From: Prevotella sp.
GTDB taxonomy: Bacteria; Bacteroidota; Bacteroidia; Bacteroidales; Bacteroidaceae
NCBI GenBank assembly: GCA_017960525.1
Contig: JAGCZA010000049.1
Coordinates: 8,911-72,910, forward strand
Reading direction: 5' to 3'
Length of the DNA stretch: 64,000 bases
The notes beneath the pieces are model-generated. The model was given only the letters and a program-made list of their open reading frames with translations. It was not told where the DNA came from and did no database searches. How positions within the stretch are numbered: position 1 is the stretch's first letter; every line of letters begins with the position of its first letter. Of this stretch, positions 1-64,000 are shown in pieces. A program made the translations under genes and the position numbers.

Positions 1-20
1 CGTTCCCCTCAAACCAGAAG

Positions 21-57
21 CAGGAGGCTGTGTCACGATGAGTGACGCAGCCTCCTG
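21..57. terminator. 16-bp hairpin downstream of pulA (terminator or palindromic repeat)
   Basis: CAGGAGGCTGTGTCAC-gatga-GTGACGCAGCCTCCTG, one G-T pair, no clear U-tract. Confidence 0.5.
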
Positions 58-145
58 TCTTCCTGTGACGTGGCGGGGTTGAGCGGTCTGGTTTTACCGG
101 CGTGTCTGCCATAGATTTGCGCGACGGCGGCAGAGAAGTCGTCTT

Positions 146-2098
146 TCAGTCGTGGAGAATAAGGGCTGACTGCTGCTCTGCCGTCACGCTGTTACCTTTC
201 ACTTGTCCGAGACCCTGTTCGTCAATTCTGCCATTGGCACAGACGATGGTGTATTCCCCCTCCGGGATGCTCACCTTGCGCGGCGTGCTGTTGGCATTGA
301 GAATCACGATGATGTTTTTCCATTCGTCGCCGCCGGCATTGTCTTTCAGGCGGAAGGCTACCAGGCAGTCTTCGCCAGACAGAAATTCCAGATGCTGCCT
401 CACAAGGTCAGCCTTTCCCAGACGGAAGGCCGGGTGATGGCGGCGCAGGGCTATCAGCCGCTTGTAGTAGTCGAAAACCTGTGGGAAATGCTCTTTGTTG
501 CCCCAGTCTATCTGGTTGATGCTGTCGGGCGACTCAAAACTGTTGTGTACTCCCTGCTTCGTGCGCAGCAGCTCTTCGCCGCAGAGCATAAACGGCACAC
601 CCTGAGAGGTGAACACCGCCGTCTGGGCCAGCAGGTCCAACTTGATAAGCTGGGAGTAGGAAGTCGAGGGTTGTGCGTTTTCGGTCTTTGGGGCAAGCGC
701 TGGGATGCTGCACTTCAGTCGGTCTGTCAAGCACATGTCGTCGTGACAGCTCACGTATGCAATCATCTGGGTGGGTTCCTTTGCGTAGGGTTCCTGGCTG
801 TAGTTCACCTGCGCATAGTCCACCTGTGGGTGCTCTACCATACCGGCGATGCCTGCCTTCAGGCTCTCCTCCATACCTGGAATACCAGCAAGAAAGGCAC
901 CCTTGGTGTCGTCGCTGAATGGGCCCCGTAGGGCGTCGCGCATATCGTCGCAGAAGGCAGCGATGCCCATCATCTGCCGCATATTGGCTTTCATAGCCAG
1001 CTGTTCGGCGGGCACGGCGCAACTTCCGGCGCTCCATCCCTCTCCGTAGATGAAGATGGAGGGGTCTATATCGTTGACGGCAGCTCGTATGGCTTTCATT
1101 GTCTCAATGTCGTGTATGCCCATCAGGTCGAACCGGAATCCGTCGATGTGGTATTCGTTAATCCAGTACTTCACGCTCTCTATCATAAACTGTCGCATCA
1201 TCGGTTTCTCCGAGGCGGTTTCATTGCCACAGCCCGAACCGTTGGAATACTGGCCGTCGGCGGTCTTGCGGTAGTAGTAGTCGGGGAAGGTCCGCTGGAA
1301 GTTGCTGTGGTCAATGTCGTAGGTGTGATTGTAGACTACATCGAGCACTACGGCGATGCCGGCCTTGTGCAGGGCCTGCACCATTTGCTTGAACTCACGG
1401 ATGCGCAGTTCCGGGGTAAAGGGGTCGGTAGAGTAGCTGCCTTCGGGCACATTGTAGTTTACTGGGTCGTAGCCCCAGTTGTATTGTGGGCAGGAGTCAA
1501 TGCGTGTCTCGTCCACGGAGCCGTAGTCGTAGGAGGGTAGGATATGGACGGCGTTGATGCCCAGCTCCGTCAGGTGGTCGATGGCCCAAGGCTCTGTGAG
1601 GGCCAGGAACTTGCCGGGATATTCAGCTCCGGGCTTTGCCACAGAGAAGTCACGGTGGTGCATTTCATAGACTATCCAGTCCTGATAATTTCGGCCTTCC
1701 AATACCGACTTCCTGAAGGCTGCATCGTCAGCCCAACCTTCGGGGTCGGTGTTGCGCAGGTCAAGTATCACACCCTTTTGCCCGTTCACGGTTACTGCCT
1801 TGGCAAATACGCCGGGCGATGCCTGCCCGTCGACCACAAACTGGTAGGTGCTCCCCTGAAGGTCGCCCTTGACAGTCGCTGTCCAAATGGCTCCTTCCTC
1901 TACGGGAATGTCCGTCTTTTCCATTATCACGCTGTCCTCGCCCACTACCACTATGCAGCGGGCCTCGCTTGGGGCAAACAGCTTGAACACCGTCTCGCTG
2001 GTCGAGTATGTCATTTCGTCGAAGTGGAAGTCTTCCACTTTCTGGCTCTCGCAGGCCATCATTATAGTCGTCATTCCGATAATCAGTAGTCTTTTCAT
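146..2098 (-). CDS. pulA: Type I pullulanase, GH13, lipoprotein
   Basis: YNWGYDP, DVVYNH, GFRFDLM, YGEGW and CHDD motifs; lipobox MMAC. Confidence 0.92.
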   Translation of the reverse strand: MKRLLIIGMTTIMMACESQKVEDFHFDEMTYSTSETVFKLFAPSEARCIVVVGEDSVIMEKTDIPVEEGAIWTATVKGDLQGSTYQFVVDGQASPGVFAKAVTVNGQKGVILDLRNTDPEGWADDAAFRKSVLEGRNYQDWIVYEMHHRDFSVAKPGAEYPGKFLALTEPWAIDHLTELGINAVHILPSYDYGSVDETRIDSCPQYNWGYDPVNYNVPEGSYSTDPFTPELRIREFKQMVQALHKAGIAVVLDVVYNHTYDIDHSNFQRTFPDYYYRKTADGQYSNGSGCGNETASEKPMMRQFMIESVKYWINEYHIDGFRFDLMGIHDIETMKAIRAAVNDIDPSIFIYGEGWSAGSCAVPAEQLAMKANMRQMMGIAAFCDDMRDALRGPFSDDTKGAFLAGIPGMEESLKAGIAGMVEHPQVDYAQVNYSQEPYAKEPTQMIAYVSCHDDMCLTDRLKCSIPALAPKTENAQPSTSYSQLIKLDLLAQTAVFTSQGVPFMLCGEELLRTKQGVHNSFESPDSINQIDWGNKEHFPQVFDYYKRLIALRRHHPAFRLGKADLVRQHLEFLSGEDCLVAFRLKDNAGGDEWKNIIVILNANSTPRKVSIPEGEYTIVCANGRIDEQGLGQVKGNSVTAEQQSALILHD

Positions 2099-2171
2099 AA
2101 TTGTGTCTGTCCTAAAGTCGCTTTCATATTTTATTGATGTATTAAGGAAATAGCAAACCCCACTCCCTTGG

Positions 2172-2209
2172 TCCCTCCCCCTTGAAGGGATGGAACAGGG
2201 GGCGGGGTC
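2172..2209. repeat. G/C-rich palindromic element (REP-like)
   Basis: TCCCTCCCCCTTGAAGGGATGGAACAGGGGGCGGGGTC, similar to 63073-63110 and 49369-49400. Confidence 0.55.
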
Positions 2210-2253
2210 TGAAAACCTGGCTAAGTGGAGCTGTTTTATGCTCTCCTACAGCC

Positions 2254-3756
2254 TTATTTCACGTACTCCGAGAAGTCGGTCAGGTGCATGTCGCCTTTGC
2301 GGACCAGCGTGTCGTGCATGGCGAAGGCGGCGGTGAGGCAGTGGCGCGTATGGCCGCCGGTGCCTAACTTCAGGTATTCGCGCAGCAGCGGACGGTAGTC
2401 GGGGTGTGCGCAGTTCTCAATGATGGCCTCGGCACGCTGCATGGGACTTTTGTGGCGCAGGTCGGCGATGCCTTGCTCGGTGACAACCACGTTCACGTCG
2501 TGCTCCGAAGAGTCTTGGTGGGTGACGAAAGGCACAATCGAGGAGATGCATCCGCCCTTTGCCGTCGACGGGCAAGTGAAGATGCTCAGGTAGGCGTTGC
2601 GCTCGAAGTCGCCGCTGCCGCCAATGCCGTTCATCATCTTGGTGCCGCTGATGTGGGTCGAGTTCACATTGCCGTAGAGGTCCACCTCGATGGCGGTGTT
2701 GATGGCAATGACGCCCAGACGGCGGATGACTGCCGGGTGGTTGGAGATTTCGCTCTGGCGCAGGGTCAGGTGGTCCTTGAAGTAGCCGATGTTGTCGTAG
2801 ACCTGCATCAGGCAGTCGTTGCTGACAGTGAGTGAGCAGGCCGAAGCGTCTTTCACACGACCGTTGAGCATCATGTCGATGACCGAGTTCTGGATGACCT
2901 CAGTATAGATGTTGAAGTCGGGCACGTGCTTGTCCTGGCCCAGAGCGCCGAGGATGGCGTTGGCCGTCGAGCCTACGCCGCTCTGCAGAGGCAGGAACTC
3001 CTTGGGGATGCGTCCGGCGTGCAACTCTGAGACAAGGAATTCGGCTGTGAGATAGCCGATTTTGTCGGTCACGGGGTCGCTGTCCTTGAAGGCGCGGGCC
3101 TCGTCGGGGATGTTGCAATCTACCACACCGGCCACCTTCTCGCGGGGGATGGAGACGTAGGGCTTGCCGATGCGGTCGCCCACATTGAAGATGGGGATGG
3201 GCTTGCGGTAAGGCGGGTCGAGCGGCTCGTAGACATCGTGGATGTACTTGGCGTTAGGGCTGTGGAAGGCGTTCAGCTCCAGGATGACCTTCTTGGCCAG
3301 ACGGGCAGCCGTGGGGCTGATGCCGCCGGCGGCGGTCAGATAGACGCGGAACTCGTCGCCCACCTCCTCAATGTCGCAGACTTCGAGGATGGCCCAGTCC
3401 ACATCGCCGTAGAAACCGTAGCGCAGCTCCTGTGCCATGTGGCTCAGGTGCAGGTCGTTGTAAGGGATTTCTCCCATATTCACGTGCTTGCGGAAGTCGG
3501 GGTTCGTGGTGTAGGGAGCACGGTACTTCAGGGCCTGTGCGTTAGCCAGGTCGCCGTCGGTGCTCTGGCCGGTGCTGGCACCGGTGTAGATTTCTACCTT
3601 GAACTCGCGGCCGGCCTCATGTTCGGCAATGGCAATCTTGGCCAATTCCTTGGTTGTTGCTTTGGCCACGCCAGCAGGCGTGAAGCCACTCATGGCGATA
3701 TGGTCGCCGTTTTTGATTAGTGATGCTGCTTCGGCAGCGGTCAAACGTGTGTACAT
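2254..3756 (-). CDS. Acetyl-CoA hydrolase / succinate CoA-transferase
   Basis: SGFTPAG, LQSGVG, TEVIQ and NGIGGSGDF motifs. Confidence 0.9.
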   Translation of the reverse strand: MYTRLTAAEAASLIKNGDHIAMSGFTPAGVAKATTKELAKIAIAEHEAGREFKVEIYTGASTGQSTDGDLANAQALKYRAPYTTNPDFRKHVNMGEIPYNDLHLSHMAQELRYGFYGDVDWAILEVCDIEEVGDEFRVYLTAAGGISPTAARLAKKVILELNAFHSPNAKYIHDVYEPLDPPYRKPIPIFNVGDRIGKPYVSIPREKVAGVVDCNIPDEARAFKDSDPVTDKIGYLTAEFLVSELHAGRIPKEFLPLQSGVGSTANAILGALGQDKHVPDFNIYTEVIQNSVIDMMLNGRVKDASACSLTVSNDCLMQVYDNIGYFKDHLTLRQSEISNHPAVIRRLGVIAINTAIEVDLYGNVNSTHISGTKMMNGIGGSGDFERNAYLSIFTCPSTAKGGCISSIVPFVTHQDSSEHDVNVVVTEQGIADLRHKSPMQRAEAIIENCAHPDYRPLLREYLKLGTGGHTRHCLTAAFAMHDTLVRKGDMHLTDFSEYVK

Positions 3757-3781
3757 TAAGTATGTTGTTTAGTTAGAATAA

Positions 3782-4681
3782 TTACACGAGATGTGCAATC
3801 AGGTCCTCGCGGTCGCCGGGCAGCATGTCGATGACTGGAATCTCTATCATCGTGTAGCAGCCGGGCTGCTGACGCATGGAGGCGCGTGCCACGTTCACGA
3901 GCACCTGGCCTGTGAGGGCAGGGTTGTTGATGCTCATATTGAACTCCAGACGCTGGTTCTGCGTCTTGCCGCTCACGCCCTTGCGCACAAGGTTCACGCC
4001 GTGGCCCATGTCGCGCACGTCATCGACGCTCTCCACCTGGAACACGTGGGTCTCGTCTGAGGCGAAATAGGGATCGGCCTTGATGGCAGCCGTCACCTCG
4101 TCCAGTTTTGCGCCCTCTTCCAGTTCCACATAGACCATACGGCGATGTATGCCCTCGCCGAGGGGAATGGTCATTGAGAGGGCGTTCTTCACACCAGCCT
4201 TGGAGCGGACGCAAACGCTATGGCCCATCGACATACCTGGGCCGAAGTTGGTGTAACTCAAACCCTTGGGGGCCAGGCTCTGCATCAGCGTGCGCACAAT
4301 GGAATCGCTGCCCGGGTCCCATCCGGCAGCAATGACGCTGACGGTACCCGTCTGCTTGTTCAGTTCCATTAGCGACCGGCGGTAGTCGCGGATGCTGGTG
4401 TGTATGTCAAACGAGTCGACGGTGTTGATGCCCAGCGGCAGTATCTGCCTGGCATACTCCTCACACGAGCGTGTGGGCGTGGCCAATATGGCCACATCAA
4501 CGTCGCGAAGTTCGCGTATGTCCTTTACAACCTCGTAAGAGGCCAGTTCTGCCGGTTTGTCGGCAGCTCCGTTTCGGCGCACCACACCGGCAATCTCAAA
4601 GTCGGGTGCGGCCTCCAGTGCCTCAATGGCGTAGCGTCCAATGTTGCCGTAACCTACTACGGCTGCTCTGATCTTTTTCAT
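3782..4681 (-). CDS. ddh: meso-diaminopimelate dehydrogenase
   Basis: VGYGNIG Rossmann motif, TVDSFDIH, GWDPG, GPGMSMGHS; start moved to MKKIRAA. Confidence 0.92.
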   Translation of the reverse strand: MKKIRAAVVGYGNIGRYAIEALEAAPDFEIAGVVRRNGAADKPAELASYEVVKDIRELRDVDVAILATPTRSCEEYARQILPLGINTVDSFDIHTSIRDYRRSLMELNKQTGTVSVIAAGWDPGSDSIVRTLMQSLAPKGLSYTNFGPGMSMGHSVCVRSKAGVKNALSMTIPLGEGIHRRMVYVELEEGAKLDEVTAAIKADPYFASDETHVFQVESVDDVRDMGHGVNLVRKGVSGKTQNQRLEFNMSINNPALTGQVLVNVARASMRQQPGCYTMIEIPVIDMLPGDREDLIAHLV

Positions 4682-4713
4682 GTCTTTTTGTGTTGTGTTT
4701 GGTAAATCGACTG

Positions 4714-4745
4714 CAAAAGTACACTTTTTATGCGAACCCTCCAAA
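4714..4745 (-). promoter_or_regulatory. Bacteroidota sigma70 promoter (ddh)
   Basis: -7 TACTTTTG and -33 TTTG, 20-nt spacer. Confidence 0.7.
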
Positions 4746-4813
4746 TATGTGAACTTTTTTTAACCTCATATTCATAAACTAATGTGAAAAGGGGCTAAAG
4801 AAATGTTATAAGT

Positions 4814-4845
4814 TTTGGAGGGATGGGAAAAACTTCTTACCTTTG
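4814..4845 (+). promoter_or_regulatory. Bacteroidota sigma70 promoter (ftsY)
   Basis: TTTG-20 nt-TACCTTTG. Confidence 0.7.
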
Positions 4846-4868
4846 CGCCTTGTAATACGTATTCGACC

Positions 4869-5825
4869 ATGGGATTATTTGATTTTTTTAGTAAGAAGAA
4901 AAAGCAGGAAACACTTGACAAAGGCCTTGAGAAGACAAAAACTTCTGTGTTTGACAAGTTGGCCCGTGCCATTGCCGGCAAGTCAAAAGTGGACGACGAT
5001 GTGCTGGACAATTTAGAAGAGGTGCTCATCACCAGCGATGTGGGCGTGGAGACCACGTTGAAGATTATCAAGCGCATTGAAGAGCGTGTGGCACGCGACA
5101 AGTATGTTTCCACCTCTGAACTGAACGTGATACTGAGGGACGAGATTGCTGCCCTGCTGGCAGAGACTGGCAACGGCGATAGTGACGACTGGGATTTGCC
5201 TGTCGACCATCGTCCTTACGTCATCCTTGTGGTTGGCGTTAATGGCGTGGGCAAGACCACTACCATTGGCAAACTGGCTTGGCAGTTCAAGCAGGCCGGC
5301 AAGAAGGTCTATCTGGGCGCTGCCGATACGTTCCGTGCCGCTGCCGTTGAGCAGTTGTGCATTTGGGGCGAAAGGGTGGGGGTACCCGTGGTGAAGCAGC
5401 AGATGGGTAGCGACCCCGCCTCTGTGGCCTTCGACACGTTGCAGAGCGCCAAGGCCAATGGTGCCGACGTGGTGCTGATAGACACGGCTGGCCGCCTACA
5501 CAATAAAGTTGGCCTGATGAACGAGTTGAAGAAAATCAAGGACGTGATGAAGAAAGTGCTGCCGCAGGCCCCCGACGAGGTGTTGTTGGTGCTCGACGGC
5601 TCCACCGGCCAGAACGCTTTCGAGCAGGCCAAGCAGTTCGCCGCCGTCACCCAGATTACCAGCCTGGCCATCACCAAACTCGACGGCACGGCCAAGGGTG
5701 GCGTGGTCATCGGCATCAGCGACCAGTTGCAAGTGCCTGTGAAGTACATAGGACTGGGCGAAGGGATGGAAGACCTCCAACTATTCGACCGAAAAGATTT
5801 CGTCGACAGCCTCTTTAAAAATTAG
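4869..5825 (+). CDS. ftsY: SRP receptor FtsY
   Basis: GVNGVGKTTT, DTFRAAA, DTAGR and TKLDGTAKGG; start moved to MGLFDFF. Confidence 0.96.
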   Translation: MGLFDFFSKKKKQETLDKGLEKTKTSVFDKLARAIAGKSKVDDDVLDNLEEVLITSDVGVETTLKIIKRIEERVARDKYVSTSELNVILRDEIAALLAETGNGDSDDWDLPVDHRPYVILVVGVNGVGKTTTIGKLAWQFKQAGKKVYLGAADTFRAAAVEQLCIWGERVGVPVVKQQMGSDPASVAFDTLQSAKANGADVVLIDTAGRLHNKVGLMNELKKIKDVMKKVLPQAPDEVLLVLDGSTGQNAFEQAKQFAAVTQITSLAITKLDGTAKGGVVIGISDQLQVPVKYIGLGEGMEDLQLFDRKDFVDSLFKN

Positions 5826-5903
5826 GACGAACCAATTGCCCAAAGAGGACGAACTAATTAGGCAAAGAGGACGAACCAATTACCTAAAGAGGACGAACCA
5901 ATT
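5825..5903 (+). repeat. Four-unit tandem array, 22-bp period, core GGACGAACYAATT
   Basis: Cores at 5825, 5847, 5869 and 5891; variable bases between cores. Confidence 0.9.
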
Positions 5904-5945
5904 TTTACAGCCCCCTTGATTAATAGTTGAAATAGGATTTAACAG

Positions 5946-7286
5946 ATGATGACCATTGATTTCATTTCCTTAGGATGCTCGAAGAATCTCGTGGATAGCG
6001 AGATGCTGATGGGGCTGTTCGAGGCTGCGGGCTATCGTGTGACGCACGACAGTCCTGACCCGCAGGGTGAAGTGGTGGTTATCAATACGTGCGGTTTTAT
6101 TGCCGATGCAAAGGAGGAAAGCATCAACACCATCTTGGAACAGGTGCAACGAAAGGCAGAGGGGTCTGTGAAGCGCATCTATGTGATGGGCTGTCTCTCA
6201 GAGCGTTACCTTGCTGATTTGGAGGCAGAGATTCCTGAGGTCGATGGTTGGTTCGGGAAGTTCAACTACAAGGAACTCCTCTCTGTCATTGGCCATTCTC
6301 CATTGACCATTGACCATTCGGAAGTCGCAGCCAAAAATGTTCAATGTTCAATGGTCAATGGTAAATGGCAAAGACATTTGACCACACCTTCCCACTACGC
6401 CTATATCAAAATCAGCGAGGGTTGCGACCGCACGTGTGCCTATTGTGCCATCCCCCTCATAACGGGTCGTCATCAGAGCCGGCCTATGGAGGAGATTCTG
6501 GAGGAAGTGCGCCAATTGGTGAAGCGAGGCGTTGTGGAGTTTCAGTTGATTGCCCAAGAACTGACCTACTATGGTACAGACATTTACGGACGTCAGCGCA
6601 TAGCCGAACTGGTGGAGCAAATGGCCGACATTCAGGGTGTGCGCTGGATTCGCCTGCATTATGCTTACCCCACCCATTTCCCTTGGGAACTGGCCAGGGT
6701 GATGCGCGAAAAGAAAAACGTGTGCCGCTATCTCGACGTGGCCCTTCAGCACATCAGCGACAACGTGCTCGCACGTATGCGCCGCAATGTTAGCAAGCAG
6801 GAAACCATCGAGTTTATCGAAAGGCTGCGCCGCGAAGTGCCAGGTCTGCATCTGCGCACCACGCTGATGGTGGGTTTCCCAGGCGAGACGGAAGCAGATT
6901 TCCAAGAACTCATCGAGTTTACCAAATGGGCCCGTTTCGAGCGGATGGGCGCCTTTGCCTATAGTGAGGAGGAGGGCACCTGGTCGGCTTTGCATTATCA
7001 GGATGATGTACCTGAAGATGTGAAACAAAGGCGACTGGACAAACTGATGCGTGTGCAACAGAACATCAGCGCCGAGTTGGAGGCACAGAAGATTGGCACC
7101 GTCCTACCCGTTGTCGTAGACCGATTGGAAGGGCCTTACTATGTTGGACGCTCAGAATTTTGTTCGCCAGAAGTTGACCCGGAAGTACTGATTGCCGCCG
7201 ACAAGGCCGAAATGACGATTGGTGAGATGTACGACGTGAAAATAACTGGCTCTGAGGAGTTCGATGTCTACGGTGAGGTCGTCTAA
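5946..7286 (+). CDS. rimO: Ribosomal protein S12 methylthiotransferase
   Basis: SLGCSKNLVDSE, NTCGFI, radical SAM CDRTCAYC, C-terminal TRAM domain. Confidence 0.93.
   Translation: MMTIDFISLGCSKNLVDSEMLMGLFEAAGYRVTHDSPDPQGEVVVINTCGFIADAKEESINTILEQVQRKAEGSVKRIYVMGCLSERYLADLEAEIPEVDGWFGKFNYKELLSVIGHSPLTIDHSEVAAKNVQCSMVNGKWQRHLTTPSHYAYIKISEGCDRTCAYCAIPLITGRHQSRPMEEILEEVRQLVKRGVVEFQLIAQELTYYGTDIYGRQRIAELVEQMADIQGVRWIRLHYAYPTHFPWELARVMREKKNVCRYLDVALQHISDNVLARMRRNVSKQETIEFIERLRREVPGLHLRTTLMVGFPGETEADFQELIEFTKWARFERMGAFAYSEEEGTWSALHYQDDVPEDVKQRRLDKLMRVQQNISAELEAQKIGTVLPVVVDRLEGPYYVGRSEFCSPEVDPEVLIAADKAEMTIGEMYDVKITGSEEFDVYGEVV
6287..6370. repeat. Inverted heptamer-repeat element in-frame in rimO
   Basis: (CATTGAC-like)x5, AAGTCGCAGCCAAA, (AATGGTC-like)x5; 84 nt. 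Confidence 0.85.
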
Positions 7287-7547
7287 TACGCATGATTCAA
7301 CCTTCCACTCCTCTACAGTGCCGGTCTGCTGAAGTATGACGAAAAGGCAGGACGACTCACAAGGGCAGAAGGACTGACCAACCTAAGTGCACAATCAGTA
7401 AAGTGTGGGAATTGTTGTCGTTTGCCCGCACCTTTCATTAGGTTTTGCCGGAGAGAAAGTTAAAGTCAGGATGTTCTCCAAGAAACAGACGAACAGCCAG
7501 ACAAAACAAGAGAATAAAAGCTGAGATTGAAAAAAAAACAAAAAAAA

Positions 7548-7579
7548 TTTGGCTATATTCAGGAAAAACATTACCTTTG
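7548..7579 (+). promoter_or_regulatory. Promoter of tRNA pair
   Basis: TTTG-20 nt-TACCTTTG. Confidence 0.75.
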
Positions 7580-7607
7580 CACCCGCAAACAAATAAAACA
7601 CCAAATT

Positions 7608-7681
7608 GTCGGCATAGCTCAGTTGGTTAGAGTATCACCTTGACATGGTGGGGGTCCTTGGTCCGAATCCAAGTGTCGACA
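7608..7681 (+). tRNA. tRNA-Val(GAC)
   Basis: Acceptor GTCGGCA/TGTCGAC, anticodon loop TTGACAT, T-arm CTTGG-TCCGAAT-CCAAG. Confidence 0.9.
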
Positions 7682-7682
7682 C

Positions 7683-7717
7683 AAAAAGAGCGATGCATAC
7701 GGTCATCGCCTTTTTTT
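7683..7717 (+). terminator. Intrinsic terminator-like hairpin between the two tRNAs
   Basis: GCGATG/CATCGC stem followed by CTTTTTTT. Confidence 0.5.
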
Positions 7718-7727
7718 ATTCGCCCAA

Positions 7728-7809
7728 GCGCCTGTGGCGGAATTGGTAGACGCGCCAGACTTAGGATCTGGTTTCTCCCGAAGTGCAGGTTCGAGTCCTG
7801 TCAGGCGCA
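7728..7809 (+). tRNA. tRNA-Leu(TAG)
   Basis: Acceptor GCGCCTG/CAGGCGC, anticodon arm CCAGA-CTTAGGA-TCTGG, long variable arm, GGTTCGAGTCC. Confidence 0.95.
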
Positions 7810-7846
7810 CGCCGAATCGTTTTCTTTCAAATTTTTGGTTCGTCCA

Positions 7847-7878
7847 TTTGGTCATTTCACTTTTTATTTGTACTTTTG
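7847..7878 (+). promoter_or_regulatory. Promoter of 5'-nucleotidase pair
   Basis: TTTG-20 nt-TACTTTTG; abuts a single TTTGGTTCGTCCA repeat core at 7834-7846. Confidence 0.65.
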
Positions 7879-7903
7879 TTGCCGATTATTTGATTATTTG
7901 GCT

Positions 7904-8665
7904 ATGAGGAAAGCATTACTATTGGTAGGAATGGGGGCTGTCTGTCTTGCTGGCTGCAGGCAGCACTACGAACTCGCATCAGTCAGCCGCAGCCGCTTAG
8001 TGGTGGACAGCCGCTACGATGCGCAGGCCGACGCTGGGGCTGCAACATTCCTAGCCCCTTACAAGCAGAAAGTAGACTCGGTGATGGGCCCAGTGCTTGG
8101 CGAGGCGGCTCACGATATGGCCGCTGAACGTCCGGAGAGTGACCTGTCGAACCTGTTGCCCGACATTCTTTTGTATATGTCGAAGGATTACGGCGAGCAG
8201 CCCGACTTCGGCATTTATAATATTGGTGGCATCCGTGCGGCACTTTCCAAGGGTAAGGTGACCTACGGCGACGTGCTTGACGTGGCGCCGTTTGAGAACA
8301 AGATTTGCTTTGTCACCCTCACGGGCGACAAGGTGCTGGAACTGTTCAGTCAGATAGCCAGCCGAGGTGGCGAGGGTGTCAGCCACGGCGTTGAGCTTGT
8401 AGTGAGCCGTGACCACAAGCTGGTTTCTGCCCGCCTGAACGGGCAGCCTATTGACCCGGCCAAGAGCTATCGCATCACTACCATCGACTATCTGGCACAG
8501 GGCAACGACGGGCTGAAGGCGTTCAAGAGCGGCACCAACCTGAACTCACCCCAGGAGGAGCACAACAACTCTCGCTACGTGATAGGCAACTACTTCCGCG
8601 AAATGCAGAAGAAGGGCAAGGCTGTAGCATCGAAAGTGGAGGGAAGGATAAAGATTGAACATTGA
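7904..8665 (+). CDS. 5'-nucleotidase C-terminal domain lipoprotein
   Basis: Lipobox LAGC; NIGGIRA, PFEN and TIDYLAQGNDG; start moved to MRKALL because the longer ORF runs through the tRNAs. Confidence 0.85.
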   Translation: MRKALLLVGMGAVCLAGCRQHYELASVSRSRLVVDSRYDAQADAGAATFLAPYKQKVDSVMGPVLGEAAHDMAAERPESDLSNLLPDILLYMSKDYGEQPDFGIYNIGGIRAALSKGKVTYGDVLDVAPFENKICFVTLTGDKVLELFSQIASRGGEGVSHGVELVVSRDHKLVSARLNGQPIDPAKSYRITTIDYLAQGNDGLKAFKSGTNLNSPQEEHNNSRYVIGNYFREMQKKGKAVASKVEGRIKIEH

Positions 8666-8688
8666 AAATTGACCATTGAACATTGAAG
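8654..8688 (+). repeat. Heptamer array (ATTGAAN)x5 at gene junction
   Basis: ATTGAAC ATTGAAA ATTGACC ATTGAAC ATTGAAG. Confidence 0.8.
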
Positions 8689-8691
8689 ATT

Positions 8692-9537
8692 ATGAAGACT
8701 GGATATCTGTTTGGATTATTGTTTGTTTCTTTTTCGCTTGTCACTCCTGTTGGGGCGCAGAAGACGCTGACCATCCTGCACACCAACGACACCCACTCGT
8801 GCATTCTGCCCCTGAACAAGAATCTTGCCGATACCACCTTGGCCGGACGTGGCGGCTTCCTGAGACGCATAGCCCTGCTCAAAGAGGAGCGGCTGAAAGA
8901 CCCCGACCTGCTCTATTTCGACAGCGGCGATTTCTCGCAGGGCAGCAGCTACTACACCATGTTTCAGGGCGACGTGGAGATTGGGCTTATGAACCGTATG
9001 GGTGTTGATGCATCGACGATAGGGAACCATGAGTTCGACTTCGGGCTTGAGAATATGACTCGGTTGTTCCGCAAGGCCACCTTCCCCATTGTCTGTTCCA
9101 ACTACGACTTTGCTGACACGGAGTTGAAAGAGTTGGTGAAGCCATACATTGTCATCAAGCGCTGTGGCGTGAAGATTGGCGTCTTCGCCCTTTGCCCGCC
9201 ATTGGAGGGTCTGGTGTCAGCCAAGAACTATGGCTCGCTGCGTTTTCTGGATCCAGTAGAGGTGACGCAGCAGATGGTGGAGCTGCTGAAGGTCAGGAAG
9301 AAGTGCGACCTCGTTGTTTGCATCAGCCATCTGGGATGGGGAACTACCGAGTATCCCGACAACCGCATAATAGCTGCTACTAAGGGCGTAGACCTGGTGC
9401 TTGGCGGCCATAGTCACACCTATTTCAAGCAATTGGAGTATGTGGATAACGCCGATGGAAAAGCCGTTCCCGTCGACCAGAACGGAAAGCATGGCGCCTT
9501 TATCGGCAAGTTGCAGCTGACGCTGAAGAAACGGTAA
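8692..9537 (+). CDS. 5'-nucleotidase N-terminal metallophosphoesterase domain protein
   Basis: LHTNDTHS, DSGD, GNHEFD, SHLG and GGHSH motifs. Confidence 0.88.
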   Translation: MKTGYLFGLLFVSFSLVTPVGAQKTLTILHTNDTHSCILPLNKNLADTTLAGRGGFLRRIALLKEERLKDPDLLYFDSGDFSQGSSYYTMFQGDVEIGLMNRMGVDASTIGNHEFDFGLENMTRLFRKATFPIVCSNYDFADTELKELVKPYIVIKRCGVKIGVFALCPPLEGLVSAKNYGSLRFLDPVEVTQQMVELLKVRKKCDLVVCISHLGWGTTEYPDNRIIAATKGVDLVLGGHSHTYFKQLEYVDNADGKAVPVDQNGKHGAFIGKLQLTLKKR

Positions 9538-9549
9538 GAGACACGGGAA

Positions 9550-9577
9550 TAGGGGGTTCCCCAGAGGGCTCCCCCTA
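9550..9577. terminator. Hairpin between convergent genes
   Basis: TAGGGGG-TT-CCC-CAGA-GGG-CT-CCCCCTA. Confidence 0.5.
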
Positions 9578-9580
9578 CGC

Positions 9581-12500
9581 TTAATCTTCTATCAGTTCGT
9601 AGTCATCGTGGTCGCCGCTGGCAGCCCTCGCTTCGTCGCGGTATTTCGATGGGGTCATTCCAGTAATCTGCTGGAAGTGATGGGTGAAGTTGGCGGAGTC
9701 GGGGAATCCTGTGCTGAACGAAATGTCGGCAACGTTGTTGTTTGTCTGTTCCAACATTTCTTTGGCTTTCTCTATCCTGAAGTTTGTCAAAAGGTCTTTG
9801 GGTGTCAGGCCTTTGGCCTTCATCAGTTTTTCCTCCAGTTCTGCCCTTCCCATATTGAGGTGTGCTAGCAGCTGGTCGATTGAAAGTTTTTGCTTGGCAT
9901 AGTTTTGCTCCAGCCATTCGTTTACTTGCTTCATAAACTCGACGTTATCCTGGCTGCTGTCTGCGTTGTTAATACCCTTTGCGGATTTCTTCCCCCTGTT
10001 GCGCAGATAGTACTGCCTTCCGAAGAGGATTCCCACGCCGATGATGGCGGCGAGCAGCAAGTAGATCCAGATGGCACTCTTTGAGAACAGGAAAGCCGAT
10101 GGCACCACTATTGTGATTTCCTTCTGGTCGTACTTCTCAGGAGATTCGAGCAGGAAAGCCTTCACCTTCAGTTTGTAGGTGCCGGCAGGCAGGTCGGCGT
10201 ATGTGGCTGTGCGGTCTTTTGAGGCGTTGTTCCACTCGTCATCGTAGCCTTCGAGCATATACTGGTAGTGCACGCGGTGCTGCAATTGGTAGTTGAGCGA
10301 GACGAAACGCAATGCAAACTGGTCGTCGTGCGACGGCAGTTCGATGCTCTTTGCATCGGGCACGTAGAAGGGGAATACGCTTCCCTTGCGTGGGCTCTGA
10401 AGTTCTCCGTTGAGCCAGAAATCGGTAAACCTGAGCTTGAGCACCGATCCCGACGAGTTTTCCAGCTTCTGGCGGTCGATGCGGTAGTAGCCGTCGGTGG
10501 TTCCGAAGAGTATGATGTCGTTTGGCATGGTGACTGCTGACCCCTCGGAGCAGGTGGTCTCGTCTACGCCTTCCAGACTGGAAAACATAGAGAAGATGTT
10601 CTTCGAGGTGTCGAATGAGCAGATGATGTTGTCGGTGTCGAACCACACATTGCCCCTGTTGTCGAAAGTGATGCTCCTGATTTCCTCAGACGGCAGTCCG
10701 TCTTTGGAGCCAAAGTGTTCAAAGAGCCAGCAGCCCTCGCTGTCCTTGCCAATGGTGTGGGCCAGTCCGCCACCATTGGTGCCAACCCAGATGCCTCCCT
10801 GTTTGTCGTTTCCCAGACAGACCACGTCGTTTGAGAGTAATATCTTTTCTGGTTCTTCTTCTGAGTTCTGTAGCTGTTCAATAGTCACTCTGCCACTTTT
10901 ATACGACATTATTAGTATGCCGTCGGTGGTGCCTGCCCACACTTTTCCTTCCTTGTCGATGGCCAGGTCTCTCACTTTCATGAAATTGTGGTGCGGATAG
11001 CCTCTCATCTTGTTCTTTGGACTGAGGAATGTGTGTGTGTCTTTCACCAGCATATTCACGCCTCCGCCATAGGTGGCCACCCAGATGTTGCCTTCAGCAT
11101 CTTCCACCGCGTTGTAGGCGCGGTTGTCGCTGAGCGATTCCGAGTTGTCTTCTTCGTGCTGGTAGTTTTTCATACTGTATCTGCCACCTTCATAGAGTGT
11201 CATCTTGAAGAGGCCGTAGTCTTTCGACGACAGCCAGTAGTTGCCTTTCGAGTCTTTCATAATGCCGTAGATGCGGCCCAGCGGTTTTCCCTTCTCGTCG
11301 TTCCTGATGATAGTTTTTGAGCCGTTGGCATCGAAGACGAAGAGCATACTGTTCTTGTTGGCCATGAGTAGCAGCTTGCGTTCCTGGTCGTAGTATAGTC
11401 CGCGAATCTCATTGTCAAGCGTGGTGGTGGCATCTGGAACAGGGCGTATGCGCTCGATGGTCTTGTTTATGATTTCGAGCTTCTCCATTCCCCTCCTGAT
11501 GGTCGACTCCCAGACCACACCCTCGTTTAGTTCAAGTTGGGCGTTCATGGTGTTCGACAGGTTCCAAGGGTTTTCCGGGTCGTTGTGGAAATAGTGAATC
11601 TTGTCCTCCTCACGGTTGTAGTAGCCATAGCCGCCCTTGTTCATACGTACCCACACGATACCGTTTGTCTCTGAGAAGAATGCTCCCCAGCTGTCGTAGT
11701 CGGGCACTCTCACATCCTGTGTGAAGAATTTCTCGTCATTCGTTGCGCCGACAATGAGTCTGGAAGCTCCCATCCTGCTGTCGGCAAACCATATCAGTCC
11801 GTGGCTGTCTACAAAAATGGAAATGACGGGCAGCCCGCCCTGTCGGATAATGCTTGGTTCCTGTCCGTATGAAAATGTGACAATTTTTCCTGACTGTGTG
11901 CCGGCGAAGATATTGTAGCCATTGGAGTACAGGCAGGAAATCTTCTCGTCCAAGAAGATGCCTTTCCGCTCGATGGTGAGGTTGCTGGCATCCAGGCGGT
12001 GTATGCCCTCGTTGGTGCCCAGCCAGATGTCGTTCTGGTAGCCCTCGGCCATTGAGGTGACGTTGAGTCCGGCTGTGGTGATGAGCTGTGCGCTGATGTT
12101 GTCCTGTTCAACCCTCATCTTGTAGATGCCCACGTTGTCAACAGTCACGAGCACATCGCCGTTGCTGGTCACGGTGATGGGGGTGCTGACGCGGAACTCG
12201 TCGCTGCCGTTCACGTTTTCAAACGGATTGACGAAGCAGTCGTTGCTCCTTTTCACCACGAAGATGCGCTGGTCGTACATACGCATCCAGACGTTCTGCT
12301 GGTTGTCGATGGCAATGTCCCATATACGGTTGTGCAGATTGGGGATGTGGCTTGCCGGTCCTGTCTGGTAGTTATAGAAGTTGTAGCCATCGAAGCGCGA
12401 CAGTCCGTTCCAGGTGGCAATCCACAAGTAGCCGTAGCCATCTTGTTTTATCTGCGCAATAGAGTTACTTGCCAGCCCGTCCTCTGTTGAGTAGTGCGAC

Positions 12501-12592
12501 AGTTTTGCCTGCAGTTGCTGGGCTGTGGCAGTATTTCCGCCAATGGCGAGTAGTGCTGTTAATGCCAGTAGTTTGGCCTTTCCTAATTTCAT
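9581..12592 (-). CDS. Membrane-spanning AraC regulator with HTCS-type beta-propeller/Y_Y_Y sensor (no kinase or receiver domain)
   Basis: Reg_prop repeats (WIATWNG, WLGTNEG, WVGTNGGG), Y_Y_Y (YQYMLEGYD..TYADLPAGTY), one TM, AraC HTH (IADISFSTGFPDSANFTHHFQQITGMTPSKYR equivalent). Confidence 0.85.
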   Translation of the reverse strand: MKLGKAKLLALTALLAIGGNTATAQQLQAKLSHYSTEDGLASNSIAQIKQDGYGYLWIATWNGLSRFDGYNFYNYQTGPASHIPNLHNRIWDIAIDNQQNVWMRMYDQRIFVVKRSNDCFVNPFENVNGSDEFRVSTPITVTSNGDVLVTVDNVGIYKMRVEQDNISAQLITTAGLNVTSMAEGYQNDIWLGTNEGIHRLDASNLTIERKGIFLDEKISCLYSNGYNIFAGTQSGKIVTFSYGQEPSIIRQGGLPVISIFVDSHGLIWFADSRMGASRLIVGATNDEKFFTQDVRVPDYDSWGAFFSETNGIVWVRMNKGGYGYYNREEDKIHYFHNDPENPWNLSNTMNAQLELNEGVVWESTIRRGMEKLEIINKTIERIRPVPDATTTLDNEIRGLYYDQERKLLLMANKNSMLFVFDANGSKTIIRNDEKGKPLGRIYGIMKDSKGNYWLSSKDYGLFKMTLYEGGRYSMKNYQHEEDNSESLSDNRAYNAVEDAEGNIWVATYGGGVNMLVKDTHTFLSPKNKMRGYPHHNFMKVRDLAIDKEGKVWAGTTDGILIMSYKSGRVTIEQLQNSEEEPEKILLSNDVVCLGNDKQGGIWVGTNGGGLAHTIGKDSEGCWLFEHFGSKDGLPSEEIRSITFDNRGNVWFDTDNIICSFDTSKNIFSMFSSLEGVDETTCSEGSAVTMPNDIILFGTTDGYYRIDRQKLENSSGSVLKLRFTDFWLNGELQSPRKGSVFPFYVPDAKSIELPSHDDQFALRFVSLNYQLQHRVHYQYMLEGYDDEWNNASKDRTATYADLPAGTYKLKVKAFLLESPEKYDQKEITIVVPSAFLFSKSAIWIYLLLAAIIGVGILFGRQYYLRNRGKKSAKGINNADSSQDNVEFMKQVNEWLEQNYAKQKLSIDQLLAHLNMGRAELEEKLMKAKGLTPKDLLTNFRIEKAKEMLEQTNNNVADISFSTGFPDSANFTHHFQQITGMTPSKYRDEARAASGDHDDYELIED

Positions 12593-12657
12593 TTCTTGCT
12601 GTGTTTTTTACTTTTCAGGGCATAAAGGTACGCTTTTTTTCCGATACTGCCTCAGAA

Positions 12658-13797
12658 TTAAACTTTTTTAATATGCTTGGGGGTTGCACTAAGCTCTATT
12701 CTGAAGGTTGTGCCTCTCCCCACTTCAGAGTTCTTCACGTATATTCGGCCCTTGTGATACTCTTCCACGATGCGTTTGGCCAGCGACAGGCCAAGGCCCC
12801 ATCCGCGTTTCTTGGTGGTGAAGCCGGGGCGGAACACATTCTTCACGTTTTTCTTTTTGATACCCTTGCCCGTATCTGCCACCTCGATGGCCACAATGTC
12901 GTCTTCTTCCAGCAGCCACAAGTCTATGCGCCCGCCGCCGCCTTCCATAGCGTCGACGGCGTTTTTGCATAGGTTTTCAACCACCCATTCAAAGAGCGAA
13001 GCGTTCATCCTGACGATGACATCGTGGTCGGGATAGTGGCCGCGAATGGCCACTTTCTGCGAGGTGCGCTTGTCCATGTAGGCAATGACGCGGTCGAGCA
13101 CCTGGTTCATCGACGCCTCGACGGGTTCTGGCAGCGACCCTATTTTCGAGAATCGGTCGGCTATGAGTTCCAGCCGCTTCACGTCTTTTTCCATTTCGGG
13201 TATAAGGTCGTCGTCGGGATAGTTCTCGCGCAGCACTTCCACCCACGCCATCAGCGACGAGATAGGCGTACCCAACTGGTGGGCGGTCTCTTTCGACAGA
13301 CCCACCCACACCTTGTTCTGCTCGGCGCGTTTCGAGGCCAGCAGCGCAACGATGGCCACGACCACGAAGATGAAAGCGATGCCCAGCGCCCAGTAAGGGT
13401 AGAGTCGGAGCCGTCGGAGCATAGTCGACTCGTCGTAGCAGAGCAGCTGGAAGTCACTGATGCGTATGGAGTCGCCGTTGGCCTTCATACGCTGTGCTAC
13501 GTCTGTGGTATCGTCGATGTTGCGGAAGTCCAGCAGTCGGCCGCTGTTGTCGAGCACCACCACGGGGATAGTGTTGTTGCCTTCTATGACCTTCATCACC
13601 AGCGAGAGGTCGGTCTGCTCGTCGGCCTCGGTGAAGACGCGCATGGCTTCTGCCCATACCTCCATACGGCCTTGCTCCTCACGCTGCAGATCGCGCACCA
13701 GATAGTGGGAAACCAGCAGCGAGGCGACGGCAATTACTGCCGCCGCCGCGACCAGCCAGATTTTCACCTGGCGCATCCGGTCTGTCCACTGCTTCAT
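12658..13797 (-). CDS. Orphan sensor histidine kinase (resembles PorY-type Bacteroidota kinases)
   Basis: Two TMs, H-box ETAHQLGTP, N-box ENLCKNA, DTGKG and GWGLGL. Confidence 0.85.
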   Translation of the reverse strand: MKQWTDRMRQVKIWLVAAAAVIAVASLLVSHYLVRDLQREEQGRMEVWAEAMRVFTEADEQTDLSLVMKVIEGNNTIPVVVLDNSGRLLDFRNIDDTTDVAQRMKANGDSIRISDFQLLCYDESTMLRRLRLYPYWALGIAFIFVVVAIVALLASKRAEQNKVWVGLSKETAHQLGTPISSLMAWVEVLRENYPDDDLIPEMEKDVKRLELIADRFSKIGSLPEPVEASMNQVLDRVIAYMDKRTSQKVAIRGHYPDHDVIVRMNASLFEWVVENLCKNAVDAMEGGGGRIDLWLLEEDDIVAIEVADTGKGIKKKNVKNVFRPGFTTKKRGWGLGLSLAKRIVEEYHKGRIYVKNSEVGRGTTFRIELSATPKHIKKV

Positions 13798-13819
13798 TGT
13801 CTGGGCTTGTAGTTTGTTG

Positions 13820-14884
13820 TCAGAATATCATTTCAGACATTATGGTGAGCACGAATGAAATGTCGGCCACGTCTACATTTCCATCGCCATTGACATCTGC
13901 GACCATGTCTGGATTTTCATTTGCCATCTGGGTTAATATGGACGATATGTCGGCCACGTCGGCTGTGCCGTCGCCGTTGACATCGCCCGTCGGCTTGTTC
14001 ATTGTCATAATGACTGTTGCCGGGCGTATGATTTTCTCGTCGGGTGTGACGAGCAGAATGTTGTCCATACTGACGATTTCATTGTCTTTCACGTCGTTGT
14101 CGACCACCAGCTTGATATTGATGATGTCGCCCTCATTGCCGGCGAGCAGCGAGTTGGACGTCGATGCCATTAGTACGCGCAGACGCTTTTCCGAAGCTTT
14201 GGCGTAGAGTGTGTGGTAGCGCCAGCTTGTGCGTCCGGCAATGTCGTAGGCATCTGTGGTGGTCTTTAAAGCAACGCCCTTTGGCAGTATGAGGTCAAAC
14301 TGCACGAGTGTGATGTCATCGTCGGTGTTTGCCAGCCCGATGGTTAGCGTCTGTTCCGATTCGGGTATTGGCAGGAGTTTCGACTTGAAGTAGAGCGTCG
14401 ACTCCACCTGGGGTGTGAGTCCCACGCTGATGGTGTAGTCGCTCTGCCGGATGGCTGTCTCGTCGGAGCTGGAAATGAGTATGTTTTCCAGGCTGATGTT
14501 TCCGTTGACGAATGTGTTGTCGGCCTTCAGTATAACCTTGATGATGGCTCCGCTGTGGTTGTTGATGGCGTAGTTGCCGCTCGACGAGAGCGTGAACCTC
14601 GTGATGCCGTCGGTGGTGATGGCCGTCAGGTTCTGGTAGCGCCAGCTGGTGCGTCCGGCCATATCGTAGCCCGCCTCGCCCTCTTTCATCTTCACGCCGT
14701 CGGGCAGTCGCAAATCGAACTGAACTGTTGTGACCTCGGTATCTGGGTTTGTCAGGTCTATGAGCATCTGTTTTTCTTCGCCAGGCAGGATGTTAAACTC
14801 TTCTATTGACAGGCTGGCTTCTGCTCTGGTGGCCATCGGCAGCATCAATGCCAGCGTAAATGCGAACAAAAATATCTTTTTCAT
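13820..14884 (-). CDS. Secreted protein with two cohesin-like domains and a C-terminal dockerin
   Basis: Signal peptide MKKIFLFAF; two internal repeats sharing VQFDL.LP.GV and YD.AGRTSWRY; duplicated DVNGDG..DVAD at 13820-13987. Confidence 0.7.
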   Translation of the reverse strand: MKKIFLFAFTLALMLPMATRAEASLSIEEFNILPGEEKQMLIDLTNPDTEVTTVQFDLRLPDGVKMKEGEAGYDMAGRTSWRYQNLTAITTDGITRFTLSSSGNYAINNHSGAIIKVILKADNTFVNGNISLENILISSSDETAIRQSDYTISVGLTPQVESTLYFKSKLLPIPESEQTLTIGLANTDDDITLVQFDLILPKGVALKTTTDAYDIAGRTSWRYHTLYAKASEKRLRVLMASTSNSLLAGNEGDIINIKLVVDNDVKDNEIVSMDNILLVTPDEKIIRPATVIMTMNKPTGDVNGDGTADVADISSILTQMANENPDMVADVNGDGNVDVADISFVLTIMSEMIF

Positions 14885-14928
14885 ATTCGGTGTGTTCTGT
14901 TTAATCGGTGTGTTAAATAGATGTGGCA

Positions 14929-16893
14929 TCACTCCAGGGTGATGTTTACCAATTCGTCATAGTCGGCTGTGTCCACCAAACCGTCGCCGTTAATGTCGGC
15001 AGCGTTGTCTTTTGGCCTTTTGCCAATCAGCATATTGGCCAGTGCCACCAGGTCGGCACCGTCCACCAAGTCGTCTCCATTCAGGTCGCCCACTTTATTA
15101 GGAACAATGTTCTCGTCTACCCCCTCATATACAATTTCGTTGGCGTTCCTGGTGGTGATTTTTATTATATTGGTGTTTTGCGAGGGTACGAAGTGGAACC
15201 ACACTTTGGCTTTTTCGCCAGCCCCCACGTAGTAACCGTTTCCTGACACGACGATGCCTTCCTGATGGAGCCACAGTTCGCCGTTGTATTCCGACCCCAT
15301 ATTTTCCAGAGTGACTTCCAGTTCGCACAGCTGGCCGGGTTTGCGGCCTGTGGTGTACGAAAGGTCAGTTACGTTCAGATGGGTGTGCGGGCACTGGGTG
15401 AGCGTCAGAGTGTTGCCTGCAATGTGGGCGGAAATGTAGCGCAAGTCGCTGCCCACGGTGGTTTTCCAGTAGTTGGTGCCAGCCTCTGAGCAGACGAGCA
15501 CAATGCGATAGTCGCCGTCGGCCACGGTTGGGTCAATAGTGATCGTGTTGGTCAGCTTGACGTATTGGAGAGGCTGAAAGTTGTGGGCCTGCTGATAGAC
15601 GAAGAGCACCTTCACGATGTCGTTGCCCTTTACCAGCCCCAGGCCAAAGTCGGCCTCGTAGTTGCTGGTCATGGCGTTGAGCAGTTCCCAATAAATGCTG
15701 ATGCCGGTGAAGCCGTAGGCATTACGCTCAATCTGGTTGTTGCTTTTCAACTGTATGTCGCGTGTGGAGAGGTTCTTTTCCTCTTTGTATGTGGTGCCCG
15801 ATTGGTAGGGCTGCAAGTCGATGAGCATCTCCTGAGAGCGTGAATAGCCGTCGCGCAGTGTGACCCCGTCGGGCTTGCCGTCGGCCACGGCCAGCAGGAA
15901 GTAGCCGTCGCAGTTGGCCCTTGTCCAGCCCCAGTTGATGTGGTAGGTGCCGTCAGTATTGTAGCCGTCCACAACGAAGCTGTGTCCGGCATTGCTCGAC
16001 GTGACGCCCGAATAGAGTAGGGGGCGTCCGGCTTCCATCTCGGTGTAAGCTATTTGGTCCCATTGTGCTGCACCGTACGAGGCACGTATCATGCGGCGGG
16101 CCGTTGGCGCATAGTCAAAGTATTCGGCCAGAACTGCTGGCACTTCGTTGCCTGCGGCTTCGGTCAGGGTGGAGGAGTAGTCGGCCTTGATGGCCGCTCC
16201 GCAATAGGCTATGAGCTTGGCCGCTCCGTCGGTCTCCATATTGCCCCAGGGGAAGGAGGTGACGGGCTTTTCGGGCACGCCAATACCGTATTTCTTGGTG
16301 TTGTAGGCCGGTATAGCCTTCGTGGTGGCAGTCGGGTGGCGATGGTACGACATAATCTGGGCGATGGCCACTGGCACACAGCCGCCCATGCTGTTCTGCC
16401 CGTTGTGGTAGGGGCATTGGCTGTTGTAGGGCGCATGCTGGTTCCAATGGGTAGTCACCATTGGGGCAATGTTGTGGCGGTTGGCGGCTGATGCAGCTGC
16501 AACGGGCGTGCCTCCTTGGCCGAGCAAGGCAATCTCTTCGGCCATCCACTCCATCCATGCCTTCAGAGCAGGAGGCGTGGTCTCGTCGTCGCCGAGCGAA
16601 CCGCTGTCGGCATAGCCCAGTATGGCGGGTGTGCGGTCGTCAGCTGAGACGATGACGAAGCCCTCGCCGGAGCCGATGTTGAAGCCGTAGAGCTGTGGTG
16701 TCTCCACCGCCAGTTGCAGCGGCTGCAGTGCCTGCTGACGGCGGTGATGGTTGCTGTTGGCACTATGGTTCATCAGAGCCAGTTGGGCCAGTGCCTTTTG
16801 GCGGGCCTGCTCTTTGTCAATGGGGGCAGCCGAGAGGGCCAGCGAAAACAAGGCCAGCGCCAGGGTTCCCAAAAATCTTTGTTTCATATTCAT
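14929..16893 (-). CDS. C10 (streptopain-like) cysteine protease with prodomain and C-terminal dockerin
   Basis: GFVIVSADD prodomain, WNQ..PYN, GCVPVAIAQIM (Cys), GHSFVVDGY (His), INWGW; dockerin at 14929-15090. Confidence 0.88.
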   Translation of the reverse strand: MNMKQRFLGTLALALFSLALSAAPIDKEQARQKALAQLALMNHSANSNHHRRQQALQPLQLAVETPQLYGFNIGSGEGFVIVSADDRTPAILGYADSGSLGDDETTPPALKAWMEWMAEEIALLGQGGTPVAAASAANRHNIAPMVTTHWNQHAPYNSQCPYHNGQNSMGGCVPVAIAQIMSYHRHPTATTKAIPAYNTKKYGIGVPEKPVTSFPWGNMETDGAAKLIAYCGAAIKADYSSTLTEAAGNEVPAVLAEYFDYAPTARRMIRASYGAAQWDQIAYTEMEAGRPLLYSGVTSSNAGHSFVVDGYNTDGTYHINWGWTRANCDGYFLLAVADGKPDGVTLRDGYSRSQEMLIDLQPYQSGTTYKEEKNLSTRDIQLKSNNQIERNAYGFTGISIYWELLNAMTSNYEADFGLGLVKGNDIVKVLFVYQQAHNFQPLQYVKLTNTITIDPTVADGDYRIVLVCSEAGTNYWKTTVGSDLRYISAHIAGNTLTLTQCPHTHLNVTDLSYTTGRKPGQLCELEVTLENMGSEYNGELWLHQEGIVVSGNGYYVGAGEKAKVWFHFVPSQNTNIIKITTRNANEIVYEGVDENIVPNKVGDLNGDDLVDGADLVALANMLIGKRPKDNAADINGDGLVDTADYDELVNITLE

Positions 16894-16916
16894 TCTTTAT
16901 AGTTGGTTTCTGACAG

Positions 16917-17333
16917 TTATTGTTGGCATTTGTCACATATTCCTTTCACTATATAGCTGGCCGAGGTCATACTGAACCCTTGGGGCAGTTCTACTGGCGG
17001 CACCGCCATCTGTTCGAAGCAGAACGTGCGTTGGCACTGCTCGCAGAAGAAGTGTACGTGCAGGTCATCGTCGTGCTGCGTGCTGTGGCTGTGGCACAGT
17101 TCGTAGCGCGTGCCTGCCGATCCGTCGTCGATGGTGTGCACCAGGTGGTGGTCGCGGAAGAGCGTCAGGGTGCGGAATACGCCCGACTTGTCAATCGACA
17201 GTATCTGGTATTCCAGCTCCGAGAGGGTGAGTGGCCGCTGGGCCAAGGCCAAGGCCCTCGCCACCACTATCCGGTTGGCTGTGGGTTTGACGCCGTGGCT
17301 TTCCAGCAGAGTGCTACATTCCTCGTGTGTCAT
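16917..17333 (-). CDS. Fur-family metal-responsive regulator
   Basis: GVKPTANR, VFRTLTLF, HVHFFCEQC and GICDKC (two CxxC). Confidence 0.88.
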   Translation of the reverse strand: MTHEECSTLLESHGVKPTANRIVVARALALAQRPLTLSELEYQILSIDKSGVFRTLTLFRDHHLVHTIDDGSAGTRYELCHSHSTQHDDDLHVHFFCEQCQRTFCFEQMAVPPVELPQGFSMTSASYIVKGICDKCQQ

Positions 17334-17353
17334 TCATTTCGTGTTTACGCCTG

Positions 17354-17385
17354 CAAAATTAGTTGTTTTTTTTGAAACCTCCAAA
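17354..17385 (-). promoter_or_regulatory. Promoter (fur-family gene)
   Basis: TTTG-20 nt-TAATTTTG. Confidence 0.7.
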
Positions 17386-17444
17386 AAAAAAAGATACTCT
17401 TTTCCGTCGGCCTCCTGTTCAGCCATTATCGGGCTTCTGAAAAA

Positions 17445-17522
17445 GGACGAACCAGACTCTGAGTTTGGACGAACCAAAGTAGGAGTTTGGACGAACCAAA
17501 CTCCTGGTTTGGACGAACCAAA
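17445..17522 (+). repeat. Four-unit 22-bp array, core TTTGGACGAACCAAA
   Basis: GGACG at 17445, 17467, 17489 and 17511. Confidence 0.92.
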
Positions 17523-17600
17523 CTTTTGGGCTTAAAAGAGGGGGTAGAAAAGCAGGGGGCGGCTTTTTGCTTTTTTTAGCGTGCTTCCGTTGCGAAAACA

Positions 17601-17632
17601 TTTGGCCATATCGTGGGAAATGTGTAATTTTG
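17601..17632 (+). promoter_or_regulatory. Promoter (exbB operon)
   Basis: TTTG-20 nt-TAATTTTG. Confidence 0.7.
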
Positions 17633-17658
17633 CCGCGAGTTTTATTGAAAATTGAATA

Positions 17659-18516
17659 ATGATGAGACGACTTTTTATGGTACTTTCGCTGTCGCTGTGG
17701 CTGGCGCTCCCTTCGTTGGGGCAGGTGGTTGCCGACAGCGGGGCTGTGATTCCTGCCGATACTGAGGCGGTGGCGGCAGCCAGCATCGAGGAACTGATTG
17801 GCGACGAGGAAATGGCCGAGTTGGAGGAAATGGCTGCCAGCGAGGCTTCGCTGCACCAGCAGTTGAAGTCGAAGTTTGTGGAAGGTTCGACGGAGTTTAT
17901 GTCGCTTGTGGCGCTGGCCTTGGTGCTGGGCCTGGCTTTCTGCATTGAGCGCATTATCTATCTGACGCTGGCGGAAGTGAAGACCGGCAAACTGATGGCC
18001 GACATCGACAAGCGGCTGGAGCAGGGCGATGTGGAGGGCGCCAAGACGCTCTGCCGCGACACTCGTGGCCCTGTGGCGTCGGTGTGCTATCAGGGCCTGA
18101 TGCATGCTGACGAGGATATGTCGTCGATTGAGCGCAACATCGTGAACTACGGCAGTCTGCAGGCGGCGCGTCTGGAGCGTGGCTGCTCGTGGATTCGGCT
18201 GTTCATCGCCATTGCCCCTTCGCTTGGGTTCCTGGGAACCGTGGTGGGTATGGTGATGGCTTTCGACCACATTCAGGAGGCAGGTGACATTTCGCCCACC
18301 ATCGTGGCCGAGGGTATGAAGGTGGCGCTCATCACCACCATCTTCGGCATCATTGTGGCCCTCATCCTGCAGGTGTTCTACAATTTCATCATTGCGAAGA
18401 TTGACCACCTGACGGAGCAGATGGAAGAGGCTGCCATTACGCTGATGGATATGATTGGGAAAGGGAAGGCGCGCTTCGCTAGTGAGGGCGCTTCGCTAGT
18501 GAATAGAGAAAAGTGA
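17659..18516 (+). CDS. exbB: MotA/TolQ/ExbB proton channel protein
   Basis: IAPSLGFLGTVVGM and ALITTIFG. Confidence 0.88.
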   Translation: MMRRLFMVLSLSLWLALPSLGQVVADSGAVIPADTEAVAAASIEELIGDEEMAELEEMAASEASLHQQLKSKFVEGSTEFMSLVALALVLGLAFCIERIIYLTLAEVKTGKLMADIDKRLEQGDVEGAKTLCRDTRGPVASVCYQGLMHADEDMSSIERNIVNYGSLQAARLERGCSWIRLFIAIAPSLGFLGTVVGMVMAFDHIQEAGDISPTIVAEGMKVALITTIFGIIVALILQVFYNFIIAKIDHLTEQMEEAAITLMDMIGKGKARFASEGASLVNREK

Positions 18517-18544
18517 AGAGTGAAGAGTGAAAAGTGAGTGAAAG
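18471..18544 (+). repeat. GCGCTTCGCT head x2 plus (AGTGAAG) heptamer array
   Basis: GCGCTTCGCTAGTGA at 18471 and 18488, heptamers from 18512. Confidence 0.8.
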
Positions 18545-18646
18545 ATGATTGACGCACTACTATATTTAATATATGTGTTGCTGGCACTTTCGGTAGTGCT
18601 GGTGGCGTGGTCGCTGATTCACCAATGGATGACAAGCGACAAGTAA
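18545..18646 (+). CDS. 33-aa single-pass membrane protein (below ORF-track cutoff)
   Basis: MIDALLYLIYVLLALSVVLVAWSLIHQWMTSDK*, fills the exbB-exbD gap. Confidence 0.55.
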   Translation: MIDALLYLIYVLLALSVVLVAWSLIHQWMTSDK

Positions 18647-18678
18647 GATCGAAAATCGTAAATCGAAAATAATAATCG

Positions 18679-19278
18679 ATGTTTAAGAGCCGGAAAAAGC
18701 GGAGCCTGCCCGAACTGAACACCACATCGACAGCCGACATCTCGTTTATGCTGTTGATTTTCTTCCTTGTCACCTCGTCGATGGACACTGACAAGGGACT
18801 GGCCCGCCAATTGCCCGCTCCAGAGAATCCTGTCGAAGAGCAGGAACTCATCGTGAAGAAGCGTAATGTGCTGCTGCTCACGCTTGACGGTGACGACCGC
18901 CTGACGTGCAATGGTGACAGCATCAATACCTCTCAGTTGACAGAGCGCGTGACTGATTTCGTGGCCAATGCCGCTGGCGACCCTGCGCTGCCTGAACTGA
19001 GTGAGCGCGACGTCCATCTACTGGGCCGCTGCAAGGTGAGCGACCGCCACGTCATCTTCTTGCGTGTGAGCCGTGAGACCAGTTACAATGCCTATTTCGA
19101 GATGCAGAACGCCATTGTGGCTGGTTACAACCAGTTGCGCGACGCGCTGGCCCAAAGCCGCTTCGGTCACGCCTACGCGCAATGCAATGCCGAGGAGCGT
19201 GATGCTGTGGCAATGGTTTATCCGCAGCGCATCAGCGAGGAGATTGAGAGCGCTTCGCTAGTGAACAGTGAAGAGTGA
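18679..19278 (+). CDS. exbD: ExbD/TolR family protein
   Basis: LPELNTTSTADISFMLLIFFLVT. Confidence 0.85.
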   Translation: MFKSRKKRSLPELNTTSTADISFMLLIFFLVTSSMDTDKGLARQLPAPENPVEEQELIVKKRNVLLLTLDGDDRLTCNGDSINTSQLTERVTDFVANAAGDPALPELSERDVHLLGRCKVSDRHVIFLRVSRETSYNAYFEMQNAIVAGYNQLRDALAQSRFGHAYAQCNAEERDAVAMVYPQRISEEIESASLVNSEE

Positions 19279-19301
19279 ATAGTGAAGAGTGAAAGGTGAG
19301 G
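19250..19301 (+). repeat. GCGCTTCGCT head plus (AGTGAAN)x5-6 array
   Basis: Same 16-nt head as 18488; supplies the exbD stop codon. Confidence 0.8.
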
Positions 19302-19309
19302 ATTGAGAT

Positions 19310-19765
19310 ATGAGAAGAGGGGTATTCAAAAGACGGGAGCATCAGATGCCAGGGCTGAACACAGCGGCTCTGCCCGACCTCATTTTCACCGTACTCTTCT
19401 TCTTTATGATTGTCACTCACATGCGCGACGTGGACCCGCTGGTGCGCTACAACGTGCCACAGGGCACGGAACTTCAGAAGTTGGCGCACAAGTCGTCGGT
19501 GGTCTATATCTACGTGGGGCGCACGGCTAAGGGGAGTGACCAGTTTGCCATCCAGTTGAACAACCGTCTTGCCACCGTCGACGATATCCGTGCCTACATT
19601 GAGGAAGAGCGCAGCCGTATGGCCACCGACGACCAGGCGCGCCTGACTGTGAGCATCAAGGCCGACCGCGATGTGCCGATGAGCCTTATTGCCGACGTAA
19701 AGGAAGCCCTGCGTCAGAGTTATGCCTTGAAGATAAACTATTCTGCAACGAACAAACCGCAATAA
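19310..19765 (+). CDS. exbD: ExbD/TolR family protein
   Basis: LNTAALPDLIFTVLFFFM and IKADRDVP. Confidence 0.85.
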   Translation: MRRGVFKRREHQMPGLNTAALPDLIFTVLFFFMIVTHMRDVDPLVRYNVPQGTELQKLAHKSSVVYIYVGRTAKGSDQFAIQLNNRLATVDDIRAYIEEERSRMATDDQARLTVSIKADRDVPMSLIADVKEALRQSYALKINYSATNKPQ

Positions 19766-19770
19766 ACGAT

Positions 19771-21909
19771 ATGAAACTACACCTGACGAGAAACGCTATA
19801 GCCGTCTGTGCCTTTCTGATGGCCAGTACCACCGCTGGGGCGCAGGGCGGAGTGACTAATACCTCGAAATGCGAAAACGCCCGTATGACCAGCGTGCCCC
19901 TGACTGCCGTGCAATGGACGGGTGGCTTCTGGGGCGAGCGCTTCGACGTGTTGAGCAAGACGAGCGTGCAAAGTATGTGGGAGACGTGGCAGAGTGCACA
20001 GGGCAAAGGCTTCAACAACTTCCTCGTGGCCGCTGGCGAGAAGCAGGGCGAGCACCACGGCCCTCCCTTTCACGACGGCGATATGTACAAATGGCTAGAG
20101 GCCGTCGCCTCGGTCTATGCCATCACCCGCGACCCCCAGTTGGAGCAGATTATGGACCGCTTCATTGGACTGGTGCAGAAGGCGCAACGCGCTGACGGAT
20201 ATATCCATACGCCTGTGATTATCAAGGAACGGTTAAGAGTTGAGAGTTCAGAGTTGAGAGACAATAGTTCCTCGTCAGAGAACAACGACAATAATACTAA
20301 AGTCTCTCAACCCGTCGGCACCGCCGTTGGCACCAAAAACGATGCTGCCTTTGAGAACCGCCTGAACTTCGAGACCTACAACTTGGGGCATCTGATGATG
20401 GCGGGCATTATTCACAAACGGGCAACGGGGAAGACCACGCTCTTCGATTGTGGCGTGAAGGCCGCTGACTTCCTCTACGACTTCTGCCAGCGGGCGCCGG
20501 AAGAACTGGCCGGAAACGCCATCTGCCCCTCGCACTATATGGGCGTGGCCGAACTTTACCGTGAGACGGGCAACAAGAAATACCTCGACCTCCTGCGGCA
20601 GTTTATCGACATCCGTGGGATGGTGAAAGACGGCACCGACGACAACCAAGACCGTATACCCTTCCGCCAGCAGTACCAGGCAATGGGCCACGCTGTCCGC
20701 GCCAACTATCTCTATGCAGGCGTGGCCGACCTCTACTTGGAGAGCGGCGAGGAGCAGTTGATGAAGAACCTCACCAGCATCTGGCAGGACATCACCCAGC
20801 GGAAGATGTATATCAACGGCGCTTGCGGTGCCCTCTACGACGGCACATCGCCTGATGGCACCAACTACAAGCCCGACAGCATCCAGAAAGTGCACCAGAG
20901 TTACGGGCGCCCCTACCAGTTGCCACAAAGCACGGCTCACAACGAGACCTGCGCCAACATCGGCAATATGCTGTTCAACTGGCGGATGCTCCTTGCTACA
21001 GCCGATGCAAAGTATATGGACTTGGTAGAGAACTGCCTGTACAACAGCATCTTGCCCGGCATTTCGCTCAACGGCGAGAGTTACTTCTACACCAATCCCT
21101 TGCGACTGAGCGATGAGTTGCCCTACACCCTGCGCTGGCCGAAGGAGCGCAAGAAGTACATCTCGTGCTTCTGCTGTCCGCCAAACACACTGCGCACCCT
21201 CTGCGAGGCCCAGGACTACGCCTATACGCTCACCCGTCCGAACAGTACTGGCACCATCTACGTGAACCTCTTTGGCACCAGCCAGTTAAAAGGGAAATTG
21301 GATGATGTGGGCGACATTGTGCTCACCCAGCAGACTGACTATCCCTGGAGCGGTCACGTCACCCTGACCATCGAGAAACTGAAGGCTCCACGCCACCACA
21401 AGTTTGCCATCGGCCTGCGCTGTCCTGAGTGGGCAGCCGGTGCTTCCTATACCGTCAACGGCCAACCGCAGTCCATCAATAAGGAGAAGGGCTACTTGGT
21501 GGTAAACCGCAAATGGAAGCAGGGCGACGTCATCAGTTTCGACATCCCGATGGAAACGCGCATTGTGGAGGCTAATCCGCTCGTTGAAGAGAGTAGGGGA
21601 CAAGTGGCTGTGATGCGAGGCCCCATCCTCTATTGTCTGGAAAGCAATGACCTCAACGGCACCGACATCGACAACGTCACGATTCCCGTCACAGCACAGT
21701 TCCGGCCAGTCGAGGTGAACATCGGTGGCAGCCGGATGATGGCCCTCGAAACCGAAGCATACGTGCGGGGTGAGGATGACTGGAAGGGCACGCTCTACCG
21801 CAATGTCGCCACGAAGAAGGCAAAGAAGACCGTGCGCCTCGTTCCCTATTATGCCTGGGGAAACCGAGGCAAGAGCGAGATGACCGTGTGGATGCCTGCC
21901 TCTTACTGA
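19771..21909 (+). CDS. GH127 beta-L-arabinofuranosidase-like glycoside hydrolase
   Basis: DMYKWLEA, GHAVRA, HNETCANIG and CFCCPPN; signal peptide. Confidence 0.85.
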   Translation: MKLHLTRNAIAVCAFLMASTTAGAQGGVTNTSKCENARMTSVPLTAVQWTGGFWGERFDVLSKTSVQSMWETWQSAQGKGFNNFLVAAGEKQGEHHGPPFHDGDMYKWLEAVASVYAITRDPQLEQIMDRFIGLVQKAQRADGYIHTPVIIKERLRVESSELRDNSSSSENNDNNTKVSQPVGTAVGTKNDAAFENRLNFETYNLGHLMMAGIIHKRATGKTTLFDCGVKAADFLYDFCQRAPEELAGNAICPSHYMGVAELYRETGNKKYLDLLRQFIDIRGMVKDGTDDNQDRIPFRQQYQAMGHAVRANYLYAGVADLYLESGEEQLMKNLTSIWQDITQRKMYINGACGALYDGTSPDGTNYKPDSIQKVHQSYGRPYQLPQSTAHNETCANIGNMLFNWRMLLATADAKYMDLVENCLYNSILPGISLNGESYFYTNPLRLSDELPYTLRWPKERKKYISCFCCPPNTLRTLCEAQDYAYTLTRPNSTGTIYVNLFGTSQLKGKLDDVGDIVLTQQTDYPWSGHVTLTIEKLKAPRHHKFAIGLRCPEWAAGASYTVNGQPQSINKEKGYLVVNRKWKQGDVISFDIPMETRIVEANPLVEESRGQVAVMRGPILYCLESNDLNGTDIDNVTIPVTAQFRPVEVNIGGSRMMALETEAYVRGEDDWKGTLYRNVATKKAKKTVRLVPYYAWGNRGKSEMTVWMPASY
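20237..20313. repeat. Heptamer element with inverted ends, in-frame in GH127
   Basis: GAGTTGA GAGTTCA GAGTTGA GAGAC ... ACTAAAGTCTCTCAACCC. Confidence 0.75.
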
Positions 21910-21954
21910 AAAAACGTTCCCAAGAAAAAACTTTTGCACATTTTCGGGAAAATA

Positions 21955-21986
21955 CTTGCACGTTTCGATTTTTTTGCTTATCTTTG
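21955..21986 (+). promoter_or_regulatory. Promoter
   Basis: CTTG-20 nt-TATCTTTG. Confidence 0.6.
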
Positions 21987-22014
21987 GCGGGAAAACTAAT
22001 AAACCTCACCAATT

Positions 22015-22284
22015 ATGGCAAATAAAAGATCATTGAAACGTACCATTAAACTCATCTGCGGCGAACTGTTCACTGAGGCTGTCGCCGCTTCCCTCTACGG
22101 CAATGAGGCCCACCACGACAATGCGGAGGCTGTGCTCTATGCCGTGGTGAAGATGCAGTCAAACTTTGTCAGCCGTGTGTCGCATCCGGAGCCTGGTATG
22201 AGTGCCAAGAAGTATTTCCGCGACCTTCGTGAGAAACTGGCCTCTCAGGTTGGTGAGTTGGCCGACCAAATCAACAACCTTTAA
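22015..22284 (+). CDS. Small hypothetical protein
   Basis: 89 aa, ATG after AT-rich leader and promoter, helical composition. Confidence 0.7.
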   Translation: MANKRSLKRTIKLICGELFTEAVAASLYGNEAHHDNAEAVLYAVVKMQSNFVSRVSHPEPGMSAKKYFRDLREKLASQVGELADQINNL

Positions 22285-22304
22285 GAAAAGCGGGGTAGGT
22301 GACG

Positions 22305-22865
22305 ATGCTGAAAAAGTTCTTCAATTGGTTGTTGTACAAACAAATGGGATGGTCCACCGAAGTGACGGAGGAACATCCCGACAAGTACATTATCTGCCTG
22401 GCACCCCACACCAGCAACTGGGACTTCCTTCTGGGGCAGTTTTACAACTCGGCTGAAGGGCTGGGGTGTAACTTTTTGATGAAGCGCGAATGGTTCTTCT
22501 GGCCCCTCGGCCCTATCTTCAGACATTTGGGCGGCATACCCGTAATCAGGCAGAAGCACAACAGCCTGACCGACACACTGGCCGAGACTGCCCGCCAGTC
22601 GGCTAGTTTCAAGTTGTGTGTCACTCCCGAAGGCACCCGTTCCCGTCGGGAGGAGTGGAAGCGCGGCTTCTACTATATTGCCCAGAAGGCGCAGATACCC
22701 ATCCTGCTATACGGCCTCGACTATGGCAGCAAGCGCATCGTCTGCACTAAGGCCATCATCCCATCGGGAAATGCCGATGACGATATGCGCCAAATCAAAC
22801 TCTATTTCAAGGACTTCAAGGGGAAGCACCCCGAAAACTTTACGATTGGCAATGTGGAAGGTTAG
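22305..22865 (+). CDS. PlsC-family acyltransferase
   Basis: PHTSNWD and PEGTRS motifs. Confidence 0.85.
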   Translation: MLKKFFNWLLYKQMGWSTEVTEEHPDKYIICLAPHTSNWDFLLGQFYNSAEGLGCNFLMKREWFFWPLGPIFRHLGGIPVIRQKHNSLTDTLAETARQSASFKLCVTPEGTRSRREEWKRGFYYIAQKAQIPILLYGLDYGSKRIVCTKAIIPSGNADDDMRQIKLYFKDFKGKHPENFTIGNVEG

Positions 22866-25449
22866 ACTGTTAGCGCTCGTCGCTTTTCACTTGTCACTCC
22901 TCACCATTGAGGCACAGACCACTTGGGGCGACATAGACTATAAGGGGAAGCCTTGGGTGAAATGCACGTCCAGGGCTTTCGATATTGACCACGGCCTTGA
23001 CGGACGCCACATCACCCTTTGGGCCAGTCACGGCCGCTATTTCGACCTCACAGAGAACCATTGGCGCTGGCAGCGTCCGGCCCTTTTCGGCACCACCGAG
23101 GACCTGTTCACCCAGACCATCGTCGTGCCGTACCTCATTCCTATGCTCGAAAATGCCGGAGCGGTGGTTTTCACTCCCCGTGAGCGTGACTGGCAGCGCA
23201 ACGAGGTGATAGTCGACAACGACGACCGCAGTTCATTGCTTTTCTATCAGGAGCAGTCTGTCCGCCACACTTGGGTAAACACTCCGTCGCCAGGTTTTGC
23301 CCAGCACAGCGGCACCTACCGCGACGGCGAGAACCCCTTCACGGCCGGTACTGCCCGTATGATAGAGGCAGCCCGCAGCAAGTCGAAGGCTAGCAGCGTC
23401 GTCTATCAGCCCTTGTTGCCACAGGCAGGCCGCTATGCCGTCTATGTCAGTTACCAGACGGTAGAGGGAAGTGTCGACGATGCCCATTATACCGTCTGGC
23501 ACCAAGGCCAGCCTACCGAGTTTAGTGTGAACCAGCAGATGGGAGGCTCCACCTGGGTCTACTTGGGAACCTTCGATTTCGACGAGGGCTGTACGGCGGG
23601 AAACCGTGTGGTGCTCACCAACCAGAGCGACGCCAAGGGCTTCGTCACCACCGATGCCGTGCGCTTCGGTGGCGGTATGGGCAACATTGAACGGGGCGGC
23701 CAGACGAGCCAGATGCCCCGTTGTTTGGAGGGAGCCCGCTATTGGGCGCAATGGGCAGGAATGCCCTACGAGGTCTACAGTTCGAAAGGCGGCACCAACG
23801 ACTATGCCGACGACATTAACGTCCGCTCCCTGATGTCCAACCTGCTTTGCGGTGGCTCTGTCTTTGCCCCAGACTCTGCTGGTCGTGGCGTTCCCATAGA
23901 GTTGTCGCTGGCCATTCATAGCGACGCAGGCCATACTCCTACAGGCGAAGGCGTTTACGGTTCGCTCACCATCTGCACTACGGCTCATGGCGACAGCACC
24001 TTGGCAGCCGGTACCAGCCGAGAGATGTCGAGAGAACTGGCTACCGACCTTTTCAACAACACCAAGGCAGACCTGAGTGCCCGCTTCGGAGAGTGGGAGA
24101 GCCGTAAAATCTACGACCGCAACTACTCTGAGACCCGTGTGCCCATCGTGCCCAGCGCCATTCTGGAGACTATGTCGCACCAGAACTTCGGCGATATGCG
24201 CTATGGCCAAGACCCCACATTCCGTTTCTTCATGGCCCGTTCTGTCTACAAGACGCTCCTCCACTATATGACTGAACGCCACGGAGAAAAGAGCGTGGTG
24301 CAGCCGCTCCCTCCCGACAATTTCCACATCGAGTTCACCCATAAGGCCGACGAGGTGTGCCTCAGTTGGCAGGGGGTCATCGAAGCCCATACATCGGATG
24401 CTGACAATAGTGCCCCGACGGGCTACGTGCTCTATATGGCCCTCGACGGCGGAGGCTACGACAACGGCACCCCGTTGAGGGGCACCTCTTGCAATATCCG
24501 CCTGAAGCCCTACGTCCTCTACCGCTTCCGGGTGACGGCCACCAACGATGGCGGCCAGAGTTTCCCAACCGAGGAACTGGTGGCAATGTACAATCCAAGC
24601 TCGCGCCATAAGGCATTAATTGTCAATGGCTTCCATCGTCTGTCTTCACCTTCTGTTTCTGCCATAGGGCAGGGCTTCGACTTAGCCGACGACATTGGTG
24701 TAAGCTATGGCCGCACCCCTGGTTGGTTGGGCTTGCAACGGGTTTTTGATGTGAAACGTATTGGGGTTGAAGACTCTACGGGTCTCGGTTTCACTACCAA
24801 CGAGCTGGAGGGCCGTTTCATTGCAGGCAACGATTTCAACTATCCTCGTACCCATGCCGAGGCCATTGCCGCCTCAGGACAGTTCAGTATTGTTAGTGCC
24901 TCGGTGCAAGCTGTCGAGACGGGGCAGCTTAACCTGGCCGACTACCTGGTGGTCGACCTGCTCTTAGGGTTGGAACGCAACGATGGCCGCAGCCTAATGG
25001 ACTGCAAGACCTTTCGCTCTGCCCTGCAAAAACGGCTCAAAGTCTATACTACCGGCGGCGGAAGGTTGTTGGTAAGCGGAGCCTACGTGGGTTCCGACAT
25101 GCTGATGGCCGACGAGCAAGCCTTCCTGGCCAATGTGCTGAAAGTGCGCTTCGACGGCCAGAACCGTCAGCCTGACGGCAATGTCAGTGGCTTGGGGCTG
25201 AAGTTCGACTTCTACCGCCAACTCAACGAGAGCCACTATGCCGCCACCTCAACCGACATCCTCATGCCTTCCGCCGATGGCCAGGGCTTCCCGGCGATGG
25301 TCTATGCCAATGGGAGTAGTGCTGCCGTGGCCTATCAGGGCAGCGACTACCGCACCTTCACGATGGGCTTCCCCTTCGAGTGTATTACTGATGGAAATCT
25401 ACGGAGAAAGATAATGAAAGGAATACTTAACTTTTTAATCTATAAATAA
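22852..25449 (+). CDS. Secreted amidase-like / xanthan-lyase-like (golvesin-type) FN3 protein
   Basis: Signal peptide MWKVRLL; SHGRY, IHSDA and ILETMSH amidase-like motifs; AGRYAVYVSY..TDAVRFGGG module; FN3 region. Confidence 0.65.
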   Translation: MWKVRLLALVAFHLSLLTIEAQTTWGDIDYKGKPWVKCTSRAFDIDHGLDGRHITLWASHGRYFDLTENHWRWQRPALFGTTEDLFTQTIVVPYLIPMLENAGAVVFTPRERDWQRNEVIVDNDDRSSLLFYQEQSVRHTWVNTPSPGFAQHSGTYRDGENPFTAGTARMIEAARSKSKASSVVYQPLLPQAGRYAVYVSYQTVEGSVDDAHYTVWHQGQPTEFSVNQQMGGSTWVYLGTFDFDEGCTAGNRVVLTNQSDAKGFVTTDAVRFGGGMGNIERGGQTSQMPRCLEGARYWAQWAGMPYEVYSSKGGTNDYADDINVRSLMSNLLCGGSVFAPDSAGRGVPIELSLAIHSDAGHTPTGEGVYGSLTICTTAHGDSTLAAGTSREMSRELATDLFNNTKADLSARFGEWESRKIYDRNYSETRVPIVPSAILETMSHQNFGDMRYGQDPTFRFFMARSVYKTLLHYMTERHGEKSVVQPLPPDNFHIEFTHKADEVCLSWQGVIEAHTSDADNSAPTGYVLYMALDGGGYDNGTPLRGTSCNIRLKPYVLYRFRVTATNDGGQSFPTEELVAMYNPSSRHKALIVNGFHRLSSPSVSAIGQGFDLADDIGVSYGRTPGWLGLQRVFDVKRIGVEDSTGLGFTTNELEGRFIAGNDFNYPRTHAEAIAASGQFSIVSASVQAVETGQLNLADYLVVDLLLGLERNDGRSLMDCKTFRSALQKRLKVYTTGGGRLLVSGAYVGSDMLMADEQAFLANVLKVRFDGQNRQPDGNVSGLGLKFDFYRQLNESHYAATSTDILMPSADGQGFPAMVYANGSSAAVAYQGSDYRTFTMGFPFECITDGNLRRKIMKGILNFLIYK

Positions 25450-25451
25450 TT

Positions 25452-25799
25452 ATGAAAAAAATTATTACTAATGCTTCAGGGTCAAGAACCATCGAAGTGA
25501 CTGAAGAACACCTCCAAACCATTGAGCAGTACCAGCTGTTGCGTGACCTTATCGACTCCAATGGCTACGTCGACGAGCAAGTGCTCGACAAGTTGAAACT
25601 CAATGTCCGCTCACTACTCGAGTCGGAAGCCGGCTGCGACAAGCACTTACTTGATCTTTGCCTTGACGTGCTTTACCATCCCAATATGAAAGCTCTCGGC
25701 CTTCAGAATCTCTATCTGCTCTTTGTGGAATGGAAGAACCAGTCCCACGCCAACCTTGGCACCACCGTTCGTTCGTTCCAGGGGACTCCGTTCAATTGA
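25452..25799 (+). CDS. Hypothetical protein
   Basis: 115 aa, 2 nt after the upstream stop. Confidence 0.7.
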   Translation: MKKIITNASGSRTIEVTEEHLQTIEQYQLLRDLIDSNGYVDEQVLDKLKLNVRSLLESEAGCDKHLLDLCLDVLYHPNMKALGLQNLYLLFVEWKNQSHANLGTTVRSFQGTPFN

Positions 25800-25822
25800 G
25801 ATTGATAATAGATTATTGAAGA

Positions 25823-27694
25823 TTGAGGCCAGAAGATTATAAGTTAACCGACTTTCTCCCCACCACCAAGAAAGAGGTGGAGCTGCGTGGGTGGGACTAT
25901 GTTGATGTCATCCTCTTTTCAGGCGATGCCTACGTAGACCATCCATCGTTTGGCGTGGCCGTCATCGGACGAGTTTTAGAGGCAGCAGGCTATCGTGTGG
26001 CTATCGTGCCGCAGCCCGACTGGCACGGCGACTTCCGCGACTTCAAGAAACTGGGGCGCCCGCGCCTCTTCTTCGGCATTTCCCCTGGCTGTATGGACTC
26101 TATGGTGAACAAGTACACTGCTGCCCGCCGCCTGCGCTCCGAAGATGCCTATTCGCCCGACGGCCGCCACGACATGCGGCCCGAATACCCCACCATTGTC
26201 TACTCCAAGATTCTGCGCCAACTCTTCCCCGACGTGCCCATTGTGCTGGGCGGCATCGAGGCTTCTCTGCGCCGCCTCACCCACTACGACTACTGGCAGG
26301 ACTGCCTGCGCCCCTGCATCCTCTGCGACGCCCCTGCCGACATCATCAGTTACGGTATGGGCGAGAAGACTATTGTGGCTTTGGCCGACCGCCTGGCCCA
26401 GGGCGAGGCCATTGCCGACATCACCGACCTGCCACAAACCGTATTCCTGTGCTCTGCCGACCAGATACCGGGCGACATAAGCCCTTCTGACATCGTGCTC
26501 CACAGCCACGAGGAATGTCTGCGCAGCAAACGTGCCGAGGCCGAAAACTATCGCCATATTGAGGAGCAGTCGAATATGATGCACGCCCAGCGGCTTATTC
26601 AAGAGGTGGGTGTAGAAATCGTAAATCGTAAATCCTATGTGGTTGTCAATCCCCCTTATCCCCCGATGACTACGGCGGAAATCGACGCTTCCTTCGACCT
26701 TCCCTACACCCGTCTGCCGCACCCCAAGTACCGGGGCAAGCGCATCCCTGCCTACGAGATGATTAAGCACTCGGTGAACATCCATCGAGGCTGTTTCGGC
26801 GGTTGTGCCTTCTGCACCATCTCCGCCCACCAGGGCAAGTTCATTGCTTGCCGCTCGAAGGAGAGCATCCTCCGCGAGGTGCGACAGATCACCCAGATGG
26901 CCGACTTCAAGGGCTATCTCTCCGATCTTGGCGGCCCCTCGGCCAATATGTATGATATGAAGGGGCGCAACCCGAAAGCCTGTGAGCGATGCCGCCGCCC
27001 AAGCTGCATCCACCCTCAGGTGTGTCCCAATCTCGACACTTCCCACCAGCAACTGCTCGACCTCTACCGTGCTGTCGATGCCCTGCCTGGTGTGAAACGG
27101 AGTTTCATAGGCAGCGGCGTGCGCTACGATCTCTTACTGCACAAAAGCAACGACGAGGCAGCCAATCGCTCCGCACAGGAGTACACCCGTGAACTCATCT
27201 GCCGCCACGTGAGCGGACGCCTGAAGGTGGCTCCTGAACACACCAGCGACTATGTGCTCCAACTTATGCGCAAACCCTCGTTCAGGCTTTTTCGCGACTT
27301 CAAGCGCCTATTCGACCGCATCAACCGCGAGGAGGGCCTGCGCCAACAAATCATCCCATACTTCATCAGCAGCCACCCGGGATGCCGCGAGCAGGATATG
27401 GCAGAGCTGGCCGTTGAGACCCGGCAGATGGACTTCCAACTGGAGCAGGTGCAGGATTTCACTCCCACGCCGATGACCATTGCCACTGAGACGTGGTACA
27501 CGGGCTTCGACCCCTACACGCTACAGCCCGTATTCTCTGCCCGCAGCCCCCGCGAGAAGCTGGCCCAACGACAGTATTTTTTCTGGTATAAGCCTGAAGA
27601 GCGCCGCAACATTGAGCAGAGTCTTCGCCGCATTGGCCGTGCCGACCTCATCCCTAAGTTGCTGGGAGGGCCGACTGGCAGGCCACGCCGGTGA
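25823..27694 (+). CDS. YgiQ-family radical SAM protein
   Basis: GDAYVDHPSFG, RGCFGGCAFC and DLGGPSANMY; TTG start uncertain. Confidence 0.88.
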   Translation: MRPEDYKLTDFLPTTKKEVELRGWDYVDVILFSGDAYVDHPSFGVAVIGRVLEAAGYRVAIVPQPDWHGDFRDFKKLGRPRLFFGISPGCMDSMVNKYTAARRLRSEDAYSPDGRHDMRPEYPTIVYSKILRQLFPDVPIVLGGIEASLRRLTHYDYWQDCLRPCILCDAPADIISYGMGEKTIVALADRLAQGEAIADITDLPQTVFLCSADQIPGDISPSDIVLHSHEECLRSKRAEAENYRHIEEQSNMMHAQRLIQEVGVEIVNRKSYVVVNPPYPPMTTAEIDASFDLPYTRLPHPKYRGKRIPAYEMIKHSVNIHRGCFGGCAFCTISAHQGKFIACRSKESILREVRQITQMADFKGYLSDLGGPSANMYDMKGRNPKACERCRRPSCIHPQVCPNLDTSHQQLLDLYRAVDALPGVKRSFIGSGVRYDLLLHKSNDEAANRSAQEYTRELICRHVSGRLKVAPEHTSDYVLQLMRKPSFRLFRDFKRLFDRINREEGLRQQIIPYFISSHPGCREQDMAELAVETRQMDFQLEQVQDFTPTPMTIATETWYTGFDPYTLQPVFSARSPREKLAQRQYFFWYKPEERRNIEQSLRRIGRADLIPKLLGGPTGRPRR

Positions 27695-27716
27695 AAGGGG
27701 CGAGGCTGTGCCAAAG

Positions 27717-28982
27717 TCACGGTGTTTCGTTTTTCTTTCCGTGACCACCACGCCTGCCGTGGCCTCCACGTCGGTAACCTCTACCCTTGCCTTTTAGGCC
27801 TCTTCCCCTGTCTGAGCCGCCGGAGGTCTTGTATTCGGGAGTCTCACCCAATTCTTCCGGCAGCGGCAGTTTCTCCACTTCTTTCTTCAAGAAAGCCTCA
27901 ATTTGCTTGAAGCGGCGTATGTCCTGGTCGCCGCTGACCAGGGTGATGGCCTGGCCGTCGCGGTCGCAACGGGCTGTGCGGCCTATGCGGTGCACGTAGT
28001 CCTCTGCATCGTGGGGTACGTCGAAATTGATGACGATGGCGATGTCGTCGATGTCGATGCCACGGGCCACAATGTCTGTAGCCACGAGCACATCCACCTG
28101 TCCGCTCTTGAAGCGGTACATCACGTCGTCGCGCTCGGCCTGGGTCAGGTCTGAGTGCATCGGGGCGCAGTTGATTTTCAGTTTCTGCAGGGCGCGGTTG
28201 ATGTCTTTCACGCGGTCTTTCTTGCCGCAGAAGATGATGACGCGCTTCAGGTCGCCGTTCTTGAACAGATGGTTGATGATGCCCAGTTTCTGAGGCTCAT
28301 AGCAGACGTAGGCCATTTGCCGGATTTTGTCGGCAGGACGGCTCACTTTCAATTTTACCTCTACGGGATTTCTCAGCAGCGAGACGGCCAGTTCGCGGAT
28401 TTTCGACGGCATCGTGGCCGAGAACATCACCTTCTGGCAGTCCTTGGGCAGCAGGGCGTTGATTTGCATAATGTCCTCCGAGAAACCCATGTCGAGCATA
28501 CGGTCAGCCTCGTCGAGCACGAAGAAACTTGTACGGGAGAGGTCGAGGTTTCCCACCTTCAGATGGCTCAACAGTCGGCCTGGCGTGGCAATCACCACAG
28601 GTGCGCCGCCGCGCAGTCCGCGTGTCTCCTGGTCGAAGCGCGAGCCGTCGTTGCCGCCGTAGACGGCTATCGAGCTCACGCCGTCGAGATAGTAGGCGAA
28701 GCCCTGCATGGCCTGGTCAATCTGCTGTGCCAGTTCTCGCGTTGGCGCCATCACCACGCAGTTGATGGCATCTTCAGGAAATCCGCCGTCGTCAAGCATC
28801 GACAGGATGGGCAGCAGATAGGCCGCCGTTTTGCCGGTGCCCGTCTGTGCCACGCCCAAAACGTCGTGTCCGTCAAGTATTTCTGGAATACATTTCTCCT
28901 GAATGGGTGTCATCTCCTCGAAGTGCATGTCGTAGAGCGCATCGAGGATGTTGTCGTTCAAATAAGTCTCTTCAAATGTCAT
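27717..28982 (-). CDS. DEAD-box RNA helicase
   Basis: AQTGTGKT, PTRELA, DEAD, SAT and HRIGRTAR; start moved to MTFEE. Confidence 0.93.
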   Translation of the reverse strand: MTFEETYLNDNILDALYDMHFEEMTPIQEKCIPEILDGHDVLGVAQTGTGKTAAYLLPILSMLDDGGFPEDAINCVVMAPTRELAQQIDQAMQGFAYYLDGVSSIAVYGGNDGSRFDQETRGLRGGAPVVIATPGRLLSHLKVGNLDLSRTSFFVLDEADRMLDMGFSEDIMQINALLPKDCQKVMFSATMPSKIRELAVSLLRNPVEVKLKVSRPADKIRQMAYVCYEPQKLGIINHLFKNGDLKRVIIFCGKKDRVKDINRALQKLKINCAPMHSDLTQAERDDVMYRFKSGQVDVLVATDIVARGIDIDDIAIVINFDVPHDAEDYVHRIGRTARCDRDGQAITLVSGDQDIRRFKQIEAFLKKEVEKLPLPEELGETPEYKTSGGSDRGRGLKGKGRGYRRGGHGRRGGHGKKNETP

Positions 28983-29031
28983 AACAATAGTCCCCCAAGC
29001 CAGGGACTTCATACTTTTTTGTTTTCGGCTA

Positions 29032-29062
29032 CAAAATTACACAAAAATGGGCAAATCTCAAA
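29032..29062 (-). promoter_or_regulatory. Promoter (helicase)
   Basis: TTTG-19 nt-TAATTTTG. Confidence 0.65.
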
Positions 29063-29313
29063 ATCTTTTCCGGGAAACATATTAAAGAGAGTGCAGAAAC
29101 TGAAGTATTTCTTTTGATATATCCATCACTAAAACTTTAAATTGGTGCAAATTTAGTGATTATTTTCCAATTATCGGCTCATCGTGGGCTTAAAAATGCA
29201 TAAATTACACGAATTTTGAGCCGATTCGGTCTGAAAATTCGCAAACACGCTCGCGTGTCGGGGCCATCACCTCGCAGTTGATGGCACCTTCAGTTGATCC
29301 ACCCGTAATGCTT

Positions 29314-29453
29314 CATCCGTCCAAAGCAAAAGGAGGCTTATTTCGGACTTAAAGTTTGCTCCGTCCAAACCCGCAAATTCTCGAGAGAATTTATGCGTTT
29401 GGACGAACCTTTCTACCCGTAAGGTTAGTCCTTTGTTTTGGTTTGGACGGATG
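29314..29453. repeat. Nested palindromic element built on the TTTGGACG core
   Basis: Outer CATCCGTCCAAA/TTTGGACGGATG; inner CGTCCAAAC/GTTTGGACG enclosing AAATTCTC/GAGAATTT. Confidence 0.7.
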
Positions 29454-29520
29454 GGAGTGGAAAGCGTGTCAAATCCAAAGACTTCCAAGAGTGGACTCAT
29501 GCACATTTTCTTGTAATTTG

Positions 29521-29551
29521 TTTGCCAATTCCATACTTTTTCGTACTTTTG
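29521..29551 (+). promoter_or_regulatory. Promoter preceding a ~290-nt leader
   Basis: TTTG-19 nt-TACTTTTG. Confidence 0.7.
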
Positions 29552-29557
29552 CACCGT

Positions 29558-29850
29558 GCTAACACTCTTCTGGGGTGGAACGCACAGATTTCATTTGCTC
29601 AACCGCGACTCGAACTGGACCCTCGAAAGAGCGTAACGGGCAAAAAGTAGGAAGGTTATAATACCAGTTATTCCTATATCTATACTCCAAGAGGCTTGCG
29701 CATAGCGTAGGTTTCCCATAGGAGTATAGAGGTTGGTCCAGACCTGAGTCGCGTATGGTGAAGACCTACGCTTTTCTTGTTTCCAAGGTTAGTGTGGGTT
29801 TCCCAGAGACGAGAGTAAATTTAGTACTAACCAATAAAAACAAAGAGCAA
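29558..29850 (+). ncRNA. Candidate structured leader RNA, unclassified
   Basis: At least six complementary segment pairs of 6-17 bp (see findings). Confidence 0.5.
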
Positions 29851-30759
29851 ATGAAAATAACTCGTTTATTACTCCCCATCATCACATTGTTGCTGATGAC
29901 AACTTCCATTCATCGTGTCACGGCGCAAACCCTTCAGGTGCGCTATTCGAGTAGTAACACAGACCATTTATTCGGCGACGTGAACGGCGACGATAATGTT
30001 GATGTGGCAGACATCGCTGCAGTCATCAGCGTTATGGCTGGGAAATTCGATGTCTCGCCCGAAGAGGCTGACGTGAACGACGACAGCAAAGTCGACGTGG
30101 CCGACATCGCAGCCATCATCACGGCTATGGCTGAAGTTAAAGATGATGAAACCTCCTATACATCCTGTCCCGACGAGAACCACCCACATGCAATTGACCT
30201 CGGCCTACCCTCTGGCACAAAGTGGGCGTGCTGCAACGTGGGGGCGAGCACGCCGGAAGGATACGGGAATTATTATGCGTGGGGAGAGACGCAGCCGAAA
30301 AGCGAGTATTACTGGAGTACGTATGCATATTATCATAATTATAATGGTAATAGCAATGTCGATAAAGATGAAATTGTGGACATTGGCTCCGACATTGCCG
30401 GCACAGAATATGACGCAGCTACGGCCAACTGGGGCGCACCTTGGCACATGCCAACTCATGCGCAGGTTGATGAATTGATGAATAACACGATGTCCACTTG
30501 GACTATCCAGAACGGTGTGGAAGGACGTATGTTTTATGGCTCTAATGGGGGTAACATTTTCCTGCCCGCTGCGGGCTACAATTTGGGGTCTGGCATCGTT
30601 GGCAAGGGTTCAGGCGGCGAATACTGGGTGTCGACGATTGTCGAGGGACTGGGTAGCTTTAGCGATGCGAATTATTTCGGTTTCAATGACGACGATAAGT
30701 ATATTAGGTTTGGTTGGGTCAGCCGCTGCGCAGGGATGACGGTGCGCCCTGCGCGTTAA
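29851..30759 (+). CDS. Secreted dockerin plus DLGLPSG (Fibrobacter major-paralog / lectin-like) domain protein
   Basis: Signal peptide; dockerin at 29974-30135; IDLGLPSGTKWACCNVGA..YGNYYAWGET; C-terminal YW.ST...R..G.TVRP. Confidence 0.75.
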   Translation: MKITRLLLPIITLLLMTTSIHRVTAQTLQVRYSSSNTDHLFGDVNGDDNVDVADIAAVISVMAGKFDVSPEEADVNDDSKVDVADIAAIITAMAEVKDDETSYTSCPDENHPHAIDLGLPSGTKWACCNVGASTPEGYGNYYAWGETQPKSEYYWSTYAYYHNYNGNSNVDKDEIVDIGSDIAGTEYDAATANWGAPWHMPTHAQVDELMNNTMSTWTIQNGVEGRMFYGSNGGNIFLPAAGYNLGSGIVGKGSGGEYWVSTIVEGLGSFSDANYFGFNDDDKYIRFGWVSRCAGMTVRPAR

Positions 30760-30850
30760 AATGGGTAAGTTGACAATTCTGATGCATATTGCCTAAATCA
30801 TGCGCAACTATTCCTCTCCCTTCAACTACTCTTATACACATCTTTGAGGG

Positions 30851-31027
30851 TTAGCCCCAAAGGGGCGTTGAGACCACAGGCAGGGGTGGAACCCCTGTAA
30901 ATAGGCAGGGCGTAGCTAAACCCCAAAGGGGTGGCAGAACATTCTGTCGCCCCTTTGGGGCTAATGTTACCGTCCGCTTTTAACAGGGGTTTCACCCCTT
31001 CCTGTAATCTTTTTAGCCCTTCGGGCT
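30851..31027. repeat. REP/BIME-like cluster of palindromes between convergent genes
   Basis: AGCCCCAAAGGGGCG, ACAGGCAGGGGTGGAACCCCTGT and their inverted copies; central CCCCAAAGGGGTGGCAGAA/TTCTGTCGCCCCTTTGGGG. Confidence 0.8.
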
Positions 31028-31102
31028 TCCATTGCAAAGTAGTACAAGGGAGGGGAGAGACTGCGTCGTGATGTACCGAAGAAAACGACTGACCCCCTAA
31101 AA

Positions 31103-32188
31103 TCAGTTAGGCGCCTGCCTGTAGCAGAAATAGGCGATGAAGGCGTAGATGATGTTTGGCATCCAGGCGGCAAGCATGGGAGGCCAACCGGCGTTGATGG
31201 CAAAGGTGGCAGAGACGGTCTGCAAAAGGATGTAGGAGAACGACAGGGCGAGGCCTATGCCTAAGTAGAGGCCCATTCCACCTTTCCGCTTGCGGGCGGA
31301 GAGGCTGGCGCCGATGATGGTCAGGATGAACGAGGCAAACGAGGTGGCTATGCGCTTGTGGTACTCCACCTCATACTGCACCACATTCACCGAGCCGCGC
31401 TCTTGCTGCTTGGAGATGTAGCGTTTCAGTTCTGGCGAGGTGAACGTCTCCTGCTGGCCTTTGTTGAACACCAGGTCCATCGGCTCCATCATAATCATCG
31501 TGTCCAGTTCGGCGCCGGTGGTGATTTGCTCGCGCAGGCCCTTTAGGGTGCGTATCTTGTAGTTGATGACTTTCCAGTGGTTGCGTGTGTCGCTGATGGT
31601 GTCATACTGGATGACGTTGGCCGTGAGATGGCTCACCAGCTTCTTGTTCTCAAACTGGTCGAGCGAGAAGCCGTAGCCGCGCTTGGCGTTGTTGTCGTAT
31701 TGCTGGATGTAGGCGATGATGCCAGGCCCTACTTGCAGTTGCACGTTCTGTGCCGAGGTGTGGCGTTTCTTGTTCTTGTAAAGCGTCTCAAAGTTTTGCA
31801 GCACGATGTTGCCTTGCGGGATGATGTATGCGCCCAGCCCGAAGTTCACCAGGGCAATGAAGGCTGCCGACAGCATATAGGGCCGCATCAGCCTTCGGAA
31901 ACTGGTTCCCGCTGCCAGCATGGCGATAATCTCGCTGTTGCCCGCCAGTTTCGAGGTGAAGAAGATGACGGCAATGAAGACGAACAGAGGCGAGAAGAGG
32001 TTGGCGAAGTAGGGAATGAAGTTGGCGTAATAGTCGAAGATGATGGCCCGCCACGGCGCGTGGGTGCTGGCAAACTTGGCCATGTGCTCGTTGTAGTCGA
32101 ACACAATGCTAATGGAGATGATCAGCACGATGGAGTAGATATACGTGCCGATGAACTTCTTGATGATGTACCAGTCGAGCCTCTTCAT
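31103..32188 (-). CDS. LptF/LptG family LPS export permease
   Basis: LDWYIIKKF, SEIIAMLAAGTSFRRL, six TMs, AWMPN. Confidence 0.85.
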   Translation of the reverse strand: MKRLDWYIIKKFIGTYIYSIVLIISISIVFDYNEHMAKFASTHAPWRAIIFDYYANFIPYFANLFSPLFVFIAVIFFTSKLAGNSEIIAMLAAGTSFRRLMRPYMLSAAFIALVNFGLGAYIIPQGNIVLQNFETLYKNKKRHTSAQNVQLQVGPGIIAYIQQYDNNAKRGYGFSLDQFENKKLVSHLTANVIQYDTISDTRNHWKVINYKIRTLKGLREQITTGAELDTMIMMEPMDLVFNKGQQETFTSPELKRYISKQQERGSVNVVQYEVEYHKRIATSFASFILTIIGASLSARKRKGGMGLYLGIGLALSFSYILLQTVSATFAINAGWPPMLAAWMPNIIYAFIAYFCYRQAPN

Positions 32189-32214
32189 TTACGATTTGTG
32201 TTTTTTCGGATTTG

Positions 32215-33337
32215 TCACACTCGGCGGCCCAGGTCTTCGATGACCGAGCGTTTCCATTGTGTGAAGTCGCCTTCGATGATGTGCTGCCGTGCGTCGCCCA
32301 CCAGCCTCAGATAGAAGGCCAGGTTGTGGATGGAGGCCAGTTGCAGGGCCAGCAGTTCCTGCGACTTGAAGAGATGGTGCAGATAGGCCTTGCTGTGCAG
32401 GCGGTCTATGTAGCAGCCGTCGGGGTCGATGGGGCTGAAGTCCTGCTCCCATTTCTTGTTGCGCATGTTCATCGTGCCCTGATAGGTGAAGAGCATGGCG
32501 TTGCGACCGTTGCGTGTGGGCATCACGCAGTCGAACATATCGACGCCACGCTCTATGGCTTCCAGTATGTTCTGGGGCGTGCCCACGCCCATCAGGTAGC
32601 GGGGGCGGTCTTTGGGCAGGATGGCGTTCACCACCTCAATCATTTCGTACATCACCTCCGTTGGTTCGCCCACGGCCAGACCGCCGATGCTCAGACCGCC
32701 TTGGCCGTCGCCGATGGTGGGCAGGAGGTCGCACACGTGCTTGGCGGCATCCTCGCGCAAGTCCTTGTACTTGCAGCCCTGAACGATGGGGAACAGTGTC
32801 TGCTGGTGGCCGTAGAGCGGTTCGGTCTCGTTGAAGCGCTTGATGCAGCGCTCCAGCCAGCGCTGGGTCAGTCCCAGCGACTTCTTGGCATACTGGTAGT
32901 CGCTCTCCCCTGGCGGACATTCGTCGAGGGCCATTATGATGTCGGCGCCGATGATGCGCTGGGTGTCCATCACGTTCTCCGGCGTGAAGATGTGTTTCGA
33001 GCCGTCGATATGGCTGCGGAACTCGCAACCCTCCTCCCTCAGTTTGCGGATGCTGGTGAGCGAGAATACCTGAAAACCGCCGCTGTCGGTCAGTATCGGC
33101 CTGTCCCAGGTGTTGAACTTATGCAGTCCGCCGGCTTTCCTGAGAATGTCCAGCCCTGGCCGCAGATACAGATGGTAGGTGTTGCCCAGTATGATTTGGG
33201 CTTTCACCTGTTCGCGCAGTTCCGAGAAGTGCACGCCCTTCACCGAGCCGCAGGTGCCCACGGGCATGAAGATAGGCGTCTGTATCTGCCCGTGGTCGGT
33301 GGTGATGAGTCCGGCGCGGGCGTTGCTGCAAGGGTCG

Positions 33338-33360
<23 letters not shown>
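32215..33360 (-). CDS. tgt: Queuine tRNA-ribosyltransferase
   Basis: FMPVGT, TDSGGFQVFSL, GLAVGE and FDCVMPTRNGR; start moved to MTFELQ. Confidence 0.95.
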
Positions 33361-35848
<2,488 letters not shown>

Positions 35849-35895
35849 CTGTTTCTATTTATTATATTTTTCTCGTTTTACCACAAATTAGCGTG

Positions 35896-35954
35896 CAAAG
35901 GTAATATTTTTTTGCCGATTATGCATTAATATTTAGGAATTATTAGTAACTTTG
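35896..35954. promoter_or_regulatory. Divergent -7 boxes (lon on minus, trmN6 on plus)
   Basis: TACCTTTG on minus at 35896-35903; TAACTTTG on plus at 35947-35954. Confidence 0.55.
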
Positions 35955-35976
35955 CATCGAAGAATTGAGGCAAGTT

Positions 35977-36738
35977 ATGGCAAACGACTATTTCCGCTTC
36001 CAGCGATTCACCATCCGACAGGGTCAATGTGCCATGAAAGTGGGCACCGACGGCACCCTGCTGGGCGCGTGGGCATTGCTGCCTGCCGCCGCTGAGACGG
36101 AGGCTCCGCTCGTGCTCGACATAGGCACGGGCACGGGGCTGATAGCCCTGATGATGGCGCAGCGCTATCCGCAGGTGAGGGTAGTGGGCATCGACATTGA
36201 CGATGCCGCCGTCAGTCAGGCGCGGGCCAATGTGGCCGAATCGCCCTTTGCCAGTCGGGTGAACATCGTCGAGGGCGATGTGGTGCAGCCCGATATTCTG
36301 GCTGGCCAGTCTTTCGACGCCATCGTTTGCAATCCGCCCTTCTTCGAGGACGCACTCGTATGTCCTGACGACAGGCGCACCCTGGCCCGTCACGCTGTGA
36401 CCCTCAGTTTTGCTCAACTTATGGGCAGGGCACGCCAGTTACTGACCGACGGAGGCGAACTCTCCGTTGTGGTGCCGGCGGATGGGAAGGCCCGTCTGGA
36501 AAGTGAGGCCGCTCTGGCTGGCTTGTTCAAGGTACGCCAGTGCAGCGTATTCACCTCGTCGCTCAAGCCGCCCCGCCGATTCCTGATGGCTTTCCGCCGT
36601 CACCCCGCCGAGTTGGAACTTTCAGAGTTGGCCATCGGCTCCGACCAATATCGCACTCTGATGGACGGCTTTACCCCCTCTCAGAGTTTGGACGAACCAA
36701 ATGTTTTAGAAGAATATCACACATTACTAACGACTTAA
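35977..36738 (+). CDS. trmN6: tRNA1(Val) A37 N6-methyltransferase family
   Basis: FRFQRF, MKVGTDGTLLGAW, DIGTGTG and NPPFF; start moved to MANDY. Confidence 0.85.
   Translation: MANDYFRFQRFTIRQGQCAMKVGTDGTLLGAWALLPAAAETEAPLVLDIGTGTGLIALMMAQRYPQVRVVGIDIDDAAVSQARANVAESPFASRVNIVEGDVVQPDILAGQSFDAIVCNPPFFEDALVCPDDRRTLARHAVTLSFAQLMGRARQLLTDGGELSVVVPADGKARLESEAALAGLFKVRQCSVFTSSLKPPRRFLMAFRRHPAELELSELAIGSDQYRTLMDGFTPSQSLDEPNVLEEYHTLLTT
36687..36701 (+). repeat. Single TTTGGACGAACCAAA core inside the 3' end of trmN6
   Basis: Exact core with flanks matching the other arrays. Confidence 0.8.
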
Positions 36739-36750
36739 ATGATTTGAAAA

Positions 36751-38118
36751 ATGAAAGAGAAGAAATCTGACATGAGCAGGCGCCAGTTCCTGCAAAGGCT
36801 GGGAATGGGAGCCGGGTCGGCACTGGCTATGATGGCTATGGAGCCGCTGAACGTATTGGCAGGAAATGCAGGTAAGCCGCAGAATAATGCCATCGGTGAG
36901 GACAAGAACCAGATGACCTACAGGGTGCAGCACGGGTCGGGCGAGAAGATTTCGCTGTTAGGATTCGGCATGATGCGTCTGCCGGACAACCAGGAGGAGG
37001 TGGACCGCCTCGTCGACTATGCCATCGCCCACGGCGTCAACTATTTCGACACCGCTCCGATGTATATGGGCGGACGCTCGGAAGTGCTTACTGGAAATAC
37101 CCTTTCGCGTTTTCCGCGAGACAAATTCTTCGTGGCAACGAAAATGTCGAACCAGAACCGCAGGCTTTGGAGCTTCGATGACTCGAAGAAAATGTACGAA
37201 CAGTCGCTGGAGCGGCTGAAAGTGGATTATATCGACTACTATCTGCTCCACAGCATAGGCGGCGGAATGGACTCGCTGAAAGGCCGTTTCCTCGACAACG
37301 GCATCTTGGAGTTCCTGCTGAAAGAGCGTGAGGCCGGGCGCATCAAGCACTTGGGCTTCTCGTACCACGGCGACGTGCGTGATTTCGACTGGCTGCTCGA
37401 CCACAACGATGAATACCACTGGGATTTCGTGCAGATCCAGATGAATTTCCTGGACTGGAGACACGCCTCCCTGCGCCAAGGCCGGCGCCACGATGCCGAT
37501 GCCGAATACCTGTACGGCAAACTGGATAAACTGGGCATACAATGTGTCATCATGGAACCCTTGCGTGGAGGTGCTTTTGGGCGCATGGCACCCGAACTGA
37601 CCAGTCAGTTAGAGGCGGTACGTCCTGGCGACAGCACCGCCCGATGGGCCTTCCGCTGGGTGGGTTCCTATCCAAATGTGCTGACCACCCTGAGCGGTAT
37701 GAACCGCATGGAGCATCTGGTGGACAACGTGCAGACATTCTCGCCTTTGGAGAACTGTACCGAGGCGGAGAACAAGCTGCTGGCCGACATTGCCGACCAG
37801 ATGTCGGGCTATCCCACCATTCCCTGCACCACATGCGCCTATTGTATGCCCTGCCCCTACGGCGTGGACATCCCCGGCAACTTCGCCTACTACAACGAGA
37901 CCGTCAACAGCCACTTGCTGCCCCTGCCCGAAAAGGGCGCTGACGATTACATGACACGCAAACAGCAGTTTGCCGACGGACTCAAAAAGGCCTTGCCCGA
38001 AACCTCCAAGTGGGCCACGCAATGTACCGATTGCGAGGCCTGCCTCTCAAAGTGCCCGCAGCAGATACGCATCCCCAACCAGATGGCCCGCATCGTAGAG
38101 ACTCTGAGAAGAAGGTGA
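36751..38118 (+). CDS. Tat-signal aldo/keto reductase with C-terminal Fe-S domain
   Basis: SRRQFL, LGFGMMRLP, YFDTAPMY, CTTCAYCMPCP and CTDCEACLSKCP. Confidence 0.85.
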   Translation: MKEKKSDMSRRQFLQRLGMGAGSALAMMAMEPLNVLAGNAGKPQNNAIGEDKNQMTYRVQHGSGEKISLLGFGMMRLPDNQEEVDRLVDYAIAHGVNYFDTAPMYMGGRSEVLTGNTLSRFPRDKFFVATKMSNQNRRLWSFDDSKKMYEQSLERLKVDYIDYYLLHSIGGGMDSLKGRFLDNGILEFLLKEREAGRIKHLGFSYHGDVRDFDWLLDHNDEYHWDFVQIQMNFLDWRHASLRQGRRHDADAEYLYGKLDKLGIQCVIMEPLRGGAFGRMAPELTSQLEAVRPGDSTARWAFRWVGSYPNVLTTLSGMNRMEHLVDNVQTFSPLENCTEAENKLLADIADQMSGYPTIPCTTCAYCMPCPYGVDIPGNFAYYNETVNSHLLPLPEKGADDYMTRKQQFADGLKKALPETSKWATQCTDCEACLSKCPQQIRIPNQMARIVETLRRR

Positions 38119-38152
38119 CTTTGCCCAAGTATTAAAAACTAAATCAATTTCT

Positions 38153-38671
38153 ATGAAAAAGAAGTTCTTGCCTTTGATATTAACCCTGTTGGGGTGTGGA
38201 GGCAGAAGTAATGCTCCGACAGACGCTCCTGCCCTTACTGCGGCAGACTGGGAAAAGACAACCAAAATCGAGTACCGCTACGGAGATTCTTCCGTTGCTC
38301 CAGATTATCATCGAAGTTATCTCATCACCATCACGGATAGTATGAAGACAATGGTGATAGACAGCTATGGCGATGTTCTGTTGTCGAAGCAATATTCAAA
38401 TACGCCAACGGACTTTCAAATCTTTAAGGAGGAATTGTCGAAGAAAGGCATCAAGAAGCATGATGAAACGGATAGCGGCGGATGTTGTGGTGGCACTACT
38501 GAAACCCTGCGCCTGTATAGTGCCGATGCCATTGTCTTTGATGCTTACGTCTATCATTGCTCTGGCAAATATGGAACGCTCTTCCTGCCAGACGGAACGG
38601 CTGACTTTATCCGCTCTCAGATTCCAGAGAGTGTGGACTCTCTCATAAACAGCACTTTTCAAAACGACTGA
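38153..38671 (+). CDS. Hypothetical lipoprotein
   Basis: Lipobox LLGC; 172 aa. Confidence 0.7.
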   Translation: MKKKFLPLILTLLGCGGRSNAPTDAPALTAADWEKTTKIEYRYGDSSVAPDYHRSYLITITDSMKTMVIDSYGDVLLSKQYSNTPTDFQIFKEELSKKGIKKHDETDSGGCCGGTTETLRLYSADAIVFDAYVYHCSGKYGTLFLPDGTADFIRSQIPESVDSLINSTFQND

Positions 38672-38695
38672 CTTACAGACACCGAGTACAAAAAG

Positions 38696-38731
38696 AGCAG
38701 ACCCAAGCAATCTTTTTTGCTTGGGTCTGCT
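38696..38731. terminator. Bidirectional terminator
   Basis: 15-bp perfect stem AGCAGACCCAAGCAA/TTGCTTGGGTCTGCT between convergent units. Confidence 0.8.
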
Positions 38732-38785
38732 TGATTGGTGTCTGTTGCGGAAATCTGCATTTGTTCAGATTCCTAACATCCTAAT

Positions 38786-40315
38786 TTAGGGAGCTGCGGC
38801 AACAGGTGACTTTGCCCAGATAGCGGCGAAGCTGTAAGAGGTGTCGTTGCTGGTGCAGGCATTGACCATCATGGGGATGAGGGTCTCGCTGTCGTTCAGC
38901 CATGCGCCCGTCTCATGGTCTATGTAGCCGTTGGCCTCGTTGCCGGCATTCTTGGCGTTATTATCCCATACGAACATGGGGATGCCAGCCAAGTTGGCAG
39001 CACGGCAGAAAAATTCAAGGTAGTAGGCACGGAAGGCGTTCTCATAATCTGAGTTCTTCCATACGCAGCCATACTCGCCCAGATAGCAGGGGATGCCTTT
39101 CTCAATGTAGGCCTGGCGCACCTTGTAGAGCTGGTTGATGGCATAAAGTTCCTCTGCGCCGGTAGCGTCCTTTGTATGTCCCCACTCAGGTGTGGCCAGT
39201 GCAGCCCCGTCTTCGCCGTAAGGCTGTAGGCAGAAGTTGTAGGGGTCGTAGCAGTGTACGCCGACCATGATGCGGTTTGCGGGGTCTGTGGGCAATACGA
39301 GTTGGGCAACGGTGAGGTCGATGTTGGCAGCATAGCCAGCCACGCCAATCCATCGGGTTGCGTTATTGCCGCCAGCAGCGCGAATGGCATCGACAGCATA
39401 CTGGTTCCACTTGTTGAGCAGGGCATACTCCTCGTCTTTGCCTCCGCCCCAATTGTCGCCGGCGTGAACCTCGTTGAAGGTCTCGAAGATGAGCTGGTCG
39501 TTGTAGCCGGCAAACTTGGTGGCCACCTGTTCCCACAGTTTGGCGATGATGGTGGAGTCTTTCTGTGCAACCTCGGCATCGGCTGCTGCATTGCCCAGAT
39601 CGGTCTCGAAGGAGTCGTGGTGAGTGTTGAGGATGACGTTGAGACCAGCTGCAAGAGCCAGGTCTACCACGCCTTTCACTTCGTCAAGGTAGGCAGCGTC
39701 GATGGTGTAGCTGTCGTCCATGTGGTTAGTCCATGTGGCAGGGATTCGCACAGTCTTGGCACCTGCGCCAGCCAGACGGCTGAAGAGGGCAGCTGAGGGC
39801 GTGGCACCATCCCAGTAGCCCCATTGCGTGTTGTCGGTATCGAAGTGGTTACCAAGATTCCATCCCCATCCGAGCTTCTGCGTCATTGCTGTAGCTTCGT
39901 TGCTGGGCATTTCCTTTATTTTGAAAGTGACGTCGATGGCCTGGTCGTAGGTTTTCTTCTGTGGTCCAAGGACGAGTCCTGCGGGAATGTGCAGGGTGAT
40001 TTCGTTGCAGAAGTCGAGCGTTTTGGTGACGGTGAGCTCTTTTGAGGCGCCAGCCACGAGGGCCTTGTCTACAGCCGCACCATTGATGGTAATCTGGCTG
40101 GTGTTCTTGGTAGCGAAGGCAACGTTCTTGTCGAAGGCCACCTTGATTGTTGTCTCGCCAAAGAAAACGGGCTTCTCCTCGGTGAGGTAGGCTGAGACAT
40201 ACTGAGGAGCGTCGACTTGAGCGATGTCAATCTGAGCGTCGGTGTCCTGGCAGGCTGTGGCAACGAGTGCCACAGCTGCAAGAGACATTGGGAATAATAT
40301 ATTTTTCAGTTTCAT
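38786..40315 (-). CDS. GH5 endo-beta-glycanase lipoprotein with N-terminal Ig-like domain
   Basis: Lipobox ATAC; GWNLGN, NTHHD, FETFNE (acid/base) and YLGEYG (nucleophile). Confidence 0.88.
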   Translation of the reverse strand: MKLKNILFPMSLAAVALVATACQDTDAQIDIAQVDAPQYVSAYLTEEKPVFFGETTIKVAFDKNVAFATKNTSQITINGAAVDKALVAGASKELTVTKTLDFCNEITLHIPAGLVLGPQKKTYDQAIDVTFKIKEMPSNEATAMTQKLGWGWNLGNHFDTDNTQWGYWDGATPSAALFSRLAGAGAKTVRIPATWTNHMDDSYTIDAAYLDEVKGVVDLALAAGLNVILNTHHDSFETDLGNAAADAEVAQKDSTIIAKLWEQVATKFAGYNDQLIFETFNEVHAGDNWGGGKDEEYALLNKWNQYAVDAIRAAGGNNATRWIGVAGYAANIDLTVAQLVLPTDPANRIMVGVHCYDPYNFCLQPYGEDGAALATPEWGHTKDATGAEELYAINQLYKVRQAYIEKGIPCYLGEYGCVWKNSDYENAFRAYYLEFFCRAANLAGIPMFVWDNNAKNAGNEANGYIDHETGAWLNDSETLIPMMVNACTSNDTSYSFAAIWAKSPVAAAP

Positions 40316-40333
40316 AATTCGTAAAGTGTTTTG

Positions 40334-42787
40334 TTATTCTATTGTTATCTTTGTACACTTGACATTATCTCCGTTGAGCACGAAGACACCTCCCCACCAC
40401 TGCTGGGTGTATGCTGCGTTGAGCATTTCCTGTGTGAGCGTGAGACCGAACTTGCCGCCATTGCCAGCGAGGTCGTATTCGGTGAACTTGCCTCCTTCCG
40501 TGTCGTTGCCAAAGCTGCAGATGCTGGCGTAGGTGGGTCCCCAGTGGCCTTCAACGATCTGGAGCTTCCAGTCGGAAGCCAGCGGAGTGAGGTAGAAGTA
40601 AATGGTCTGACCGGCCTTTGCCTCTACTGCGGCCAGCTCTGCGCCTGCGTCGGAGAGGACGTAGGGCTGGTTGCCCCAGTCGTCGGCAATGGCTTCGCCT
40701 TCCCACAGCGTTTCCTCGACCGACTCATAGTGGGTGGTGGTGACGCGGTCGACGACCACGTTGTCGCCATTGAGCACGAACACACCGCCCCACCACTGCT
40801 GGGTGAACGCAGCGTCGAGCATTTCCTGAGTCACTTCAATGCTGTAGTAGCCCTTGTTGGCCTCGAGGTCGTACTCAGTGAACTTGCCACCTTCTGTGTC
40901 GTTGCCAAAGCTGCAGATGCTGGCGTAGGTGGGTCCCCAGTGGCCTTCCACGATTTGGAGTTTCCAGGCAGCATCCAGCGGCGTGATGTGGAAGCTGATG
41001 ATGTCGCCAGCGACGACGCCTGCATCCTTCAGTTCCTGTCCGGCATCGGAGAGGACGTATGGCTGGTTGCCCCAGTCGTCGGCCACAGCCTGACCCGTCC
41101 ACAGCACGGTCGTCACCTCAGTATTGGGGATGAAGTCCATCGTGTAGGTAATCTCACCGTTAGAAGAGATGAGGCGAACCTTCGAACCCTTCTTGGCTTT
41201 GGCGGGAATGCCTATGATCAGCTGGCCAGCATTGGTCAGCACATACTGGCAGGCCTCGCCGTTGATTTCGACACCCGTCAGCTTGTCGCCATTGGCAACT
41301 GGCAGTGCGAATGAGTCACCAGCCTTCAGTTCGGCATCCTCGGCAGGCATTTCCTTGAAGTAGCAGAACACAGCCTCTTTAACAGTGACGGCAGGAACGT
41401 TGGCAACGGTCGTACCATTGGCCAGCGTCAGTACCGGACTGCCTGAAGTGGCGTTCATTGGAACAGTGAGCGTAATGGCAGAAGCAGAGCCTTCAACCTT
41501 GACGACATCTGACTCGCCAAACTGCACTTTCTTCACCAAGTCGAGATTGGTACCCTTGATGGTGAGTGTGCCACCAGCACTTACAGTTGTGTTGTCGTAA
41601 CCATTTACGGTAGGCTTCACCAGCGTGAAGGCCACTTCGACGGTTTCTCCGTTGGCCATCACCAGTGCCAGATTGCCCTCAACAGCCGTCTCAGGCATGG
41701 CCTTTACGACCACCTTGTCGGCACTTGCCTCAATCTCGCCACCGTCGACAGTAGCATTGCCAGTGGGGAAGTTGACAGCGGTCACCAAGTCCATGTCGGC
41801 ACCGCTGATGGTGAGTGCCTGGCCAGCCTTGACAGGCTTCGGAGCAGCCACGCCGTTGGTGGGCTTCACCGTGTTCAGCGTTCCCACGGGAACCTCAACA
41901 CCCGACTTGCAGACGAGCACGATGTCGCCACTCAGAGCCACAGCGGGCAGAGTGAGCGTCAGACTGGTGCGGTCTTCCGACACCGTGATGTCTTCGGCAC
42001 TGACGCCGCCGATGGTCACGTCGGCGACCACGTTGAAGTAGGTGCCTGTGAACGTGAGCTTCTCGCCAGCCTTGGCGGTAATCGCGCCCTGGGCATCAGC
42101 CTCGTTGCGGCCTTTCAGCTTGCTCACCTCGGGCAGGCCAATCTCGATGGCTTCCTCGGTCTGCATAATCTGATACTCCACCTTGCTCTTGTCGATGACC
42201 GTCAGGTCGGCTGTGTAGAGTTCCATCTTGCCAGTCTTGGCCTCTTCAGGTACTGCGACCTCGATGGCGTAGCGTGTGTGTGAGGCAAAGTCCTGCTCGC
42301 TGACAACCACATTGTCGGCAAATGCCAGCGAATGGATGAGGTTCAGATAGTCACCCTCAATCTTGATGACATCGCCAGGCATAGCCTTAGCTGGAACCTT
42401 CGTGATTTCGATGCCCTCAATATATTTGAGGTCGGTCTTTGTGACAATCGTCTGGTTGGTCTTCGTCACCAGTTTCACCAGTCCTTCCACGGGGCCGTCT
42501 TTGGGAACAGTCACTTGGATTTCACTGGGAACGCCGGCCTGCACCACCTTGATGTCGGTGATGGTGATGCCTTCGGGAAGGATGACCTGGCTCACTTGGT
42601 CGAGGTTGCTTCCTAAGAAGCGAAGCTGACCACCGCGCATTACAGGCGACGGGCCGTACACATTGAGCGAGACACCGCTCTGATACTGGTTGGTATCCAG
42701 GTCGTCGCTGCTGCACCCTGCCAGCGACAGCCCCAGGAGGGCTATCACTGCCAGTGCGAATATATTCTTAAAGTTTTTCATAATCAT
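40334..42787 (-). CDS. Surface glycan-binding lipoprotein: IPT/TIG repeats plus two duplicated Trp-rich modules
   Basis: Lipobox LAGC; repeated G.NLD.V..V motifs; 132-aa C-terminal duplication. Confidence 0.75.
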   Translation of the reverse strand: MIMKNFKNIFALAVIALLGLSLAGCSSDDLDTNQYQSGVSLNVYGPSPVMRGGQLRFLGSNLDQVSQVILPEGITITDIKVVQAGVPSEIQVTVPKDGPVEGLVKLVTKTNQTIVTKTDLKYIEGIEITKVPAKAMPGDVIKIEGDYLNLIHSLAFADNVVVSEQDFASHTRYAIEVAVPEEAKTGKMELYTADLTVIDKSKVEYQIMQTEEAIEIGLPEVSKLKGRNEADAQGAITAKAGEKLTFTGTYFNVVADVTIGGVSAEDITVSEDRTSLTLTLPAVALSGDIVLVCKSGVEVPVGTLNTVKPTNGVAAPKPVKAGQALTISGADMDLVTAVNFPTGNATVDGGEIEASADKVVVKAMPETAVEGNLALVMANGETVEVAFTLVKPTVNGYDNTTVSAGGTLTIKGTNLDLVKKVQFGESDVVKVEGSASAITLTVPMNATSGSPVLTLANGTTVANVPAVTVKEAVFCYFKEMPAEDAELKAGDSFALPVANGDKLTGVEINGEACQYVLTNAGQLIIGIPAKAKKGSKVRLISSNGEITYTMDFIPNTEVTTVLWTGQAVADDWGNQPYVLSDAGQELKDAGVVAGDIISFHITPLDAAWKLQIVEGHWGPTYASICSFGNDTEGGKFTEYDLEANKGYYSIEVTQEMLDAAFTQQWWGGVFVLNGDNVVVDRVTTTHYESVEETLWEGEAIADDWGNQPYVLSDAGAELAAVEAKAGQTIYFYLTPLASDWKLQIVEGHWGPTYASICSFGNDTEGGKFTEYDLAGNGGKFGLTLTQEMLNAAYTQQWWGGVFVLNGDNVKCTKITIE

Positions 42788-42802
42788 GTTAGGGGCTTAA
42801 TG

Positions 42803-44158
42803 TTACTTGTTAGGTACTGCACGCACATTGTCAATCTTGATGATGGGGGTACACTCGGTTCCCTTGATGCCACCACCGACAACAAAGATGAGGAGACTGG
42901 TGAAGTCGCTTGACGAGAGACTGCCGGTAGCAGCTCCGCCGCTCATACCATACTTGAACTCACTGATGGGCAGCGTGACGGTGATCCACTCGTCGGCTGT
43001 GTCGTAGCTGCCGGTAGCTTCCCAAGGACGATAGATGCCGCGTGGCAGCTCGTCGTTGTTGAAGTAGGTATTGTTACAACCAGCGAGCAAATTGCCATAG
43101 ATGTCCTTTACCTTCGGGTCGTTGCTACCCATAGAAATCTTGGTAACGCCACCCACGATGAACTGCATGGCACCAGACATCCAAGGATTGGCCTTGGGGA
43201 TGCACATCTCAAACTTGTACGACATGTTCATGTAGTCGCTGAAGTCAGCAAGGTCGGTCAGGCGCACGCCGTCGCCCTGATAGTCTTCGGGGTCCTGCCA
43301 GTTGCCTGGCCAGTACTCGAAGGCGAAGTTTCCGTCGTCCCAAGAGCCATCCTCGTCAAGTGTCGCATTGCCCAGGATGAGGTACTTGCCGGAGATGGGA
43401 TTCTCAGCGTCGGTGATGGTCAGGCCGTTGTGCCATCCGTGGCATCCCAGGACGGCCCCCGTCACGGCGTTGCCGTTGTCGAAGTCGAACAGCATACCGC
43501 GTGAGTCTAAGAAGCGGAACGATGACTTGCCGGAGCCATATATTGACTTCACGGTAATCTGTCCTTCAGTTGTGCACTCAGGCACAACAAATGAAACGGT
43601 ACTGCGCGAAGCATTGATACTCTTGATCTCCGCCGTCTTTCCGTCAGGGAATGTGATGGTGAGTGGCACGTTGGGGTCGTCGATGAAGTAGCTGCCATAG
43701 ATAGTGGCCACAGAGCCGGGAGTAGCATATTCGCACGACATCTGAGACACGACAGGAGCCGGAATGACGATGTGGAAGTCATACGTCAGCGTGTCGTGAC
43801 CTTCAGTAATCAGATAGATTTTGTCGGTCACCAGGTCGGGAATGTCGCTGGGAACCTGGACAATCAGCGTGTTTTCAGTAATGAAGCTTGTGTTCAGGAT
43901 GGCCTTCTTGTCGTTGAAGTACATCTGCTGGATGCTGGTCAGATTAGAACCGACAAGGCAAATAGTTGCCTGGGGATAGGCCTCCACAAGCAGCGAGTCG
44001 CTTGCGCTGGCACTGGCCGGGCGGATGTAATTGATGGTGGGAGTTCCATCTGTCAGTTCAAACTCATCGGGCTGGTCTTTGCAGGAGTTGAGCGTTGCGC
44101 ATGTAGCGCAGCCTACGAGCCAGACCGCAAGTAAGTCGTTGAAATATTTGGTTTTCAT
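42803..44158 (-). CDS. Surface glycan-binding protein (SGBP-B-like) lipoprotein
   Basis: Lipobox LNSC; IPT/TIG domains; Trp-rich C-terminal domain; directly downstream of susD. Confidence 0.75.
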   Translation of the reverse strand: MKTKYFNDLLAVWLVGCATCATLNSCKDQPDEFELTDGTPTINYIRPASASASDSLLVEAYPQATICLVGSNLTSIQQMYFNDKKAILNTSFITENTLIVQVPSDIPDLVTDKIYLITEGHDTLTYDFHIVIPAPVVSQMSCEYATPGSVATIYGSYFIDDPNVPLTITFPDGKTAEIKSINASRSTVSFVVPECTTEGQITVKSIYGSGKSSFRFLDSRGMLFDFDNGNAVTGAVLGCHGWHNGLTITDAENPISGKYLILGNATLDEDGSWDDGNFAFEYWPGNWQDPEDYQGDGVRLTDLADFSDYMNMSYKFEMCIPKANPWMSGAMQFIVGGVTKISMGSNDPKVKDIYGNLLAGCNNTYFNNDELPRGIYRPWEATGSYDTADEWITVTLPISEFKYGMSGGAATGSLSSSDFTSLLIFVVGGGIKGTECTPIIKIDNVRAVPNK

Positions 44159-44190
44159 AATTTTCAATTTTCAATTTTCGATTTTCAATC
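44159..44190 (-). repeat. Heptamer array at susD/SGBP junction
   Basis: (AATTTTC)x3 GATTTTC AATC on plus. Confidence 0.8.
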
Positions 44191-45964
44191 AAAAGGATAT
44201 TCCGCTCAGGTCATAGTCTTCCGGAGCCTCCATTAGCAGTGGGTTGTAGTCGATGTCGGCTGAAGGAAGGGGAATGGTGAAGCTGCGGTCGGTCACGTTG
44301 GGTGCGGTGGCCTGCGTGTCGTAGTTGTGCTTCGAGGGGTCTACGTTGAAGGCACCACTCTCGTAGTAGGTCTTGTAGAGGTCGTTCAGGCCGTTGTAGC
44401 CATTGCGGCGTTGTGCCTTGATTTCGTTGATGGCCCCCTGCGGGTCGTAGTAGTAGCGGCGCACGAAGTCATACCAGCGGTCGCCCTCGCAGGCCAGCTC
44501 CAGGCGGCGCTCCTTCCAGATGTCCTCCCAGGTGATGCTGGTGGGATACTGATAGCCCTTCACCGAGCGGTGGCGCACCTGATAGAATGCATCGAGCACC
44601 TTTGGGTCGCTTGACGAACTGCTGTTGCCCATAGCGGCCTCTGCATAGATGAGATAGACATCAGCCAGGCGCAGGATGTGGGTGTAGAGTGCGTATGCCA
44701 TACGTCCGGCTGGGCTGCCGTAGAAGCGTGCGTGGTCGGCATTGTTGCCGTAGAGGTGCTTCACCTCGCCGGCTCCTGTGGGGCTTTCCCACTGTCCGGG
44801 TCCGGGGTGTCCGTCGGCTTCATAGCCGCCATAGCAATATTTCACCAGTTCGAAGCCGCCACAGTCGGCATAGAAGTAGTCGTATACATCGCCGGCCATC
44901 ATCAGCGTAGCCTTGCGGCGTTCGTCAACATTTTGTCGGTTCAGGCTCAGGGCATTCTCGTTGAAGGCATCCTGCAAGTCAACAGAAGGTCCTCCCCAGC
45001 CTCCCCAGTCATCACCGTTCTCATCGAAGCCCTCGATGACGAGGTCGCTCTGGAAGGTGTTCTGGCAGGTCCAGTGTGCTCCCATAGTCCAGGCCCATGA
45101 GAAGAGAGCCTCGTCGCATACGTTGTTCTCGCCACGGAAGATGTCTGAATAGTTTTCCATGAGCACGCGGCCGCTGTTCTCGATGACATCAAGAGCCAGG
45201 TCGGCTGCCTTCTTCAGGTCATCGGCATTGCGCTGGTGGGCCGTACAGGTGATGTAGCTGTAGGTGCCGGGATTGTAGGTGGTGTTGCTCTCGCTGAAGC
45301 CGGACTTTGTCAGATAGACCTTGGCCAGCAAAGCCTTGGCGCAGTACTTGTCTATGCGGCCATTGTTCGTGGGGTCTTTTTCAGGCAGCAGCTCGATGGC
45401 TTTCTCCAAAATCTTGATGATGTAGTCATACACATTGCTGATCTTGGCCTTGTGAAGAGAGGTCGACTGCTGGCTGTTGATGGTGGCAGCCGGGTCGTGG
45501 ACGATGGGCACGGCACCAAACGAGCGCACCAGGTAGAAATAGGCCATAGCCTTCCATGCCAGGCACTCGCCCATTGTGGCGTTCTTCACAGCCTCAGAAG
45601 CGCCGGTGGCGTTCTTGATGTTGTTGTAGACTGTGGTGGCGTGGGTGTTCACGGCCCAGAGCGAGGCACTCATGTTGGCCAGGTCCTGGTCGGAGCCGTC
45701 GAGGGTGAAGGTGAGATAGGGTGAGCTGCCCATGTAGTAGTTGCCCGACATCACCTCGCCAGTCTTGAAGAAGCCGCGCTGGAAGTCGTACCAGGGCGAG
45801 TTGTACAGATAGTTCACGCCCGCACGGCATTGTGCATCTGTGCTATAATAGTTGGAAGTATCATAGCCGTCTTCCGTTGGTCTGTCGAGATAGTCATCAC
45901 ACGATGATACTGCCAGACCCATCAAAGCAATGCATGCTAAAGATTTGATATTATATAGTTTCAT
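44189..45964 (-). CDS. susD: SusD/RagB nutrient-binding lipoprotein
   Basis: Lipobox VSSC; ILRLADVYLIYAEA and ERRLELACEGDRWYD. Confidence 0.93.
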   Translation of the reverse strand: MKLYNIKSLACIALMGLAVSSCDDYLDRPTEDGYDTSNYYSTDAQCRAGVNYLYNSPWYDFQRGFFKTGEVMSGNYYMGSSPYLTFTLDGSDQDLANMSASLWAVNTHATTVYNNIKNATGASEAVKNATMGECLAWKAMAYFYLVRSFGAVPIVHDPAATINSQQSTSLHKAKISNVYDYIIKILEKAIELLPEKDPTNNGRIDKYCAKALLAKVYLTKSGFSESNTTYNPGTYSYITCTAHQRNADDLKKAADLALDVIENSGRVLMENYSDIFRGENNVCDEALFSWAWTMGAHWTCQNTFQSDLVIEGFDENGDDWGGWGGPSVDLQDAFNENALSLNRQNVDERRKATLMMAGDVYDYFYADCGGFELVKYCYGGYEADGHPGPGQWESPTGAGEVKHLYGNNADHARFYGSPAGRMAYALYTHILRLADVYLIYAEAAMGNSSSSSDPKVLDAFYQVRHRSVKGYQYPTSITWEDIWKERRLELACEGDRWYDFVRRYYYDPQGAINEIKAQRRNGYNGLNDLYKTYYESGAFNVDPSKHNYDTQATAPNVTDRSFTIPLPSADIDYNPLLMEAPEDYDLSGISF

Positions 45965-45977
45965 AATTGTATCTTAT

Positions 45978-46019
45978 AATTTTCAATTTTCAATCTTCAA
46001 TGTCCAATGGTCAATCGTC
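45978..46019 (-). repeat. Heptamer array at susC/susD junction
   Basis: AATTTTC AATTTTC AATCTTC AATGTCC AATGGTC AATCGTC. Confidence 0.8.
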
Positions 46020-49000
46020 AGAATGACAAGTTAAGACCAAATGAATAGACTGTCGGTGACGGATAGCGTCCGTTGTCGAGTCCATACACATAACCGTTGG
46101 AATCTGCCGTAGAGGCACCCACTTCAGGGTCGTAGCCGTCATAACCGGTGATGGTGAAGAGGTTCTGGATGTTGCAATATACACGGACGTTGTCCACTCC
46201 CACGTGCTTGAGCCATTTCTTGGGAACGGTGTAGCCCAGCGTGATATTCTTCATACGCAGGTAGCTGCCGTTTTCCACATAGCGGTCGCTGATGCGGCGG
46301 TTGTTGTTCGGGTCGTTCAGACGCACAGCAGGCAGTGAGTTCGGCTGTGCCACCTGCACATTGTCGATGTCGTCATACCAGTTCCACACCGTGCCGGAGT
46401 TGTTGCCCACGTAGCCGTTGCTGTAGTCCTTGTTGGGATCGATGGCCGTGATGACGGAGCGGTCTCTGATGGTGGCTGCCTGGTTCTGCCATACGCTGTT
46501 CATGCCGTCGAGCTTCATGCGCAGGTAGTTGAACACCTTGTTGCCGTAGGAGCCGTTGATGAAGATGCTCAGGTCGAAGTCCTTATAGCGGAAGGTGTTG
46601 GTCCAGCCAAAGGTGTACTTTGGCATGGGGTTGCCCAAGTACGTGCGGTCGTTCTCGTCGATGACACCGTCGCTGTTCAGGTCCTTGTACTTGATGTCGC
46701 CCACCCACACAGTATTGTAGCGGTTGAAGCCGTTGTTGCCGTAAGCCACAGGCTTTGCAGAGGTTTCGATGTCCTCCAAACTGGTGTAGACACCATCGGT
46801 GACATAGCCGTACCACTGGAACAGAGGCTGCCCGACGTCGCTCTTCGACACGATGTCGGTCCACATGCCATAGCCGTAGATGGAGGCGCTGGCCGTTCCT
46901 GCCAATTCCTTCAGCTTGTTCTTGTTCCAAGAGATTTCAAACTCCGAGTCCCAGGAGAAGTCCTTGGTCGAAATGGGATGGGTGTTCACAGTCAGCTCAA
47001 AACCGGTGTTTTCAATCTTGCCATAGTTACCCCAGGGGGCTGCAAGGGCGGAAGAGCCGTTGCCGCTGGTGCCCATGTATGAAGGCAGCTGCATAGGCAT
47101 GAGCATGTCGTTGGAAACCTTTTTGTACCAGTCGACAGTGATGTTAAACTTGTTGTTCAAGAAGCCCAAGTCCAGACCAATGTTGGTCTGCTCCTGCTTC
47201 TCCCAGTGGATTTCACGGTTGGCGATACGGGCGGGACGCTGCGAAGTGCCGAGGCCCGACTCCATCACGCTCAGGTCTGAAGCCCACTTGCCACCGCCGA
47301 TGTTCGAGTTACCTGTCTGGCCCCAGCCGATGCGGAGCTTGCCGTTGGAAAGCCACTTCTCGGCAAAATTCTTGATGAATGCCTCGTTTGAGAAGCGCCA
47401 GGCAGCAGCAAAAGAGTGGAACGAACCCCAGCGCATGTCAGGACCGAAGTTCGAGCTACCGTCGCGACGGAAGGTATAAGTCAGCAGGTAGCGGTCGTCA
47501 TAATTATAGGTTTCGCGCGTGAAGAACGACGACATAGCTGCCGAGCCGAAACCTGAACCAATCTGAGGCTCACCAGTACCGAGTGCCGGATTCTGGATGC
47601 TGTTTGAAGGCAGGTCGGTGTTGAACAGGCTTGCATAGTCCCACTTGCTTTCCCAGCACTCCTGGCCAACCATAGCCGAGAAGCCGTGCTTGCCAATCTG
47701 GCCGTTATAAGTCAGGTAGTTCTTAATCTGTATGAACTGACCTGTGGTCTTCTGCAGGCGAGCCTGGTTCTGAGCCTTCGTCCAGTTGCCAAGGTTCACA
47801 GAGGGTTCAAAGGTGGAGGCACGGTCCCAGTTGAAGTTGTAGCCTATTTCAGTATGCCACACCAGCCCCTTCATAAACGTCACCTCCCCAAAGAGGTTTC
47901 CGTTCAGCAGGTTGCGCTTGTAGCGGTAGTCGTTCATCAGGGCCAGGGCCACCGGGTTGGGGTTGCTCATGCCTTCACGCGAAACCGAAGTGTAGCCACC
48001 CTCAATGTTGTAGATGGGCTGATAGGGTGGGGTGGTCAGCGCGTAGGTGATGACACCCTCGTCCTGGTCGGCCTTCAGCAGCTTCTCCGATGTGTGCGAG
48101 TAGGTGGCGTTCAGGCCCAGCTTCAGCCAAGGCTTCAGTTGCGCGTCCAAGTTCACGCGGGCTCCATTACGCATAAAGTTCGAGCCGATGATGGTACCGT
48201 CCTGGTCCATATAGTTGGCACTGACATAATATTTCACCGCATCCGTACCACCCTGGGCACTCACCTGGTGCTGGTGCTGCAGAGCTGTACGGAAAATGGC
48301 ATCCTGCCAGTTCGTGCCCTTGCCCAGCAGACTGGGGTCGCTCAGGCTTTCGTCCTCAGTGGCAGCCCCTTGGGCCACCATATCATTATAGAACTCGGCA
48401 AACTCGCGCAGGTTCAGCATGTCAATGCGCTTTCCCTGATACTGCCAGGCCACCATGCCCTCATAGCTGAACTTGGCCTCACCCGTCTTACCATGCTTTG
48501 TCGTAATCAGAACCACACCATTGGCACCCTGGGCACCATAAATTGCAGTGGCAGAGGCATCCTTCAATATCTCCATACTCACAATGTCGTTGGGGTTGAT
48601 GGTCGACAGGGGCGACACCGATGAAACGGAACCGTTACCTAAACGGTCTCCCAGACCGACCGACGCTCCCGACGAATTGCCGTTGTTCCAGATCACACCG
48701 TCAATCACATAGAGAGGCTCAGCACCTGCATTGATCGTGGCCTGGCCACGCACGCGAATACTCGACGAAGAACCGGGGGCACCAGAGGTCTGGACTGCTG
48801 TCACACCAGCGACACGGCCTGCAAAAGCCTGGTCCAGGTTGGTGATAATCGAACCCTTCATCTTCTTCTCGTCCATACTTCCCGTGGCACCAGCCACGTC
48901 GCTCTTCTTCATCGTACCATAACCCACTACCACCACCTCGTTCAGCATTTGGCGGTCTTCGACAATCGTAATGGCATAGTCGCTCTGAGAAGTAATCTTC

Positions 49001-49305
49001 ACCTCCTTCGGAAGGTAGCCAACGTAGGTGATGACCAGCGTCTGGCCCGGCGAAGCCTGTAGCGAGAATTTACCGTCAAAGTCGGTCACAACACCAGTGT
49101 TCGTGCCCTTCACTTTGATGCTGGCACCAATCACCGGCCCCATCGCATCGCTCACCGTACCAGTGATCTTCTTCGTCTGTTGCACTTCATTGGGAAGAGG
49201 CAAGGCGCTTCCCCCCGGAGCAGCAGACAGCCGTGGCGAATAGCCAAGCACAGAAGCCAGGCAAAAAGTCGCCACCATACAATTTTTACTGCAATTTAAA
49301 TTCAT
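46018..49305 (-). CDS. susC: SusC/RagA TonB-dependent transporter
   Basis: EVVVVGYG, PLYVIDG, ILKDASATAIYGAQGANGVVLITTK and C-terminal GLNLSF. Confidence 0.96.
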   Translation of the reverse strand: MNLNCSKNCMVATFCLASVLGYSPRLSAAPGGSALPLPNEVQQTKKITGTVSDAMGPVIGASIKVKGTNTGVVTDFDGKFSLQASPGQTLVITYVGYLPKEVKITSQSDYAITIVEDRQMLNEVVVVGYGTMKKSDVAGATGSMDEKKMKGSIITNLDQAFAGRVAGVTAVQTSGAPGSSSSIRVRGQATINAGAEPLYVIDGVIWNNGNSSGASVGLGDRLGNGSVSSVSPLSTINPNDIVSMEILKDASATAIYGAQGANGVVLITTKHGKTGEAKFSYEGMVAWQYQGKRIDMLNLREFAEFYNDMVAQGAATEDESLSDPSLLGKGTNWQDAIFRTALQHQHQVSAQGGTDAVKYYVSANYMDQDGTIIGSNFMRNGARVNLDAQLKPWLKLGLNATYSHTSEKLLKADQDEGVITYALTTPPYQPIYNIEGGYTSVSREGMSNPNPVALALMNDYRYKRNLLNGNLFGEVTFMKGLVWHTEIGYNFNWDRASTFEPSVNLGNWTKAQNQARLQKTTGQFIQIKNYLTYNGQIGKHGFSAMVGQECWESKWDYASLFNTDLPSNSIQNPALGTGEPQIGSGFGSAAMSSFFTRETYNYDDRYLLTYTFRRDGSSNFGPDMRWGSFHSFAAAWRFSNEAFIKNFAEKWLSNGKLRIGWGQTGNSNIGGGKWASDLSVMESGLGTSQRPARIANREIHWEKQEQTNIGLDLGFLNNKFNITVDWYKKVSNDMLMPMQLPSYMGTSGNGSSALAAPWGNYGKIENTGFELTVNTHPISTKDFSWDSEFEISWNKNKLKELAGTASASIYGYGMWTDIVSKSDVGQPLFQWYGYVTDGVYTSLEDIETSAKPVAYGNNGFNRYNTVWVGDIKYKDLNSDGVIDENDRTYLGNPMPKYTFGWTNTFRYKDFDLSIFINGSYGNKVFNYLRMKLDGMNSVWQNQAATIRDRSVITAIDPNKDYSNGYVGNNSGTVWNWYDDIDNVQVAQPNSLPAVRLNDPNNNRRISDRYVENGSYLRMKNITLGYTVPKKWLKHVGVDNVRVYCNIQNLFTITGYDGYDPEVGASTADSNGYVYGLDNGRYPSPTVYSFGLNLSF

Positions 49306-49347
49306 ACGGTTTTTTTTGTTAGTTGGTTTTTAATTAATATTATTGTA

Positions 49348-49414
49348 AATTTTCAATCTTCAATCTTTCCCCCCCCTAAACAGGGGGGCAAGGGGGGTCT
49401 AATCTTCAATTCTC
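49348..49414. repeat. Heptamer array interrupted by a G/C palindromic element (49369-49400)
   Basis: AATTTTC AATCTTC AATCTTT [C8 TAAACA G6 CAAGGGGGGTCT] AATCTTC AATTCTC. Confidence 0.7.
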
Positions 49415-49425
49415 ACTTTCGAGTG

Positions 49426-49433
49426 CAAAAGTA
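49426..49433 (-). promoter_or_regulatory. -7 box upstream of susC
   Basis: TACTTTTG on minus. Confidence 0.55.
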
Positions 49434-49546
49434 AGCATTTTTCTTTATACCACATAACTTTAATTTGCTTTTTATTGACACTTTTATTAAAAATTTGTGA
49501 TAATCCTACCCAACAGACCAATATCTCACCAAAAACTTCCTAAAAA

Positions 49547-49627
49547 TTTGGTTCGTCCAAACTCCCACTTTGGTTCGTCCAAACTCCTGTTTTGGTTCGT
49601 CCAAACTCCTACTTTGGTTCGTCCAAA
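49547..49627 (-). repeat. Four-unit 22-bp array, inverted relative to 17445
   Basis: TTTGGTTCGTCCAAA at 49547, 49569, 49591 and 49613. Confidence 0.93.
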
Positions 49628-49727
49628 CTTATAAAGCGCTACGGCCCTTTTCAGCAACCGCCCCGTCAATTTTACAAAAGTGCAAAAACTTGCAAAGAAA
49701 GTATAAGCATATTTCCCAAAAAACAAC

Positions 49728-49735
49728 TAACTTTG
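49728..49735 (+). promoter_or_regulatory. -7 box upstream of the CE7 operon
   Basis: TAACTTTG. Confidence 0.55.
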
Positions 49736-49766
49736 CAACGTCGAATATAAATATAGAACAGGACAC

Positions 49767-51053
49767 ATGAAAAAACTGGTTTTATCGCTTTTAGCCATCC
49801 TGGCCCTGCTCCCCGCAGAGGCTCAAATCAGGGGCAACAGCATCGTAGTGACCGTGGAGCCCGACCACCTGGACTGGAACTATCGGGTGGGGGAGACGGC
49901 CCATTTCACCATTGAGGTGCGCCGCTCCGGCACACTCGTCAATAATGTCAGCATCGACTATGCCGCAGGACCAGAGATGTATCAGGACGTGAAGAAGACA
50001 GCAACGCTTAAAGACGGCACGCTGAAGTTGAACGGCAAGATGGGCACGCCAGGCTTCTACCGTGTCGATGTCACCGCCCACGTTGATGGCAAAGACTATC
50101 GCGGAGCCTGCGCCGCCGCTTTCTCACCAGAGAAACTGCAGCCCACGACGGTGATGCCGAAAGACTTCAAGGAGTTCTGGGAAAATGCCGTCAAGGAGGC
50201 AAGGTACACCTCGCTGGAACCCACAAAACGACTGCTGCCTGAACGCTGCACGAAGGACGTGAACGTCTACGAAGTGTCGTTCCAAAACGTGCGCTGGAAC
50301 TCACGCACCTACGGCATACTTTGTGAGCCGGTGAAGGAAGGAAAGTACCCCGCACTCTTGCGCGTGCCAGGCGCAGGCGTAAGACCCTACGGAGGCGATG
50401 TCTGGACTGCCGCACAGGGCATCATCACGCTGGAGATAGGCATTCACGGAATACCCGTCACAATGGAGCAGAAAGTCTACGACGACCTGGCCAACGGAGC
50501 ACTCAACTGCTACTGGGAGTTCGGTGCCGACAACCGTGACAAGAGCTACTACAGGCGGGTGGTGCTGGGATGCATCCGCGCCATCGACTACATAGAGCAG
50601 TTCACCTCGTGGAATGGCCGCCAGCTGGGCGTCACCGGCAGCAGCCAGGGTGGATTCCTCTCGTTGGCAACGGCTGGACTCGACAGGCGCGTCACCTGCT
50701 ACGCCCCCGTACATGCCGCAATGTGCGACTATACAGCTGCATTTCAAGGCGTAGCCTGCGGTTGGCCGCACTATTTCTATGGTAGTGGAAAGAAAGAAGT
50801 GAACAGCGACAAGGCAGAGGCCACGCGCTACTACGACGGCGTGAACTTCGCACGACTCATCACAGAACAGCAGTACGGGTGGTTCTCGTTTGGCTATTGC
50901 GACGATGTGGTGCCTCCAACCACCGCCTACGCTACCTATAACACCGTGAAAGGTCCCAAGCTGCTTTCACCCTATCAGGCCACATGGCACTTCTGGTTCC
51001 AGGAGCAGTGGGACGAGTGGGAAAACTGGCTCATTGAAAAGTTGAAAGGATGA
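49767..51053 (+). CDS. CE7 acetyl esterase (acetylxylan/acetylmannan esterase)
   Basis: VPGAG, GSSQGG nucleophile, DDVVPP and WH. Confidence 0.85.
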   Translation: MKKLVLSLLAILALLPAEAQIRGNSIVVTVEPDHLDWNYRVGETAHFTIEVRRSGTLVNNVSIDYAAGPEMYQDVKKTATLKDGTLKLNGKMGTPGFYRVDVTAHVDGKDYRGACAAAFSPEKLQPTTVMPKDFKEFWENAVKEARYTSLEPTKRLLPERCTKDVNVYEVSFQNVRWNSRTYGILCEPVKEGKYPALLRVPGAGVRPYGGDVWTAAQGIITLEIGIHGIPVTMEQKVYDDLANGALNCYWEFGADNRDKSYYRRVVLGCIRAIDYIEQFTSWNGRQLGVTGSSQGGFLSLATAGLDRRVTCYAPVHAAMCDYTAAFQGVACGWPHYFYGSGKKEVNSDKAEATRYYDGVNFARLITEQQYGWFSFGYCDDVVPPTTAYATYNTVKGPKLLSPYQATWHFWFQEQWDEWENWLIEKLKG

Positions 51054-51079
51054 TTATGATTATAAAGACAAAAACTTGT

Positions 51080-52189
51080 ATGAAACAGTATATATATATA
51101 ATAGGTGTAGCCCTGATGATGGGCGCATGCGGCCAAAAGGCTGTAGTCGGGGACAGCAATTCCCCTGTAACAGAGAGTGAGCAACTGGCTGGACGACTGA
51201 AGGCGTTGCAGCAAAAGGGCAATATGATGGGCCATCAGGACGACCCGTTCTATGGCGTGACGTGGCCCGGAACCTACGCCGGCGATAGTGCCGAACTGGG
51301 CCGTAGCGACGTGCTGGCCACCGTCGGCGACTATCCTGCCGTGATGGGATTCGACCTGGGAGGAATTGAAATGGGCGATGCCAAGAACCTTGACAGCGTG
51401 CCATTCACTCGCATCCACGACGAGCTGATTGCCCACCACGAGCGCGGAGGCATCGTCACACTGAGCTGGCACCCCCGCAATCCCCTGACGGGAGGCACAG
51501 CATGGGATGTCACCGACTCGACTGTGGTGAAAAGCGTGCTGGAGGGCGGCTCGCAATATGAGAAATTCCAGACGTGGATGCAGCGGGTGGGCGATTTCGT
51601 CGCCACGCTGAAGACCAACGACGGCCAGCCCGTTCCCATCGTCTTCCGCCCCTGGCACGAAAACAACGGCTCGTGGTTCTGGTGGGGACAGAAACTCTGC
51701 TCCGACGACGAGTTCCGTGGCCTGTGGAACATGCTGCAAGACTATCTGACCGAGGTGCGGGGATTCAGCAACTTGCTCTGGAGCTATTCGCCCAACCTCG
51801 ACGGAGGATGGACTGAAGAGCGATTCGCACAGCGCTATCCCGGCAACGACCGGGTGACGCTGATAGGCGAGGACGCCTACCAATGGGGAACTGAGGAAGA
51901 CTTCAAGAACGCCCTGACTGCCGACCTCACCTTCCTGGGCAACTTTGCCAAGAAAAACCAGAAGCTGATTGCTATGACTGAGTGCGGACTTAAGAACATG
52001 CCCGACTCGACCTGGTGGACACGTGTGCTGAAGCCTGTTATGGACCAGTACCCCATCAGCTACTTCCTGCTGTGGCGCAACTATCGGGAGGAGTATTTCG
52101 GTCCCTCGCCTGAACTGCCCTGTGCTGCTGATTTCAAAAAACTCTATGAGAGTAACAATGTGCTGTTCCTGAAAGATATTTTAGAATAA
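51080..52189 (+). CDS. GH26 beta-mannanase/mannobiohydrolase lipoprotein
   Basis: Lipobox MGAC; GHQDD, SWH, FRPWHE and AMTECG. Confidence 0.9.
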   Translation: MKQYIYIIGVALMMGACGQKAVVGDSNSPVTESEQLAGRLKALQQKGNMMGHQDDPFYGVTWPGTYAGDSAELGRSDVLATVGDYPAVMGFDLGGIEMGDAKNLDSVPFTRIHDELIAHHERGGIVTLSWHPRNPLTGGTAWDVTDSTVVKSVLEGGSQYEKFQTWMQRVGDFVATLKTNDGQPVPIVFRPWHENNGSWFWWGQKLCSDDEFRGLWNMLQDYLTEVRGFSNLLWSYSPNLDGGWTEERFAQRYPGNDRVTLIGEDAYQWGTEEDFKNALTADLTFLGNFAKKNQKLIAMTECGLKNMPDSTWWTRVLKPVMDQYPISYFLLWRNYREEYFGPSPELPCAADFKKLYESNNVLFLKDILE

Positions 52190-52190
52190 T

Positions 52191-53363
52191 ATGAGCAATT
52201 TTCAAGAGAAAGTTAAGGCCCTGCGTGCTCACCACGAAGAGCTGCTGGGCAGAAAGAATGAACCCTTGGCCTGGGGCAACGGCATCTACGACAAGTACAA
52301 GTTCCCCATCCTTACTGCCGGGCACGTGCCATTGGAGTGGAAGTACGACTTCAACGAGCAGGACAACCCCTACCTGATGCAACGCATTCTATGCAATGCC
52401 ACACTAAATTCCGGCGCCCTGAAGTGGCAGGGTAAATATATGCTGGTGGTACGTGTAGAGGGGGCTGACCGAAAGTCGTTCTTCGCTGTGGCCGAGAGCC
52501 CCAACGGCATCGACAACTTCCGCTTTTGGCCAGAACCTATCACCATGCCCGACGATGTGGTTCCTGCCACCAACATCTACGACATGCGCATCACTCAACA
52601 TGAAGACGGCTGGATCTATGGTGTGTTCTGCGCAGAGCGTCACGACGGCTCGCAGCCAGGCAACCTGTCGGCAGCGACTGCCACAGCTGCCATTGCCCGC
52701 ACCAAAGACCTCGTGAACTGGGAGCGTCTGCCCGACCTGAAAACAAAGAGCCAGCAGCGCAATGTGGTGCTGCACCCAGAGTTTGTCGAAGGTAAATATG
52801 CCTTCTACACCCGCCCGCAGGATGGTTTCATCGACACAGGCAGCGGTGGCGGCATCGGCTGGGCGCTGGTCGACGACATCACCCATGCCGAAATCAAGGA
52901 GGAGAAAATCATCTACGAGCGCAAGTACCACACCATCACAGAGGTGAAGAATGGCGAGGGGCCGCACCCCATCAAAACACCCAAGGGATGGCTGCACCTG
53001 GCCCACGGCGTGCGTGCTACAGCCGACGGGTTGCGATACGTGCTGTATATGTATATGACCTCGCTTGAAGACCCCACTCGTGTCATTGCCAGGCCGGGCG
53101 GCTACTTCCTCGTTCCAGAAGGCGACGAATATTTGGGCGACGTGATGAACGTAGCATTTGCCAACGGCTGGATTGCCGATGATGACGGACGGGTATTCAT
53201 CTATTACGCTTCTGCTGACACCCGTATGCACGTGGCAGTTTCAACCGTCGACAAACTCATCGACTACTGTATGAATACACCCGAGGACGGGCTGACCACA
53301 GCTGCCTCGGTAGAAACCATCAAAAAACTTATTAGGAAAAACTTAAAATATGGCAACAATTAA
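52191..53363 (+). CDS. mgp: GH130 4-O-beta-D-mannosyl-D-glucose phosphorylase
   Basis: NATLNSGA, RVEGADRKSFF, YDMR and KNGEGP. Confidence 0.88.
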   Translation: MSNFQEKVKALRAHHEELLGRKNEPLAWGNGIYDKYKFPILTAGHVPLEWKYDFNEQDNPYLMQRILCNATLNSGALKWQGKYMLVVRVEGADRKSFFAVAESPNGIDNFRFWPEPITMPDDVVPATNIYDMRITQHEDGWIYGVFCAERHDGSQPGNLSAATATAAIARTKDLVNWERLPDLKTKSQQRNVVLHPEFVEGKYAFYTRPQDGFIDTGSGGGIGWALVDDITHAEIKEEKIIYERKYHTITEVKNGEGPHPIKTPKGWLHLAHGVRATADGLRYVLYMYMTSLEDPTRVIARPGGYFLVPEGDEYLGDVMNVAFANGWIADDDGRVFIYYASADTRMHVAVSTVDKLIDYCMNTPEDGLTTAASVETIKKLIRKNLKYGNN

Positions 53364-54693
53364 AGAAAAAATCGGCTACGCCCTGGGCGACGCCGCAGCA
53401 GGAGGTATCACCTGGAAGGTGATGTCGATAGCCTTTCCTGTGTTTTTCACCAGTATTTTCGGACTTACAGTAGCCGACACGGCTGCATTAATGCTGATTG
53501 CCCGCATGTTCGACGTGGTGACCGACCCGCTTATGGGATCACTGGCCGACCGCACGCAGTCGCGCTGGGGAACCTATCGCCCTTGGCTCATCTACGGTGC
53601 CATCCCCTTCGGGCTGATTTTCGCCCTGCTGCTGTACACGCCTGACTTTGGGCTTATGGGCAAACGCATCTGGGCCTACACCTTCTATCTGCTGATGATG
53701 GCCTGCTATACCGCCGTCAATGTGCCCTACGGCTCATTGCTTGGCGTGATGACCGACGATGACAATGAGAAGAACCAATTCTCGTCGTATCGTATGGTGG
53801 GCGCATACGCCATGGGCTTTATCACGCTTTTCTCCTTCCCCTATCTGCAGAAGATGGTGGGAGGTAGCGAGCAGCACCAATATGCGGTGCTGGGCATCTT
53901 TTTCGGTGTGTTGGCCGCTGTGGGAACACTAGCCTGCGGACTGATGACCAAGGAAAGGCTGAAACCAGTCAGGGCCGAGAAGTTCTCGTTCAAGCCATTT
54001 GCCGACCTGTTCAAGAACAAGCCGTGGATATACCTGACACTCATCGGCATCTGTACCAATTTCTTCAATGGTTTCCGCTATGCCGTGGCAGCATATATGT
54101 TCGACTATATCCTCGGAAAAGAAATCACAATGGGCGGACTCATCATCAATTACACCGTGTTTATGATGTTCGGCGAAGCCACGTGTATGGTTTTCGGCGG
54201 TGTGTCGCCCAAGTTCACGCAGTGGATTGGCTCGAAGCGCAAGGCGTTTATGGCTGCCGCCGCCATCTGCGTTCTTTTCTCTGTGCTTTATTTCTTTGTG
54301 CCCAGAGACCCGGCCTATATATGGCTGCTCATTGCCATCGTCATACTCACCTCGATAGGCATTGGCCTCTATTCGCCCTTATTGTGGTCGATGTATGCCG
54401 ACGTGGCCGACTATGCTACCGAGAAGAACGGTACCAGCTCGACAGGCCTTATCTTCTCTTCGGGAACTATGGCACAGAAGTTTGGCACAGCCATTAGTGG
54501 CTCTCTGGTTGCCCTGTTGCTTGGAATGGCTGGATTTGTGTCGGGTACCGATGAAGTGACGGGCGAAACTGTCATCACCATCACCGATATGGAATCGGTG
54601 AAAAGTATGATATGGTGCCTCTTCTCCATCTTCCCTGCCATCATTGCTGCCCTCATTATTGTGCTGACACTAAGATATCCGATTAAAAAGTAA
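53350..54693 (+). CDS. MFS/GPH sugar:cation symporter
   Basis: EKIGYALGD, DRTQSRWGTYRPW and NVPYGSL. Confidence 0.9.
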   Translation: MATIKEKIGYALGDAAAGGITWKVMSIAFPVFFTSIFGLTVADTAALMLIARMFDVVTDPLMGSLADRTQSRWGTYRPWLIYGAIPFGLIFALLLYTPDFGLMGKRIWAYTFYLLMMACYTAVNVPYGSLLGVMTDDDNEKNQFSSYRMVGAYAMGFITLFSFPYLQKMVGGSEQHQYAVLGIFFGVLAAVGTLACGLMTKERLKPVRAEKFSFKPFADLFKNKPWIYLTLIGICTNFFNGFRYAVAAYMFDYILGKEITMGGLIINYTVFMMFGEATCMVFGGVSPKFTQWIGSKRKAFMAAAAICVLFSVLYFFVPRDPAYIWLLIAIVILTSIGIGLYSPLLWSMYADVADYATEKNGTSSTGLIFSSGTMAQKFGTAISGSLVALLLGMAGFVSGTDEVTGETVITITDMESVKSMIWCLFSIFPAIIAALIIVLTLRYPIKK

Positions 54694-54699
54694 CAGCAG

Positions 54700-55983
54700 A
54701 TGCTTGACAGAGTTTTGACAATGAAACAGGAGATGCAGGATGTGCTGGAAAACAACATCCTGCGCTTCTGGCTCGACAAGATGCAGGACACAGAGCACGG
54801 TGGCTTCTATGGCCGTATGGACGGTCACCATCAGCTGCATCCTGAGGCCGAGAAGGGGGCCATCCTCAATGCCCGCATCCTCTGGTCGTTCTCCGCAGCC
54901 TATCGGGTTCTTGGTAAGACGGAATACTTGAAAGCAGCCACACGAGCCAAAGACTATATGATTGAGCACTTCATCGACCACAAGTATGGAGGTGTCTATT
55001 GGAGTGTAGATTTCGAGGGCAACCCTATTGACACGAAGAAGCAGTTTTATGCCATCGGTTTTGCCATCTATGGCCTGTCGGAATATGCCCGTGCCACCGA
55101 TGACAGGGAGGCTCTGGACTATGCTTTGCAGCTGTACGACTGCATAGAAGAACATGCCTTTGACCGTGAGCATAATGGCTATATTGAGGCATGCACCAGA
55201 GAATGGGGCGAGATTGCCGACATGCGGCTGTCGGAGCTGGATGCCAACTACCCCAAGTCGCAAAACACCCATTTGCACATTATCGAACCCTACACAAACC
55301 TTTTCCGCTGTCTCAAGGAGTTCCATGAGGCCGAATTGCCAAACTGCAACTATGTGCCAGTTATAGGTGCGGTGCTGCCTTTGGGTGTTTCCGTGGCTCA
55401 GGAAACTGTCTACAAGATTGAGGCATCTCTGCGAAATCTCATTGACATCTTCACGGAAAAGATTCTCAACCCCACCACCCACCACCTCGACCTCTTCTTC
55501 GAAATGGACTGGAAGCGTGGAGCCGGACGGTTAGAAAGCTATGGGCACGACATAGAGTGTTCGTGGCTGATGCACGAGGCGGCACTGGTATTAGGCGACA
55601 AGAAGGTGCTGGAAAGGGTGGAACCGATTGTGCAGATGGTGGCAAAGGCATCAGCAAAAGGCCTGCGTCCTGATGGTTCTATGATACATGAGGCCAATCT
55701 TGACACTAACCACGTGGACGATGACTTGCATTGGTGGGTACAGGCCGAGACCGTCGTGGGCTGGCTGAACCTCTATCAGTATTTCGGCAATGAGGAAGCA
55801 TTGCAGAGAGCTGAAGCCTGCTGGCAATACATCAAGCAGAACCTCATCGACTATGAGTATGGCGAATGGTTCTGGAGTCGTCGAAAGGACGGCACGCTGA
55901 ACCTCGACGATGATCATGCCGGCTTCTGGAAGTGTCCCTATCATAACAGTCGTATGTGTTTGGAAACAATTGAACGTTTTTAA
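54700..55983 (+). CDS. AGE-family cellobiose/mannobiose 2-epimerase
   Basis: NARILWSFS, SQNTHLH, SYGHDIE, WWVQAE and WKCPYH. Confidence 0.9.
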   Translation: MLDRVLTMKQEMQDVLENNILRFWLDKMQDTEHGGFYGRMDGHHQLHPEAEKGAILNARILWSFSAAYRVLGKTEYLKAATRAKDYMIEHFIDHKYGGVYWSVDFEGNPIDTKKQFYAIGFAIYGLSEYARATDDREALDYALQLYDCIEEHAFDREHNGYIEACTREWGEIADMRLSELDANYPKSQNTHLHIIEPYTNLFRCLKEFHEAELPNCNYVPVIGAVLPLGVSVAQETVYKIEASLRNLIDIFTEKILNPTTHHLDLFFEMDWKRGAGRLESYGHDIECSWLMHEAALVLGDKKVLERVEPIVQMVAKASAKGLRPDGSMIHEANLDTNHVDDDLHWWVQAETVVGWLNLYQYFGNEEALQRAEACWQYIKQNLIDYEYGEWFWSRRKDGTLNLDDDHAGFWKCPYHNSRMCLETIERF

Positions 55984-55991
55984 TTCTGACT

Positions 55992-58502
55992 GTGAAGAAG
56001 CTGTCTGCATTATTGTTTTGTCTGCTGACTGCCATTTCGGTTGGCGCCCAAGGTGAACTGACCATTGACCTTGCCGGCCAATGGCACTTTGCCCTTCTTG
56101 AGGAGGGGAGGCTGCCCGACTATAGTGGTTTGGTGACGCTACCAGGCACTACCGATACCAACCAGAAGGGGAATGCCCTGAACCGTTTCGACGAGACGAC
56201 ACACCTGTCCCGCCACTACAGCTACAAGGGTAGAGCGTGGTACAGTCGCGAGTTTGACATTCCTGAGGAATGGGATGGCAGGCCGGTTAGGCTGTTTCTG
56301 GAGCGGACCAAGTATACAGAAGTCTTTGTCGATGGCTTGCCATGCGGCTCTTGCAGCGACATCTCCACGCCGCAAGTCTATGACCTGACAAAATGGCTTA
56401 CTCCCGGCCATCATTTGATGGTAATCATTGTTGATAATGGCAGCGGTGTGCCCAACCAACTCTATGCCAGCAGCCATGCCTACACCGAGGACACACAGAC
56501 CAATTGGAACGGCATCATCGGAAAGATACTTTTAAGTGCAGATAGTACAATCCTCAGCCCACACGCTGCAATAAGCCCACCTTCATTGACATACGACTCT
56601 TCCCACTTCTATCAGGATGGAAAGAAGTTGTTTCTCCGTGGTAAGCACGATGCCTGCGTCTGGCCGCTCACAGGCTATATGCCTATGGATGTACCCTCAT
56701 GGCTCAACTACCTGCGCACCTGCGCCGACTACGGCATCAACCATGTGCGCTTCCATAGTTGGTGCCCGCCCGAAGCAGCCTTTGTAGCTGCCGACTCGCT
56801 GAACATCATCTTGCAGCCCGAATTACCCTTCTGGGGCGACTTCAACGACAAAGACACCACCCTTATGAACTTTCTCCACATGGAGGGAGAGAACATTCTG
56901 CGCTGGTATGGCCATCATCGCTCCTTCCGCATGTTTGCCCTTGGAAATGAGCTGTGGGGTAGCATCGATAAGATGCGGGAGTTCGTCGATGATTTCCGCC
57001 GCATAGCTCCTGACAAACTCTATACCTTTGGCTCCAACTACTACTTGGGCTATCAAGGTGTGAAACCTGATATGGACTACTTTACAACCTGCCGTGTAGG
57101 TGGCGAGGCATGGGGCAGCTACAATACCCATACACGAGGTTCGTTCTCGTTTGCCGATGCTTTTGAAGGCGGTATGATCAACCACTTCCGTCCCAATGCA
57201 AAGATGAATTTCGAGGAAGGCTGTGCACGGAGCAGCGTTCCCGTCATCAGCCACGAGACCGCACAGTTCCAGACCTATCCCGACTACAGCGAAATCAAGA
57301 AATATACTGGTGTGCTGCGCCCCTGCAATATGGAGGTGTTCCGTCAGAGGCTCACCGATGCTGGCATGGCCGACCAGGCAGAAGCCTTCCACCGTGCCAG
57401 TGGCCGATGGTCGTACCTGCTCTATAAGCAAGATATCGAGATGGATCTCCGCACCCCCAATATGGCAGGCTTCCAGTTGCTCGACCTTCAGGACTATCCT
57501 GGCCAAGGGTCGGCCTACGTGGGCATCCTCGATGCGTTTATGGAGTCGAAGGGCATTTGTACCCGCGAGGAGTGGCGGCAGTTCTGCTCACCCGTTGTAC
57601 CCCTGCTCGTCAGCGATTCCTACTGCTTCACCTTTTGCGAGGGCATTCACGGGAAGATACAAGTGGCCAACTACAGCGGCGGCTCCCTGAGTGGCCAAAA
57701 GATTGGCTGGGAATGTGCTGGTCAGCAGGGCGAACTGGCCATCCCCGACGGCGAAGGCCTCCTCGACATAGGTGCCATCGACATCGACCTCTCCCACCTC
57801 AAAAAAGCCACCCGCTTAAAACTGATTTTGCGAATGGTCAATGCTCAAAACACCTACGACCTTTACGCCTACCCCGACGAAGTGAAGTTGAATAAGAAAG
57901 GCATCATTATCGCCAAAGACTTGACCGACGACATCACCCTCGAGCTGCAGAAGGGCGCCAAGGTGCTGATGATGCCAGACTCGACGGAACTTTGCGTGGG
58001 CGGCCTGTTCCAGACCGACTATTGGAACTACCGTATGTTTAAGACCATCTGCGAGAACAACAAGAAGCCAGTATCCCCTGGCACGCTCGGCCTGCTCTGC
58101 TACCCCAAGCACCCGCTACTGAAAGATTTCCCCACCGAAGAGCATACCTCCTGGCAGTGGTGGCCGGTGGTGAAGTGGAGTCACCCCTTCATCCTCGACA
58201 ACACAAACAAAAGCTACCGTCCTTTGGTTCAGGTCATTGACAACATAGAACGCAACCACAAGCTGGGTCTCGTATTCGAGTTTCAAGTTGGCAAGGGCCG
58301 ACTGCTTGTCGTCATGAGCGACCTTGACAAAGCAAGTCAATATCCAGAAGGGCGACAGTTCTATGCCAGCGTGCTGAACTATATGCACTCCAAGGGCTTC
58401 GCCCCTGCCACTCATATCACCGCAGACCAGCTTCGCCTGCTGTTCTCATCCATGGTGAACGAGGCACAACTACAAGAACTTAACAACATTTCACCATACT
58501 AA
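55992..58502 (+). CDS. GH2-like glycoside hydrolase
   Basis: Sugar-binding domain, FLRGKHD, INHVRFHSWCPP, GNELW and ISHET; GTG start. Confidence 0.75.
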   Translation: MKKLSALLFCLLTAISVGAQGELTIDLAGQWHFALLEEGRLPDYSGLVTLPGTTDTNQKGNALNRFDETTHLSRHYSYKGRAWYSREFDIPEEWDGRPVRLFLERTKYTEVFVDGLPCGSCSDISTPQVYDLTKWLTPGHHLMVIIVDNGSGVPNQLYASSHAYTEDTQTNWNGIIGKILLSADSTILSPHAAISPPSLTYDSSHFYQDGKKLFLRGKHDACVWPLTGYMPMDVPSWLNYLRTCADYGINHVRFHSWCPPEAAFVAADSLNIILQPELPFWGDFNDKDTTLMNFLHMEGENILRWYGHHRSFRMFALGNELWGSIDKMREFVDDFRRIAPDKLYTFGSNYYLGYQGVKPDMDYFTTCRVGGEAWGSYNTHTRGSFSFADAFEGGMINHFRPNAKMNFEEGCARSSVPVISHETAQFQTYPDYSEIKKYTGVLRPCNMEVFRQRLTDAGMADQAEAFHRASGRWSYLLYKQDIEMDLRTPNMAGFQLLDLQDYPGQGSAYVGILDAFMESKGICTREEWRQFCSPVVPLLVSDSYCFTFCEGIHGKIQVANYSGGSLSGQKIGWECAGQQGELAIPDGEGLLDIGAIDIDLSHLKKATRLKLILRMVNAQNTYDLYAYPDEVKLNKKGIIIAKDLTDDITLELQKGAKVLMMPDSTELCVGGLFQTDYWNYRMFKTICENNKKPVSPGTLGLLCYPKHPLLKDFPTEEHTSWQWWPVVKWSHPFILDNTNKSYRPLVQVIDNIERNHKLGLVFEFQVGKGRLLVVMSDLDKASQYPEGRQFYASVLNYMHSKGFAPATHITADQLRLLFSSMVNEAQLQELNNISPY

Positions 58503-58506
58503 GATT

Positions 58507-60753
58507 ATGAAAGCAAATAAACTATCTTCTCTCAACTCTCCGCTCGGCTCCGCCGCTTTGCACAGCAAAGAACTCTCAACTCTCAACTCAACACTCTTTT
58601 ACCTGTTCACTCTTTTACCATTGACCGCCTTTGCCTGGCAAGGCGAAGTGGCCGTTGAGACCCCTAACACACAACTGTTGCTCACCGCTTGGGAGGGCGG
58701 AGACCTGCGACAGTCGTACTATGGCGACAAAAGCGCAACTCTCCAAGAGCTGCGCGACGCCGGCTGCGACCTCAGTTTCCACGCCTTGCCCGCTTTCGGC
58801 ACCGTTGATGCTGTTCAGGCACCCGCCTTGCAGGTGCAACACTTCGACGGTGACCTGAACCTGGAACTGAAAGTCACCAACTATGAAGTACTTGACGGTT
58901 CTGCCGCCAAGACCCACGTCTTTACGATGACCGACAAACTGATGCCCTTCACCGTGAAAATCTTCTACAAGGCATACAAGAATGTAGACATCATCGAAAC
59001 CTGGACAGAAATCTCGCACCAAGAGAAGAGAGCCATCACGCTGAAACGCTTCGACAGCGGACACCTGACCCTGCGACAGGGCGATATGTGGATCACTCAT
59101 CTGCATGGCAACTGGGCCGCAGAGGCCGGACCAACTATGGAGCCGGTGACACAGGGAATGAAGACCATACGCAATACCGACGGTGCACGCAATTCCCACC
59201 TCGACGCACCAGAACTGATGCTCTCCCTCGATGGCCGCCCGCAAGAGCAGACGGGCCGCACCATCGGACTCGCCCTTTGCTGGAGCGGCAACTTCGAACT
59301 GCGCGTGAACACGATTTCGCATAAGGAACACCACGTCTATGCCGGTATCGACCCGCTGTCGAGCGAGTATGTGTTGGAACCCAAGGAAATCTTCGAGACG
59401 CCCCATCTGGCTATGACCTATTCATCTGAGGGTATGGGAGGCGTCAGCCGAAACTTCCACAACTGGGCACGCAAGGAGGGTATGTTCCATCGCGGTATGA
59501 GGACGGGCGACATCCTTTTGAACTCTTGGGAGGGCATATACCTCGACATCACGGAGGAGAAAATCATCAAGATGATGGACGACATTGCGGCTTTTGGCGG
59601 CGAGCTGTTCGTCATGGACGACGGATGGTTTGGCGACAAGTACCCACGCAAAAAGGATGATTCGTCGCTTGGCGACTGGGTGGTGGACAAAAGCAAACTG
59701 CCCAATGGCATCAAGGCACTCACCGATGCCGCCCGTCAGCGTAAGATAAAGTTTGGCATCTGGATAGAGCCGGAGATGAGCAACACCGTCAGCGAACTAT
59801 ACGAGCAACACCCCGACTGGGTGCTCCAGACTAAAGGACGCGAACTGAAGCTGGGACGTGGCGGCACACAGGTGGTACTCGACATGACCAACCCAAAAGT
59901 GCAGGAATTCGTGTTCAGCGTCGTCGACAACCTGATGACACAGTACCCGGAAATCAGCTACATCAAGTGGGATGCTAACGCCTCCATTCAGAACTACGGC
60001 TCTCTCTATCTGCCAAAGTCGAAACAAAACAACATCTACATCGACTACCACCGTGGCCTCGTCAAGACACTCCAGCGCATACGCGAAAAATATCCCGACC
60101 TCGTCATCCAGGACTGTGCCTCAGGTGGCGGACGCGCCAACTACGGCCTGCTGCCCTATTTCGACGAGTTCTGGGTCTCCGACAATACCGACGCCCTGCA
60201 GCGCGTCTATATGCAGTATGGCACCAGCCTCTTCTTCCCCGCAAACGCTATGGCATGCCACATCAACCACTGCCCCTACTGGAACACCGGCAAACGTGTC
60301 ATTCCCGTCAAGTTCCGCTGCGACGTGGCTATGAGCGGACGGCTCGGTATAGAACTGCAGCCCAAGGATATGACCGACGAGGAGCGACAGCAGTGCACCG
60401 CCTGCTTTGCCGACTACAAGCAGCTGCGCCCCATCGTACAGACTGGAGACCTCTACCGTCTCATCTCGCCCTACGACCGCAAGGGGGTGGCAGCACTAAT
60501 GTACTGTCTGAACGGAGCCGCTGTCCTGTTCGTTTACAAAACCGAAAACTTCTACGACCAGCCCCTGCCACGTCTCCGCTTGGCCGGTCTGAATCCCGAC
60601 AAAGCCTATACGCTGACCGAGCGTAACGTCCGAGTTGGGGAAAAGCCTTGCAAGCTAAGTGGCAAGCGGTTCACAGGCCGCTTCCTTATGGATGTTGGCA
60701 TTGAGGTCCCTCTGTGGGAAGACTATGCTTCACGTGTGTTTGAACTTAAATAG
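58507..60753 (+). CDS. GH36 alpha-galactosidase
   Basis: LNSWE, FVMDDGWFG, FGIWIEPE, YIKWD and WVSDNTD. Confidence 0.92.
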   Translation: MKANKLSSLNSPLGSAALHSKELSTLNSTLFYLFTLLPLTAFAWQGEVAVETPNTQLLLTAWEGGDLRQSYYGDKSATLQELRDAGCDLSFHALPAFGTVDAVQAPALQVQHFDGDLNLELKVTNYEVLDGSAAKTHVFTMTDKLMPFTVKIFYKAYKNVDIIETWTEISHQEKRAITLKRFDSGHLTLRQGDMWITHLHGNWAAEAGPTMEPVTQGMKTIRNTDGARNSHLDAPELMLSLDGRPQEQTGRTIGLALCWSGNFELRVNTISHKEHHVYAGIDPLSSEYVLEPKEIFETPHLAMTYSSEGMGGVSRNFHNWARKEGMFHRGMRTGDILLNSWEGIYLDITEEKIIKMMDDIAAFGGELFVMDDGWFGDKYPRKKDDSSLGDWVVDKSKLPNGIKALTDAARQRKIKFGIWIEPEMSNTVSELYEQHPDWVLQTKGRELKLGRGGTQVVLDMTNPKVQEFVFSVVDNLMTQYPEISYIKWDANASIQNYGSLYLPKSKQNNIYIDYHRGLVKTLQRIREKYPDLVIQDCASGGGRANYGLLPYFDEFWVSDNTDALQRVYMQYGTSLFFPANAMACHINHCPYWNTGKRVIPVKFRCDVAMSGRLGIELQPKDMTDEERQQCTACFADYKQLRPIVQTGDLYRLISPYDRKGVAALMYCLNGAAVLFVYKTENFYDQPLPRLRLAGLNPDKAYTLTERNVRVGEKPCKLSGKRFTGRFLMDVGIEVPLWEDYASRVFELK
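58529..58597 (+). repeat. Heptamer element in-frame in the GH36 signal region
   Basis: CTCTCAA repeats flanking CGCTCGGCTCCGCCGCTTTGCACAGCAAAG; 69 nt. Confidence 0.7.
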
Positions 60754-60763
60754 CTGAACGCCA

Positions 60764-61738
60764 ATGAAACCATATAAGTTTGAACCGTATCTCAAAACCA
60801 CCATCTGGGGAGGCTACCAGATTGCACCGTTCAAGGGAATCTTTACGGCCCAGCCCAATATCGGAGAGAGTTGGGAGGTGAGTGGTGTACCTGGTCACGA
60901 GAGTGTGGCAGTAGAACGCGGACTCGTAGACGATGTGGATGTTGGAATGAACCTCACACAGCTCATCGACAAATATAAAGGACTGCTCGTGGGCCAGAAA
61001 GTCTACAAACGTTTTGGAAACAAGTTCCCGTTGCTGGTCAAGTTTATCGACTCCAGGCAAGATCTCTCCGTGCAGGTACATCCCGACGACAAACTGGCGA
61101 TGGAGCGCCACGGCTGTCAGGGCAAGACGGAAATGTGGTATGTCATTAAGAGCGACGTGGGCTCAAAAATCTACGCAGGGCTGGCCAAGAGCATCACACC
61201 TGAAGACTATGAGCAGTTAGCCACAGCAGAACCCGTTAACGGACAGTCGCCCATGCAGGATGTCATTGCCACCCATGAGGCGCACGAGGGAGACCTCTAT
61301 TTCTTGCCCGCTGGACGGCTCCACGCCATAGGGGCGGGCAACTTCCTCGCTGAGATACAGGAAACCAGCGACATCACATACCGAGTCTACGACTTTGGAC
61401 GAAAAGATGCACACGGAAATCCACGCGAGCTGCACATCGAACTGGCGAAAGAAGCTATCGACTATCAGGTGTGGCCGGAATACCGCACTTCCTATGACTC
61501 CACAAAGCCAACAAGCCAGCTCATCAATTGCCCGCACTTCGTGGTGCATCGAGTGGTGGTACAGGTGGCACAGCAGATTGACTTCCATTGCGACTCATTC
61601 GTCGTCGTTATGTGCCTCTGGGGCGAGGCCAACATCAATGGCATCCACATCCGTCAGGGTGAAACCATATTGGTGCCTGCCTGCGAAAATGTTCTCTATA
61701 TCTTTGGTAATGCCACTTTCCTTACAGCAACGCTCTAA
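60764..61738 (+). CDS. Class I mannose-6-phosphate isomerase
   Basis: IWGG, GESWE, FPLLVKFID, LSVQVHP, GKTEMWY, LHAIG and EIQETSD. Confidence 0.92.
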   Translation: MKPYKFEPYLKTTIWGGYQIAPFKGIFTAQPNIGESWEVSGVPGHESVAVERGLVDDVDVGMNLTQLIDKYKGLLVGQKVYKRFGNKFPLLVKFIDSRQDLSVQVHPDDKLAMERHGCQGKTEMWYVIKSDVGSKIYAGLAKSITPEDYEQLATAEPVNGQSPMQDVIATHEAHEGDLYFLPAGRLHAIGAGNFLAEIQETSDITYRVYDFGRKDAHGNPRELHIELAKEAIDYQVWPEYRTSYDSTKPTSQLINCPHFVVHRVVVQVAQQIDFHCDSFVVVMCLWGEANINGIHIRQGETILVPACENVLYIFGNATFLTATL

Positions 61739-61739
61739 A

Positions 61740-61774
61740 CCCTCAACTCTCAACCCTCAACACTCAATTCTCAA
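61740..61774 (+). repeat. Heptamer array (CYCTCAA)x5 at PMI/GH3 junction
   Basis: CCCTCAA CTCTCAA CCCTCAA CACTCAA TTCTCAA; first 22 nt match the lon insert on its sense strand. Confidence 0.8.
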
Positions 61775-61785
61775 CACACAAAATT

Positions 61786-64000
61786 ATGAAAAAACTATTC
61801 CTATTAGGCTTATTGACACTTTTGACAGCTTCTTGCAACAAACAGGAGCCCACTCAAGGTCAGGATCCGGAGATTGAGGCCCAAGTGGCCAAGACTCTGG
61901 ACAAACTGACACTCGAAGAGAAAATCGGGCAGATGATGCAGCTCGTCACCGACCTCTTTGGCACTAACGATGCCGACGGCGTGTTCCACATCGATCCTGC
62001 CAAGGCCGACACGCTATTCTCCAAGTACAAAATCGGGTCCATCCTCAATGCACCGAACACCTGTGCCCCGACGGCAGAGCAGTGGGAGGAAATCATAGCC
62101 GACATTCAGCAACTCTCGCTCAAGCACATCGGTGTTCCCTGCCTCTTCGGTCTCGACCAGAATCACGGGTCCACCTACACACAGGGAGGCACGCTCTTCC
62201 CGCAGAACATCAATGTGGCGGCAACCTTCAACCGCGACATCGCACGCAAGTGTGCAGAGGCCACGGCCTACGAGACACGCGCCGTAAGCGTTCCCTGGAC
62301 TTTCAGTCCCACCATCGACCTGGCACGCGATGCACGTTGGCCACGCTTCTACGAGAACTTCGGCGAAGACTGCTACGTCAATGCGGAGATGGGCGTCGCT
62401 CAGACGCTCGGGTTCCAGGGTGAAGACCCCAACCACGTGGACCAGCAACACGTCGCTGTCTCACTCAAGCACTATATGGGCTACAGCGTGCCCTGGTCGG
62501 GCAAAGACCGCACGCCCGCATACATCGCACCATCACAGCTGCGCGAGAAGTTTTTTGCACCGTTCCTCGCCTGCGTCAAGGCCGGGGCACATTCCATTAT
62601 GGTCAATTCGGCCTCAGTCAATGGTATGCCAGTCCATGCCAATCGAGAGCTGCTCACCGGCTGGCTGAAAGAGCAGACTGGGTGGGACGGAGTACTCATC
62701 ACTGACTGGGCCGACGTGAACAACCTCTTCACCCGTGAAATGGTTGCCAAAGACAAGAAGGATGCACTACGCATTGCCATCAATGCAGGCATTGACATGA
62801 TTATGGAGCCATACAACGTCGATGCCTGCATACTGCTGAAAGAGTTGGTGGACGAAGGCAAGGTCTCAATGACCCGCATAGACGACGCCGTAAGCCGGGT
62901 TTTGCGCATGAAGTACCGCCTCGGCCTTTTCAGCCATCCCACACAACGACTCGCCGACTATCCCAAGTTCGGCGGCGAAGAGTTCGCACAGCTCGCCTTC
63001 GAGGGAGCAGTCGAAAGCATAGTGCTCCTGAAAAACGAAGGTAACATCCTACCTCTCTGCAACCAACAAGAACTCCCCTCCCATCAAGGGGAGGGGGCAG
63101 GGGTGGGGTCACACCAACGCATCCTGCTGACAGGACCAAATGCCAACCAAATGCGATGCCTCAACGGAGGCTGGAGCTACACCTGGCAAGGACATCGCAC
63201 CGACGAGTTCGCAAGCCAGTACAACACCATCTACGAAGCCTTCTGCAATGAGTTCGGAGAGGGCAACGTCCGACTCGAACAGGGCGTGACCTACAATGAG
63301 AAAGGCAAGTACTGGGAGGAAAACCAGCCAGACATCAACGCAGCAGTTCGTGCCGCTCAGGGAGTGGACGTCATCGTCGCCTGCATCGGCGAGAACTCTT
63401 ACACCGAGACACCAGGCAACCTTACCGACCTCACACTTTCCGAAAACCAGCGGAACCTCGTCAAGGCACTCGCCAAAACAGGCAAGCCCATCATACTCGT
63501 ACTCAACGAAGGCCGGCCGCGCATCATCAGCGACATCGTCCCACTTGCACAGGCCGTCGTCCACATCATGCTGCCAGGCAACTATGGAGGCGACGCACTT
63601 GCAGCACTCTGCTCCGGACGGTGCAACTTCTCAGGACGACTGCCATTCACCTATCCCAGCGAAATCAACTCACTCGCCAACTATGACTTCAAAAAAAGCG
63701 AAGAGAGCGGTACAATGGAGGGAGCCTACGACTACAACGCACGCATCACACAGCAGTGGGGATTCGGAACAGGCTTCAGCTACACCACTTTCGAATACAC
63801 CAACCTGAAGGTCGACAAAGAGCAATTCACCAAAGACGATGTGCTCAACATCAGCGTCGACATCACCAACACCGGACAGCGTTCAGGCAAAGAGAGCGTC
63901 CTGCTCTACAGCAGCGACCTCATCGCCTCAATGGTGCCCGACGGACGCCGCCTACGCCAGTTCCAGAAAATAGAGCTCCAGCCTGGCGAGAAGCAAACCG
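61786..64000 (+). CDS. GH3 beta-glucosidase lipoprotein (partial, no stop in window, absent from ORF track)
   Basis: MKKLFLLGLLTLLTASC; TLEEKIGQM, KHYMGY (62467), TDWAD (62701) and IVLLKNE; frame checked at 62461, 62701, 63001 and 63121. Confidence 0.92.
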   Translation, partial: MKKLFLLGLLTLLTASCNKQEPTQGQDPEIEAQVAKTLDKLTLEEKIGQMMQLVTDLFGTNDADGVFHIDPAKADTLFSKYKIGSILNAPNTCAPTAEQWEEIIADIQQLSLKHIGVPCLFGLDQNHGSTYTQGGTLFPQNINVAATFNRDIARKCAEATAYETRAVSVPWTFSPTIDLARDARWPRFYENFGEDCYVNAEMGVAQTLGFQGEDPNHVDQQHVAVSLKHYMGYSVPWSGKDRTPAYIAPSQLREKFFAPFLACVKAGAHSIMVNSASVNGMPVHANRELLTGWLKEQTGWDGVLITDWADVNNLFTREMVAKDKKDALRIAINAGIDMIMEPYNVDACILLKELVDEGKVSMTRIDDAVSRVLRMKYRLGLFSHPTQRLADYPKFGGEEFAQLAFEGAVESIVLLKNEGNILPLCNQQELPSHQGEGAGVGSHQRILLTGPNANQMRCLNGGWSYTWQGHRTDEFASQYNTIYEAFCNEFGEGNVRLEQGVTYNEKGKYWEENQPDINAAVRAAQGVDVIVACIGENSYTETPGNLTDLTLSENQRNLVKALAKTGKPIILVLNEGRPRIISDIVPLAQAVVHIMLPGNYGGDALAALCSGRCNFSGRLPFTYPSEINSLANYDFKKSEESGTMEGAYDYNARITQQWGFGTGFSYTTFEYTNLKVDKEQFTKDDVLNISVDITNTGQRSGKESVLLYSSDLIASMVPDGRRLRQFQKIELQPGEKQT
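63073..63110. repeat. G/C palindromic element in-frame in GH3
   Basis: CTCCCCTCCC-ATCAA-GGGGAGGGGG-CAGGGGTGGGGTC. Confidence 0.75.

Follow-up and report, generated by a model that had tools for sequence, protein, structure and literature searches.

The pyr leaders (PyrR) and the trp leader (TRAP) of Bacillus subtilis link an anti-antiterminator, an antiterminator and a terminator through segments that each have two pairing partners; conservation is concentrated in the competing strands, and the decision is taken during transcription. The c-di-GMP-I and c-di-GMP-II riboswitches, which precede adhesin, pilus and protease genes in Clostridia, have a folded domain that P1 closes and in which the helices vary and the joints are conserved; their expression platform is an intrinsic terminator, and one genome carries several of them ahead of surface-protein genes. 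The Brt RNAs of Bartonella are self-contained units of a promoter, a structured leader of ~150-300 nt and a terminator, which are repeated before accessory or surface-protein genes and have two mutually exclusive folds. Prevotella-like Bacteroidales dominate human-gut, oral and rumen communities; to our knowledge, very little is known about the regulation of their surface proteins.

The stretch 29558-29850 of the window (a 64,000-nt segment of a Prevotella sp. contig) carries a conserved structured leader RNA that occurs seven times in this genome and is predicted to share the features listed above for the three systems. Unlike the pyr and trp leaders, with which it has no sequence or structural homology, the element has no known binding protein or binding motif, its read-through fold is a four-helix domain and not a single hairpin, and its targets are many unrelated surface-protein genes and not one metabolic operon. 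It differs from the c-di-GMP-I/II riboswitches in having no Rfam match, no GGDEF cyclase in the genome and few conserved unpaired bases that could form a pocket, and from riboswitches with junction aptamers in that the 5' strand of its terminator lies in the apical helix P4 and not in P1. No sequence relation to the Brt RNAs was detected. The original prediction was a structured leader of no known class that controls a dockerin gene and forms either a pseudoknot or a terminator-like fold in a mutually exclusive pairing, and the analysis supports this reading.

Position, promoter and pairings of the leader

The leader and its promoter contain the following features at the 5' end:

near 29558 to the start codon at 29851, + strand: predicted leader RNA of ~290 nt, with a putative start
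29521..29551, + strand: Bacteroidota-type promoter read from the sequence, with the -33 TTTG at 29521-24 and the -7 box TACTTTTG at 29544-51
29563..29577, + strand: 5'-terminal hairpin CACUC / GGGUG, which folds at the same position in relatives

Re-reading the sequence recovers every pairing of the original prediction. CGCGACTC (29604-11) pairs with GAGTCGCG (29746-53) in a helix that grows to 9 bp by G29612-U29745, CTGGACC (29615-21) pairs with GGTCCAG (29735-41), and TCTATACTCC (29679-88) pairs with GGAGTATAGA (29721-30). The loop AGCGTAGGTTTCCCATA (29704-20) is complementary to TATGGTGAAGACCTACGCT (29754-72), which is followed by TTTTCTT. GGTTAGT (29787-93) pairs with ACTAACC (29826-32), in a helix whose end is 18 nt before the ATG at 29851, and GTRGGTTTCCCA is directly repeated at 29707 and 29794. 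The consensus promoter that had been proposed upstream is present, and its type is that of Bacteroidota, not sigma-70 (the sigma-70 scan is empty there); transcription is predicted to start at ~29557-29560. In 49 of 58 family members a TAnnTTTG box precedes the model start by a median of 27 nt, and the 5'-terminal hairpin folds in 92% of these 49 members (mean z -3.5) with differing stem sequences.

The + strand of 29558-29850 shows a minimum free energy (MFE) of -103.2 kcal/mol, against -74.3 +/- 5.2 kcal/mol in dinucleotide shuffles (z -5.57; not one of the 200 folds as well), and the core 29600-29757 reaches a z of -6.39. Since G-U pairs are frequent, as at the last P1 pair (GU:33), and the minus strand of the same stretch folds with a z of only -2.83, the + strand is the RNA strand.

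Family members, distribution and conservation

The element is a real RNA family, present in hundreds of genomes. BLAST against 400 genomes of the same genus gave ~18 homologues with 71-85% identity, and the covariance model built from the aligned homologues (R1; 165 positions, 33 pairs) finds the element in 137 of 401 genomes of the genus, the richest of which have at least seven matches, in 82 of 301 genomes of the family, belonging to 16 of its 35 genera, and in 8 of 300 genomes from elsewhere in the order, spread over seven other families. The Prevotella sp. genome contains seven of the R1 copies. Plasmid and phage collections contained no match to the element, and an exact search with a 17-mer of the 5' leader in a genome contig collection gave chance matches in unrelated phyla only. 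In the 58-member alignment, the bases conserved in at least 90% of members are almost entirely in segments with two pairing partners: UGCUC, GAGCA, AUA/UAUG, the GG/CC of the small hairpin described below, and CUGCGCUUU.

Rfam 15 at gathering thresholds found only two tRNAs in the whole window, and at E<=10 the region 29400-29950 showed only two chance snoRNA matches, none of them inside the structured core 29558-29850. The original prediction had likewise matched the leader to no riboswitch, ribozyme, RNase P, tmRNA or 6S consensus. The Rfam 15 families without a match include 6S/Bacteroidales-1, lysM-Prevotella and sRNA-Xcc1, and since RF02221 (sRNA-Xcc1) has no match in 29400-29950 even at E<=10, no relation to it is supported. 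The element is not described in the accessible parts of a survey of 224 candidate motifs (PMC5737381), of the Segatella copri RNA atlas preprint (10.1101/2024.04.05.588293) or of a 2026 review of gut-commensal small RNAs (PMC13750123), and text searches of the portions of the literature open to them gave no description, although such searches could miss the element under another name.

Within the Prevotella sp. genome, BLAST finds only the first 55-75 nt of the leader (the promoter, the 5' hairpin and the segment ending in ATTTCATTTGCTC) at two other loci, and shows no nucleotide identity among the copies beyond the first ~75 nt. These two loci (42719-42789 and 43813-43891 of contig C6, the second, L004, on the minus strand) carry the promoter of the window, the 5' hairpin and the segment ending in CAGATTTCATTTGCTC, and the switch is absent from both. 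One of them leads almost directly into a pair of small genes (at most 182 aa, and 151 aa). At the other, which precedes an LRR-like secreted protein, the only further element retained is a P0-like hairpin, UUUGCUC...GGGCAAA. This distribution suggests that the promoter, the 5' hairpin and P0 form a reusable module. In one copy of a related genome (L118; G142:C19:18413-18578), whose ORF start is followed by tandem repeats, the two halves of P1 and of P2 are mutually mismatched, as if the copy were chimeric, which suggests recombination between leader copies.

The nested helices of fold A

The read-through fold (fold A) contains four nested helices, P1-P4, listed here with an optional hairpin:

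29604..29612, pairing with 29745-29753, + strand: P1, 9 bp; 7 of 9 pairs changed on both sides, 99.7% paired
29615..29621, pairing with 29735-29741, + strand: P2, 7 bp; 6 of 7 pairs changed on both sides, 99.3% paired
29679-88 with 29721-30, + strand: P3; 9 of 9 modelled pairs changed on both sides, 97.1% paired
29694-29701 with 29705-29712, + strand: P4, inside P3; 6 of 8 pairs changed on both sides, 90.2% paired
29648..29676, + strand: optional hairpin TAGGAA...TTCCTA, carried by the window sequence and, among 16 aligned relatives, by two (L088 and L089)

Covariation in the four nested helices is very strong. Over 41 model-aligned members, 96.7% of the cells of P1-P4 are paired and 389 cells are changed on both sides, where column shuffles give 116 +/- 9 and slid partners about 40-60 (36-59); the alignment was fitted to the model and favours the structure, and the same covariation is plain in a MAFFT alignment with RNAalifold. 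Of the multiloop helices in the original prediction, P3 is confirmed; among the 16 aligned relatives CTC-GAAA-GAG is not conserved and TAGGAA/TTCCTA is an optional insert. The first three bases of the junction GGGCAAA (29638-44) can instead pair with CUC 29622-24, and RNAalifold pairs this CUC with GAG/GGG. An unusually long member (L170, 199 nt) may carry an insert at the position of TAGGAA/TTCCTA.

Competing helices and the terminator-like helix T

Downstream of P3, and within it, the leader shows a further group of pairing segments:

29704..29720, + strand: A1, the P4 3' strand plus loop, which is also the 5' strand of the terminator helix T and pairs with 29754-72
29754..29778, + strand: tail, formed by the T 3' strand (29754-72) and the U-rich TTTTCTT (29772-78), where termination is predicted
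29730..29745, + strand: small hairpin AGGT (29730-33) / ACCT (29742-45), with the P2 3' strand in its loop; 98.2% paired
29776..29787, + strand: hairpin CTTG-TTTC-CAAG, overlapping the U-tract; stems in relatives, read by eye, are CUUAU/AUAGG, CUUGU/ACAGG and CUUUU/GAAAG
29787..29832, + strand: P6 hairpin GGTTAGT / ACTAACC, enclosing A2; pairing kept in variants, by eye
29794-29805, + strand: A2, GTGGGTTTCCCA, a second alternative partner of the tail; the tail-A2 helix is present in the MFE fold of the window

The pairing of loop and tail noticed in the window is conserved across the family: the 17 pairs of helix T are 92.5% paired, 12 of 17 are changed on both sides against ~5.5 in shuffles (GC:14 / AU:13 at one pair), and a U-rich tract follows T in 49 of 58 members. 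A simple terminator scan makes no call at T, because its loop of ~33 nt is long and branched, unlike that of a simple terminator. P4 and T share the strand A1 and both covary, so that a mutually exclusive pairing is under selection. The small hairpin (AGGY/RCCU), whose closing pair is CG in 20 members and UA in 19, has the P2 3' strand as its loop and therefore cannot coexist with P2; since both covary, selection acts on at least two folds. Topologically P3 fits both of these folds, forming a pseudoknot where it is combined with T. Two mutually exclusive helix sets under selection, one of them ending in a terminator-like helix and a U-tract, is, as read from the alignments, the anatomy of an attenuator.

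The direct repeat at 29707 and 29794 turns out to be two alternative partners of one tail segment, in A1 and A2. The tail-A2 duplexes have a mean of -14.4 kcal/mol for cognate pairs, against -12.8 kcal/mol for non-cognate ones. P6, which encloses A2, shows the variants GUUAGU/AUUAAC, GUUAGU/ACUAAC, GUUUGU/ACAAAC and AGUUAGU/AUUAACU, as read by eye.

The 5' segment, P0 and the start codon

Three segments outside the nested helices are involved in a pairing at the 5' side and in a predicted pairing with the translation start:

29589..29600, + strand: 5' switch segment TTTCATTTGCTC, containing the P0 5' strand (29594-29600) and also complementary to the start-codon region
29638..29644, + strand: P0 3' strand GGGCAAA, in the junction; GAGCA is nearly invariant across the family
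29845..29856, + strand: translation start region GAGCAAATGAAA, with the start codon at 29851-53, complementary to the 5' segment

The core of P0 is formed by UUGCUC (29595-29600) with GAGCAA/GGGCAA (29638-43). Among the 58 members TGCTC is conserved in at least 90% and its central GCT in at least 97%, and the informative variants are few: a compensatory UAGCUC/GAGCUA in three members, which supports P0, and a few one-sided breaks. RNAalifold proposed instead a pairing of UUUGC-UCA with UAUGGUGA. Since these pairs are nearly invariant and include many G-U pairs, covariation cannot support them, and P0 with GAGCAA is the better supported pairing.

TTTCATTTGCTC is the exact 12-nt complement of GAGCAAATGAAA (-16.9 kcal/mol). 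Complements of 12-14 nt between the 5' segment and the start region are present in ~15 of 37 leaders, including that of the window, with differing sequences and registers. Over 50 leaders, shuffling the leader raises the unpaired probability of the start region from 0.48 to 0.56 (Wilcoxon p = 3e-4); family-wide this effect is modest, and the pairing is strong only in the subfamily of the window. A search of the Prevotella sp. genome for an antisense partner of UUUGCUCAA gave scattered, uninformative matches only, and no candidate trans factor emerged from it.

Energetics and predicted folding order

At the length reaching the U-tract, fold A is the MFE structure or within a few kcal/mol of it in 38 of 38 members tested, and averages 15 kcal/mol below the nested form of the stop fold (fold B; T plus the small hairpin), which was scored without P3 as the energy model cannot score the pseudoknot of T and P3. 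Since fold A is more stable by this amount, termination would need a kinetic trap or a helper.

When the window sequence is folded at growing lengths, P0, P3/P4 and the small hairpin are predicted first, P1 and P2 once the P1 3' strand is available, and the pairing between A2 and the tail at still greater lengths; the full-length leader has its 5' segment closed on the start-codon region. The P1 3' strand emerges ~25 nt before the U-tract. Before it does, the predicted fold includes P0 in 45 of the 58 members and the small hairpin in 48; afterwards, it includes P1 and P2 in 56 of the 58 and P0 in one. These are equilibrium predictions and do not represent kinetics.

Downstream genes

An ORF of at least 70 aa starts within 140 nt downstream of the element in 50 of 58 members, at a median of 65 nt, and 42 of these 50 ORFs show a signal-peptide-like N-terminus in a crude test. 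The products are unrelated to each other: BspA-type LRR proteins (8 of 39), proteins with Listeria-Bacteroides repeats, InlB B repeats or BACON domains, tail-collar proteins, S8 peptidases, outer-membrane beta-barrels and dockerin proteins. In the window, as had been proposed, the leader precedes a gene for a dockerin surface protein; the other copies precede unrelated surface-protein genes.

29851..30759, + strand: gene for a 302-aa secreted protein with a signal peptide and a dockerin type I domain

In two relatives (L091 in G260:C72 and L133 in G271:C22), the leader is followed by a truncated ORF of 29 or 10 codons with a signal-peptide-like start; here the leader is intact and the gene behind it seems to have decayed.

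Proposed mechanism and alternative explanations

The element is probably, by a modest balance of the evidence, a cis-acting attenuator leader with several alternative folds, which would gate the downstream surface-protein gene mainly by conditional transcription termination. It would take either a read-through shape or a stop-signal fold, and would thus probably be an on/off gate. Covariation shows two helix sets that exclude each other. In fold A, P1, P2, P3 and P4 form together, with A1 locked in P4 and the tail free. In fold B, the P0 loop holds the 5' strands of P1 and P2, the AGGY/RCCU hairpin holds the P2 3' strand, and A1 and the tail form the 17-bp helix T directly before UUUUCUU. From the energies, P0 and the small hairpin would form first on the nascent transcript, and P1 and P2 would be best after the P1 3' strand, so the decision may be a race between refolding into fold A and invasion of P4 by the tail, whose outcome would be set by whatever stabilises or blocks P0. 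As the trigger, the likeliest candidate would be a factor, either protein or RNA, with AUUUGCUC, the nearly invariant 5' segment, as its binding site; polymerase speed or pausing would be the other. In the subfamily of the window a translational lock may be added, as the 5' segment can also pair with the start-codon region. Since this segment pairs in both P0 and the start region, a factor occupying it would open both transcription and translation, and without the factor both would stay closed.

A more specific proposal, offered tentatively and with well under an even chance in our estimate, is that of an undescribed control system for surface adhesins, regulon-wide and belonging to the Prevotella group of Bacteroidales, in which a dedicated trans factor on AUUUGCUC would dissolve the anti-antiterminator P0, allowing read-through, and free the start codon; in each genome one signal would then release both locks on as many as seven or more surface-protein genes that are unrelated to each other. 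If the attenuator reading is right, a single RNA gate would serve BspA-type LRR proteins, Listeria-Bacteroides repeat proteins, dockerin proteins and proteases in roughly one third of the sampled species, which would define a co-regulated surface-protein regulon and a new class of RNA open to testing, be it a riboswitch or a factor-dependent attenuator, with a handle on its signal.

A small-molecule or second-messenger riboswitch appears unlikely. Fold A would then be the aptamer (P1, an internal loop, P2 and the P3/P4 three-way junction), the ligand would block the terminator as in an ON switch, and the copies would constitute a surface-protein regulon like those of the c-di-GMP riboswitches of Clostridia, all of which is in keeping with the junction architecture, the variable helices and conserved joints, the several copies per genome ahead of adhesin-like genes, and a terminator that competes with an element of the folded domain. 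As for a possible ligand, a diadenylate cyclase (DAC) domain is present, encoded at C53:18925-19278 of the Prevotella sp. genome (G000), so c-di-AMP is made, and c-di-GMP is unlikely, since GGDEF (PF00990) has no match in this 94%-complete genome, in which the controls respond. However, nearly every conserved base has a second pairing partner, which leaves few conserved unpaired positions for a pocket, a universal metabolite would not usually have a sensor spread so patchily (137 of 401 genomes in the genus, 16 of 35 genera), and none of the known riboswitch models matches. The concentration of conservation in competing strands, and not in unpaired junction bases, together with this patchy distribution, favours a macromolecular or kinetic trigger over a small-molecule pocket.

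Even less likely is that the RNA is itself the product, either as a terminated transcript of ~220 nt acting in trans (a small RNA or a protein sponge) or as a static, non-switching fold whose tertiary pseudoknot would stabilise or localise the mRNA. The leader comes with a promoter of its own, begins with a hairpin and ends in a terminator-like structure, P3 and T would be compatible as an H-type pseudoknot judging by strand order, and small RNAs derived from riboswitches and leaders exist in other bacteria, which counts for this explanation. It does not account for the constrained spacing and orientation of the downstream ORF (median 65 nt, 50 of 58) or for the covariation of both P2 and AGGY/RCCU, which are mutually exclusive; in addition, the sequences of P1-P3 differ between copies, so that they have no common seed apart from the switch segments. 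Very improbable, finally, is an element acting as DNA (a mobile promoter cassette, a MITE or a recombination site) in which inverted repeats only mimic RNA helices. The multicopy and patchy distribution, the chimeric look of the G142:C19 copy with its mismatched P1/P2 halves, and the recurrence of the promoter and first 55-75 nt at two other loci of the genome speak for it, but helix sequences differ completely between copies with pairing kept, the many G-U pairs would be A-C mismatches on the opposite strand, the copies of the genome share no BLAST identity beyond the first ~75 nt, and neither target-site duplications, nor transposase genes, nor plasmid or phage matches were seen.

Neighbouring sequences and gene calls

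The tail AUG at 29755 is conserved, and an attenuator with a leader peptide (trp/his type) was considered, starting either at this AUG or at the UUG of UUGCUC; no conserved peptide was found among the members. The frame is not conserved, since indels that are not multiples of three shift it between members, and the leader peptide was rejected. Upstream of the promoter, the CGTCCAAA/TTTGGACG repeats (29313-29463) were considered as an operator and rejected as well: they are absent from the other six copies and thus form a separate repeat element. Inverted CGTCCAAA/TTTGGACG units make up short intergenic repeat arrays throughout the genome, with 488 units and 95 clusters of at least three. A gene encoding a DEAD-box RNA helicase (27717-29012, minus strand) is divergent from the leader across an intergenic region of 840 nt. 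Since no such helicase was seen beside the other six copies, as judged from ORF N-termini only, this adjacency is probably a coincidence. ORF finders and public gene calls alike give 334 aa for the dockerin protein, which fits the in-frame ATG at 29755 (ORF 29755-30759). This ATG is inside the terminator tail, and the signal peptide begins at 29851, so the 334-aa call is probably a mis-called start; in practical terms, the public calls match an ATG inside the RNA (29755) and not the one at 29851.
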